Part shown: positions 1 through 64,000 of the stretch, piece after piece
Layout of the letters: the number at the start of each line of letters is the position of its first letter
How positions within the stretch are numbered: the stretch's first letter is position 1
NCBI RefSeq assembly: GCF_000026545.1
Contig: NC_011601.1
From: Escherichia coli O127:H6 str. E2348/69
GTDB lineage: Bacteria > Pseudomonadota > Gammaproteobacteria > Enterobacterales > Enterobacteriaceae
Direction: 5' to 3' (one strand)
DNA length: 64,000 nt
The notes under the pieces: model-generated
Told to the model about the DNA's origin: nothing
Databases searched by the model: none
What the model saw: only the letters and a program-made list of their open reading frames with translations
Program-made: the position numbers and the translations under genes

Positions 1-215
1 AGCAGGGCGCTTTTATCCTGTCAGTTCGTTTTACGCACTTCTTCCGGGCTATACACCCTTCTCGGCAGTTTTTTAACGCCGCTATACGCCTCACAGAGCG
101 CTGTAACCTGTAAAGTACAATATCGCTGTGTGTAGGCGTTATACATCGTCGCAAATATGATGAAGGACAATGCTGCCGGTTTATGGAAAAGTTCTTTTGG
201 GAAAACAAAAAACGG

Positions 216-227
216 CCCCAGAAGGGG
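216..227. repeat. 12-bp target-site duplication (left copy, ccccagaagggg) flanking the IS4-like element
   Basis: Identical 12-mer ccccagaagggg directly abuts both ends of the element (216-227 and 1372-1383). Confidence 0.8.
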
Positions 228-1371
228 TAATGCCAGTCAGTTAAGCAACTGACTGGCTCTTTTTCGGGGCTGTGGGGTATTTCCAGGGCCTCTCCTTTAC
301 CACTCTCGGGAAGGCCCTTTCCCTTCTTGTCGGTAATTTCACTAGTTGTCCCATACTTGCAAGATCGCGCATCAGCTCCGGTATACGTCCCGGTGAAGCG
401 CATGGCGTCCGTCATCGATGTCAGCAGATGGCAGACTTTTCCTTTGCGCGTCACGGTCAGCAGGCGGGCTGTCACCTCATTTCCCAGTCCCGGCCACTTT
501 TTTCGTGCCTGCGGGCTGGTTTTCAGCTTCACCAGATGATCGCCTTTACCCAGTTTTCTGATCTCTTCATATTGCGCTCCCTTTCTGAGAGGGAACATCC
601 AGTGGCGGTGTTCTCCCGCCAGGCTCCAGGTATTTAACAGTCCTGGTGAGTAATAACCTTTATTCATTAACGTCAGGGTGTTATCGCCGGTTTGTTCTAT
701 AAGTTGCTCAGCAAGCTCATTTCCGCTGTTCTTCATCGTGCCGAAGGCTGCAGTCGTCAGCAGATGGCTGGTCAGTTCCATCTGGCAGACCATTTTGACC
801 TGCGGGTAGAGCGCCGGGTTCCCGGCATGTGTCTGGCGGGGGAAGGCTGCATCGTTCTCTGGTGTATCCGGTGTGCGCCAGAACACACCATCGATGGCCA
901 GCAGGGTCAGGCCGCACCAGTGCGGATGCGGCGTGGCGTTATGCCAGAGCTGCGCTGTTTTCGTGAACACGCGGCGGACAGCCTCAATTCCCAGACGCTA
1001 GCGGGTCTGAATAACGGCACTGGGGCAACGAAGGGGCGATTGCCCGGCAGCATGATGTCCAGGCGATTCACAATCTGGTGAAGAGGTTCTTTACGCTCAA
1101 GCGCCATGCCAACAATACACCAGACCATCATTTCGAGGGGAAGACGGCGCTTGCGTAGCGTTACAGTACCTGATTCGGCAAGGCAACGAGAGATGAGTTC
1201 GGGGTCGAGGTAATCCCCCAGAGAAGTCAGTGGGTTACGCAGAGAATCGTAACGGGATACCAAACCAAGGGCCTGTCCAATGAGCATAAAAAAATCCGGA
1301 AACGAGTGAGCGTTTCCGGATTCTTACACAGCCACTGGAGCGGTCAACTGATCCTTAACTGACTGGCATTA
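228..1371 (-). mobile_element. IS4-family insertion sequence, internally deleted copy (about 1.14 kb)
   Basis: Terminal inverted repeats taatgccagtcagttaag (228-245) and cttaactgactggcatta (1354-1371); encodes an InsG-like transposase; flanked by a 12-bp direct repeat. Confidence 0.85.
241..1287 (-). pseudogene. IS4 transposase (InsG-like) pseudogene: in-frame TAG near 1004-1006 and about 0.28-kb internal deletion removing the YREK catalytic region
   Basis: Minus-strand translation matches recalled InsG N-terminus (MLIGQALGLVSRYDSLRNPLTSLGDYLDPELISRCLAESGTVTLRKRRLPLEMMVWCIVGMALERKEPLHQIVNRLDIMLPGNRPFVAP...) and C-terminus (...PELMRDLASMGQLVKLPTRRERAFPRVVKERPWKYPTAPKKSQSVA*); reading frame is broken between. 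Confidence 0.8.
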
Positions 1372-1383
1372 CCCCAGAAGGGG
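1372..1383. repeat. 12-bp target-site duplication (right copy)
   Basis: ccccagaagggg repeated; with the IS removed, the flanks rejoin as aacggcccc-agaa-ggggccgtt, a perfect hairpin plus T-run on the adhE strand. Confidence 0.8.
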
Positions 1384-1412
1384 CCGTTTATGTTGCCAGA
1401 CAGCGCTACTGA

Positions 1413-4088
1413 TTAAGCGGATTTTTTCGCTTTTTTCTCAGCTTTAGCCGGAGCAGCTTCTTTCTTCGCTGCAGTTTCGCCTTCTACATAATCACGACCG
1501 TAGTAGGTATCCAGCAGAATCTGTTTCAGCTCGGAGATCAGCGGGTAACGCGGGTTAGCGCCGGTGCACTGGTCATCGAATGCATCTTCAGACAGTTTAT
1601 CCACGTTCGCCAGGAAGTCTGCTTCCTGAACGCCAGCTTCACGGATAGATTTCGGAATACCCAGTTCAGCTTTCAGCGTTTCCAGCCATGCCAGCAGTTT
1701 CTCGATCTTAGCTGCAGTACGGTCGCCCGGTGCGCTCAGACCCAGGTGGTCAGCAATTTCAGCATAACGACGGCGAGCCTGCGGACGGTCATACTGGCTG
1801 AATGCAGTCTGCTTGGTCGGGTTGTCATTCGCGTTGTAGCGAATAACGTTACAAATCAGCAGGGCGTTTGCCAGACCGTGCGGAATATGGAACTGGGAAC
1901 CCAGTTTGTGCGCCATTGAGTGACATACACCCAGGAAGGCGTTCGCAAACGCGATACCCGCGATAGTCGCTGCACTGTGAACACGTTCACGCGCTACCGG
2001 ATTTTTAGACCCTTCGTGGTAGGACACTGGCAGATATTCTTTCAGTAGTTTCAGTGCCTGCAGAGCCTGACCATCAGAGAACTCAGATGCCAGTACAGAA
2101 ACATAAGCTTCCATGGCGTGAGTTACTGCGTCCAGACCACCGAAAGCACACAGGGACTTCGGCATGTCCATAACAAGGTTGGCGTCGACAATCGCCATAT
2201 CCGGGGTCAGTGCATAGTCTGCCAGCGGATATTTCTGACCAGTAGTGTCGTCAGTTACAACCGCAAACGGAGTGACTTCAGAACCTGTACCGGAAGTGGT
2301 GGTGACAGCGATCATTTTCGCTTTCACACCCATTTTCGGGAACTTGTAGATACGTTTACGGATATCCATAAAGCGCAGCGCCAGTTCTTCGAAGTGAGTT
2401 TCCGGATGTTCGTACATAACCCACATGATCTTCGCAGCGTCCATCGGGGAACCACCACCCAGCGCGATAATCACGTCTGGTTTGAAGGAGTTTGCCAGTT
2501 CTGCACCTTTACGAACGATGCTCAGGGTCGGGTCAGCTTCTACTTCGAAGAAGACTTCAGTTTCAACGCCTGCTGCTTTCAATACGGAAGTGATCTGATC
2601 AGCATAACCATTGTTGAACAGGAAGCGGTCAGTCACGATGAGCGCACGTTTGTGGCCATCAGTAATCACTTCATCCAGCGCGATTGGCAGGGAGCCACGG
2701 CGGAAGTAGATAGATTTCGGAAGTTTGTGCCACAACATGTTTTCAGCTCGCTTAGCAACGGTTTTCTTGTTGATCAGGTGTTTCGGACCAACGTTTTCAG
2801 AGATGGAGTTACCACCCCAGGAACCACAACCCAGAGTCAGGGAAGGTGCGAGTTTGAAGTTATACAGGTCACCGATACCACCCTGAGAAGCCGGGGTGTT
2901 AATCAGGATACGAGCCGTTTTCATTTTCTGACCGAAGTAAGAAACGCGAGCCGGTTGGTTATCCTGGTCAGTGTACAGGCAAGAGGTATGACCGATACCG
3001 CCCATAGCAACCAGTTTCTCTGCTTTTTCTACCGCGTCTTCGAAATCTTTAGCACGGTACATTGCCAGAGTCGGGGACAGTTTTTCATGTGCGAACGGTT
3101 CGCTTTCATCAACAACGGTCACTTCGCCGATCAGAATCTTGGTGTTTTCTGGTACAGAGAAGCCTGCCAGTTCAGCAATTTTATAGGCTGGCTGACCAAC
3201 GATAGCCGCGTTCAGCGCACCGTTTTTCAGGATAACGTCCTGAACAGCTTTCAGCTCTTTACCCTGCAACAGATAGCCGCCGTGGGTTGCGAAACGTTCA
3301 CGTACTGCGTCATAAACAGAGTCAACAACAACAACAGACTGTTCAGAAGCACAGATTACACCGTTGTCGAAGGTTTTGGACATCAGTACAGATGCAACTG
3401 CACGTTTGATATCAGCAGTTTCATCGATAACAACCGGAGTGTTGCCCGCGCCTACGCCGATAGCTGGTTTACCGGAGCTGTATGCGGCTTTAACCATGCC
3501 CGGACCACCAGTCGCGAGGATCAGGTTGATGTCTGGGTGGTGCATCAGTGCGTTAGACAGTTCAACAGAAGGTTGATCGATCCAGCCGATCAGATCTTTC
3601 GGAGCACCGGCAGCGATAGCAGCCTGTAGAACGATATCAGCCGCTTTGTTGGTTGCATCTTTTGCACGCGGGTGCGGGGAGAAGATAATGGCGTTACGGG
3701 TCTTCAGGCTGATCAGCGATTTGAAGATAGCAGTTGAAGTCGGGTTAGTGGTCGGAACGATACCGCAAATAATACCGATGGGTTCAGCGATAGTGATGGT
3801 ACCAAAAGTGTCGTCTTCAGACAGAACACCACAGGTTTTTTCATCTTTATAGGCGTTGTAGATATATTCAGAAGCAAAGTGGTTTTTGATCACTTTATCT
3901 TCGACGATACCCATGCCGGATTCGGCAACGGCCATTTTCGCGAGTGGGATTCGAGCATCTGCAGCAGCCAGAGCGGCGGCGCGGAAGATTTTGTCTACTT
4001 GCTCTTGAGTGAAACTGGCATATTCACGCTGGGCTTTTTTTACACGCTCTACGAGTGCGTTAAGTTCAGCGACATTAGTAACAGCCAT
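1413..4088 (-). CDS. adhE: bifunctional aldehyde/alcohol dehydrogenase AdhE (891 aa)
   Basis: Full-length ORF with N-terminal aldehyde dehydrogenase and C-terminal Fe-alcohol dehydrogenase regions; sequence recognisable as E. coli AdhE. Confidence 0.97.
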
Positions 4089-4564
4089 AATGCTCTCCTG
4101 ATAATGTTAAACTTTTTTAGTAAATCATCTGCTCGAATACGAGAGTATAGTCAGTGCGGTGATGATTTGCTTAACCGATGGAAATCAAAAGCTTACTCGC
4201 GCTCACACTCACTGTGATTTACTAAAAGAGTTTAAACATTAGAGTTATTATCTCTAATGCGTCACTTCCAGGTGGCGTAAGCAAGATTACTCACTTCTGG
4301 GTACTGATTACGTGATCCAAATCAAATTTTTGCAAAGCTGACACCTTTCAGCATCGCTTTTCGCCATTATAGCTAACAGTTAATAAATTGTAGTATGATT
4401 TGTTGGATACATTATCATGTTTTGCACAACCAGATAACAATAACGAATGATAGCAATTTTAAGTAGTTAGGAGGTGAAAAATGCTGTCAAAAGGCGTATT
4501 GTCAGCGCGTCTTTTCAACCTTATTTATGGCTAACATTATCCGGCTTTTGCTTCGGAGCTAACC

Positions 4565-5212
4565 GTGATTCAGACCCTTTTTGATTTTCCCGTTTACTTC
4601 AAATTTTTCATCGGGTTATTTGCGCTGGTCAACCCGGTAGGGATTATTCCCGTCTTTATCAGCATGACCAGTTATCAGACAGCGGCAGCGCGAAACAAAA
4701 CTAACCTTACAGCCAACCTGTCTGTGGCCATTATCTTGTGGATCTCGCTTTTTCTCGGCGACACGATTCTACAACTTTTTGGTATATCAATTGATTCATT
4801 CCGTATCGCCGGTGGCATCCTGGTGGTGACAATAGCGATGTCGATGATCAGCGGCAAGCTTGGTGAGGATAAACAGAACAAGCAAGAAAAATCAGAAACC
4901 GCGGTACGTGAAAGCATTGGTGTGGTGCCATTGGCGTTGCCGTTGATGGCGGGGCCAGGGGCGATCAGTTCTACCATCGTCTGGGGTACGCGTTATCACA
5001 GCATTAGCTATCTGTTTGGTTTCTTTGTGGCTATTGCATTGTTCGCTTTATGTTGCTGGGGATTGTTCCGCATGGCACCGTGGCTGGTACGAGTTTTACG
5101 CCAGACCGGCATCAACGTGATTACGCGTATTATGGGGCTATTGCTGATGGCGTTGGGGATTGAATTTATCGTTACTGGTATTAAGGGGATTTTCCCCGGC
5201 CTGCTTAATTAA
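4565..5212 (+). CDS. ychE: MarC/UPF0056 family inner-membrane protein YchE
   Basis: 215-aa multi-pass hydrophobic ORF (GTG start in track) in the conserved position between adhE and oppA. Confidence 0.85.
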   Translation: MIQTLFDFPVYFKFFIGLFALVNPVGIIPVFISMTSYQTAAARNKTNLTANLSVAIILWISLFLGDTILQLFGISIDSFRIAGGILVVTIAMSMISGKLGEDKQNKQEKSETAVRESIGVVPLALPLMAGPGAISSTIVWGTRYHSISYLFGFFVAIALFALCCWGLFRMAPWLVRVLRQTGINVITRIMGLLLMALGIEFIVTGIKGIFPGLLN

Positions 5213-5949
5213 TTCCTTTCAAATGAAACGGAGCTGCCATGCTCCGTTTACTTCGTCATTATTTTTACTTTGTTCCTGCGCAGTTATCAAAAGCAAAAGG
5301 AATAGGTAAAAATATTCTTCTCAAATTACAGTTAGTTATAGGGATTTCCTTAACTGCTTCTCCTCACCATCATGTTATTTTCGCCACATCATAATCCTGG
5401 GCTTGCTGAAGAATAATTGAAATGATATTAGTAATTCCACTGCCTTTGGTAGAGGAAAGTGCTAAATAATAATCAATTGTTAAATTATTGTGCATTTCAC
5501 TACTGGAACTGTAATCAGAAAAGAGAGACATGCTTAACCAACCTCTATTTGATTGAATTGAAAGATGTTTGTTAAGGCATGGATGCAAGCTATAGATTCT
5601 GATACGGTCAATAAAAGAGAATTGCTTAACAATTTTGCAAAATGTATTGGCGAGTAAGAACCGCATTTGGTACTTTCCGGGCAACCGCCAGGCGATTCTT
5701 TATTGGTAATGAGAATAATTAACAATTAAAGATCGTCGCGAAAGAATAATGTGTCTCGACAGGGGAGACACAGTACGAATCGACATAAGGTGATCGTCTG
5801 AATCACCAGAATAAATAAAGTCGGTGATAGTAATACGTAACGATAAAGTAACCTGACAGCAGAAAGTCTCCTAGCCTGTGCAGGGTCCCAATCCGGGATT
5901 ACACATGCTGGTTAATACCAGTAATTATAATGAGGGAGTCCAAAAAACA

Positions 5950-7581
5950 ATGACCAACATCACCAAGAGAAGTTTAGTAGCAGCTGGCGTTTTGGCTGCG
6001 CTTATGGCAGGGAATGTCGCGCTGGCAGCTGATGTACCCGCAGGTGTCACACTGGCGGAAAAACAAACGCTGGTACGTAACAATGGTTCAGAAGTTCAGT
6101 CATTAGATCCGCACAAAATTGAAGGTGTTCCGGAGTCTAATATCAGCCGAGACCTGTTTGAAGGCTTACTGGTCAGCGATCTTGACGGTCATCCGGCACC
6201 TGGCGTCGCTGAATCATGGGATAATAAAGACGCGAAAGTCTGGACCTTCCATTTGCGTAAAGATGCGAAATGGTCTGATGGCACGCCAGTTACAGCACAA
6301 GACTTTGTGTATAGCTGGCAACGTTCTGTTGATCCAAACACTGCTTCTCCGTATGCCAGTTATCTGCAATATGGGCATATCGCCGGTATTGATGAAATTC
6401 TTGAAGGGAAAAAACCGATTACCGATCTCGGCGTGAAAGCTATTGATGATCACACATTAGAAGTCACCTTAAGTGAACCTGTTCCGTACTTCTATAAATT
6501 ACTTGTTCACCCATCAACTTCACCGGTGCCAAAAGCCGCTATCGAGAAATTCGGCGAAAAATGGACCCAGCCTGGTAATATCGTCACCAACGGTGCCTAT
6601 ACCTTAAAAGATTGGGTCGTAAACGAACGAATCGTTCTTGAACGCAGCCCGACCTACTGGAACAACGCGAAAACCGTTATTAACCAGGTAACCTATTTGC
6701 CTATTGCTTCTGAAGTTACCGATGTCAACCGCTACCGTAGTGGTGAAATCGACATGACTTATAACAACATGCCGATCGAATTGTTCCAGAAGCTGAAAAA
6801 AGAGATCCCGGACGAAGTTCACGTTGATCCATACCTGTGCACTTACTATTACGAAATTAACAACCAGAAACCGCCATTTAATGACGTGCGTGTGCGTACC
6901 GCACTGAAATTGGGTATGGACCGCGATATCATTGTTAATAAAGTGAAAGCGCAGGGCGACATGCCCGCCTATGGTTACACTCCACCATATACTGATGGCG
7001 CAAAATTGACTCAGCCGGAATGGTTTGGCTGGAGCCAGGAAAAACGTAACGAAGAAGCGAAAAAACTGCTGGCTGAAGCGGGTTATACCGCAGACAAACC
7101 GTTGACCATCAACCTGTTGTATAACACCTCCGATCTGCATAAAAAGCTGGCGATTGCTGCCTCTTCATTGTGGAAGAAAAACATTGGTGTAAACGTCAAA
7201 CTGGTTAACCAGGAGTGGAAAACGTTCCTCGACACCCGTCACCAGGGCACTTTTGATGTGGCCCGTGCAGGCTGGTGTGCAGACTACAACGAACCAACTT
7301 CCTTCCTGAACACCATGCTGTCGAACAGCTCAATGAATACCGCGCATTATAAGAGCCCGGCCTTTGACAGCATTATGGCGGAAACGCTGAAAGTGACTGA
7401 CGAGGCGCAGCGTACAGCTCTGTACACTAAAGCAGAACAACAGCTGGATAAGGATTCGGCCATTGTTCCTGTTTATTACTACGTGAATGCGCGTTTGGTG
7501 AAACCGTGGGTTGGTGGCTATACCGGCAAAGATCCGCTGGATAATACCTACACCCGGAATATGTACATTGTGAAGCACTAA
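5950..7581 (+). CDS. oppA: periplasmic oligopeptide-binding protein OppA
   Basis: ORF track 5878..7581; start moved to ATG 5950 (MTNITKRSLVAAGVLAALMAGNVALA signal peptide); first gene of opp operon. Confidence 0.95.
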   Translation: MTNITKRSLVAAGVLAALMAGNVALAADVPAGVTLAEKQTLVRNNGSEVQSLDPHKIEGVPESNISRDLFEGLLVSDLDGHPAPGVAESWDNKDAKVWTFHLRKDAKWSDGTPVTAQDFVYSWQRSVDPNTASPYASYLQYGHIAGIDEILEGKKPITDLGVKAIDDHTLEVTLSEPVPYFYKLLVHPSTSPVPKAAIEKFGEKWTQPGNIVTNGAYTLKDWVVNERIVLERSPTYWNNAKTVINQVTYLPIASEVTDVNRYRSGEIDMTYNNMPIELFQKLKKEIPDEVHVDPYLCTYYYEINNQKPPFNDVRVRTALKLGMDRDIIVNKVKAQGDMPAYGYTPPYTDGAKLTQPEWFGWSQEKRNEEAKKLLAEAGYTADKPLTINLLYNTSDLHKKLAIAASSLWKKNIGVNVKLVNQEWKTFLDTRHQGTFDVARAGWCADYNEPTSFLNTMLSNSSMNTAHYKSPAFDSIMAETLKVTDEAQRTALYTKAEQQLDKDSAIVPVYYYVNARLVKPWVGGYTGKDPLDNTYTRNMYIVKH

Positions 7582-7666
7582 TGGCAATACGTGGGGCAGG
7601 AGTGTCCTGCTCCACGGTGTCTGATTTTTATCGCATTACAGAAGGCACAGGCCAGAAGGTAGGGCA

Positions 7667-8587
7667 ATGTTAAAATTTATTCTACGTCGCTGTCTGGAAG
7701 CGATTCCGACGCTATTTATTCTTATTACTATTTCGTTCTTTATGATGCGCCTCGCTCCGGGCAGTCCTTTTACCGGCGAACGTACTTTACCACCGGAAGT
7801 GATGGCCAATATCGAAGCGAAATATCATCTTAATGATCCGATCATGACTCAGTATTTCAGCTACCTGAAACAACTGGCGCATGGCGATTTCGGTCCATCG
7901 TTTAAATATAAAGATTATTCGGTCAATGACCTGGTTGCATCCAGTTTTCCCGTTTCTGCCAAACTGGGAGCCGCAGCATTTTTTCTTGCGGTAATACTGG
8001 GTGTTAGTGCTGGCGTTATTGCCGCATTAAAGCAAAACACCAAATGGGACTATACCGTGATGGGGCTGGCAATGACCGGGGTTGTTATCCCCAGTTTTGT
8101 GGTTGCGCCATTATTAGTCATGATATTTGCGATCATTTTGCATTGGCTGCCGGGCGGTGGCTGGAATGGTGGAGCGCTTAAATTCATGATATTGCCAATG
8201 GTGGCGTTATCACTCGCCTATATCGCCAGTATTGCGCGTATTACCCGTGGCTCTATGATTGAGGTTTTACACTCCAACTTTATTCGTACTGCCCGGGCGA
8301 AAGGGTTACCTATGCGGCGGATCATTTTACGCCACGCATTAAAACCTGCTCTGTTACCCGTGCTCTCCTATATGGGGCCCGCATTTGTCGGCATTATTAC
8401 CGGTTCGATGGTCATCGAAACCATTTATGGTTTACCGGGGATTGGGCAATTGTTCGTTAATGGCGCATTGAACCGTGACTATTCCTTAGTGTTAAGTCTG
8501 ACCATTCTGGTTGGCGCGTTAACCATTTTGTTTAATGCCATTGTCGATGTGCTATATGCGGTTATCGACCCGAAAATCCGTTACTGA
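7667..8587 (+). CDS. oppB: oligopeptide ABC transporter permease OppB
   Basis: 306-aa ABC permease immediately after oppA. Confidence 0.95.
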   Translation: MLKFILRRCLEAIPTLFILITISFFMMRLAPGSPFTGERTLPPEVMANIEAKYHLNDPIMTQYFSYLKQLAHGDFGPSFKYKDYSVNDLVASSFPVSAKLGAAAFFLAVILGVSAGVIAALKQNTKWDYTVMGLAMTGVVIPSFVVAPLLVMIFAIILHWLPGGGWNGGALKFMILPMVALSLAYIASIARITRGSMIEVLHSNFIRTARAKGLPMRRIILRHALKPALLPVLSYMGPAFVGIITGSMVIETIYGLPGIGQLFVNGALNRDYSLVLSLTILVGALTILFNAIVDVLYAVIDPKIRY

Positions 8588-8601
8588 TACTGGAGCTCGC
8601 G

Positions 8602-9510
8602 ATGATGTTAAGTAAGAAAAACAGCGAGACGCTGGAAAATTTCAGTGAAAAGCTGGAGGTCGAAGGGCGCAGCTTGTGGCAGGACGCACGTCGACGTTTT
8701 ATGCATAACCGTGCGGCGGTTGCCAGTCTGATAGTGCTGGTGCTGATCGCGTTATTTGTAATCCTGGCACCGATGCTTTCGCAGTTTGCCTATGATGATA
8801 CTGACTGGGCGATGATGTCCAGCGCCCCGGATATGGAGTCCGGTCACTACTTTGGTACTGACTCATCCGGTCGCGACCTGCTTGTGCGCGTTGCGATTGG
8901 CGGGCGTATCTCACTCATGGTCGGTGTTGCTGCGGCACTGGTGGCAGTGGTCGTGGGGACACTTTATGGTTCGCTTTCCGGTTATCTGGGCGGTAAAGTG
9001 GATTCGGTAATGATGCGTCTGCTGGAAATCCTCAACTCCTTCCCATTCATGTTCTTCGTCATTTTGCTGGTGACCTTTTTCGGTCAAAACATCCTGCTGA
9101 TTTTCGTGGCGATTGGCATGGTTTCCTGGCTGGATATGGCTCGTATTGTGCGTGGGCAAACCCTGAGTCTGAAGCGCAAAGAGTTTATTGAGGCGGCACA
9201 AGTTGGCGGTGTATCGACGCCGGGCATTGTTATTCGCCACATTGTGCCGAACGTACTCGGTGTGGTGGTGGTCTATGCGTCGCTTCTGGTGCCCAGCATG
9301 ATCCTCTTTGAATCTTTCCTTAGCTTCCTGGGATTAGGTACGCAAGAGCCGTTAAGCAGCTGGGGTGCATTGCTGAGTGATGGCGCGAACTCGATGGAAG
9401 TCTCTCCATGGTTACTGTTGTTCCCTGCGGGATTCCTCGTGGTAACGCTGTTTTGTTTCAACTTTATCGGCGATGGCTTGCGTGATGCCCTCGACCCGAA
9501 AGATCGTTAA
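8602..9510 (+). CDS. oppC: oligopeptide ABC transporter permease OppC
   Basis: 302-aa ABC permease. Confidence 0.93.
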   Translation: MMLSKKNSETLENFSEKLEVEGRSLWQDARRRFMHNRAAVASLIVLVLIALFVILAPMLSQFAYDDTDWAMMSSAPDMESGHYFGTDSSGRDLLVRVAIGGRISLMVGVAAALVAVVVGTLYGSLSGYLGGKVDSVMMRLLEILNSFPFMFFVILLVTFFGQNILLIFVAIGMVSWLDMARIVRGQTLSLKRKEFIEAAQVGGVSTPGIVIRHIVPNVLGVVVVYASLLVPSMILFESFLSFLGLGTQEPLSSWGALLSDGANSMEVSPWLLLFPAGFLVVTLFCFNFIGDGLRDALDPKDR

Positions 9511-9521
9511 GGAGTGCAGCC

Positions 9522-10535
9522 ATGAGCGTAATTGAAACTGCAACTGTGCCGCTCGCACAACAACAGGCTGACGCACTGCTGAACGTGAAAGATTTGCGTG
9601 TCACCTTTAGTACCCCGGATGGCGACGTCACGGCGGTCAATGATTTGAATTTTTCGCTACGTGCCGGAGAAACGCTGGGCATCGTAGGTGAGTCTGGTTC
9701 GGGCAAATCGCAAACCGCATTTGCGTTGATGGGCCTGTTGGCTGCCAACGGACGTATTGGCGGATCGGCAACCTTCAATGGGCGTGAAATCCTCAATTTG
9801 CCAGAGCGTGAACTCAATAAACTGCGAGCTGAACAAATCTCAATGATTTTTCAGGACCCAATGACTTCGTTGAATCCCTATATGCGCGTCGGTGAGCAGT
9901 TGATGGAAGTGCTGATGCTGCATAAGAACATGAGCAAAGCTGAGGCGTTTGAAGAATCGGTGCGGATGCTCGATGCGGTAAAAATGCCGGAAGCGCGTAA
10001 ACGCATGAAAATGTACCCGCACGAATTTTCTGGCGGCATGCGTCAGCGAGTCATGATTGCGATGGCATTGCTATGTCGACCTAAGCTGCTGATTGCGGAT
10101 GAACCCACTACTGCGCTGGACGTCACCGTACAGGCGCAGATCATGACGCTATTGAATGAACTGAAGCGGGAATTTAATACCGCCATCATTATGATTACCC
10201 ACGATCTTGGCGTGGTGGCGGGGATCTGCGACAAAGTGCTGGTAATGTACGCCGGGCGCACGATGGAATATGGCAACGCGCGCGATGTCTTTTATCAACC
10301 CGTACATCCTTATTCTATCGGTTTGCTCAACGCGGTGCCGCGTCTCGATGCGGAAGGTGAAACAATGTTGACTATTCCGGGTAATCCGCCAAACCTGCTG
10401 CGATTACCGAAAGGTTGCCCGTTCCAGCCACGTTGTCCGCATGCGATGGACATTTGTAGTAGCGCACCGCCGCTGGAAGAGTTTACGCCTGGCCGTCTGC
10501 GTGCTTGCTTTAAACCGGTGGAGGAACTGTTATGA
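9522..10535 (+). CDS. oppD: oligopeptide ABC transporter ATP-binding protein OppD
   Basis: Walker A GESGSGKS, ABC signature LSGG-like FSGGMRQR, Walker B LLIADEP. Confidence 0.95.
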   Translation: MSVIETATVPLAQQQADALLNVKDLRVTFSTPDGDVTAVNDLNFSLRAGETLGIVGESGSGKSQTAFALMGLLAANGRIGGSATFNGREILNLPERELNKLRAEQISMIFQDPMTSLNPYMRVGEQLMEVLMLHKNMSKAEAFEESVRMLDAVKMPEARKRMKMYPHEFSGGMRQRVMIAMALLCRPKLLIADEPTTALDVTVQAQIMTLLNELKREFNTAIIMITHDLGVVAGICDKVLVMYAGRTMEYGNARDVFYQPVHPYSIGLLNAVPRLDAEGETMLTIPGNPPNLLRLPKGCPFQPRCPHAMDICSSAPPLEEFTPGRLRACFKPVEELL

Positions 10536-11536
10536 ATGCTGTAACCGAAGGAAGAAAAGTCCTCCTCGAAATCGCCGATCTGAAAGTGCACTTTGAAATC
10601 AAAGATGGCAAACAGTGGTTCTGGCAACCGCCGAAAACGCTCAAAGCCGTCGATGGTGTAACTCTTCGCCTGTATGAAGGGGAAACATTAGGTGTGGTAG
10701 GGGAATCGGGATGCGGTAAGTCCACCTTTGCTCGCGCCATCATTGGCCTGGTTAAAGCGACCGACGGTCATGTTGCCTGGTTAGGTAAAGAGTTGCTGGG
10801 CATGAAGCCCGATGAATGGCGTGCCGTACGCAGTGATATTCAGATGATTTTCCAGGATCCGTTGGCATCGCTGAACCCGCGTATGACCATCGGCGAGATC
10901 ATCGCTGAACCACTGCGTACTTATCATCCGAAAATGTCACGCCAGGAAGTTCGCGAGCGCGTGAAGGCGATGATGCTGAAAGTCGGTTTGTTGCCTAATC
11001 TGATTAACCGCTATCCGCATGAGTTCTCCGGTGGGCAGTGCCAGCGTATCGGGATTGCTCGTGCTCTTATTCTTGAACCGAAGCTGATTATCTGTGATGA
11101 GCCGGTGTCGGCGCTGGACGTGTCAATTCAGGCGCAGGTGGTCAACCTGCTCCAGCAGCTGCAACGCGAGATGGGATTGTCATTAATTTTTATCGCTCAC
11201 GACCTGGCCGTGGTAAAACACATTTCCGATCGTGTGCTGGTGATGTATCTCGGCCATGCGGTAGAACTGGGGACCTATGATGAGGTCTACCACAATCCGC
11301 TACATCCTTACACCAGGGCATTGATGTCGGCAGTCCCCATACCTGATCCGGATCTGGAGAAGAACAAAACCATCCAGTTACTGGAAGGGGAATTACCATC
11401 GCCGATCAACCCGCCTTCCGGTTGTGTTTTCCGTACCCGTTGTCCGATTGCCGGTCCTGAGTGCGCCAAAACACGTCCTGTGCTGGAAGGGAGTTTCAGA
11501 CACGCCGTTTCTTGCCTGAAAGTCGATCCGCTTTAA
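10532..11536 (+). CDS. oppF: oligopeptide ABC transporter ATP-binding protein OppF
   Basis: Walker A GESGCGKS, FSGGQCQR, LIICDEP; 4-nt overlap with oppD. Confidence 0.95.
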   Translation: MNAVTEGRKVLLEIADLKVHFEIKDGKQWFWQPPKTLKAVDGVTLRLYEGETLGVVGESGCGKSTFARAIIGLVKATDGHVAWLGKELLGMKPDEWRAVRSDIQMIFQDPLASLNPRMTIGEIIAEPLRTYHPKMSRQEVRERVKAMMLKVGLLPNLINRYPHEFSGGQCQRIGIARALILEPKLIICDEPVSALDVSIQAQVVNLLQQLQREMGLSLIFIAHDLAVVKHISDRVLVMYLGHAVELGTYDEVYHNPLHPYTRALMSAVPIPDPDLEKNKTIQLLEGELPSPINPPSGCVFRTRCPIAGPECAKTRPVLEGSFRHAVSCLKVDPL

Positions 11537-11588
11537 AAGCAATAAGGGCTGACAGTTGTCAGCCCTTATTCACGCCAAAAGCGATTAT

Positions 11589-13413
<1,825 letters not shown>

Positions 13414-13783
13414 AGATTAGAAATCCTTTTGAAAGCGCATTGTTATGAGTTTACGCATATGGATTCATCTGGCAAATAAAAACGCGGGAAAAGCACTGGT
13501 CAGCGTCAGGGGCGGGGGTATAATGACCATTCTGTTGTTGCATAGAGTAGTTAACATGAAGCGGAGTAGAACGGAAGTGGGGCGCTGGCGCATGCAGCGT
13601 CAGGCTAGCCGACGTAAATCGCGTTGGCTTGAGGGGCAGTCGCGCCGAAATATGCGTATCCACAGCATCAGGAAGTGCATTCTAAACAAACAGCGTAACT
13701 CGTTATTGTTTGCGATCTACAATATCTAAATGTACTGGGCACCATTGCGGTGCCCAATAAGTTTACTCTTCCGTCTTTAAACT

Positions 13784-15037
13784 CTATTTTTGCGCCGATT
13801 CTTTACTGTCAGCTTTCGTTTCTTGTTCATCGTTATCGCTGAAAATGCCATGACCGGAGTTCAACAACATTGAAACGAGCATATCATTATTAATCTCTTC
13901 ACCATTTAAAACTCGCGCCAGAATTTCGCTGCCAAACAGTTGTGGTGAGAGGATGATATCCGGATGTACCATCTTAATCTTATTCAGGTTTTTGCTATCA
14001 CTGACGGCGAGAACTGTTTTGACATCACTGCTCATATCTTTTGCCGAGAGTACAACAAACGCGTTATCTGCATCGTTATCACTCAGCGCCAGAATGGCCC
14101 GGCAACGATCGATTCCCGCTTTCTTTAACACTGAACTGTCATTACTGTCACCGGGGATAACATCGGCGTTATCGCCTAAGCGTTGCTCAAGTTGCTTGAT
14201 ATCATCTTCAGGCAAGTTGCTGATAACCGTTACGTTTTGTCCGCGTTGATTCAGTTGCAGAATCGTATTGATGGCGAGAATCGAATGTCCGCAAACAATA
14301 AAATGATCTTTACGATGCATTGTATGATTGTTTCCTTTTACAAGTTTGTTGAATCCCCCGCGGATAAGCGGACCAAAAATTGAGGTCATAGATGTGGCAA
14401 AAACGGTAATGCCGGAAATAATGACCGAAATAGTGAACAATCGTGCTGATTCAGAAACAGGGACAATATCGCCATAGCCGACGGTTGACATGGTTTCTAT
14501 CGAAAAATAGAACGCGGTCATCAAACTTTCTATTCGCGGATTAAAACCTTCGCTTAAATAAAGCGCACCGTAAGTGGAGTAAAACAGTAACGTCGTGAAA
14601 CTAATAAATGCGAAAATTGTCCCGGCTGCTGCGCTACTGTGGGAGAAGTCTTTGCGCAGTATCAGCAAAAACACCAGCGTAAAAATGCAAAATCCAATAC
14701 TAAATTTCAGCCAGGGATAAAAATGCAGAGTGTAAATTAGCGCTATCAACAACAAAATGATACTGATTGCCCATGCGAGCTTTGCCCGGAACAGTAAGCC
14801 AATGGAGTTCAGGACAAGAAATACGCCGAGCATAAATAGTGGGGCGTTTGCCAGCAAGGAGAGATCCAGCTCTGAAAATGCTTTGATATGGAAAATATCA
14901 AGCAAATTGACCGACATACCATAGATTGTTTTAAAAATAAGCAATCCATTTAAAAAGACGGCCAGCGCGAGAATGTCGTGCCGTAGGGTCACCCATAACT
15001 TTGTTGCTGTTTGTTTGAATGTAGTCCAGTGACTCAC
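13784..15037 (-). CDS. kch: voltage-gated potassium channel Kch
   Basis: K+ selectivity filter TVGYGD plus C-terminal RCK/TrkA-like domain; start placed at GTG giving MSHW... (track ORF starts 18 nt upstream). Confidence 0.88.
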   Translation of the reverse strand: MSHWTTFKQTATKLWVTLRHDILALAVFLNGLLIFKTIYGMSVNLLDIFHIKAFSELDLSLLANAPLFMLGVFLVLNSIGLLFRAKLAWAISIILLLIALIYTLHFYPWLKFSIGFCIFTLVFLLILRKDFSHSSAAAGTIFAFISFTTLLFYSTYGALYLSEGFNPRIESLMTAFYFSIETMSTVGYGDIVPVSESARLFTISVIISGITVFATSMTSIFGPLIRGGFNKLVKGNNHTMHRKDHFIVCGHSILAINTILQLNQRGQNVTVISNLPEDDIKQLEQRLGDNADVIPGDSNDSSVLKKAGIDRCRAILALSDNDADNAFVVLSAKDMSSDVKTVLAVSDSKNLNKIKMVHPDIILSPQLFGSEILARVLNGEEINNDMLVSMLLNSGHGIFSDNDEQETKADSKESAQK

Positions 15038-15336
15038 TGATACCTCTGTAACCACAATTTTGTTTAATTATCTCAACGTGCACATTTTCTGAACATACAT
15101 GCAGCGCGTGAATGTGTTAAACAATAGTAGATGACTTTATCCGCAGTAATCAAAGGTTTTGAGTGAGCAACTCTGCGTCAGGAAAGGGCATTTTCCTGAA
15201 TATGTTCACATCATATAAAGAAATACAGATAAAGTTATTATCTGCTTGTGGTGGTGAATGCACTGACCGACCTATAAGGAAAGGCCAAACAAGAACACGG
15301 TTGCAAAAACCGTGCCCTTAAATATTGAATTTCTAT

Positions 15337-15633
15337 TCAGAACACTTTCTTAAATGGTTTCACTGAAACGTGTTCATAGACTCCTGCCGCTACGTACGGG
15401 TCAGCATCGGCCCAGGCCTGAGCTGCTTCCAGCGACTCAAATTCAGCAATAACGGTTGAGCCAGTAAATCCTGCAGCCCCTGGATCGTTACTGTCTACCG
15501 CTGGCATTGGACCGGCGGTCAACAAACGACCTTCATCATGCAGTAACTGTAAACGTGCTAAATGTGCCGGACGAACGGAAAGGCGTTTTTCGAGGCTATC
15601 AGCTTTGTCTTGAGCGTAAATAACATACAACAC
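15337..15633 (-). CDS. yciI: YciI-like protein
   Basis: Track ORF 15337..15729; probable GTG start at 15633 preceded by GGAG, giving a 98-aa product. Confidence 0.75.
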
Positions 15634-15786
15634 AGGCACAACTCCTTGTTCGGGAAAGTTGTAAAGTACGTTATTTGAAAGGGCGAAGATCTGCAACGGA
15701 AAGATGATGTCTTTGTTAAGACCATGCATAAAGTAAGGTCAATTACGCCAAAAATGACATTTTCACTGATCCTGATCGTCTTGCCT

Positions 15787-15815
15787 TATTGAATATGATT
15801 GCTATTTGCATTTAA
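15787..15815 (+). promoter_or_regulatory. tonB promoter region with Fur-box-like sequence (gaatatgattgctatttgc)
   Basis: AT-rich dyad-like element about 50 bp upstream of the tonB ATG; tonB is known to be Fur-regulated. Confidence 0.55.
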
Positions 15816-15856
15816 AATCGGAGCCTGGTTTTTCTACTGAAATGATTATGACTTCA

Positions 15857-16579
15857 ATGACCCTTGATTTACCTCGCCGCTTCCCCTGGCCGACGTTACT
15901 TTCGGTCTGCATTCATGGTGCTGTTGTGGCGGGTCTGCTCTATACCTCGGTACATCAGGTTATTGAACTACCTGCGCCCGCGCAGCCCATTTCTGTCACG
16001 ATGGTTGCGCCAGCGGATCTCGAACCGCCACAAGCCGTTCAACCCCCACCGGAGCCGGTGGTAGAGCCAGAACCGGAACCTGAGCCGATCCCTGAACCGC
16101 CAAAAGAAGCTCCGGTGGTCATTGAAAAGCCGAAGCCGAAGCCGAAACCTAAGCCAAAACCGAAGCCGGTGAAAAAGGTGGAGCAGCCAAAACGCGATGT
16201 CAAACCCGTAGAGTCGCGACCGGCATCACCGTTTGAAAATACGGCACCGGCACGCCCGTCATCAAGTACGGCAACGGCTGCAACCAGCAAGCCGGTTACC
16301 AGTGTGGCTTCAGGACCACGCGCATTAAGCCGTAATCAGCCGCAGTATCCGGCACGAGCACAGGCATTGCGCATTGAAGGGCAGGTTAAAGTTAAATTTG
16401 ATGTCACGCCAGATGGTCGCGTGGATAACGTACAAATCCTCTCAGCCAAGCCTGCGAACATGTTTGAGCGTGAAGTGAAAAATGCGATGCGCAGATGGCG
16501 TTATGAGCCGGGTAAGCCAGGCAGTGGGATTGTGGTGAATATCCTGTTTAAAATTAACGGCACTACCGAAATTCAGTAA
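15857..16579 (+). CDS. tonB: TonB energy-transducer
   Basis: Start at ATG 15857 ([17 protein letters not shown]); Pro-Glu/Pro-Lys repeat spacer ([16 protein letters not shown]). Confidence 0.95.
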
Positions 16580-16589
16580 GCATAAAGTC

Positions 16590-16614
16590 AAAAGCCTCCG
16601 ACCGGAGGCTTTTG
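16590..16614. terminator. bidirectional rho-independent terminator between tonB and yciA
   Basis: Hairpin agcctccg/cggaggct flanked by an A-run upstream and T-run downstream, between convergent genes. Confidence 0.7.
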
Positions 16615-16618
16615 ATTA

Positions 16619-17017
16619 TTACTCAACGGGTAAGGCGCGAGGTTTTCCTTCGGGATCAACCGCGACATACTTAAATAATGCTTCTGTTGCTTTATAGCGT
16701 TGCCCGATTGGTTCAGACGCCACTTTTTTCACCCACACTTCAATATTAATGCTGACTGATGTCGTCCCTTTCTGGACACAGCGTGCATAGCAGCACACCA
16801 CATCGCCGACCGCAACCGGCCGTAAGAAAGTCATTCCTTCAACCCGCACGGTCACTACACGACCGTGGGCAATTTCTTTCGCCAGAATAGCGCCGCCAAT
16901 ATCCATTTGTGACATTAACCAACCACCAAAGATGTCACCATTAGCGTTGGTATCGGCGGGCATGGCTAAAGTACGTAAAACAAGATCGCCCTGAGGGACG
17001 TTATGTGTTGTAGACAT
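16619..17017 (-). CDS. yciA: acyl-CoA thioesterase YciA
   Basis: 132-aa hotdog-fold-like ORF in conserved position. Confidence 0.88.
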   Translation of the reverse strand: MSTTHNVPQGDLVLRTLAMPADTNANGDIFGGWLMSQMDIGGAILAKEIAHGRVVTVRVEGMTFLRPVAVGDVVCCYARCVQKGTTSVSINIEVWVKKVASEPIGQRYKATEALFKYVAVDPEGKPRALPVE

Positions 17018-17121
17018 GGTAAAACCGACTTAAAAGGAAAATCACAGGCGCGATGCTACTATGATTTTCCTGAGGAGAACAGAGGAGATACAGCGCCAGC
17101 CCCGAAGGACTGGCAGTCTGG

Positions 17122-17661
17122 TTAGGATTTATCTTCCTGCGGCATGTGGCGGTAGATATAGATACCGCTTAACAATGTGAAGATTAAGGTAAGGGCGGTC
17201 AGGCCAAAGACTTTAAAGTTGACCCAAATATTTTGCGGCAGCCAGAATGCGATGTAGATGTTTGCCAGACCGCAAAGGATAAAGAAAACAGCCCAGGCCA
17301 GATTCAGCTTCGACCATACCGATTGCGGCAGGGTGAGTTCTTTACCCAGCATCCGCTGAATTAGCGGCTTTTTCATCACCCATTGGCTGACTAACAGGGC
17401 ACCCGCAAACAGGGCATAAATGACAGTAACCTTCCATTTAATAAACTCATCATTGTGGAAGAACAGCGTCAAGCCACCGAAGACGACCACCAGAACAAAA
17501 GTGATCAGGGCCATCTTCTCGACCTTACGAAAGCGAACCCAGCTATATATAAGCACAATCGCCGTGGCGACGATGAGCGCCGCAGTAGCCGCATAGATGT
17601 CATAAATCTTGTAAAACGCGAAAAAGACAACCAGCGGTAAAAAATCAAGAAACTGCTTCAT
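17122..17661 (-). CDS. yciB: inner-membrane septation protein YciB (IspZ)
   Basis: 179-aa multi-pass membrane ORF. Confidence 0.88.
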
Positions 17662-17690
17662 TTTACGATTCCGTAATCAAATGCTTAAGG

Positions 17691-18434
17691 TTATTGGCGA
17701 ATCAACATATACAGGCGGAACAGATAGATGAGCAATACGGCTGAAATCAGGTTGCTCAAGGTGTTCGCCAGTACGGCACCAATTGCCGGGGTTAATGCGG
17801 CAAAAGAAGAGGCAAAAAGCAGCAACAGTGTTTTTGCCAGCAACCAGCTCAGTACTGCGGGTGCCACCAGACGTATATTCGCCCATGTCAGCCGCATACT
17901 GCTACGCATCGAGGCAAAAACGCCCATTTTGTCCTGTACCAGCATCACCGGTGCCAGAGCCAGTAAAATGGCCATGATAATTCCCGGAACGACCACCAGC
18001 ATGATGCCAATCTGTACTAAAAGGGTAGTCAGAAAAATCAGAATAAATAACTTTGGCAATATCGGCGCACTGGCACCAATAGCTCGCAGTGCACTGACTC
18101 TCTGACCCGCAGACACCAGCTGGATAATTAATATTACGCCCCCGGCGAGAATGGCGTTACCGATTAATCCTGAAAAAGTGGACGCCGCTGAAGCCTGCAG
18201 CAAAATTTGTTGCTGTTCCGGTGACATATTCTGAACCAGGTCGAACAACCCACTACTGCCGCTAACGGGTACGCCGTCATTGAGCTGCGCAAGCTGTGCA
18301 TCACTGGGTGAGAAAACATGCCCTAACACCACTGTGATAAACGCACATAGCAACGATACCAACAGAATGGTCACAAATTGATTACGGAAGAAATTTCCGG
18401 TGTCACGGTATACGGACTGCGCCGTGATAGACAT
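17691..18434 (-). CDS. yciC: inner-membrane protein YciC
   Basis: 247-aa multi-pass membrane ORF. Confidence 0.85.
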
Positions 18435-18790
18435 GCACTCTCCTTGAGTTTTATGCAGGTGTTAATTAGCGGGCAATTGTACCCTGGTTAAGCCTCGGGT
18501 GGCAGCATCAGGTCTTGTATGGAAAAGCATATCTTTGTAAAGCGGAGGTAATTGCTGGCCTTCAGGCGTGGGCAAATCGCGGCAAGTGGCGAACGAGTTA
18601 ATATTTGCGTAGCGAAAATATTTAAAAATTGATTTAAATCACATTAACCAGGATTTTCAATGCAACTTCTAAATTAATCCAGATCAATAAAGGGTGAATT
18701 ATCATATGTAATGTGATCTATGTAGGATCATTTGTTACTCCAATGTAGGTATATTCGTCACGTTTTTATAACCATAACGACGGAGCGGAT

Positions 18791-19429
18791 ATGAAAAAGT
18801 TAACAGTGGCGGCTTTGGCAGTAACAACTCTTCTCTCTGGCAGTGCCTTTGCGCATGAAGCAGGCGAATTTTTTATGCGTGCAGGTTCTGCAACCGTACG
18901 TCCAACAGAAGGTGCTGGTGGTACGTTAGGAAGTCTGGGTGGATTCAGCGTGACCAATAACACGCAACTGGGCCTGACGTTTACTTATATGGCGACCGAT
19001 AACATTGGTGTGGAATTGCTGGCAGCGACGCCGTTCCGCCATAAAGTTGGCACAGCCACTACCGGGGATATTGCGACTGTCCACCATTTACCGCCAACAC
19101 TGATGGCACAATGGTATTTTGGCGATTCAGGCAGTAAATTCCGTCCTTACATTGGTGCGGGTATTAACTACACCACCTTTTTTAATAATGACTTCAATGA
19201 CACCGGTGAAGGTCTTGGTTTATCTGACCTTAGTCTGAAGGATTCATGGGGCGTGGCGGGGCAAGTAGGTCTGGATTATCTCATCAACCGTGACTGGTTG
19301 CTGAATATGTCGGTCTGGTACATGGATATCGATACCACGGCTAAGTACAAATCTGGTGTTACTACCGTAAAAGACTCGGTACGACTGGATCCGTGGGTGT
19401 TTATGTTCTCCGCAGGATATCGTTTTTAA
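18791..19429 (+). CDS. ompW: outer-membrane protein OmpW
   Basis: 212 aa, signal peptide MKKLTVAALAVTTLLSGSAFA, beta-barrel with C-terminal ...GYRF. Confidence 0.95.
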   Translation: MKKLTVAALAVTTLLSGSAFAHEAGEFFMRAGSATVRPTEGAGGTLGSLGGFSVTNNTQLGLTFTYMATDNIGVELLAATPFRHKVGTATTGDIATVHHLPPTLMAQWYFGDSGSKFRPYIGAGINYTTFFNNDFNDTGEGLGLSDLSLKDSWGVAGQVGLDYLINRDWLLNMSVWYMDIDTTAKYKSGVTTVKDSVRLDPWVFMFSAGYRF

Positions 19430-19433
19430 TTTT

Positions 19434-19468
19434 CTCTGCAAAACCTCTGCAAAACCCCTCTGCAAAAC
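19434..19468. repeat. three tandem 11-bp repeats (ctctgcaaaac) at the chromosome/prophage junction; candidate attL / integrase-binding region
   Basis: Copies at 19434-19444, 19445-19455 and 19458-19468, between the ompW stop and the int stop. Confidence 0.5.
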
Positions 19469-19492
19469 TGGTCATCAAATGACCAGTTTTTT
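19464..19492. terminator. hairpin with flanking A/T runs shared by ompW (+) and int (-) 3' ends
   Basis: aaaa-ctggtca-tcaaa-tgaccag-tttttt; overlaps the last codons of int. Confidence 0.6.
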
Positions 19493-20605
19493 CCATTCCT
19501 TACCGCGTGCGTCGTTGTAAATATCGGTCATTTTTTGATTCGAATGGCCTAGCAAAATTTTGGTATCAACCCCCTGCTCTCTGAACAATCGCTCTGATAA
19601 AGATCTCTGCTCATGGAAAGAGGGAGGGGTGCCATTAGCACGCCAGTTGTAATCCACAGAATCCCGGGCTTTTTTAAATGCAACGGTTAATGTTGCTGGC
19701 TTAACCATCCCGCCGCGCTTAGCTGTCCCTTTCGCGTGATGGTGGTGCAATAGCCACGGACTAAGAACGCAATCGCGGCAGGATGACACCACATCATCCA
19801 GGGTGAGATTTAATTTATCGCAACGCAGAGCCAGAGGGATGGCAATCCGGGTTCCTGTTTTTTGCTGTTCGACATGAAGATAACCATCCCGGATATCCGA
19901 AAATTGCATTTTGCAAATATCTGAAAGGCGCTGGCCTGTCATCAGTGCCAGCAGCATACCTCGCTGTAAAAAGTAACCATCCTTTTCCGCTGCGTTATAA
20001 ATCATCATCCACTCATCAAAAGTCAGTCGCTGTCTTGATATCCGCACCTGCGGTTTTTTTGCCGATTCTGCAGGGTTAAAGCCTGGCGGGACATCGCCCG
20101 TTTGCTGAGCTTCCCGGAAAACATCGATCAGTACTTTCCTGAAAATTTGTCCCATTCTGTTATGTCCTCTGGCCTTGTACTCTTCCAGTACTGATACCAC
20201 ATCTTTTACGGTTATGGCATCTAACGGTCTGGTGCCAAAACGTTCATCAAATACCCTGAGAGGGGCCGCTTTCTGTTTCAGCGTGTTGAGTTTGATCTCG
20301 CCGTTTTTATATCTTTCCTGTTGAATTTTTCTGTAATTATTCAGAAAAATGGTAACGGTTGATGAACCGCCGGTATCACTAATAATTTTCTCCTGCAGAC
20401 TGAGCATTTGTTCCATTTGCTGCCGGGCAAGACGGCTGTTCGCTTCTGCTGCAATAGTTTCTGCCAGTTTCTGGTCAATACTGCCGAGACCGTGATTTTT
20501 GCCTGTTATGGGATGCCTGTAACGCCAGTAAACTTTGTTATTTCTTTTGTCAAAATACGGAGATAATCCCGGAACATCGGTTTTATATTTTCGCGGGCGC
20601 GCCAT
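19475..20605 (-). CDS. int: phage integrase, lambda-Int-like tyrosine recombinase
   Basis: 376 aa; C-terminus ...LLGHSNQKMTDIYNDARGKEWKKLVI resembles the lambda Int catalytic C-terminus. Confidence 0.92.
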   Translation of the reverse strand: MARPRKYKTDVPGLSPYFDKRNNKVYWRYRHPITGKNHGLGSIDQKLAETIAAEANSRLARQQMEQMLSLQEKIISDTGGSSTVTIFLNNYRKIQQERYKNGEIKLNTLKQKAAPLRVFDERFGTRPLDAITVKDVVSVLEEYKARGHNRMGQIFRKVLIDVFREAQQTGDVPPGFNPAESAKKPQVRISRQRLTFDEWMMIYNAAEKDGYFLQRGMLLALMTGQRLSDICKMQFSDIRDGYLHVEQQKTGTRIAIPLALRCDKLNLTLDDVVSSCRDCVLSPWLLHHHHAKGTAKRGGMVKPATLTVAFKKARDSVDYNWRANGTPPSFHEQRSLSERLFREQGVDTKILLGHSNQKMTDIYNDARGKEWKKLVI

Positions 20606-20831
20606 CTTCCAGTATCCTCTTCAAAGCAGGGTGATCTGTGGCGATCACCTCCGGCTTGTTTACCATTCCGACAAAGCGAGCTTGCGGATCCACTCGCCAG
20701 CGTCTTCCAACTTTTTTGGGGAGAGGAAATATCATTCCGGCTTTAGCGTATTTACTTAACGTACTCGGAGTTGGGACCGGTTCACTGAATTCCTCTTTTG
20801 CCCACTCAGTGAGCAGAATAAGTCTTGCCAT
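20583..20831 (-). CDS. xis: excisionase (Xis-like)
   Basis: 82 aa, overlaps int start; LTEWAK...IFPLPKKVGRRWRV resembles lambda Xis. Confidence 0.7.
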   Translation of the reverse strand: MARLILLTEWAKEEFSEPVPTPSTLSKYAKAGMIFPLPKKVGRRWRVDPQARFVGMVNKPEVIATDHPALKRILEDGAPAKI

Positions 20832-20895
20832 GAGCGTCGTTCGCTAATCATGGTCGCCGCCACTATAGCTGGTGGGCAACGACCGGGGTTGAACA

Positions 20896-23367
20896 TTAAA
20901 AATCAGCCTGATTCGGGATCAGTTTTTGCCAGATAACTGAAACGTATTTTGCCTGGTAACGGGCGTCATCAAGTGCATTATGGCGCTCACCTTCGAATGG
21001 AATAGCCGTTCTGGCATCGAAGTCTATGGCTTTCCCCAGCTCAACGATTGTGCGTACATCGCGATCGTTGTAGTAACGCCACGGGCAGGGGATCCCCTGC
21101 CGTTCGTATGAACGGCGCAAAATCGTGTTGTCGAAGTTGGCTCCATTTCCCCAGACCTGAACAAAAAATTCACCGGAGTTTTCGTCGATAAATTCCCGCA
21201 ATTGTAACAGTGCATCATCTAACGGGATTTCATCGGTCATAATGGCAGATTGCGCTTCGCGTGATTGCTTAAGCCACCATTTAATGGTGTCCCGATCAAT
21301 GACCCCGCCAGCAGTTTCCAGATCGATAGTCTTACTAAATTCCGGTCCCATATCTCCGGTTTGCGGATCGAAAAATATTGCACCTATTGAGATGATCGGG
21401 GCATCAGGATTTTTTCCCATGGTTTCAAGGTCGATCATTAGATGGTCACACGTCCTGCTGGTGGATGTGATTTCTTGATGACCGTTCACCTTAATTGAGT
21501 GATCTGCCGTCTCGCCAGTTTCATTATCGCTATCGTGATGCTGATTGCCGTCAGTGTTCTCCTTGTGTGGATGTTCAGCGCCTTCCATTTCCTCCGGATC
21601 ATCTTCCTGAACTTCAACCTGATACTCTTCATCGAATGTTTCCTGGTATGTTGCGTCGCCCATCACCGCGCCACAATCAGGGCAGTTGCCGCCGCCGGTC
21701 TGACCGCAGGCGGTGCAGACTTTTTCCACTTCCTGTTGCGCCACTGGTTCAGGCTGTTTCGTTTCTGGCTCGTTTTGTAACGCATTTGGGCTGTTTTGTT
21801 CCGCTTTCTGGCCGTTCTGTTCCGTTTCTTGCTGGTTCTGATTCACTGAATCGCGGGTTTCAATCCCCTTCACCCATTTCGGATCATTCTGGTCGCTAAT
21901 CCCTGCAACAAATTCTCCGCGAGAGGCAGCAAGCAACTTATCGGCGTCAGGCTGGCTGATATTGGCTGCCTGCATAATTTTGTTTACTTCGTCAGCGGTA
22001 ACTTTTACCGGCTCTGGTTGTGCGGTCGTGTCAGATGCACCAGTATTTTGTTGTGAACCTGAGTATGTACTGTTTTTGCGGGCGAAATATTCTTCTTTCG
22101 TGATTTCAGTAGCCCCGGCAGCCAGCGCCTTATCCAGACCAGAAAGTTTGTTTGCGCGACCGTATTTTTCGCCATCCTTGTCGGTGAAGAGGAAGTAGAA
22201 CGGCCCTTCACGCTCTACAGATGGTTCGACTTCCACTTTGCATTCGGTTTTTTCGTTGTCCGGAATTGCCGTTTCCACTGCATCAGTTTCTGGTACTGGC
22301 GACGAGAGAGTATCAGTTGCGCTCTGATTTCTTCCTTCATCTTCAAACACGCCCTTTGTAGTCAGGTATTCAGTAATGTATTTGTTCAGTGCCACAGGGT
22401 CTTTGTGAATGTCGATCGGACGTTCACGGACAAGGCCAAAAATAGTCTGGCGGTCGTAGCGAAGGGCATCAGGCTGTTTGCGCATTGATGCCGAGATACG
22501 CTTCCAGTCTTCGCGGTCGTTGTCGATAACTTCATTTTTTGCCCAGCGATGGATGCTGCCGTCAATGTTTCCGGCATCCACATCACCAGGCCAGAGAGCG
22601 TAGGCCAGTTCGTCATCCAGTGTTTTCCATGTCTGCTTGTATTCGCGATGAATGGCAGCAATGACCGGGCTGATTTTTCCTGTTGAATTTTCAGTGTTCT
22701 GTTGATTGGTTCTGGCGCGGGCGAGATCAACAACAGACGTGTATTTTCCGGTTTCCTTGCGTTCACCTTCGCGACGTTTTTTCCAGATGCGCATCTCTGC
22801 CTGAATTTCGGGCCATTTGGCACCAGGCTTACATTTATGCTTAACCCACCCGATGGCATGCAGCTTAAGCTCCGGATACATGGCGTTAACTTCTGGCATT
22901 TTCATCAACGCTTCAACGATATGTCCGTCGAATGTTGCCATGTCTTCCTGCAACAATTCCTGTGCGCTAATAACCATATCAACGGTGATGTTTTCACATG
23001 TGTCGAACTTAACCATGACAGCGTTCGGTACTTCAGGGGCCAGCTTGTCAAAAGTGACGTTCATCGGATCTGATTCAGTCTCAACCGGGACAAAGGAAGC
23101 AGACTCCTCATCCCAGCGGTTTTCCTGCATATATTCAGCATCCCAGGAATCGAGGGCAGGGCGGGGTATGCCGGGTTTATCCTCACAGACAATAAATTTA
23201 TAAGCGCAGTCCTGAGCTGCAGGGAATTGCTCCAGAAATTGCCAATGAAATTTTGCGCGTGCGCGACGCTCATCACCAGCTTCAATGGCAGTGGCCACCG
23301 CAACAGCGCTATCTTCTTTTATGGCCTGTTCATCAGGAATAGCAGCGCAAATAAAGACTTTACTCAT
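20896..23367 (-). CDS. large prophage exonuclease with C-terminal DnaQ-like (DEDDh) 3'-5' exonuclease domain
   Basis: 823 aa; C-terminus has MIDLETMG ... HNALDDA motifs; central CxxC...CPDC zinc-ribbon-like cysteines; acidic low-complexity middle. Confidence 0.7.
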   Translation of the reverse strand: MSKVFICAAIPDEQAIKEDSAVAVATAIEAGDERRARAKFHWQFLEQFPAAQDCAYKFIVCEDKPGIPRPALDSWDAEYMQENRWDEESASFVPVETESDPMNVTFDKLAPEVPNAVMVKFDTCENITVDMVISAQELLQEDMATFDGHIVEALMKMPEVNAMYPELKLHAIGWVKHKCKPGAKWPEIQAEMRIWKKRREGERKETGKYTSVVDLARARTNQQNTENSTGKISPVIAAIHREYKQTWKTLDDELAYALWPGDVDAGNIDGSIHRWAKNEVIDNDREDWKRISASMRKQPDALRYDRQTIFGLVRERPIDIHKDPVALNKYITEYLTTKGVFEDEGRNQSATDTLSSPVPETDAVETAIPDNEKTECKVEVEPSVEREGPFYFLFTDKDGEKYGRANKLSGLDKALAAGATEITKEEYFARKNSTYSGSQQNTGASDTTAQPEPVKVTADEVNKIMQAANISQPDADKLLAASRGEFVAGISDQNDPKWVKGIETRDSVNQNQQETEQNGQKAEQNSPNALQNEPETKQPEPVAQQEVEKVCTACGQTGGGNCPDCGAVMGDATYQETFDEEYQVEVQEDDPEEMEGAEHPHKENTDGNQHHDSDNETGETADHSIKVNGHQEITSTSRTCDHLMIDLETMGKNPDAPIISIGAIFFDPQTGDMGPEFSKTIDLETAGGVIDRDTIKWWLKQSREAQSAIMTDEIPLDDALLQLREFIDENSGEFFVQVWGNGANFDNTILRRSYERQGIPCPWRYYNDRDVRTIVELGKAIDFDARTAIPFEGERHNALDDARYQAKYVSVIWQKLIPNQADF

Positions 23368-23459
23368 TTTGTTTTACCTCATTACAGATTTAAGGGTGAA
23401 CAAATCCCTGCCATTGCTGGCATATAAGAATGAAACCGGATGTTTATTACGGAACTGTT

Positions 23460-23705
23460 TTAAAGACCTGCCGGGATTTCGTTATTATCCTGGTGAATAA
23501 CTTTATCGACCGGGTAACAGTTACCGGGAATTTTCTGTTCGGTTGCTGCAGTCACACACTCCTGCATTGTCCTGTGAACACTGACTGCAATATCAACTGG
23601 CTCTCCGGAAACAAGAAAAACTGTCAGAACAAGTGCAAATGCTGTATTCATTGCCAGCATCCTTTTTGTATCGGACGTAAACGGGCCAGCATTGAAAGAA
23701 TGCAT
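23460..23705 (-). CDS. hypothetical small secreted/membrane protein (early-left region)
   Basis: 81-aa ORF with a hydrophobic signal-like segment MLAMNTAFALVLTVFLVSG; same strand as the exonuclease; start uncertain. Confidence 0.3.
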   Translation of the reverse strand: MHSFNAGPFTSDTKRMLAMNTAFALVLTVFLVSGEPVDIAVSVHRTMQECVTAATEQKIPGNCYPVDKVIHQDNNEIPAGL

Positions 23706-24394
23706 ATTTTATTTAATAGCTCCCGTTCGTGTTTTCTCTTGTTAATGGCATCTTCAGTAAATACAGGGTTACTGATAGTGACACCAATTTCAAAACAACC
23801 TTCAGACGTATTAACGTTTGGTAATAACGTTTCCATTATCGCGTCCTCAACAATGAATTTTGTGATGTGGTGCCTGGTGCCTCCAGGTGACGTTAACCAG
23901 TTAACAATTAACGCCGGATACAGAGAATCCACCCATAACACTGTTTTTGGTTTTAACTGTTCCGCGTGCGCTCAGCCGCATTCACCGCATCACAAAATTC
24001 ACTTTAAAAACGGCGGCAGAGCAGTCACGGAGTAAAACTGATACCGCCAAACGTCACCAGAAAATTGATAACAGAGGGCGTTGCAGCGGGGTTGTCGCTT
24101 AAGCGTATGGTCAACCTGACAACCCGGTGTCCTCAACGGGGAAGGAATAACCCCGCCATACTTACCGCCGCGCCATTTCGCGGAGTGCCACAACCGGAAG
24201 CGCACGGTCGAACTAAATTTAACGACACCGTACAGAGAGACCAATTTTGCCGTGCGCTTTCGCGTTATGCCCTGACTTTTCAGGGACATATCCTTTCAGT
24301 AAACTGTCAGTGCCGGATGTTCACCCGTGTCCGGCGCACGCACTCCACCTGACCCGTGGAGAACTCCTTAATTACCAACCCTCAGGAGGGTGAA

Positions 24395-24673
24395 ATGGAT
24401 AAAAAGCAAATTGAGGCCCTGCAATCTATTATTGAAAAACAAGATGAAGCTATCAGGATTCTTTCATATCGCACTGATATGATACTAAATATGCTTTCTG
24501 CATTAACGGCTGCGCTTGGTGGTACAAAAACAAACGTATACCGCGAAGTTGTTATTCAACAGATAGATAAATTTGAAAAAACCATACCAGGTATTAATGC
24601 TCATCTTGCAGAACAAGAGAAAGACCATGCTCTTATGGCAATTTCTTCAGTAGCTCTCCCGAAAGTTGAGTAG
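24395..24673 (+). CDS. hypothetical coiled-coil protein, opposite strand within the early-left region
   Basis: Track ORF 24356..24673; ATG 24395 preceded by AGGAGG (24383-24388); product MDKKQIEALQSIIEKQDEAIRIL... Confidence 0.45.
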   Translation: MDKKQIEALQSIIEKQDEAIRILSYRTDMILNMLSALTAALGGTKTNVYREVVIQQIDKFEKTIPGINAHLAEQEKDHALMAISSVALPKVE

Positions 24674-25046
24674 TTTTAATTGTTGTTTTGAAATAATCAC
24701 TGCTTTCACATTTGAGTGATTTCATGGCAATCCAAATGCGGGCCTCTGTGCCTGCATTTGGTTCCAGTTGCTGTAGACGTTTTGCGTCTTCCAAAAGTAA
24801 GGCGATAATGTGTTTCAGCTTCTCATCATTTGCTTGATTCTTGTTTTCAGGCGAATTCTGTCCGCCGAATAGGCGCTTCTCTTCATACAGACCTATAAAG
24901 GCACGACGCACGTTACCGGATATAGTATCGATGGTTTCTTTTTCTACGGTACTCAGGTCAAGAGTCGCCAGTTGAGAGCGAACCACATTCGATGCCATTT
25001 CCTGGAATGGTACTGGTAAATCTTTAAATTCCATCGTCAACCTCAT
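24633..25046 (-). CDS. hypothetical early-left protein
   Basis: 137-aa ORF directly downstream of the next ORF on the repressor side; no recognisable motif. Confidence 0.4.
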   Translation of the reverse strand: MRLTMEFKDLPVPFQEMASNVVRSQLATLDLSTVEKETIDTISGNVRRAFIGLYEEKRLFGGQNSPENKNQANDEKLKHIIALLLEDAKRLQQLEPNAGTEARIWIAMKSLKCESSDYFKTTIKTTQLSGELLKKLP

Positions 25047-25279
25047 CAGTCAGTGTTTCTGGTTAACCAGCGACGCGCGCCAGCTTCAGTTTTAAACGTT
25101 TTGCTTCTGGTATACGTCATCGCGGTAAACGTGCCGTCCTGGTTGGGGAACACGCCACATACCAGAGATTCGTTGTTGCCAAGATTGAGCATATCCATGT
25201 TGACCTCATTTCCCCTTAACGCCGGGGTAGCGGAACAAAAACCTGCTGCATAGTTATTAAAGTTGAACCCTGCCGTCAT
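25046..25279 (-). CDS. hypothetical early-left protein
   Basis: 77-aa ORF abutting the 24633..25046 ORF. Confidence 0.4.
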   Translation of the reverse strand: MTAGFNFNNYAAGFCSATPALRGNEVNMDMLNLGNNESLVCGVFPNQDGTFTAMTYTRSKTFKTEAGARRWLTRNTD

Positions 25280-25385
25280 GTTCTTACGCCTCGGGCTGGC
25301 TACTTAACCCCTGACCACTGCCTGGTAACTCGAAGTATTGCCCTGCATTCTGTGGGGCGGGGTGGGTTGGTATGAAAAGAAGGAT

Positions 25386-25420
25386 ACCCATAGGTATTTA
25401 AAAAGTAAATACCTATGGGT
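25386..25420. promoter_or_regulatory. 35-bp near-perfect palindrome (acccataggtattta-aaaag-taaatacctatgggt) downstream of the repressor gene; terminator or operator
   Basis: 15-bp arms are exact reverse complements; followed by aaattttt. Confidence 0.5.
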
Positions 25421-25463
25421 AAATTTTTGCGGTGTCTTAACTGGTGACTAGTTGTTTGGTGAG

Positions 25464-25883
25464 CTATGATGCGTTTTGTGCTTTCTTTTTACGGATTTCT
25501 TCGTAGATCATATTGTAATACTGTTTTTTCTCTTCAAGAGTTTTTAATAATTTATCCGCTTCACTTTCTGGCAGTTCGTCTAAGAGATCTAAAAAAATAC
25601 GTTGTCGTGGCGTTAGAACCCTTGTTTCATAACTGGAGGCTGTGTTCGTTGATGATGAAACGATACCATCCATCCATCCCCGGGGTAACCCAAAGGACTC
25701 TTCGATAATCTCCACCATATCATCAGCGATCCGTTTTTTTCCCTTTTTCCCCTCTGGGTACAACATTCTTGATACATAAGAAGGCTCGCGCCCGATCTTT
25801 CTGGCCACGTTAACCGCTTTACCATCGCATTTCTCATCACGAATTTTGATGAGTTGCTGTCGTCTAAATTCATATTTGTCCAT
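25464..25883 (-). CDS. prophage repressor, XRE-type HTH (RacR/CI-like), no LexA-type peptidase domain seen
   Basis: 139 aa, HTH around GKAVNVARKIGREPSYVSRM; divergent from a cro-like gene. Confidence 0.75.
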   Translation of the reverse strand: MDKYEFRRQQLIKIRDEKCDGKAVNVARKIGREPSYVSRMLYPEGKKGKKRIADDMVEIIEESFGLPRGWMDGIVSSSTNTASSYETRVLTPRQRIFLDLLDELPESEADKLLKTLEEKKQYYNMIYEEIRKKKAQNAS

Positions 25884-25983
25884 AGGTAAATAATAGATGC
25901 GATTACCGCAAGGTAAACAACCTGTGGGTATTGGTTTTTGTTTACCTGCGGGTATTCTTTGCTGTGTTTACTAAGGAGTAGCT
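25884..25983. promoter_or_regulatory. divergent repressor/cro intergenic operator-promoter region
   Basis: Contains inverted repeat ggtaaacaa ... ttgtttacc and a second tgtttac copy between the divergent genes. Confidence 0.5.
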
Positions 25984-26265
25984 ATGGAAGAATTAAGAAT
26001 ATTTCTCAATTCTCTTTCGTCAGATGAACAGCGTATGTTTGCATGCGAGTGTGGTACCAGCATCGGTTATCTAAGAAAGGCATTGAGTAAAGGTCAAGTG
26101 TTAGGGGCATCGTTATGTGTCCTTATTGAGCGAGCCAGTAATGGTGAAGTTACACGTCAGCAACTAAGGCCTTTTGATTGGATGAATATTTGGCCCGAGC
26201 TGGAAGATACCAAAACGTTAACACAACCACTTTCTAGGAGCTTGATTCATGAAAATCAAGCATGA
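25984..26265 (+). CDS. Cro/YdaS-like HTH protein
   Basis: 93 aa, first rightward gene opposite the repressor; HTH-like CGTSIGYLRKALSKGQ. Confidence 0.65.
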   Translation: MEELRIFLNSLSSDEQRMFACECGTSIGYLRKALSKGQVLGASLCVLIERASNGEVTRQQLRPFDWMNIWPELEDTKTLTQPLSRSLIHENQA

Positions 26266-26674
26266 ACACATCCGCATGGCGATGAATGTCTGGGCGCATC
26301 CGGACGGCGAAAAAGTGCCGGCTGCGAAAATTACCAAAGCGTATTTCGAGCTGGGAATGACGTTCCCGGAACTGTATGACGACAGCCATCCGGAAGCCCT
26401 GGCCCGTAATACCCAGAAAATTTTCCGTTGGCTGGATAAAGACACCCCTGATGCTGTTGAAAAAATGCAGGCTCTGTTACCGGCGATCGAAAAGGCGATG
26501 CCGCCTTTGCTGGTGGCCCGTATGCGCAGCCACAGTTCTGAATATTACCGTGAGATCGTCGAACGGAGGGATCGGCTGGTGAAGGATGTCGATGATTTTG
26601 TTGCGTCAGCGGTTGTTTTGTATGACCAGATGAATCGCGGCGGCCCGGCAGGGAATGCTGTGGTGATGCACTAA
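26249..26674 (+). CDS. YdaT-like protein (Rac-type immunity-region partner of YdaS)
   Basis: 141 aa, overlaps the preceding gene; position matches Rac-type racR-ydaS-ydaT arrangement. Confidence 0.55.
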   Translation: MKIKHEHIRMAMNVWAHPDGEKVPAAKITKAYFELGMTFPELYDDSHPEALARNTQKIFRWLDKDTPDAVEKMQALLPAIEKAMPPLLVARMRSHSSEYYREIVERRDRLVKDVDDFVASAVVLYDQMNRGGPAGNAVVMH

Positions 26675-26681
26675 AAGCACG

Positions 26682-27659
26682 GTGTTCGGGGGTTTTATGA
26701 GCAGCAAGCTTCATGGTCTTGTCTGGGAAGGGTGCGCCTTCACCGGCATGATCTTATCCAGGGGGGCGGTTATGGCCCGTCTTGCAGACTACAGCAATGA
26801 CGAGGGCGTGTCATGGCCTGCCATTGAAACTATCCGGCGTCAGATCGGTGCAAGAAGTGAATCCACAGTGAAATCGGCTATTGCAGAACTGGCGAAAGAG
26901 GGCTGGCTGACGAAGGAAGAGCGTAAGGTCGGTGGGCGTAATGTAAGCAATATCTATCGGCTTAATGTGGAAAAACTCGAAGCAGCTGCGGCGGCGGCGC
27001 GTGAGTCATATAAACCGAAAAGAAAAATTAGCCCGGCAAAAAATGACCCGTTAACAGTTGACCCGTCAAATATTGACCCCTCAACGGTTGACCCGTCAAA
27101 TTTTGATGGATCAACTGTTGATAAAAAACTGCCGATTAGGGGGGCGATGATTGACCCCGATCCGTCAGTATTAAAACCTGATCCGTCAGATAAAAGATCT
27201 TCTTGTCCGGACGCTTCGCAACCGGACCCGCAGACGGCTGAACAGGATTTTTTAACCCGACACCCTGACGCGGTTGTGTTCAGTGCGAAAAAACGCCAGT
27301 GGGGAAGTCAGGAAGATTTGGTGTGCGCACAGTGGATCTGGGGACGAATCGTGAGTCTTTACGAGCAGGCGGCCAGCTATGATGGCGAGATCACTAGACC
27401 GAAAGAACCCAACTGGACAGCATGGGCCAATGACGTTCGCACAATGCGGATGCTGGATGGCAGAACTCACAGACAAATTTGTGAAATGTTTGGGCGTCTC
27501 CAGCGGGATTCGTTCTGGGTAAAAAACATCATGAGTCCGGCAAAACTCCGGGAAAAATGGGATGAACTGGTTATCCGCCTGGGGCGTTCGCCTGCGCAGC
27601 GTTGCGTGAATCACATTTCTGAACCGGACACTGAAATTCCGCCGGGCTTCAGGGGGTAA
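26682..27659 (+). CDS. replication initiator, O-like (N-terminal winged-helix; internal iteron-encoding repeats)
   Basis: 325 aa; gene body carries 15-bp-spaced TTGACCCGTCAAA-like repeats encoding DPLTVDPSNIDPSTVDPSNFDGSTVD. Confidence 0.7.
   Translation: MFGGFMSSKLHGLVWEGCAFTGMILSRGAVMARLADYSNDEGVSWPAIETIRRQIGARSESTVKSAIAELAKEGWLTKEERKVGGRNVSNIYRLNVEKLEAAAAAARESYKPKRKISPAKNDPLTVDPSNIDPSTVDPSNFDGSTVDKKLPIRGAMIDPDPSVLKPDPSDKRSSCPDASQPDPQTAEQDFLTRHPDAVVFSAKKRQWGSQEDLVCAQWIWGRIVSLYEQAASYDGEITRPKEPNWTAWANDVRTMRMLDGRTHRQICEMFGRLQRDSFWVKNIMSPAKLREKWDELVIRLGRSPAQRCVNHISEPDTEIPPGFRG
27043..27192. repeat. candidate origin of replication: five 15-bp-spaced iterons (27043-27115) plus further half-sites to about 27192, inside the O-like gene
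   Basis: Repeats at about 27043, 27058, 27073, 27088, 27103; then attgaccccgatccgtcag and ctgatccgtcagat. Confidence 0.65.
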
Positions 27660-27699
27660 GTGTTAATTTCTGGTCATGAGGTAATTTTCAGGAGGGCTT

Positions 27700-28122
27700 G
27701 TGGCAAAAGTTTTTACACAAGAAGAGCGGGAAAAAATTAAAGGGCAGGTTGTTGAACTCGTACGCCAGAGTGGGCGCGAGACGTTACGACAACTGGAAAC
27801 TAAAACTGGGGCAACAAGATATCTGATGAGCGTTCTGGCCAGAGAGCTGGTTGCCAGTGGCGATGTATACAACTCTGGTTACGGGTTATTCCCGTCTGAA
27901 CAGGCGCGTAAGGACTGGCAAAATGCCCGTAAAAAGCTCTCAAGGGCAAAGCTGAAGAAACCATCTGCGGTTGATCCGGACCTTATCTGGTCATTACCTG
28001 ACGGAGAAATACGTCGCTACGACAGGCGTCAGAACATAATCTGTCGCGAGTGCCGGAAGAGCGAAGCTATGCAGCGCGTACTGGCGTTTTATCAGGGGAA
28101 TTTTGAGGAGGTGGTGCGGTGA
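27700..28122 (+). CDS. hypothetical protein with HTH-like segment and CxxC motif
   Basis: 140 aa; ETLRQLETKTGATRYLMSVLARELVASG; ...ICRECRKSE. Confidence 0.45.
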   Translation: MAKVFTQEEREKIKGQVVELVRQSGRETLRQLETKTGATRYLMSVLARELVASGDVYNSGYGLFPSEQARKDWQNARKKLSRAKLKKPSAVDPDLIWSLPDGEIRRYDRRQNIICRECRKSEAMQRVLAFYQGNFEEVVR

Positions 28123-28365
28123 GTGAATCAAAATGCCAGGTTAATGGCAACAAGATAGAACCATGTGCAGCACTGGCAAAGTCCCTTGAGCGTGATGCTG
28201 AATACACGATGCGAAAAGGTCTGCTGATATACAAAATCTGAAATGAGAGTTTAACTCGCGGTCCTGATTTTGTGATGTTGCGTTCCGGTGAATTTTCTAA
28301 ATTACCAGTTCGGGTTTCATTTTGTCCGTTCTGTGGTGAAAGTCTGAAAACGTGGGAGAACAGAA

Positions 28366-28677
28366 ATGAATGAAATTAAAGAAATACCAGTAGTACGTGA
28401 TGAATATGGCTGCTGGACGCATCCTGAATATGAAAAATTCTGTGACGGTCGGGAATATATTTCAACGGAAGAGTTTAACGCCTGGATGGAGGAAAATAAT
28501 CTTCAATACGTCCTCTGCTTCAGAGATGAAGGATGTGCTGACCTTGATGCGTGTGATGCTGATATTTCTGCATGGGAACCGGAACGACCAGAGGGCAATG
28601 GATGGTTTATTGGTTCAATACATGACACCGAAGATGGCCCGGTTTGTGTATGGCTGAGAAATAAGGTCGAAGCATAA
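28366..28677 (+). CDS. hypothetical acidic Cys-containing small protein
   Basis: 103 aa, ATG start; no recognisable family. Confidence 0.45.
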   Translation: MNEIKEIPVVRDEYGCWTHPEYEKFCDGREYISTEEFNAWMEENNLQYVLCFRDEGCADLDACDADISAWEPERPEGNGWFIGSIHDTEDGPVCVWLRNKVEA

Positions 28678-28797
28678 AGGCTATAAACCGACTAACAACT
28701 AAATACTGAAGATTTAAATCAGAAACGATTTTTATTAAATCCTTAACCGGAGGGATTCCTGCACCCTCAAATCATCAGGAGGCCGCCCGAAAGGGCG

Positions 28798-29331
28798 GTG
28801 GAGATAATAATGGGAATAACTAAAGAACGATTGTTGGAAATAGCAAACCTTAGTGATTGGGCATTAAGTGATGAGAGAATTGTTTCTCCTCATGCTTATG
28901 AGTCAGTTACAAGTATAGAAATAACAACAATGGCTAGAATGCTGCTTGGTTATTTCAAAATAGAAAATAAAAAACAGATGGATAGTAATGTTGATATATG
29001 TGAGATTTTAGACGATTGGGGGGCTTGGGTTGTGGCTGGTAATAGTTCTATTGATTGGCAGGAAATAGCTGATAAATATAAAAATGTTGTTCCTCATGGT
29101 AAAAAATCACGTCGTCAGTGCAGCAATGATGAAGGGCGAATTATTGACATTAGTATCCTTAGGTTAGAAAGATATAAGCAACAAGAATATGAGTTAATTG
29201 TTGCTCATTTCGTGATTGGTTTATCTCTTCGTGCTATTGCAAAGCAACAAGGATGTTCAGATGGAACAATTCGTAAAAGATTGCAAAAAGCCTTAGGTTT
29301 TTTGACTGGATATATAGCAATTACCAGTTAA
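28798..29331 (+). CDS. regulatory protein with sigma-70 region-4-like HTH C-terminus
   Basis: 177 aa; C-terminus ...LSLRAIAKQQGCSDGTIRKRLQKALGFL resembles sigma region 4.2 / antiterminator-type HTH. Confidence 0.5.
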   Translation: MEIIMGITKERLLEIANLSDWALSDERIVSPHAYESVTSIEITTMARMLLGYFKIENKKQMDSNVDICEILDDWGAWVVAGNSSIDWQEIADKYKNVVPHGKKSRRQCSNDEGRIIDISILRLERYKQQEYELIVAHFVIGLSLRAIAKQQGCSDGTIRKRLQKALGFLTGYIAITS

Positions 29332-29969
29332 GAGTCAGCGGTTTTTTTACCAGTGTAATGGTATAAGGATACTCCCATGTGTCTTACATGATATGGAAGC
29401 GCTGTTGCTGGATGCTTTGTGATACTCTTAAAGCGGAGGGGAGAGCCTTCCGCTTCAATTTCTGCGTCCGAAACGGTCGTAGAGAAAAATTCTTTCCATT
29501 CATTGAATTTTACTGCTGATTTGTCAGACTTTATATAAATTAGAATTCCTCCATGATCGTCACGTGACGTACCCGTGCCGTAACGTTCGGTTAGCTGAAT
29601 CCAGCCATTATGAATAGATTTGGGGCCTCTCCATAATTTTGCTTCACCGATCCATTCGAATTTTCCGAATTGATGTTTAACTAATAAATCAACGTGACCG
29701 CCATGTTGAGTATCATGTTCAACATCATAAAACCTACCTTTCAGGAAATTTTTGATCGACGCTGTTAGCTCGTCCTCTCCCCACTTAGCATCTTGATAGA
29801 AGTGTTTGTCATTTTCTAAATTCTGAATAGCGTCGTCTAAATCTTCATAGAGTTGCTTTACAAAAATATTTTTGTCTGCAGCTAATTTTCTTTGAACCAT
29901 TCCCCTAAATTCAGGATCCATTCTAATTAATGATTGAAGGTCTGCAGTACAGATGTTTACATCACTCAT
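29328..29969 (-). CDS. cassette gene C: putative Mrr-like PD-(D/E)xK nuclease (213 aa)
   Basis: Start placed at ATG 29969 (MSDVNICT..., GGAG upstream) rather than track start 30032; motif HGGHVDLLVKHQFGKFEWIGEAKLW resembles the Mrr-cat GxGxhD ... (Q/E)xK signature; 8-nt overlap with gene B. Confidence 0.55.
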   Translation of the reverse strand: MSDVNICTADLQSLIRMDPEFRGMVQRKLAADKNIFVKQLYEDLDDAIQNLENDKHFYQDAKWGEDELTASIKNFLKGRFYDVEHDTQHGGHVDLLVKHQFGKFEWIGEAKLWRGPKSIHNGWIQLTERYGTGTSRDDHGGILIYIKSDKSAVKFNEWKEFFSTTVSDAEIEAEGSPLRFKSITKHPATALPYHVRHMGVSLYHYTGKKTADS

Positions 29970-30390
29970 GCAGACTCTCCAAAAGACTCGAAGGAGTAAA
30001 GTATGGATAAAGATACTGGCTAAAATTATCAACCAATTCGCCAGTTTCTGGATGGTAAAAACTTCCTGTGTCTAAAGCATAGGAAATAAGATCATCTTCA
30101 ACTGGTATTGGTTCTTCCGTTAAATTATCAATGTATTGAAAATGCATATCCAATAGATGTGCTTTATAGCTAGATAAATAATCAGTTGCTTTTATTAGCA
30201 GGATATAGCCATCTTTCGTATCAGTTAGATAGGTTAAACCATTGATAAGGGTTTTGTATGTAAAGTGATTGATATTTTTAGCATCTTTACTAACCAGAAA
30301 AAGAAAAAGATCACGACACACACTGCGAACAGGATCATTAAAATCCTGCTCTATTTGCGTGATAATGTCGTGATATATACTCTTTTTCAT
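29962..30390 (-). CDS. cassette gene B: hypothetical protein (142 aa), no recognisable domain
   Basis: ATG overlaps stop of gene A (ATGA); AT-rich codon usage distinct from neighbours. Confidence 0.55.
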   Translation of the reverse strand: MKKSIYHDIITQIEQDFNDPVRSVCRDLFLFLVSKDAKNINHFTYKTLINGLTYLTDTKDGYILLIKATDYLSSYKAHLLDMHFQYIDNLTEEPIPVEDDLISYALDTGSFYHPETGELVDNFSQYLYPYFTPSSLLESLHE

Positions 30391-31484
30391 TTATGGCCTG
30401 ATGATCTCGCTCTTCTTTTCTCTTCACAGGACTTAACAGAATCCAATATTTTTTCAACAATAAATATAATCGAATCAATGTTGTTACAGTTCTTCGCAAT
30501 TGCTTCATGCAACCTAATTCTAGGATTATCAAGCATTGTCCTTTTTCCTGGTAATATTAACTCTACTGATAAAATATGTGAAGAACTTTGTGGTAAATCC
30601 CAAATTTTTCCCAACTTAAACTTTGTCAATATTGGGCTTGCGGACTCTCCACTATGATGGTAAACATCTTGACGCAAACACTTTTGACTTGGTTTGAGTT
30701 TTAAAGAACTTGTATTGCCATCTGAGGTGATAAAAGATACATGAGAAATTCTGCCATCTACTTTTTCGTAAAGATCTTGTATTGAACCAAATAATTCAAG
30801 AGGATTGTTTAAAATAACGCCAGCTTCTTTTTTTATAAATTTAGCCACAAGGTATTGTTGAGGCTGTGATTCACTTCTTGGAAGGATAGATAAATCAATC
30901 GTAAGAATTAATATTTTTTCTGCAGGCATTAGCATGATGGTATTAAAGCATTGCGTGACTTGGCGTGTTTTGCATTTTATTTCTCCACCATTAGCACGTA
31001 ATTCCATACCCGCATCGCTAAGATGTGTTGGGTCAAGCTCTATCACTTCAGTGTAATACGCTTTGGATAAAAAAACAGCAGTGTCAATTTGTTTATCACG
31101 AATGATATCTTGACGTAGTTCAGCAAAATGCAGCTCAGTATCAGCAACTAACAGCTCCTCTCTGGATAAAGGAATTGGGTATTTTTCTGAGAAGGGGCTA
31201 TTGTCCTTTTTCTGATTTGTGAAAATTGTTTGTAATTTTGCTACGTCTTCATCGGTGATTCTATAAATAGAAAGTAATCGATTCCCGCTAAAAATTAAAC
31301 CTTTCCAGAAATCGTCGATTCTGTCTTTTAGGTCGGGATTATGCTGAACTACACTATTTACACGTTCAATAAAAAGGGGTAATCCTTGGGCCGTTACACC
31401 CAGTGATGAACCAAGAAGCTTACGGGTGTTGCGCCAGCCAAAGCGTGAATTGATGTTTTTTACTGTTTGCTCAAGCATTAACAC
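30387..31484 (-). CDS. cassette gene A: hypothetical protein (365 aa), no recognisable domain
   Basis: First gene of a three-gene minus-strand operon; no Walker or other nucleotide-binding motif seen. Confidence 0.6.
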   Translation of the reverse strand: MLMLEQTVKNINSRFGWRNTRKLLGSSLGVTAQGLPLFIERVNSVVQHNPDLKDRIDDFWKGLIFSGNRLLSIYRITDEDVAKLQTIFTNQKKDNSPFSEKYPIPLSREELLVADTELHFAELRQDIIRDKQIDTAVFLSKAYYTEVIELDPTHLSDAGMELRANGGEIKCKTRQVTQCFNTIMLMPAEKILILTIDLSILPRSESQPQQYLVAKFIKKEAGVILNNPLELFGSIQDLYEKVDGRISHVSFITSDGNTSSLKLKPSQKCLRQDVYHHSGESASPILTKFKLGKIWDLPQSSSHILSVELILPGKRTMLDNPRIRLHEAIAKNCNNIDSIIFIVEKILDSVKSCEEKRRARSSGHK

Positions 31485-31767
31485 TTCCTTAATTTTCCCT
31501 TAACAATTTAGGGTGCTAAACTTTTTTGCGCAGTTTACATAAAAAAATAGTGCGTACGCAAAAACTATCTAACATGATGAGCTTTAACCGGGAAATTTGT
31601 ATATGTTGTGAGCATAAAGTTGGCTGAGAAATCTAAAACGGGTAGAATGACTGCGGGTGCTTGAGGCTATCTGTCTCAGGCATGAACACCAAAAGGCAGA
31701 TAGAGAAAAGCCCCAGTTAACATTACGCGTCCGGCAAGACGCTTAACATTAATCTGAGGCCATATCT

Positions 31768-31980
31768 ATGCTCTACACACGTAGGTTAGCCTCTTACGTG
31801 CCGAAAGGCAAGGAGAAGCAGGCTATGAAGCAGCAAAAGGCGATGTTAATCGCCCTGATCGTCATCTGTTTAACCGTCATAATGACGGCACTGGTAACGA
31901 GGAAAGACCTCTGCGAGGTACGAATCCGAACCGGCCAGACGGAGGTCGCTGTCTTCACAGCTTACGAACCTGAGGAGTAA
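31768..31980 (+). CDS. mok: Mok-like overlapping reading frame of a hok-family type I toxin locus
   Basis: 70-aa frame whose C-terminal 51 codons are hok; arrangement as in hok/sok loci. Confidence 0.45.
   Translation: MLYTRRLASYVPKGKEKQAMKQQKAMLIALIVICLTVIMTALVTRKDLCEVRIRTGQTEVAVFTAYEPEE
31825..31980 (+). CDS. hok: Hok-family type I toxin (HokD/RelF-like, 51 aa)
   Basis: MKQQKAMLIALIVICLTVIMTALVTRKDLCEVRIRTGQTEVAVFTAYEPEE; AGGAG at 31811-31815. Confidence 0.85.
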   Translation: MKQQKAMLIALIVICLTVIMTALVTRKDLCEVRIRTGQTEVAVFTAYEPEE

Positions 31981-32048
31981 GAGACCAGGCGGGGGAGAAT
32001 CCCTCGCCACCTCTGATGTGTCAGGCATCCTCAACGCACCCGCACTTA

Positions 32049-32076
32049 ACCCGCTTCGGCGGGTTTTGTTTTTTCC
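32049..32076 (+). terminator. rho-independent terminator after hok
   Basis: cccgc-ttcg-gcggg followed by ttttgtttttt. Confidence 0.65.
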
Positions 32077-32146
32077 TGGCATTCTGGTTTACAATTCGCA
32101 CGCCAGCCTGAACAACTGGCACCTGCTGCGCCAGCAGAGACAACCG

Positions 32147-32425
32147 ATGGCGCACGATACCAAATTACACAATTCTGATGATTCTGCCGTCTTTGCCAGC
32201 AGGCACGGGCGGCGTTCCCGCACTTTCAAATCTGACTGGTTCCAGCATCCCCCATGCACTGAAGAACAGGCCGAGTGGCTAATTCAGTGCTACCGCAGAC
32301 ACGGATACGAGATTAAGAAAGCCCTCAGCCTCGATTATCGTCACTGGATAATCTCCGTCAGGCTTCCTTACTCCGAACGACCACCGCGTCCGTCCCGCAC
32401 ATTCCAGCAACGCATCTGGAGGTAA
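32147..32425 (+). CDS. hypothetical protein
   Basis: Track ORF 32018..32425 overlaps the hok terminator; start moved to internal Met (MAHDTKLH...). Confidence 0.4.
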   Translation: MAHDTKLHNSDDSAVFASRHGRRSRTFKSDWFQHPPCTEEQAEWLIQCYRRHGYEIKKALSLDYRHWIISVRLPYSERPPRPSRTFQQRIWR

Positions 32426-32426
32426 C

Positions 32427-50790: not shown

Positions 50791-51131
50791 CGGAGGCGGA
50801 TTTGTATCCTCATCTGGCGCATCTTGCCGGCGGGCAGGTGTACCCGTATGTGGTCCCCCTGCTGGATGGCAGGCCGTCGGTGGCGCTTCCGTGGGTGGTT
50901 TTCAGCCTGATTTCATCGGTGTCAGCGGACGTGATGGGCGGGCAGGCGGAGTCCTCAGTGTCGGTGCAGATAGACGTTTATGCCGGGACTGTGACGCAGG
51001 CGCGTCAGATACGTCAGGACGCCCGTGAAGCCATAATGCTGCTGGCCCCGGGATCCGTCAGTGAAATGCAGGACTATATTCCGGAAAACCGCTGTTACCG
51101 TGCAACCCTGGAGTTTCAGGTCACGGTGTGA
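50787..51131 (+). CDS. tail terminator-like protein
   Basis: 114 aa, last gene before major tail protein. Confidence 0.5.
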   Translation: MTEADLYPHLAHLAGGQVYPYVVPLLDGRPSVALPWVVFSLISSVSADVMGGQAESSVSVQIDVYAGTVTQARQIRQDAREAIMLLAPGSVSEMQDYIPENRCYRATLEFQVTV

Positions 51132-51157
51132 CTTTTTCTTTTTTCTACAAAACCATA

Positions 51158-51180
51158 CCCCGCCGCGTGCGGGTTTTTTA
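51158..51180 (+). terminator. intra-operon hairpin plus T-run upstream of major tail gene
   Basis: cccgc-cgcgt-gcggg followed by tttttt. Confidence 0.5.
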
Positions 51181-51195
51181 TTATCAGGCGGCAGA

Positions 51196-51912
51196 ATGTC
51201 TGCTTTGTATGAACGCTCACAGCTGACGCAGGTGATGATTTCATCTGCCCCGGCGACTGCTGAAACTATGGATAAGGCGGAATATCTGCGCCTGGATTGC
51301 ACCATCAAGGAAGTCCAGTTCACCGCCGGTCAGAAACAGGATATTGATGTGACCACGCTCTGCTCCACCGAGCAGGAGAACATCAACGGTCTGGGGGCGT
51401 CGTCTGAGATTTCCATGTCGGGTAATTTTTATCTGAATCAGGCCCAGAACGCCCTGCGTGATGCCTATGACAATGACGCGTTGTATGCGTTTAAGGTGCT
51501 GTTTCCGTCCGGTAAGGGCTTTAAGTTCCTGGCGGAAGTGCGTCAGCACACCTGGTCATCCGGTACCAACGGCGTGGTGGCAGCAACGTTTTCACTGCGT
51601 ATGAAAGGCAAACCGGTGTCCTTTGTGGTACCGCTGGCGTTTGTGAAAAATCTGGATAAAACACTTACCGTGAATACAGGTGCGCTGCTGACAATGTCAG
51701 TCAGTGCCAACGGGGGAACGCCGCCGTATAAATACGCCTGGAAGAAGGATGGTCAGCCGGTTGACGGGCAGACGACAGACACCTTCAGTAAGCCAGGTGC
51801 GCAGTCCGCTGATGCGGGGAAATATACCTGCGTGGTGACCGATTCGGCAGAGAAAGCACAGAGTGTGACGTCTGTTGAATGCACCGTGACAGTGAGCGCA
51901 GCCGCCGGATAA
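51196..51912 (+). CDS. major tail protein with C-terminal Ig-like domain
   Basis: Start moved to ATG 51196 (MSALYERS...); C-terminal ...PPYKYAWKKDGQPVDGQTTDTFSKPGAQSADAGKYTCVVTD Ig-like segment. Confidence 0.7.
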   Translation: MSALYERSQLTQVMISSAPATAETMDKAEYLRLDCTIKEVQFTAGQKQDIDVTTLCSTEQENINGLGASSEISMSGNFYLNQAQNALRDAYDNDALYAFKVLFPSGKGFKFLAEVRQHTWSSGTNGVVAATFSLRMKGKPVSFVVPLAFVKNLDKTLTVNTGALLTMSVSANGGTPPYKYAWKKDGQPVDGQTTDTFSKPGAQSADAGKYTCVVTDSAEKAQSVTSVECTVTVSAAAG

Positions 51913-51926
51913 GGGGATGGGTCATC

Positions 51927-52301
51927 ATGAAAAAGGATCTGAAAACGCTGGCGCTGGCCAGACTGTCAGGGTTTCGTCATAAAACGGTGAAGGTGCCGGA
52001 ATGGGGTAATGTCAGCGTGGTGCTGCGGGAGCCTTCGGCAGAGGCCTGGTATCTGTGGCAGGAAGTGCTCAATGGTGATGGAGAGGATGACGATACCCTG
52101 TCGGTGGTGGCGAAAACCCGCCGTAACCTGGAAGCGGATGTGACGCTGTTCTGCGATGTCCTGTGTGATACGGATCTGCAGCGGGTGTTCGCTCCGGACG
52201 ACCGTGAGCAGGTGCTGGCCGTCTATGGTCCGGTACATGCCCGGTTGCTGCGTCAGGCACTGGAACTGATCGCTGATGCAGAGTCGGCCAGAAAAAAGTA
52301 G
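51927..52301 (+). CDS. tail assembly chaperone G
   Basis: Start ATG 51927 (MKKDLKTLALARL...); ends at slippery A_AAA_AAG + TAG. Confidence 0.7.
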   Translation: MKKDLKTLALARLSGFRHKTVKVPEWGNVSVVLREPSAEAWYLWQEVLNGDGEDDDTLSVVAKTRRNLEADVTLFCDVLCDTDLQRVFAPDDREQVLAVYGPVHARLLRQALELIADAESARKK

Positions 52302-52606
52302 CCCGCCCGGAAATTCGCTTTCTGATGCGACTTGCGCTCCGTCTGGGGCGCACCTTATCCGAACTGCGGCACAGCCTGAGTGTGAGCGAGGCGATGATGT
52401 GGATGGAGTTCGACAGGGTATCCCCGCTGGGTGATGAGCGCGGGGATATCCGTAATGCACAGATCGTGAAAGCGGTTTTTGGGGCACAGGGGATGAATGT
52501 TGCACTGAAGGACGCCATGCTCTGCTGGGGCGAGGATGAGGATAAGCCGGAGGTGGATCCGTTTGCGGCGCTGGAAGACGCGCTGAGCTTTGCAGCACAG
52601 TCATGA
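51927..52606 (+). CDS. tail assembly chaperone G-T fusion via -1 programmed ribosomal frameshift
   Basis: Downstream ORF (track 52325..52606) is in the -1 frame relative to G and is open back into G; slippery heptamer at 52292-52298. Confidence 0.6.
52292..52298 (+). promoter_or_regulatory. -1 frameshift slippery heptamer A_AAA_AAG
   Basis: In G frame: gcc aga aaa aag tag; X_XXY_YYZ pattern immediately before the G stop. Confidence 0.65.
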
Positions 52607-52614
52607 ATGATGAG

Positions 52615-52636
52615 AACCGCTGAGGCGGTTTTTTTA
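52615..52636 (+). terminator. hairpin plus T-run between GT and tape-measure gene
   Basis: aaccgc-tgag-gcggtt followed by ttttt. Confidence 0.4.
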
Positions 52637-52653
52637 CGCCCGGAGAAAGGTGA

Positions 52654-55600
52654 ATGGCGACGTTACGTGAACTGATTATCAAAATTTCGGCAAATTCGCA
52701 GTCATTCCAGTCGGAGATCCAGCGGGCTTCCCGCATGGGCAGTGAATATTACCGGACCCTGCAGAATGGCGGGCGTCAGGCTGCCGCAGTCGCCCGGGAG
52801 CAGCGACGCGCCCTGGCTGAGCTGAACAGCCAGTTGACGGAAATCCGCGCTTCAGCTGCCGGAACGGCGGGGGCATTTGCAGGTGCCTTTGCCACCGGAC
52901 ACCTGATTTCTCTGGCCGATGAATGGAGTTCCGTGAATGCCCGACTGAAACAGGCGTCGCAGTCATCCGATGAATTTTCGTCATCACAGAAAGTGCTGAT
53001 GGATATCAGCCAGCGGACGGGCACGGCATTTTCAGATAATGCGGCCCTGTTTGCCCGCTCGGCAGCCTCAATGCGTGAATATGGTTACAGTGCTGATGAT
53101 GTGCTGAAGGTGACGGAGGCCATTTCCACGGGGCTGAAAATCTCCGGTGTCAGTACGGCAGAGGCGGGCTCGGTGATCACCCAGTTCAGCCAGGCGCTGG
53201 CACAGGGTGTGTTACGCGGTGAGGAATTTAATTCGGTCAATGAAAGCGGAGACCGGATCGTACGTGCACTGGCTGCGGGTATGGGCGTGGCCCGTAAAGA
53301 CCTTAAGGCGATGGCGGACGACGGCAAACTGACGGCGGATAAAGTCGTTCCTGCGTTAATCAGCCAGCTGGGGGTATTGCGTGATGAATATGCCGCCATG
53401 CCGGAAACGGTCTCTGACGGGATCACAAAGGTGGAAAACGCCTTTATGGCCTGGGTGGGTGGCGCGAATGAAGCCAGCGGAGCGACGAAAACGCTCTCCG
53501 GCGTGCTGAACGGTGTTGCCGGTAATATTGATAATGTGGCAACAGCCGCTGGGGCGCTGGTTGCCGTCGGGGTTGCCCGGTACTTTGGCAATATGGCCTC
53601 CGGAGCGGTGTCTGCCACGGCAGGACTTGTGACGGCAGCACGTAATGAAGTGGCACTGGCGGAAGCACAGCTCAGGGGGACGCAGATTGCCACGGCGCGG
53701 GCAAGGGCAGCCGTGTACCGTGCACAGCAGGCTGTGGCGGCAGCCCGCGGGACGGAGATGCAGATTGCTGCAGAAGCCCGTCTGGCGGCCACACAGGAAC
53801 GCCTGAACAGAAATATTGCTGCCAGAACCGCAGCCCAGAATGCGCTGAACAGTACAACGGCGGTGGGCTCACGTCTGATGACTGGTGCGTTGGGACTGGT
53901 TGGTGGCGTACCCGGACTGGTGATGCTGGGGGCAGCAGCATGGTATACGCTGTACCAGAATCAGGAGCAGGCCAGGGAGTCAGCGCGCCAGTATGCACTG
54001 ACGATAGATGAAATCGCGCATAAAACGCTGTCAATGTCTTTGCCTGAAGCCTCAGATAATGAAGGACGAACACGGGCGGCGCTGGCAGAGCAGAACCGGC
54101 TGATTGATGAACAGGCCAGCCGGGTGAAATCCCTGCAGGAAAAAATCGCTGGATATCAGTATGTTCTGGCTAACCCTGGCTGGACAACCGGTGACGGATT
54201 CATGATAAACCATCTGACATCGGTGAAGACCGTGACGGAAGGGCTTTCTCAGGCAACAGAGCAGCTTGCCGTTGAGCAGTCCCGTCTGGCACAGATGCAG
54301 GAAAAAGCGCAGTCCATTCAGGATGTGCTTGCCGGGCTGGAAGACCGTCGTGTGGCGTTAATTCGTCAGCAGGCGGCAGAGCAGAATAAGGTGTACCAGT
54401 CCATGCTGGTTATGAACGGTCAGCATACGGAATTCAACCGTCTGCTGGGGCTGGGTAATGAACTGCTTCAGCAGCGGCAGGGACTGGTGAATGTGCCGTT
54501 ACGGCTGCCACAGGCCACTCTGGATGATAAACAGCAGAGTGCCCTGACAAAAACAGAGCGTGAGCTGGCCCTGTCCAGACTGAAAGGGGAAGAAAAAGAG
54601 CGTGTCCGACTGGGGTATGCGGCGGATGACCTCGGTTTTGTGGGTGAACCGTATCAGGAGGCGAGACAACGTTATATCAGTAATGCCCTGGAAGCCTGGC
54701 GCAATAACGAGGCGAATAAACCCAAATCCCGGGGTGGAAAATCAGAGACGGAAAAAGCGGAAGACAGTTTTTCCCGGCTGCTGAAGCAGCAGAAAGAGCA
54801 ATTGGCACTTGCGGGGCAGAATACAGAGCTGGCGAAGCTGAAATACCAGACTGCGCAGGGCGAACTGAAAACCCTGACGGAGATGCAGAAGCAGGAACTG
54901 CTGCGCAATGCGGCCCTGATTGACCAGCAAAAAATCCGGGAGCAGTTGCGGTCCCGGGAAGAGACCCTGAAGAATGATAATGTGGCTGCGCGTGCATCAA
55001 ATGAAGCGGAACTGCTGGGGTACGGGCAGGGAGAGCGGCTCCGTGAACGCATGCGGGAGTTGCAGCAGATCCGCGACAGTTTCCGCCAGAAGGATGCGGA
55101 CCTTCAGTCTCAGTATCAGACCGGGGATATCAGTGAGGATTTTTACAGACAGGCTCTGGCACAGAACGCGCAGTATCTGAGTGAACGTCTGAAAGAGCAG
55201 GAAGCCTTTTATGCCGAATCGGATGTGCAGCGTGCGGACTGGCAGAAAGGGCTGCAGGAGGGATTCAGTAACTGGGTGGATAATGCGTCCGATTACGCCT
55301 CACAGGCAGCACAGCTGGCGACGGAGGGTATCTCAGGGATGGTGAATAACATCACGGAGATGCTGAACGGAAATAAAGTGGAATGGCGCAGCTGGGCCTC
55401 ATCAGTGCTGCAGGAAATATCAAAAGTTCTTATGAATGCCGCGATTGTCAACGGGATCAAGACGGCGGCAAACAGTATGTCCGGAGCGGGAGGATTTATC
55501 GGCAGTATTGGTAGCTGGCTGGGCGGTGCGGTGGCCAATGCAAAAGGCGGGGTGTATACCTCGGCAAACCTGAGTGCGTACAGCAACAGTATTGTGGATA

Positions 55601-55896
55601 CGCCCACGTACTTTGCCTTTGCAAAAGGGGCGGGACTGATGGGGGAGGCCGGTCCTGAAGCCATTATGCCCCTGACCCGGGCGGCGGATGGCTCGCTGGG
55701 TGTGCGAGCGGTGGGCAGTATGAACGGCAGTGCAGGTCTGGTGTATTCCCCGGTCTACCATATCGCCATTCAGAATGACGGGACTAATGGCCAGATAGGG
55801 CCGGAAGCTGCGGGCAGCCTTGTGCAACTGATTGACCAGCGGGTGCAGGCGGTGATGCTGTCCATGCGACGTGACGGAGGAATGCTGAGTGGCTGA
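52654..55896 (+). CDS. tail tape-measure protein (lambda H-like)
   Basis: 1080 aa, alpha-helical/Ala-rich, directly after G/GT. Confidence 0.9.
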   Translation: MATLRELIIKISANSQSFQSEIQRASRMGSEYYRTLQNGGRQAAAVAREQRRALAELNSQLTEIRASAAGTAGAFAGAFATGHLISLADEWSSVNARLKQASQSSDEFSSSQKVLMDISQRTGTAFSDNAALFARSAASMREYGYSADDVLKVTEAISTGLKISGVSTAEAGSVITQFSQALAQGVLRGEEFNSVNESGDRIVRALAAGMGVARKDLKAMADDGKLTADKVVPALISQLGVLRDEYAAMPETVSDGITKVENAFMAWVGGANEASGATKTLSGVLNGVAGNIDNVATAAGALVAVGVARYFGNMASGAVSATAGLVTAARNEVALAEAQLRGTQIATARARAAVYRAQQAVAAARGTEMQIAAEARLAATQERLNRNIAARTAAQNALNSTTAVGSRLMTGALGLVGGVPGLVMLGAAAWYTLYQNQEQARESARQYALTIDEIAHKTLSMSLPEASDNEGRTRAALAEQNRLIDEQASRVKSLQEKIAGYQYVLANPGWTTGDGFMINHLTSVKTVTEGLSQATEQLAVEQSRLAQMQEKAQSIQDVLAGLEDRRVALIRQQAAEQNKVYQSMLVMNGQHTEFNRLLGLGNELLQQRQGLVNVPLRLPQATLDDKQQSALTKTERELALSRLKGEEKERVRLGYAADDLGFVGEPYQEARQRYISNALEAWRNNEANKPKSRGGKSETEKAEDSFSRLLKQQKEQLALAGQNTELAKLKYQTAQGELKTLTEMQKQELLRNAALIDQQKIREQLRSREETLKNDNVAARASNEAELLGYGQGERLRERMRELQQIRDSFRQKDADLQSQYQTGDISEDFYRQALAQNAQYLSERLKEQEAFYAESDVQRADWQKGLQEGFSNWVDNASDYASQAAQLATEGISGMVNNITEMLNGNKVEWRSWASSVLQEISKVLMNAAIVNGIKTAANSMSGAGGFIGSIGSWLGGAVANAKGGVYTSANLSAYSNSIVDTPTYFAFAKGAGLMGEAGPEAIMPLTRAADGSLGVRAVGSMNGSAGLVYSPVYHIAIQNDGTNGQIGPEAAGSLVQLIDQRVQAVMLSMRRDGGMLSG

Positions 55897-56230
55897 GATA
55901 AAAACGCTGCATCTGGTCCCGCGTGAAGGGATGCAGGTGAGTGAGAAACCGTCGGTGGCGAGGGTACGGTTTGGTGACGGTTATGAACAGCGCCGCCCGA
56001 CGGGACTTAATGCCCGACTGAAGACGTTTCAGGCGGTGTTCCGGGTGACGGATGAGGCGACCCGGCGATGGCTGGAAGAGTTTTTATCGTGGCATGGTGG
56101 TTACCGTGCCTTTTTGTGGCGACCGCCGAAACATAACCGGACGGTGAGGGTGGTATGCCGGGAGTGGAGCGTCACAGATAACGCCAGGTACAGTGATTTC
56201 AGTTGTACGATTGAGCAGGTGGTGAACTGA
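55889..56230 (+). CDS. minor tail protein M
   Basis: 113 aa, lambda M-like, position. Confidence 0.8.
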   Translation: MAEIKTLHLVPREGMQVSEKPSVARVRFGDGYEQRRPTGLNARLKTFQAVFRVTDEATRRWLEEFLSWHGGYRAFLWRPPKHNRTVRVVCREWSVTDNARYSDFSCTIEQVVN

Positions 56231-56928
56231 TGCAGGATATTCACGAAGAAAGTCTGAACGAGTCGGTTAAATCAGAGCAGTCACCGCGGGTGGTACTCTG
56301 GGAAATCGACCTGATGGTACAGGGCGGTGAGCGGTATTTTTTCTGTAATGAGCTGAATGAAAAAGGGGAGCCGGTCACCTGGCAGGGGCGTAAGTATGAG
56401 GCATACCCGATTGACGGCAGCGGCTTTGAGATGAACGGCCGGGGCAGCAGTGCCCGCCCGTCGCTGACGGTGTCCAATCTGTTTGGCCTTGTCACCGGGA
56501 TGGCGGAGGACCTGCAGAGTCTGGTGGGGGCCACGGTGGTCCGCCGCCGGGTGTATGCCCGTTTTCTGGATGCGGTGAATTTCGTTGCGGGCAATCCGGA
56601 GGCGGACCCGGAGCAGGAGCTGAGTGACCGCTGGGTGGTGGAGCAGATGTCGCAGCTGACAGCCATGACGGCCTCGTTTGTGCTGGCCACACCGACCGAG
56701 ACGGACGGGGCGCTGTTTCCCGGTCGCATCATGCTGGCGAACACCTGTATGTGGGATTACCGGGGAGATGAATGCGGGTATAACGGTCCTGCGGTGGCGG
56801 ATGAGTTCGACAACCCCACCACGGATATCCGTAAGGACAGATGCAGCAAGTGCATGCGCGGGTGTGAACTGCGCAGGAATGTCGGCAATTTTGGCGGTTT
56901 CCTTTCCATTAACAAACTTTCGCAGTAA
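56230..56928 (+). CDS. minor tail protein L
   Basis: 232 aa, lambda L-like incl. C-terminal Cys cluster. Confidence 0.85.
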   Translation: MQDIHEESLNESVKSEQSPRVVLWEIDLMVQGGERYFFCNELNEKGEPVTWQGRKYEAYPIDGSGFEMNGRGSSARPSLTVSNLFGLVTGMAEDLQSLVGATVVRRRVYARFLDAVNFVAGNPEADPEQELSDRWVVEQMSQLTAMTASFVLATPTETDGALFPGRIMLANTCMWDYRGDECGYNGPAVADEFDNPTTDIRKDRCSKCMRGCELRRNVGNFGGFLSINKLSQ

Positions 56929-56933
56929 ATCCA

Positions 56934-57677
56934 ATGACACAGACAGAATCAGCGATTCTGGCGCATGCCTGGCGGTGTGTGCCTGCGGAGTCGTGCGGCT
57001 TCGTGGTGAGAACGCAGGAGGGGGAGCGGTATATCCCTTGTGTGAATATCTCTGCAGAGCCGGAGGCGTATTTTCGTATTGCACCGGAAGACTGGCTGCG
57101 GGCAGAGATGCAGGGGGAGATTGTGGCACTGGTCCACAGTCATCCCGGTGGTCTGCCCTGGCTGAGCGAGGCCGACCGGCGGCTGCAGATAAAAAGTGCA
57201 CTGTCCTGGTGGCTGGTCTGCCGGGGGGAAATTCATAAATTCCGCTGTGTGCCACATCTGACAGGACGGCGCTTTGAGCACGGGGTGACGGACTGTTACA
57301 CGCTGTTCCGGGATGCCTACCATCTGGCGGGAATTGATATGCCGGATTTTGAGCGTGAGGATGACTGGTGGCGCAACGGTCAGAACCTGTACCTGGACAA
57401 TATGGAGGCGACTGGTTTTTACAGGATTTCCCTGCCTTCCGCACAGCCTGGCGATATCCTGCTGTGCTGCTTTGGCGCATCGGTGGCCAATCATGCCGCC
57501 ATATACTGCGGCAACGGTGAACTGCTTCACCATATTCCTGAACAACTGAGTAAACGGGAGAGGTATTCCGAAAAATGGCAACGACGAACGCATTCTGTCT
57601 GGCGTCACCGCCACTGGCACACATCTGCCTTCACGGGGATTTACAACGATTTGGCCGCCGCCTCAGCCTGTATGTGA
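56934..57677 (+). CDS. tail assembly protein K (JAB/MPN + NlpC/P60 domains)
   Basis: 247 aa; HSHP motif (VALVHSHPGG) and Cys-His peptidase-like segment. Confidence 0.85.
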   Translation: MTQTESAILAHAWRCVPAESCGFVVRTQEGERYIPCVNISAEPEAYFRIAPEDWLRAEMQGEIVALVHSHPGGLPWLSEADRRLQIKSALSWWLVCRGEIHKFRCVPHLTGRRFEHGVTDCYTLFRDAYHLAGIDMPDFEREDDWWRNGQNLYLDNMEATGFYRISLPSAQPGDILLCCFGASVANHAAIYCGNGELLHHIPEQLSKRERYSEKWQRRTHSVWRHRHWHTSAFTGIYNDLAAASACM

Positions 57678-58255
57678 ACACGGCAGCGGAAGCCATCCGT
57701 GCCCTGTCGATGCAGATGCCGGGATTCCGCCTTCAGATGAACGAAGGCTGGTACCAGATACGTATTGCCGGTGAAGACACGGCACCGGAGGTGGTGTACG
57801 CCCGCCTTCACGAACATCTGGGTGAGGGAACGGTCATCCACATTGTGCCGCGACTGGCCGGGGCCGGAAAGGGTGGACTGCAGATTGTGTTGGGGGCGGC
57901 AGCCATCGTGGGCTCTTTCTTCACTGCCGGGGCATCAATGGCGTTATGGGGTTCAGCCCTGGCAGCCGGTGGTTTTTCTGCCACCACGATGCTGTTTTCA
58001 CTTGGAGCCAGCATGATTCTGGGCGGTGTGGCCCAGATGCTGGCCCCGAAGGCAAAAACACCGGATTACCGCGCAACGGATAACGGCAGACAGAACACGT
58101 ACTTTTCCTCGCTGGATAACATGATTGCCCAGGGGAACCCGATGCCGGTGCCTTACGGGGAAATGCTGGTTGGCTCCCGCCGTATATCCCAGGACATCAG
58201 CACCCGTGATGAAGGCGGGGGCGGAAAGGTCGTGGTTATCGGGCGACAGGGATAA
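57575..58255 (+). CDS. tail assembly protein I
   Basis: 226 aa; N-terminus ...ASPPLAHICLHGDLQRFGRR... parallels lambda I; overlaps K as in lambda. Confidence 0.85.
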   Translation: MATTNAFCLASPPLAHICLHGDLQRFGRRLSLYVNTAAEAIRALSMQMPGFRLQMNEGWYQIRIAGEDTAPEVVYARLHEHLGEGTVIHIVPRLAGAGKGGLQIVLGAAAIVGSFFTAGASMALWGSALAAGGFSATTMLFSLGASMILGGVAQMLAPKAKTPDYRATDNGRQNTYFSSLDNMIAQGNPMPVPYGEMLVGSRRISQDISTRDEGGGGKVVVIGRQG

Positions 58256-58495
58256 AACATAAAAAAATCCCGCAGTGATCGCGGAGCTGCGGGGACAGAC
58301 AAATGAAGATCAATGTGAAGGAGTTGTTTTTGTTACTCGGGCAAAAAAACACTAACGCAGCGAAATTATAAGCGCCACAGTCAGTGTGTGAAAATGTGAA
58401 GATATTCAGAAATTTTATTCCGTCATGACGCAGGCACCCGGTGAGGTGCCTGTTGTTTTTGTGAGTGAACAATTATCACGGTAAGAGGTGATGTA

Positions 58496-61400
58496 ATGGG
58501 CAAAGGTGGCGGCAAGGCGCACACACCGCGTGAGGCGAAAGACAATCTCAAATCCACGCAGATGATGAGCGTGATTGATGCGATTGGTGAGGGACCGATA
58601 GAAGGCCCGGTGAAAGGCCTGCAGAGTATTCTGGTGAACAAAACCCCGCTGACGGACACGGACGGTAATCCCGTGATACACGGTGTGACGGCGGTCTGGC
58701 GCGCCGGGGAGCAGGAGCAGACACCACCGGAAGGCTTTGAGTCCTCCGGAGCTGAAACCGGACTGGGCGTGGAAGTGACGAAGGCAAAACCGGTGACGCG
58801 CACCATTACGTCCGCGAACATTGACCGCCTGCGGGTTACCTTCGGGGTGCTGTCACTGGTGCAGACCACGTCAAAGGGCGACCGTAATCCTTCCTCTGTC
58901 CGGATTCTGATTCAGTTACAGCGTAATGGCCGCTGGGTGACGGAAAAGGACGTCACCATTAACGGCAAGACCACCTCACAGTTCCTGGCCTCGGTGATTC
59001 TGGATAATCTGCCTCCCCGGCCCTTTAACATCCGGATGGTCAGGGAGACGGCGGACAGCACCACGGACCAGCTGCAGAATAAGACGCTGTGGTCGTCATA
59101 CACCGAAATCATCGATGTGAAACAGTGCTACCCGAACACGGCCATTGTGGGGCTGCAGGTGGATGCGGAGCAGTTCGGCGGCCAGCAGATGACGGTGAAC
59201 TACCATATCCGCGGTCGCATCATCCAGGTGCCGTCAAACTATGACCCGGAAAAACGCACGTACAGTGGTATCTGGGACGGCAGTCTGAAACCAGCATACA
59301 GCAACAACCCGGCCTGGTGCCTGTGGGACATGCTGACTCACCCGCGCTACGGCATGGGAAAACGTCTGGGGGCGGCGGATGTGGACAAGTGGGCGCTGTA
59401 TGCCATCGGGCAGTACTGCGACCAGACGGTCCCGGATGGTTTCGGGGGGACAGAGCCGCGGATGACCTTTAATGCGTACCTGGCACAACAGCGTAAGGCG
59501 TGGGACGTTCTCAGTGATTTCTGCTCTGCGATGCGCTGTATGCCGGTATGGAACGGTCAGACGCTGACGTTCGTTCAGGACCGCCCGTCGGATGTGGTGT
59601 GGCCGTACACCAACAGCGATGTGGTGGTGGATGATAACGGCGTGGGATTCCGCTACAGCTTCAGTGCCCTGAAGGACCGGCACACGGCGGTGGAGGTGAA
59701 TTACACCGACCCGCAGAACGGCTGGCAGACCTCCACGGAACTGGTGGAAGACCCGGAAGCCATACTGCGCTACGGACGCAACCTGCTGAAGATGGACGCG
59801 TTCGGCTGTACCAGCCGCGGTCAGGCCCACCGTGCCGGACTGTGGGTGATAAAGACCGAACTGCTGGAAACGCAGACGGTGGATTTCACGCTCGGGTCTC
59901 AGGGGCTGCGGCACACACCCGGTGACATCATTGAAATCTGTGATAACGACTATGCCGGGACCCTGACCGGCGGACGTGTCCTGTCCATTGATGCTGCCAC
60001 CCGCACCCTGACGCTGGACCGTGAAGTGACACTTCCGGAGACCGGTGCCGCCACGGTGAACCTGATTAACGGCAGCGGTAAGCCGGTGAGTGTGGACATC
60101 ACCGAACACCCCGCGCCGGACCGGATACAGGTCAGTACCCTGCCTGATGGTGTGGAGACATACGGGGTGTGGGGACTCTCCCTGCCGTCACTGCGCCGTC
60201 GCCTGTTCCGCTGTGTCTCCGTCCGGGAAAACACGGACGGCACCTTTGCCATCACGGCGGTGCAGCACGTACCGGAAAAAGAAGCCATCGTGGATAACGG
60301 TGCCCGCTTTGAGCCGCAGTCAGGTTCCCTGAACAGCGTCATCCCACCGGCAGTGCAGCACCTGACGGTGGAGGTGAGCGCAGCTGACGGCCAGTATCTG
60401 GCGCAGGCGAAATGGGACACGCCGCGGGTGGTGAAGGGTGTGCGCTTCAGTCTGCGCCTGACCAGTGGTAAGGGAACGGATGCCAGACTGGTGACCACCG
60501 CCATCACCGCAGACACGGAGCACCGTTTCAGCGGCCTGCCGCTCGGGGAATACACCCTGACGGTGCGGGCGATAAACAGCTATGGCCAGCAGGGTGAACC
60601 TGCCACCACCACCTTCCGGATTGCCGCACCGGCAGCACCGTCGCGGATTGAGCTGACGCCGGGCTATTTTCAGATAACCGCCACGCCGCATCTTGCCGTT
60701 TATGACCCGACGGTACAGTTTGAGTTCTGGTTCTCGGAAAAGCGGATTGCGGATATCAGGCAGGTTGAAACCGCAGCCCGCTATCTTGGCTCGGCGCTGT
60801 ACTGGATAGCTGCCAGTATCAATATCAAACCGGGCCATGATTATTATTTTTATATCCGCAGTGTGAATACTGTTGGCAAATCGGCATTTGTGGAGGCTGT
60901 TGGCCAGCCGAGTGATGATGCATCCGGCTATCTGGATTTTTTCAAAGGAGAGATAGGGAAAACCCATCTGGCTCAGGAGTTGTGGACGCAGATTGATAAC
61001 GGTCAGCTTGCGCCTGATCTGGCTGAAATCAGGACGTCCATTACGAATGTCAGCAATGAAATCACGCAGACCGTCAATAAAAAACTGGAAAATCAGAGCG
61101 CGGCAATCCAGCAGATACAGAAAGTTCAGGTTGATACAAATAATAACCTGAACAGCATGTGGGCCGTGAAACTGCAGCAGATGAAGGACGGACGCCTTTA
61201 TATTGCGGGTATCGGAGCCGGTATTGAGAATACGCCAGCAGGTATGCAGAGTCAGGTGCTTCTGGCTGCTGACCGGATTGCGATGATTAATCCTGCGAAT
61301 GGCAACACAAAGCCGATGTTTGTTGGTCAGGGCGATCAGATATTCATGAACGAAGTGTTCCTGAAATACCTGACGGCTCCCACCATTACCAGTGGCGGTA

Positions 61401-61969
61401 ATCCTCCGGCATTTTCCCTGACACCGGACGGGCGGCTGACGGCGAAAAATGCCGATATCAGCGGTAACGTGAATGCGAACTCCGGGACGCTCAACAACGT
61501 CACGATTAACGAAAACTGTCGGGTTCTGGGAAAACTGTCCGCCAACCAGATTGAAGGCGATCTCGTTAAAACAGTGGGCAAAGCTTTCCCCCGGGACTCC
61601 CGTGCACCGGAGCGGTGGCCATCAGGGACCATTACCGTCAGGGTTTATGACGATCAGCCGTTTGACCGGCAGATTGTTATTCCGGCGGTGGCATTCAGCG
61701 GCGCTAAACATGAGAAAGAGCATACTGATATTTACTCCTCATGCCGTCTGATAGTGCGGAAAAACGGTGCTGAAATTTATAACCGTACCGCGCTGGATAA
61801 TACGCTGATTTACAGTGGTGTTATTGATATGCCTGCCGGTCACGGTCACATGACACTGGAGTTTTCGGTGTCAGCATGGCTGGTGAATAACTGGTATCCC
61901 ACAGCAAGTATCAGCGATTTGCTGGTTGTGGTGATGAAGAAAGCCACCGCAGGCATCAGTATCAGCTGA
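58496..61969 (+). CDS. tail tip / host-specificity protein J
   Basis: 1157 aa, collinear with lambda J ([20 protein letters not shown]...). Confidence 0.92.
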
Positions 61970-61987
61970 ATTTTATAACCCATATAC

Positions 61988-62012
61988 GGGCGCCAGAAAT
62001 GGCGCCTTTTTT
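61988..62012 (+). terminator. rho-independent terminator after J
   Basis: gggcgcc-agaaat-ggcgcc followed by tttttt. Confidence 0.7.
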
Positions 62013-62036
62013 ATTGCAGAAAAGCGAGAGGTAATT

Positions 62037-64000: not shown

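What the first reader, a model, noticed from the sequence alone, without database searches (positions are those of the whole stretch)
31650..32080. hok/mok type I toxin locus divergent from the candidate cassette
A 51-aa Hok-family toxin (MKQQKAMLIALIVICLTVIMTALVTRKDLCEVRIRTGQTEVAVFTAYEPEE) with an overlapping upstream mok-like frame and its own terminator (32049-32076). A sok-like antisense RNA would be expected on the minus strand around the mok start (about 31730-31800), but I cannot place its promoter with confidence. An inverted repeat ctatctgtc ... gcagatag at about 31668-31700 may be part of the hok mRNA fold-back elements.
Basis: partly seen in the sequence, partly recalled or inferred. 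Interest (0 to 1): 0.5.

Follow-up and report, generated by a model that had tools for sequence, protein, structure and literature searches.

The report
Intact prophage hok/mok/sok toxin-antitoxin locus
This is a complete copy of the well-known hok/sok "host-killing" toxin and antisense-RNA antitoxin module, sitting in a lambda-like prophage of E. coli E2348/69; about three quarters of complete E. coli genomes carry one, so it is ordinary.

Summary
The window is E. coli E2348/69 (100% identity), and RefSeq annotates the ORF as hokD.

- **Toxin:** the 51-aa ORF (31825-31980) matches Pfam HOK_GEF end to end (E 2e-23).
- **Leader:** 31655-31830 matches Rfam RF01794 (117 bits, E 3e-27).
- **Canonical elements, all present:**
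  - hok promoter (-35 31620-25, -10 31643-48)
  - 5' tac (31655-66), which pairs with 3' fbi (32029-41)
  - metastable 5' hairpin and tac/ucb stem
  - mok (ATG 31768, in frame with hok, 70 aa)
  - terminator (32048-65)
  - RNA runs 31776 to 31706 on the minus strand
  - -10 TAACCT at 31788-83 and -35 TTGCCT at 31811-06
  - placed by homology to sokW of phage 933W/Sp5 (93% identity), whose identical -10 was mutated experimentally
- **How common:** K-12 hokD is a truncated version lacking this leader. Full-length copies occur in 4008 of 5426 complete E. coli genomes.

Expression and toxicity of this copy are inferred, not shown. Already known; low interest. One side observation: a hypervariable 12-nt patch at the Sok 5' end/target loop.

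The parts
31620..31648 (+). hok promoter: -35 TTGGCT (31620-25), 17-nt spacer, -10 TAGAAT (31643-48)
   Evidence: Consensus scan gives 9 of 12 matches. The -10 aligns with the R1 hok -10 TATGAT. TAGAAT is present in 65 of 72 related loci, and the -35 is TTGGCN or TTTGCG in most.
31655..32073 (+). Full-length hok mRNA (about 419 nt), from +1 near G31655 to the terminator T run
   Evidence: The Rfam RF01794 alignment starts at 31655 with model position 1. MFE is -169.6 kcal/mol, z = -7.9. The ends are inferred, not mapped.
31655..31666 (+). tac (translational activator element), GGGUGCUUGAGG. It pairs alternately with fbi, with ucb, or within the metastable hairpin.
   Evidence: Pairs with 32029-41 in both MFE and centroid. 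Across 72 loci the cells are 99.2% paired with fbi, 100% with ucb and 100% in the metastable hairpin. Column entropy is 0.009.
31657..31683 (+). Metastable 5' hairpin of the nascent transcript (31657-67 with 31673-83)
   Evidence: Predicted for transcripts ending at 31700, 31770 and 31830. All 11 pairs are standard in 72 of 72 loci, and variation is wobble-compatible only.
31667..31703 (+). Inner helix of the 5' tac hairpin: CUAUCUGUCU (31667-76) with AGGCAGAUAG (31694-703).
   Evidence: Present in the MFE and in the Rfam consensus structure. 98.3% paired; one pair changes AU to GC in 3 loci.
31706..31716 (+). ucb, the anti-Shine-Dalgarno box (AAAAGCCCCAG). It pairs with the mok SD region in the closed form and with tac in the open form.
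   Evidence: The MFE pairs 31710-16 with 31754-60. The tac/ucb stem is predicted for the 66-nt 5' fragment and is 100% paired in 72 loci. Element names follow PMC9841398.
31706..31776 (-). Predicted Sok antisense RNA (71 nt): a 15-nt single-stranded 5' tail, a long hairpin, then UUUU
   Evidence: - Coordinates are transferred from the sokW misc_RNA of phage 933W.
- Fold is -28.6 kcal/mol with a free 5' tail.
- The hairpin region is about 10 kcal/mol more stable on the minus strand than on the plus strand in 72 of 72 loci.
- The sokW northern probe maps to 31747-31776.
- No transcript has been shown for this copy.
31783..31811 (-). sok promoter: -35 TTGCCT (31811-06), 17-nt spacer, -10 TAACCT (31788-83)
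   Evidence: - It occupies the same position as the R1 sok promoter elements TTGCGC and TATCCT, which I identified from memory on the R1-type sequence.
- It is identical to 933W/Sp5, where mutating this hexamer to GAGCCG removed the antitoxin effect.
- The -35 is invariant apart from a TTGACC variant.
- It matches only 7 of 12 consensus positions, so the scan did not list it.
31756..31759 (+). mok Shine-Dalgarno sequence GAGG
   Evidence: It lies 8 nt upstream of ATG 31768 and is invariant in 72 loci. It is sequestered by ucb in the full-length fold.
31768..31980 (+). mok reading frame (70 aa), in frame with hok, covering all of it
   Evidence: Listed as an ORF. 933W mokW is annotated the same way. 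It matches PHROG 251, "MokW-like host killing", E 1e-32. The ATG is conserved in 72 of 72 loci, but the frame varies.
31771..31782 (+). Hypervariable patch (CTCTACACACGT here). It forms the apical loop of the SDmok/dcb target hairpin and straddles the predicted Sok +1.
   Evidence: Mean column entropy is 1.02 bits, against at most 0.49 for any other 12-nt window. There are 13 alleles in 72 loci and 17 alleles in 120 loci.
31789..31793 (+). dcb (GCCUC), which pairs with the mok SD region GAGGC (31756-60) in the open form
   Evidence: Present in the Rfam consensus structure. All 5 pairs are invariant and paired in 72 of 72 loci. Being invariant, they neither support nor contradict the pairing.
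31825..31980 (+). hok toxin ORF (51 aa) with SD AGGAG at 31811-15
   Evidence: - Pfam HOK_GEF covers model positions 1-42 of 42, E 1.9e-23.
- RefSeq names it hokD, WP_012578894.1.
- The CDS is 99% identical in DNA to K-12 hokD, with one amino-acid difference, V20M.
- CDS column entropy is 0.027.
31963..31966 (+). TACG motif at the Tyr47 codon, a potential TadA A-to-I editing site (Tyr to Cys)
   Evidence: The sequence is read directly and is invariant in the 72 loci. Editing of K-12 hokD at the homologous Tyr is reported at about 6% (PMC5630033; PMC12214031). Not tested here.
31988..32008 (+). 3' UTR hairpin: GGCGGGGGA, 3-nt loop, UCCCUCGCC
   Evidence: Present in the MFE. 98.9% paired, with one pair varying among GU, AU and GC.
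32029..32041 (+). fbi (fold-back inhibitory element), CCUCAACGCACCC, complementary to the 5' end with one bulged C
32048..32075 (+). Intrinsic terminator: AACCCGC-TTCG-GCGGGTT followed by TTGTTTTTT
   Evidence: Terminator scan. Conserved in most related loci.

Best explanation
This is a complete hok/mok/sok type I toxin-antitoxin module of the hokD/hokW lineage. It is carried as an accessory "moron" gene in the nin region of a lambdoid prophage of E. coli E2348/69. The mechanism below is inferred by homology to R1 hok/sok and to hokW-sokW.

**How it is kept silent**
- A weak constitutive promoter makes a stable hok mRNA of about 419 nt.
- While the mRNA is being made, its 5' end is held in a metastable hairpin.
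- When the mRNA is complete, the 5' tac pairs with the 3' fbi. The mok Shine-Dalgarno sequence is then buried by the ucb box, so the RNA is neither translated nor bound by Sok.

**How it is activated**
- Slow 3' trimming removes fbi.
- tac then pairs with ucb, which exposes the mok SD and the target hairpin.
- If the short-lived 71-nt Sok RNA is present, its free 5' tail binds across the mok start. This blocks mok translation, and with it the coupled hok translation, and the duplex is degraded.
- If Sok is lost, mok and hok are translated and the 51-aa membrane peptide collapses the inner membrane.

**Likely role here** (less certain, about 0.4): as shown for HokW of Sp5, the module stays silent in the lysogen, fires when Sok falls on prophage induction, and helps lysis and phage release.
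For: **Identity**
- The window is 100% identical to E2348/69, and the ORF is annotated hokD.
- Pfam HOK_GEF E 1.9e-23; PHROG 251; Rfam RF01794 at 117 bits.
- The leader and CDS can be aligned with R1-type hok/sok (73% mean column identity).
- 93% identical to 933W hokW/mokW/sokW over 410 nt.

**RNA anatomy**
- tac/fbi pairing appears in both MFE and centroid, z = -7.9.
- The three mutually exclusive 5' pairings are 99-100% paired in 72 distinct loci, and variation is limited to changes that all conformers tolerate.
- The metastable and tac-stem folds are predicted for 5' fragments.

**Sok**
- The promoter hexamers are identical to sokW, whose -10 mutation unleashed toxicity.
- Sok folds with a free 5' tail and a terminator hairpin.
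- That hairpin is 10 kcal/mol more stable on the Sok strand in 72 of 72 loci.

**mok**
- The ATG is conserved in 72 of 72 loci while the frame and product vary. That fits a role for its translation rather than for its peptide.

**Function of relatives**
- HokW is toxic and is neutralised by sokW. Sok is lost and HokW made on RecA-dependent induction, and phage release halves without the locus.
- HokD is reported toxic.
- The R1 model is summarised in PMC9841398.
Against: - No transcript, processing event or toxicity has been shown for this copy. Everything functional is inferred by homology.
- The sok promoter matches only 7 of 12 consensus positions and was not picked up by the scan.
- Chromosomal hok loci tested earlier (hokA, hokB, hokC) did not give post-segregational killing and were proposed to be inactive (Pedersen and Gerdes 1999, as cited).
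- The toxin carries V20M relative to K-12 HokD; its effect is unknown.
- hokW lies at a different place in its phage, so its induction behaviour may not transfer.
- The related loci are too similar (91% mean column identity) to give much true covariation. Only 12 of 143 pairs show double changes.
Confidence: 0.88

Rival explanations
1. Inert relic. The locus is structurally intact but physiologically silent, like the chromosomal hok loci of K-12, and does nothing for the prophage or the host.
For: - Earlier work found chromosomal hokA, hokB and hokC loci unable to mediate post-segregational killing or rifampicin activation (cited).
- K-12 hokD is a truncated copy lacking the whole leader.
- The sok promoter is weak by consensus.
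Against: - Every regulatory element is present.
- The regulatory elements and CDS are conserved far more tightly than the hypervariable patch inside the locus (tac entropy 0.009, CDS 0.027, patch 1.02).
- The ORF is intact, and the leader is 100% identical in other prophages (L030, L042, L055).
- The 93%-identical hokW-sokW is functional.
- Full-length copies persist in 4008 of 5426 genomes.
Confidence: 0.1
2. The molecular mechanism is the same, but the role is prophage addiction. Cells that lose or excise the prophage lose unstable Sok and are killed by the stable hok mRNA.
For: - This is the paradigm role of R1 hok/sok on plasmids.
- The 933W record annotates the locus as "prophage maintenance".
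- The stable closed mRNA architecture (tac/fbi) is retained.
Against: - Chromosomal loci tested did not give post-segregational killing.
- The only experiment on a prophage copy points to a role at induction, not at loss.
- Many lambdoid prophages in E. coli are defective and rarely excise (general knowledge).
Confidence: 0.25
3. The molecular mechanism is the same, but the role is defence against superinfecting phage. Host transcription shut-off depletes Sok, and Hok kills the cell before the phage matures.
For: - R1 hok/sok on a high-copy plasmid reduced T4 plating by 42% (cited).
- The locus sits next to a low-GC accessory cassette in a prophage accessory region.
Against: - A census found hok not enriched near defence systems (section title; discussion).
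- Neither Hok nor the neighbouring cassette hits any PADLOC model above threshold.
- The R1 effect was small and was measured at high copy number.
Confidence: 0.15

Closest known systems
hokW-mokW-sokW of Stx2 phage 933W / Sakai prophage Sp5 (AF125520; Takada et al. 2021, PMC8621323)
   Same: - 93% nucleotide identity over 410 nt, from the -10 to fbi.
- The same tac, ucb, mok SD, sok -35 and -10, hok SD and fbi sequences.
- mok is in frame with hok (70 aa).
- Carried by a lambdoid phage.
   Different: - The Hok C-terminus differs (FTAYEPEE here, FVDYESEK in HokW).
- The 12-nt patch after the mok ATG differs (CTCTACACACGT against CTGAACACATGT).
- The sequence after fbi, including the terminator, is unrelated.
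- hokW lies near the right end of the 933W genome record (58.4-58.8 kb of 61.7 kb), not in the nin region.
hokD (relF) of the Qin prophage, E. coli K-12
   Same: The CDS is 99% identical in DNA and the 3' UTR, fbi and terminator 96%. The protein differs at one residue (V20M). The downstream neighbourhood is the same, with a DUF968/ydfU gene and Q.
   Different: In K-12, homology starts about 13 nt before the hok ATG. The promoter, tac, ucb, mok and sok are all missing and are replaced by relBE. The window holds the intact form of which K-12 hokD is a rearranged remnant.
hok/mok/sok of plasmid R1 (the paradigm; an R1-type copy was fetched from p1658/97, NC_004998)
   Same: - The same order of elements: promoter, tac, ucb, mok SD and ATG, the sok promoter inside the leader, hok, fbi, terminator.
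- The 5' end (GGCGCUUGAGGCU in R1-type, GGGUGCUUGAGGCU here), the AGCCUCUUAC box, the AAGGAGAAG hok SD and the GCUUACGAA editing motif are conserved.
   Different: - Mean column identity of the two-sequence alignment is only 73%; HokW, which differs from this Hok at 5 residues, is 44% identical to R1 Hok.
- In R1, mok is in a different frame from hok.
- This leader has a longer Sok/ucb hairpin.
- The location is a prophage, not a plasmid.
hokC/mokC (gef) of E. coli
   Same: A chromosomal Hok/Gef toxin. From my memory of the UniProt MokC entry, it has an in-frame upstream mok (orf69). The 933W record notes similarity to "Gef+leader protein".
   Different: It is a different paralogue at a core-genome site, interrupted by an IS element in K-12 (as cited). 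I did not compare it directly.

Membership tests
hok/sok (Hok/Gef) type I toxin-antitoxin family | A small (about 50 aa) hydrophobic Hok/Gef-family toxin ORF | tested here: met
   Pfam PF01848 HOK_GEF covers model positions 1-42 of 42, E 1.9e-23. NCBIfam Hok subfamily NF007279 scores 48 bits, below its curated cut-off of 73. RefSeq names it HokD.
hok/sok (Hok/Gef) type I toxin-antitoxin family | An upstream overlapping mok reading frame with its own SD, whose translation is needed for hok translation | tested here: met
   SD GAGG at 31756-59 and ATG at 31768 open a 70-codon frame through hok. The ATG is conserved in 72 of 72 loci. Translational coupling itself cannot be tested here.
hok/sok (Hok/Gef) type I toxin-antitoxin family | A cis-encoded antisense Sok RNA, with its promoter inside the mok-hok leader, that covers the mok translation initiation region | tested here: inconclusive
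   The sequence features are all present and identical to the experimentally mutated sokW promoter. The hairpin stability is specific to the Sok strand. The transcript itself has not been observed for this copy.
hok/sok (Hok/Gef) type I toxin-antitoxin family | Long-range 5'-3' pairing (tac/fbi) that closes the full-length mRNA | tested here: met
   12 bp between 31655-66 and 32029-41, in both MFE and centroid. 99.2% of cells are paired in 72 loci, against 34-40% when the 3' partners of the whole tested structure are slid.
hok/sok (Hok/Gef) type I toxin-antitoxin family | Alternative 5' conformers: a metastable hairpin in the nascent RNA, and a tac/ucb stem plus SDmok/dcb hairpin in the processed RNA | tested here: met
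   Predicted folds of 5' fragments. The Rfam RF01794 consensus structure is matched over the full model. Cells are 100% paired for the tac/ucb, dcb and metastable helices. The upper stem of the target hairpin is only 83% paired.
hok/sok (Hok/Gef) type I toxin-antitoxin family | 3' exonucleolytic processing to a translatable truncated mRNA, and RNase III cleavage of the Sok-hok duplex | not testable with these tools
   This needs northern blots or a rifampicin chase. For hokW, smaller RNAs were seen and RNase III dependence was partial.
hok/sok (Hok/Gef) type I toxin-antitoxin family | The toxin kills or arrests the cell when expressed without Sok | not testable with these tools
   HokW and HokD are reported toxic. 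This protein differs from HokD by V20M.
HokD (NCBI / K-12 naming) | Near-identity to K-12 HokD (RelF) protein and a position upstream of ydfU/DUF968 and Q in a lambdoid prophage | tested here: met
   50 of 51 residues are identical. The neighbours are DUF968, RusA and Q, compared with ydfU and ydfT in K-12. The upstream side differs: a low-GC cassette here, relBE in K-12.

The most novel reading that the evidence does not exclude
The 12-nt patch at 31771-31782 is by far the most variable part of otherwise near-identical prophage hok loci, with 17 alleles in 120 loci. It is the loop of the Sok-target hairpin and includes the first nucleotides of Sok. It could be a specificity determinant under diversifying selection, so that the Sok of each prophage neutralises only its own hok in polylysogens. 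That would make these modules mutually orthogonal competition or addiction devices.
Probability: 0.2. Interest if true: 0.4.

Novelty: already known. Interest (0 to 1): 0.1.

Why it matters
It matters little beyond annotation.

- **Annotation gap.** The RefSeq record lists only the hokD CDS. The mok frame, the Sok RNA gene and the hok mRNA boundaries are not annotated and can now be placed to the nucleotide.
- **Reference form.** E2348/69 carries the intact form of the locus that K-12 holds only as the rearranged hokD remnant. It is therefore a better reference for studying "hokD" regulation.
- **Untested phenotype.** If the HokW result transfers, the locus would modestly affect lysis timing and phage yield of this EPEC prophage.

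Tried and rejected
1. **Allele exclusion between co-resident copies.**
   - Among IMG/VR prophages from the same genome, 11 pairs carry different patch alleles and 2 carry the same allele.
   - Random expectation for "same" is 0.12, so there is no signal on this small sample.
2. **Long-range pairing of the mok start with the 3' UTR.**
   - The MFE pairs 31768-86 with 32009-28.
   - This is the least conserved helix (87% paired, many unpaired cells), so I do not claim it.
3. **Consensus promoter and terminator scan for Sok.**
   - Nothing was listed on the minus strand.
   - The promoter matches 7 of 12 positions, below the scan's threshold of 9.
   - The Sok hairpin is long and interrupted, which probably falls outside the scan's stem-loop rule.
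   - The negative is therefore uninformative.
4. **NCBIfam.** The Hok models hit below their curated cut-offs (48 bits against 73). Pfam and PHROG are unambiguous.
5. **Neighbouring cassette.**
   - PADLOC and NCBIfam on the three-gene cassette and on the downstream 92-aa ORF gave no hits, apart from one marginal PDC-S54 match (E 0.0014).
   - PHROGs placed them only in families of unknown function.
6. **Literature on this locus.** A search for E2348/69 with hokD found no transcript data.
7. **YUNR U-turn motif.**
   - By eye I could not find a YUNR motif in the target loop of this allele, whereas the 933W allele has CUGA.
   - This rests on my memory of Franch et al. 1999 and was not tested.

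Full report
**Where the window comes from**

The 621 bases around the finding are 100% identical to the E. coli E2348/69 (EPEC O127:H6) chromosome, where the ORF is annotated "type I toxin-antitoxin system toxin HokD". The surrounding genes belong to a lambdoid prophage.
- Upstream lie dicB, a repressor region and replication-region genes.
- Next come a small Q-family gene and a three-gene minus-strand cassette.
- Then comes hokD, followed by a small ORF, DUF968, RusA, Q, two tRNAs and the lysis genes.

The locus therefore sits in the nin/Q region, as hokD does in the Qin prophage of K-12.

**Checking the observation**

The quoted 51-aa peptide is encoded at 31825-31980.
- **mok:** an upstream ATG at 31768, with SD GAGG at 31756-59, opens a 70-aa frame that ends at the same stop. 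mok is therefore in frame with hok.
- **Terminator:** the stem is 32048-65, followed by a T run.
- **Inverted repeat:** it is a 10-bp helix, 31667-76 with 31694-703.
- **Protein family:** the peptide matches Pfam HOK_GEF end to end (E 1.9e-23) and PHROG 251, "MokW-like host killing".
- **RNA family:** Rfam RF01794 matches 31655-31830 over the full model at 117 bits, against a gathering score of 59 (E 3e-27).

The Rfam family is called "sok", but it matches the plus strand and its consensus ends at the hok AUG. It therefore models the hok leader, the complement of Sok, and not the antisense RNA itself. None of this is chance.

**Anatomy of the hok mRNA**

A promoter-like site (TTGGCT, 17 nt, TAGAAT; 31620-48) lies at the position of the R1 hok -10. 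It puts +1 near G31655, where the Rfam alignment begins.

The full-length RNA (31655-32073) folds at -169.6 kcal/mol, z = -7.9. In both the MFE and the centroid, the 5' GGGUGCUUGAGG pairs with CCUCAACGCACCC at 32029-41. This is the tac/fbi fold-back. In that fold the mok SD is paired with GCCCCAG at 31710-16, the ucb box.

Shorter 5' fragments fold in the two other ways expected from the R1 model (model summarised in PMC9841398):
- a metastable hairpin, 31657-67 with 31673-83;
- a tac/ucb stem, 31655-62 with 31708-14.

I aligned 72 distinct full-length relatives: 933W, two E. coli genomes and IMG/VR prophages. The pairings hold up as follows.

| Pairing | Cells paired in 72 loci |
|---|---|
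| tac/fbi | 99.2% |
| tac/ucb | 100% |
| SDmok/dcb base | 100% |
| Metastable hairpin | 100% |

When the 3' partners are slid, pairing across each tested structure falls to between 28% and 53%.

The sequences are too alike (91% mean column identity) for much true covariation. The variation that does exist is limited to changes every conformer tolerates. For example, C/U at 31675 faces a G both in the metastable hairpin and in the inner helix.

**Placing Sok**

Phage 933W (AF125520) annotates mokW, hokW and a 71-nt sokW antisense RNA. Its locus is 93% identical to this one.
- **Transferred coordinates:** the alignment puts Sok at 31776 to 31706 on the minus strand. The -10 TAACCT is at 31788-83 and the -35 TTGCCT at 31811-06, with a 17-nt spacer.
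- **Match to R1:** on the R1-type sequence, the hexamers I recall as the R1 sok promoter (TTGCGC and TATCCT) fall at the same positions.
- **Experimental support from Sp5:** Takada et al. 2021 showed that HokW is toxic and that sokW neutralises it. A promoter-less sokW mutant lost that protection. Their mutagenic primer changes exactly this hexamer, which is identical here. Their sokW probe ends at the position equivalent to 31776.
- **Predicted fold:** Sok folds into a 15-nt free 5' tail, a long hairpin and UUUU, at -28.6 kcal/mol.
- **Strand asymmetry:** the hairpin region is about 10 kcal/mol more stable on the minus strand than on the plus strand in all 72 loci. G.U wobbles on the Sok strand become A.C mismatches on the hok strand. 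That asymmetry is what one expects if the minus strand is itself a structured RNA.

The transcript has not been observed for this copy.

**How it compares with known loci**

In K-12 hokD, homology starts only about 13 nt before the hok ATG. The promoter, tac, ucb, mok and sok are all missing and relBE sits there instead. The window therefore holds the intact form of which K-12 hokD is the rearranged remnant.

The intact form is common. 4008 of 5426 complete E. coli genomes have a place covering at least 80% of the transcript, with a median of 2 places per genome. It also occurs in Stx phages, P1-like phages and plasmids. A recent census reports that hok is enriched in prophages.

Only the junction with the upstream low-GC cassette is rare. 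It is present in 12 genomes.

**Mechanism and role**

The molecular mechanism I commit to is the canonical hok/sok one, set out in the best explanation. The shown and inferred parts are as follows.
- **Shown here:** the presence, arrangement and conservation of every element.
- **Shown for a 93%-identical relative:** toxicity, Sok antitoxin activity, and promoter function.
- **Inferred:** expression, 3' processing and toxicity of this copy.

For the biological role, the only direct evidence on a prophage copy is that HokW is made when Sok disappears on RecA-dependent induction, and that phage release halves without the locus. I rank the roles in this order:
1. help with lysis and release at induction (about 0.4);
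2. prophage addiction;
3. abortive-infection defence;
4. an inert relic.

**Side observations**

1. **Hypervariable patch.**
   - The 12 nt after the mok ATG (31771-82) are the most variable part of the transcript. Mean entropy is 1.02 bits, against at most 0.49 for any other 12-nt window.
   - There are 13 alleles in 72 loci and 17 in 120.
   - The patch is the loop of the Sok-target hairpin and straddles the predicted Sok +1.
   - Co-resident copies did not avoid sharing an allele in a small sample.
2. **mok frame polymorphism.** The mok ATG is invariant but its frame is not. This fits a role for mok translation rather than for its peptide.
   - 57 loci are in frame with hok.
   - 14 end after 19 codons at an ATGA overlap with the hok start.
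   - 1 runs 68 codons in another frame.
3. **Editing motif.** The Tyr47 codon lies in a TACG motif (31963-66). K-12 hokD is edited by TadA at the homologous site at a low level.

**Verdict**

It belongs to a thoroughly studied family and to a lineage (hokD/hokW) that is already named, annotated and partly characterised. It is already known and of low interest.

Noticed in passing
window 31771-31782: A hypervariable 12-nt patch lies just after the mok ATG. It is the loop of the Sok-target hairpin and straddles the predicted Sok start. Entropy is 1.02 bits, more than twice that of any other 12-nt window of the transcript, with 17 alleles among 120 prophage loci. In 13 same-genome pairs, co-resident copies did not avoid sharing an allele.
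   Followed up: partly
window 31768-31827; alignment A4: The mok start codon is conserved in 72 of 72 relatives but the frame is polymorphic. 57 are in frame with hok (70 aa), 14 stop after 19 codons at an ATGA overlap with the hok start, and 1 runs 68 codons in a shifted frame.
   Followed up: yes
window 31963-31966: The Tyr47 codon TAC followed by G forms the TadA editing motif TACG. It is invariant in the family. Published work reports low-level Tyr-to-Cys editing at the homologous site of K-12 hokD.
   Followed up: partly
window 29328-31484 (minus strand): A low-GC (33-39%) three-gene cassette (365, 142 and about 197 aa) lies divergent from hok. Its genes fall in PHROG families of unknown function (12777, 11490, 9664), with no NCBIfam hit and only a marginal PADLOC match. 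The cassette-hok junction is present in only 12 of 5426 complete E. coli genomes.
   Followed up: partly
L002 (K-12 MG1655 1645119-1645274 and flanks): K-12 hokD keeps the CDS, 3' UTR, fbi and terminator but lacks the promoter, tac, ucb, mok and sok. Homology to the intact locus starts about 13 nt before the ATG, directly after relE.
   Followed up: yes
window 24011-24062 (-), 36620-36796 (+), 34730-34802 and 34896-34969 (+): Other Rfam hits above the gathering score in the window: DicF antisense RNA, sRNA STnc100, and two tRNA genes (annotated tRNA-Ile and tRNA-Arg) downstream of Q.
   Followed up: no
L043:987-1035: In one IMG/VR prophage the hok promoter is replaced by a second copy of the mok/sok-promoter segment (TCACAAATGTAGGTTAGCCTCTTACGTGCCGAAAGGCAAGG), joined directly to the tac sequence. 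This suggests recombination between tandem or paralogous hok loci.
   Followed up: no
window 28798-29331 and 33850-34540 region (L001 6331-6852 and 11366-12055): The prophage carries two Q-type antiterminator genes, a 177-aa "antiterminator Q family" gene upstream of the cassette and a 229-aa Q downstream of RusA. An ISEc13 transposase lies beyond the tRNAs.
   Followed up: no

What the first reader, a model, noticed from the sequence alone, without database searches (positions are those of the whole stretch)
52280..52330. Programmed -1 frameshift site (A_AAA_AAG) joining tail chaperones G and T
The heptamer A_AAA_AAG sits in the zero frame immediately before the G stop codon, and the downstream ORF is open in the -1 frame across it. 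This matches the conserved G/GT mechanism of long-tailed phages.
Basis: partly seen in the sequence, partly recalled or inferred. Interest (0 to 1): 0.3.

Follow-up and report, generated by a model that had tools for sequence, protein, structure and literature searches.

The report
Known tail-chaperone G/GT frameshift site
This is a real but ordinary −1 ribosomal frameshift signal in a lambdoid E. coli prophage; it makes a long (GT) and a short (G) tail-assembly chaperone from one gene pair, and this exact sequence was already shown to shift at about 7% in a published reporter assay.

Summary
A 124-codon ORF (51927-52301; Pfam Phage_TAC_1, E=1.7e-61) ends AGA AAA AAG TAG. The heptamer A_AAA_AAG (52292-52298) is in X_XXY_YYZ phase and abuts the stop. 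The −1 frame opens only at 52277 and runs to 52606. It encodes a lambda-T-type domain (Phage_tail_T, E=6.7e-18). The pair lies between the major tail gene and the tape-measure gene.

The first ATG of the T frame (52325) has no Shine-Dalgarno sequence, and conserved residues (P, F) lie upstream of it. Eight homologues at 35-67% identity all keep T in the −1 frame. All place an A_AAG Lys codon at the junction (A_AAA_AAG, G_GGA_AAG, G_GAA_AAG, or A_AAG plus stop). GenBank annotates HK97 gp13/gp14 (63% identical) as a −1 frameshift.

The decisive evidence is published. Window 52272-52346 is identical to the listed core of an insert tested by Antonov et al. 2013 (NAR, PMC3711429, Table S2, cluster Phage_TAC), which gave 7% ± 0.79 frameshifting in E. 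coli.

I found no dnaX-like stimulators. RefSeq still annotates T as a separate gene.

Verdict: confirmed, already known, low interest.

The parts
51927..52301 (+). G-type tail assembly chaperone ORF (124 aa plus TAG), the product of standard decoding
   Evidence: Translation. PF06222 Phage_TAC_1, residues 1-124 of a 124-position profile, E=1.7e-61. phrog_344 tail assembly chaperone. RefSeq WP_000710949.1 'phage tail assembly chaperone'. SD-like AAGGGGA upstream, -8.4 kcal/mol.
52292..52298 (+). Slippery heptamer A_AAA_AAG in the 0 frame (Lys-Lys); after a -1 slip it is read as AAA AAA
   Evidence: Invariant in 45 near-identical sequences in which 77 of 739 columns vary. Lies within the published tested insert.
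52299..52301 (+). 0-frame TAG stop of G, directly abutting the heptamer
   Evidence: Among 101 cluster representatives of G-like length (118-140 aa), 88 end in Lys immediately before the stop.
52298..52606 (+). T extension decoded in the -1 frame after the shift (102 aa, VARPEIRFLM...FAAQS, stop TGA 52604-52606). The GT product is join(51927..52298, 52298..52606), 226 aa.
   Evidence: -1 frame open 52277-52606. PF06223 Phage_tail_T E=1.5e-18. The fused 226-aa sequence matches phrog_14766 end to end (2-225 against 2-224 of 224, E=1.9e-85). P11 and F15 upstream of the first Met are at least 90% conserved.
52325..52606 (+). The 93-aa 'phage tail assembly protein T' ORF as annotated in RefSeq. Probably not an independent gene.
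   Evidence: Annotated separately with no join. Anti-SD pairing upstream is only -3.5 kcal/mol, at the median of background, against -5.8 to -9.5 for neighbouring starts.
51196..51912 (+). Major tail subunit with a C-terminal Ig-like domain (upstream neighbour; inferred binding partner of the T domain)
   Evidence: Phage_TTP_11 and Phage_tail_2 (both below Pfam's curated cut-off) plus Ig domains above cut-off. phrog_158 major tail protein. RefSeq 'major tail subunit'.
52654..55896 (+). Tape measure protein (downstream neighbour; inferred binding partner of G)
   Evidence: PF06120, PF20155 and PF09718. phrog_339.

Best explanation
This is a programmed -1 ribosomal frameshift of the G/GT type, in an HK97-like tail module of a lambdoid E. 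coli prophage. The window matches E. coli O127:H6 E2348/69.

Most ribosomes translate the chaperone gene to ...Arg-Lys-Lys and stop at TAG 52299, making the 124-aa G protein. A minority slip back one base. This happens while tRNA-Lys occupies AAA/AAG of A_AAA_AAG, or while the last tRNA-Lys sits on AAG in the P site with TAG waiting in the A site. The tRNA re-pairs with AAA/AAA, the ribosome reads GTA (Val) next, and it continues to 52606, making a 226-aa GT fusion.

What is shown: the sequence anatomy, the family memberships, the conservation, and about 7% shifting of this exact sequence in an E. coli reporter (published).

What is inferred from phage lambda: G coats the tape measure protein. 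The T domain of the rarer GT recruits the major tail protein. The roughly 13:1 ratio fixed by the slip rate is needed for correct tail assembly. Neither protein ends up in the virion.

No dedicated RNA stimulator is apparent. The shift-prone heptamer, and possibly the abutting stop codon, appear to be enough.
For: - Sequence and frames.
- Families: PF06222 on G and PF06223 on the -1 extension. The fused protein matches phrog_14766 over its full length.
- Synteny: tail terminator, major tail, G, T, tape measure, M, L.
- No start codon in the T frame before 52325 and no SD there. Conserved Pro and Phe lie upstream of that Met in 10 aligned extensions.
- Eight distinct homologues (35-67% identity; hosts Escherichia, Salmonella, Klebsiella, Vibrio, Burkholderia), plus closer duplicates, all have T in the -1 frame with an A_AAG at the junction: A_AAA_AAG, G_GGA_AAG, G_GAA_AAG or A_AAG-stop.
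- GenBank annotates HK97 gp14 as 'translated due to a -1 frameshift' and Bcep176 gp69' likewise.
- Antonov et al. 2013 (PMC3711429), Table S2, cluster Phage_TAC, frameshift ID 15618692: the listed insert is identical to window 52272-52346 and gave 7% +/- 0.79. The G_GGA_AAG relative gave 6%. That cluster is not among those the paper reports as showing internal initiation.
- Within-window control: this is the only AAAAAAG with the required context.
- The Atkins et al. 2016 review (PMC5009743) gives the G/GT mechanism and the shiftiness of A_AAA_AAG and G_GGA_AAG in E. coli.
Against: - RefSeq, and the GenBank records of this lineage that I opened, annotate G and T as two separate genes with no slippage.
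- The published assay used a reporter cassette, not the prophage. It cannot separate ribosomal from transcriptional slippage.
- No GT protein from this phage lineage has been detected directly, as far as I found.
- The roles of G and GT are extrapolated from lambda, whose G belongs to a different Pfam family and shows no BLASTP similarity.
- No stimulatory structure or SD was found, so the efficiency in the native mRNA is not predicted independently.
Confidence: 0.93

Rival explanations
1. G and T are two independent genes, as RefSeq annotates them. T (93 aa) would be initiated at ATG 52325, perhaps by re-initiation after termination at TAG 52299, and the heptamer would be incidental.
For: The annotation shows two CDSs. 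ATG 52325 lies only 23 nt after the G stop, so termination-reinitiation is conceivable. AAAAAAG is common in the window.
Against: - There is no SD: -3.5 kcal/mol, at the background median.
- Residues encoded upstream of the ATG in the -1 frame (P11, F15) are at least 90% conserved across homologues.
- The -1 phase and the A_AAG junction are kept in all lineages examined.
- The identical sequence gives 7% GST-MBP fusion, and the cluster is not listed among those showing internal initiation.
- The Phage_tail_T profile starts 10 residues after this Met, so Pfam coverage alone does not discriminate between the two readings.
Confidence: 0.04
2. The fusion arises by transcriptional slippage. RNA polymerase would add one A in the A-run, giving an mRNA in which G and T are in one frame.
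For: The reporter assay cannot tell RNA-level from ribosome-level slippage. Relatives such as phi467 have 8 consecutive A.
Against: - The run here is only 6 A (52292-52297). The slippage-prone runs the paper cites are longer than 7 A.
- Family members with G_GGA_AAG (3 A) keep the same architecture. One of them shifted 6% in the same assay.
- What is conserved is the phase-specific X_XXA_AAG pattern, not the run length.
Confidence: 0.02
3. The arrangement is a decayed gene in a defective prophage. An ancestral single GT gene would have been broken by a frameshift mutation in a homopolymer, with no programmed event.
For: Single-ORF G-T fusions exist in databases (P0001 222 aa, P0118 240 aa). 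Prophages often carry pseudogenes.
Against: - The same split arrangement is found at 100% identity in the listed E. coli genomes and at 99% or more in 871 records, in 92 phage records including Stx-converting phages, and in every divergent lineage examined.
- The rare fusions are singletons. One junction lacks the linker residues and another has an out-of-frame stretch, which is typical of indels or assembly errors.
Confidence: 0.01

Closest known systems
Phage HK97 gp13/gp14 (tail assembly chaperone and its -1 frameshift extension)
   Same: G is 63% identical. Both belong to PF06222. The position between the major tail gene and the tape-measure gene is the same. T is in the -1 frame and the junction reads ...K-V..P..(K/R)FLM. 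GenBank annotates gp14 as 'translated due to a -1 frameshift'.
   Different: HK97 has G_GAA_AAG (imperfect P-site re-pairing) five codons before its stop. Here a perfect A_AAA_AAG abuts the stop. HK97 also carries a moron (gp15) between T and H, which is absent here.
Phage lambda G/GT (Levin, Hendrix and Casjens 1993; Xu, Hendrix and Duda 2004, 2013, 2014)
   Same: Same gene order V-G-T-H, same -1 direction, same heptamer phase, and a low-percent shift. The T domain is in the same Pfam family, PF06223. The mechanism is summarised in PMC5009743.
   Different: Lambda uses G_GGA_AAG with a 61-nt overlap window, eight codons before its stop. Lambda G is PF06894 (Phage_TAC_2), with no detectable BLASTP similarity to this G. 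Lambda's reported G:GT ratio is about 30:1, against about 13:1 implied by 7% here.
GeneTack 'Phage_TAC' frameshift cluster (Antonov et al. 2013, NAR 41:6514)
   Same: This locus is a member. The tested insert (frameshift ID 15618692) is identical to window 52272-52346. It gave 7% +/- 0.79.
   Different: Nothing differs at the sequence level. The assay was a GST-MBP cassette with short native flanks, not the phage.
E. coli dnaX tau/gamma frameshift
   Same: The identical slippery heptamer A_AAA_AAG, the same host tRNA-Lys(mnm5s2UUU) and the same -1 direction.
   Different: dnaX has an upstream SD-like stimulator and a downstream hairpin, and shifts about 50%. Here no SD-like sequence is present (-3.0 kcal/mol) and downstream folding is no better than shuffles (z -0.76 and -1.0). 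Efficiency is about 7%. In dnaX the shifted product is the shorter one; here it is the longer one.

Membership tests
G/GT-type tail assembly chaperone -1 PRF (Xu, Hendrix and Duda 2004) | Two consecutive ORFs located between the major tail protein gene and the tape measure gene | tested here: met
   Major tail 51196-51912, G 51927-52301, T to 52606, tape measure 52654-55896.
G/GT-type tail assembly chaperone -1 PRF (Xu, Hendrix and Duda 2004) | The downstream ORF is in the -1 frame, overlaps the end of the upstream ORF, and lacks its own translation signals | tested here: met
   -1 frame open 52277-52606. The first start codon is at 52325 and has no SD (-3.5 kcal/mol).
G/GT-type tail assembly chaperone -1 PRF (Xu, Hendrix and Duda 2004) | An in-phase slippery sequence (X_XXY_YYZ) inside the overlap, conserved in relatives | tested here: met
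   A_AAA_AAG at 52292-52298. Relatives carry A_AAA_AAG, G_GGA_AAG, G_GAA_AAG or A_AAG-stop at the homologous point.
G/GT-type tail assembly chaperone -1 PRF (Xu, Hendrix and Duda 2004) | A fusion product is actually made at a low percentage | tested here: met
   I ran no experiment. I verified that window 52272-52346 is identical to the insert that gave 7% +/- 0.79 in the published GST-MBP assay.
G/GT-type tail assembly chaperone -1 PRF (Xu, Hendrix and Duda 2004) | G and GT are both required, in a set ratio, for tail assembly and are absent from virions | not testable with these tools
   Known for lambda (PMC5009743). Inferred here.
Pfam PF06222 Phage_TAC_1 (HK97 gp13 type) | Full-length profile match above the gathering score | tested here: met
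   206 bits against a cut-off of 25, positions 1-124 of 124. HK97 gp13 scores 203 bits.
Pfam PF06223 Phage_tail_T | Profile match above the gathering score in the -1 extension | tested here: met
   67.4 bits against a cut-off of 25.9, positions 1-71 of 73. Lambda T scores 54.1 bits against the same profile.
Pfam PF06894 Phage_TAC_2 (lambda gpG type) | Sequence similarity of the G part to lambda gpG | tested here: not met
   No Pfam hit to PF06894. BLASTP against lambda G gives E=6.5.
dnaX-type stimulated -1 PRF | An SD-like element about 10 nt upstream and a stable hairpin 5-9 nt downstream of the heptamer | tested here: not met
   Anti-SD pairing is -3.0 kcal/mol, and 70% of background windows pair at least as well. 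Downstream folds have z -0.76 and -1.0. The only good hairpin starts about 34 nt downstream.

The most novel reading that the evidence does not exclude
The stop codon abutting the last Lys codon may be a working part of the signal rather than a bystander. 88 of 101 cluster representatives of G-like length end ...Lys-stop, and the large Klebsiella branch (GCA AAG TAA) has no canonical heptamer at all. In this subfamily the shift would occur largely as a single-tRNA P-site slip (A_AAG to AAA) while the ribosome waits for a release factor. The G:GT ratio would then be set by termination kinetics (RF1 for TAG here) and could respond to host physiology. Even more speculatively, the prophage's own tRNA-like element with a UUU anticodon loop (34807-34882) could influence decoding at the site.
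Probability: 0.2. Interest if true: 0.3.

Novelty: already known. Interest (0 to 1): 0.08.

Why it matters
There is little new biology here. G/GT frameshifting has been a textbook case of recoding since 1993, it is known to be conserved in long-tailed phages, and this exact sequence has been assayed.

The practical value is in annotation. RefSeq, and the GenBank records of this lineage that I opened (including JLK-2012, in E. coli genomes and Stx-converting phage records), list T as a free-standing 93-aa gene. The correct feature is join(51927..52298, 52298..52606) with ribosomal_slippage, which gives a 226-aa GT protein. This lineage is present in about 1,245 of 5,426 complete E. coli genomes.

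A secondary point is that the family shows a graded series of slip sites, from a perfect heptamer to a bare A_AAG plus stop. That series could be used to study how much signal a low-level shift needs.

Tried and rejected
- **Downstream RNA stimulator.** Folding 52299-52400 and 52302-52350 gave z-scores of -0.76 and -1.0 against shuffles. The one solid hairpin (GCGCUCCG...GGGCGC, from about 52333) is about 34 nt from the heptamer and overlies the conserved LALRLGR peptide. I rejected it as a stimulator.
- **Upstream SD-like stimulator, as in dnaX.** None found.
- **Independent initiation of T.** No SD, conserved residues upstream of the ATG, and no report of internal initiation for this cluster.
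- **Transcriptional slippage.** Only 6 A here, and G_GGA_AAG relatives behave the same way.
- **Natural single-frame fusions as support.** P0001 (222 aa) joins ...SARKK directly to EIRFLM and lacks the 4 linker residues. P0002 and P0004 have out-of-frame stretches or truncated ends. These are singletons, probably indels or assembly errors, so I did not use them as evidence.
- **Scan of viral contigs for diverse relatives.** The 80 loci returned were all 96-100% identical. They only showed that the heptamer is invariant, which is weak evidence because only about 10% of columns vary.
- **BLASTP of T against lambda T.** It found nothing. The relationship is visible only through the shared Pfam profile.
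- **Xu et al. 2004.** The paper is not held in the library. What I say about it rests on reviews that cite it and on my own knowledge.

Full report
**What is in the sequence**

The + strand at 52290-52301 reads AGA AAA AAG TAG. The ORF that ends there starts at ATG 51927, which has an SD-like AAGGGGA upstream (-8.4 kcal/mol). It encodes 124 residues ending ...AESARKK. The heptamer AAAAAAG occupies 52292-52298. Its first base is a third codon position, so the phase is A_AAA_AAG, the same phase as lambda's G_GGA_AAG. The TAG stop follows directly.

In the -1 frame there is a stop at 52274-52276. After it the frame is open from 52277 to a TGA at 52604-52606. A -1 shift can therefore be productive only within a 22-nt stretch, and the heptamer lies inside it. 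The shifted ribosome would read AAA AAA GTA GCC CGC..., giving ...SARKK-VARPEIRFLMRLALRLGR... and a 226-aa fusion.

**Is it more than chance?**

The heptamer alone is not informative. It occurs 27 times in the window, against 13.3 expected. The context is what matters.

- Of the 27 copies, only the one at 52292 is in phase in an ORF with at least 100 upstream codons, has a 0-frame stop within two codons, and has a -1 extension of more than 100 codons.
- A relaxed search over all X_XXY_YYZ patterns gave three other 'candidates' (6406, 6409, 23173). At 6406 and 6409 the long frame is clearly the -1 frame itself (a 568-codon ORF), so the supposed 0 frame is spurious. I did not examine 23173 further.

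**What the ORFs are**

- The 124-aa product matches Pfam Phage_TAC_1 (PF06222) end to end, E=1.7e-61.
- The -1 extension matches Phage_tail_T (PF06223), E=1.5e-18.
- The fused 226-aa sequence matches PHROG 14766 over its whole 224-position profile, E=1.9e-85.
- The neighbours run in this order: an HK97-gp10-like protein, a tail completion protein (gp17 family; RefSeq phage records call it tail terminator), a major tail subunit with an Ig-like C-terminal domain (51196-51912), G, T, a 1080-aa tape measure protein (52654-55896), then minor tail proteins M and L.

This is the canonical position of the chaperone pair in long-tailed phages.

**Provenance**

- The 761-bp query is 100% identical in the E. 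coli genomes listed, including E2348/69 and NCTC86. It is at least 99% identical in 871 E. coli records and present in 1,245 of 5,426 complete genomes.
- It is 95-99.7% identical in 92 phage records, mostly Stx1a-, Stx2a- and Stx2c-converting phages such as 2851, YYZ-2008 and JLK-2012.
- Two anchor points 17,250 bp apart are collinear and identical with E. coli O127:H6 E2348/69.
- RefSeq and the opened GenBank records of this lineage annotate T as a separate 93-aa gene starting at ATG 52325, with no slippage.

**Evidence that T is not an independent gene**

- The ORF listing shows that ATG 52325 is the first ATG/GTG/TTG in that frame after the stop at 52274.
- Its upstream 22 nt pair with the anti-SD at only -3.5 kcal/mol, the median of background windows. 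The starts of V, G, H, M and L score -5.8 to -9.5.
- In an alignment of ten -1-frame extensions, Pro11 and Phe15 are at least 90% conserved. Both lie upstream of that Met and can be reached only from the G frame.

**Comparative evidence**

G homologues were retrieved from the following phages.

| Phage | Identity to G (HK97 63% in both) |
|---|---|
| phi467 | 67% |
| HK97 | 63% |
| Salmonella FSL SP-016 | 57% |
| Klebsiella phage ST147-VIM1phi7.2 | 56% |
| Vibrio phage Pm34 | 50% |
| mEp390 | 48% |
| Burkholderia Bcep176, phi1026b | 38%, 35% |

Enterobacter LAU1 (63% by tblastn) and a second Klebsiella phage were also examined.

In every one the T ORF is in the -1 frame, and the junction holds an A_AAG Lys codon followed by GTN. 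The slip sites differ:

- A_AAA_AAG in phi467, Pm34 and both Burkholderia phages
- G_GGA_AAG in SP-016 and mEp390
- G_GAA_AAG in HK97 and LAU1
- only A_AAG next to TAA in the Klebsiella phages

The productive window is as short as 7 nt in three of them.

Among 101 cluster representatives of G-like length (118-140 aa) from the protein search, 88 end in Lys immediately before the stop. The GenBank record of HK97 annotates gp14 as 'translated due to a -1 frameshift'. Bcep176 gp69' is annotated as the lambda T equivalent with a joined CDS.

Lambda itself has V-G-T-H with G_GGA_AAG in the same phase. Its T falls in the same Pfam family. Its G belongs to a different one (PF06894) and shows no BLASTP similarity to this G.

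**Direct experimental evidence, from the literature**

Antonov et al. 2013 (NAR 41:6514, PMC3711429) predicted conserved frameshifts with GeneTack and tested 40 of them in a GST-MBP fusion reporter in E. coli.

[quoted passage not shown] - An exact-match search places this 75-mer at window 52272-52346.
- The second construct of the cluster carries G_GGA_AAG (the mEp390 type) and gave 6%.
- The cluster is not among those the authors list as showing internal initiation.

**Mechanism**

Established knowledge comes from the Atkins et al. 2016 review (PMC5009743). E. coli has a single tRNA-Lys (mnm5s2UUU) that pairs better with AAA than with AAG, which makes A_AAG and especially A_AAA_AAG highly shift-prone. 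G_GGA_AAG is also highly shift-prone.

Here both tRNAs can re-pair perfectly after a -1 move. I found none of the extra stimulators used by dnaX:

- There is no SD-like element upstream (-3.0 kcal/mol).
- Downstream folding is not better than shuffled controls (z -0.76 and -1.0).

This fits a low-level shift like lambda's. Because TAG abuts the heptamer, a second chance to slip exists once AAG is in the P site and the A site awaits RF1. That step is my inference and is untested.

The downstream biology is extrapolated from lambda and has not been shown for this HK97-type chaperone. In lambda, G coats the tape measure protein, the T part of GT recruits the major tail protein, and neither protein is in the virion.

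**Rivals**

- Independent or re-initiated translation of T, as the annotation implies. This is contradicted by the missing SD, the conserved upstream residues and the reporter result.
- Transcriptional slippage. This is unlikely with only six A, and the G_GGA_AAG relatives behave alike.
- A pseudogenised fusion gene. This is contradicted by the universal split architecture. The rare single-ORF fusions in databases are singletons with junctions typical of indels.

**Verdict**

The feature is already known, down to an assay of the identical sequence. The only correction is that G is HK97-gp13-type rather than lambda-gpG-type. The practical outcome is an annotation fix: join(51927..52298, 52298..52606), ribosomal_slippage.

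Noticed in passing
window 34807-34882 (within the tRNA cluster 34730-34970): Between a prophage tRNA-Ile2(CAT) and a tRNA-Arg(UCU) lies a tRNA-like element that ARAGORN calls tRNA-Lys(UUU). The Rfam tRNA model scores it 28.2 bits, just under the gathering score of 29. It has C rather than U at position 33 and mismatches in the D and T stems. RefSeq leaves it unannotated in E2348/69. In another strain (OkiPb01678) this slot holds a second tRNA-Arg. Lys (AAA/AAG) and Arg (AGA) are the codons at the slip site AGA AAA AAG TAG. This is probably a decayed argN-type tRNA and a coincidence.
   Followed up: partly
window 52612-52635: A hairpin followed by a U-run (GAACCGC-UGAG-GCGGUUU, then more U; dG -10.8 kcal/mol, z -1.3) sits between the T stop (52606) and the tape-measure start (52654). 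It looks like an intrinsic terminator inside the tail operon. The consensus terminator scan missed it. HK97 has an annotated putative terminator in the corresponding gap, after its moron gene 15, which is absent here.
   Followed up: partly
window 51159-51183: A terminator-like GC hairpin (CCCGC-CGCGT-GCGGG) plus a T-run lies between the tail completion (gp17-family) gene (ends 51131) and the major tail gene (starts 51196). The HK97 record annotates a putative terminator in the same slot.
   Followed up: no
L008 1585-1600, L013 1585-1600 (Klebsiella prophage-like phages); 48 of 101 cluster representatives: The largest branch of the G family ends ...KAK-stop (GCT AAA GCA AAG TAA). It has no canonical X_XXY_YYZ heptamer, and the -1 frame opens only 7-13 nt before the stop. 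If GT is made there, it must rely on a single-tRNA A_AAG slip next to the stop codon.
   Followed up: partly
window 31655-31830, 24011-24062 (-), 36620-36796: Rfam matches above the gathering score elsewhere in the prophage: sok antitoxin RNA (117 bits), DicF antisense RNA (72.5 bits) and sRNA STnc100 (75.5 bits).
   Followed up: no
L003 796-1513 (Escherichia phage vB_EcoS_phi330, PV189401.1): In this otherwise 98.7% identical phage record the major tail gene is annotated as two pieces: a 'hypothetical protein' and a 'Hoc-like head decoration'. The G gene is given a longer upstream start. This suggests an indel or an annotation artefact in that record.
   Followed up: no
protein P0001 (JGI metagenome, 222 aa): A single-ORF G-T fusion reads ...SARKK-EIRFLM... 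and lacks the four linker residues VARP. An 11-nt deletion would produce this (my inference). It was seen on one contig only, and I did not examine the DNA.
   Followed up: no
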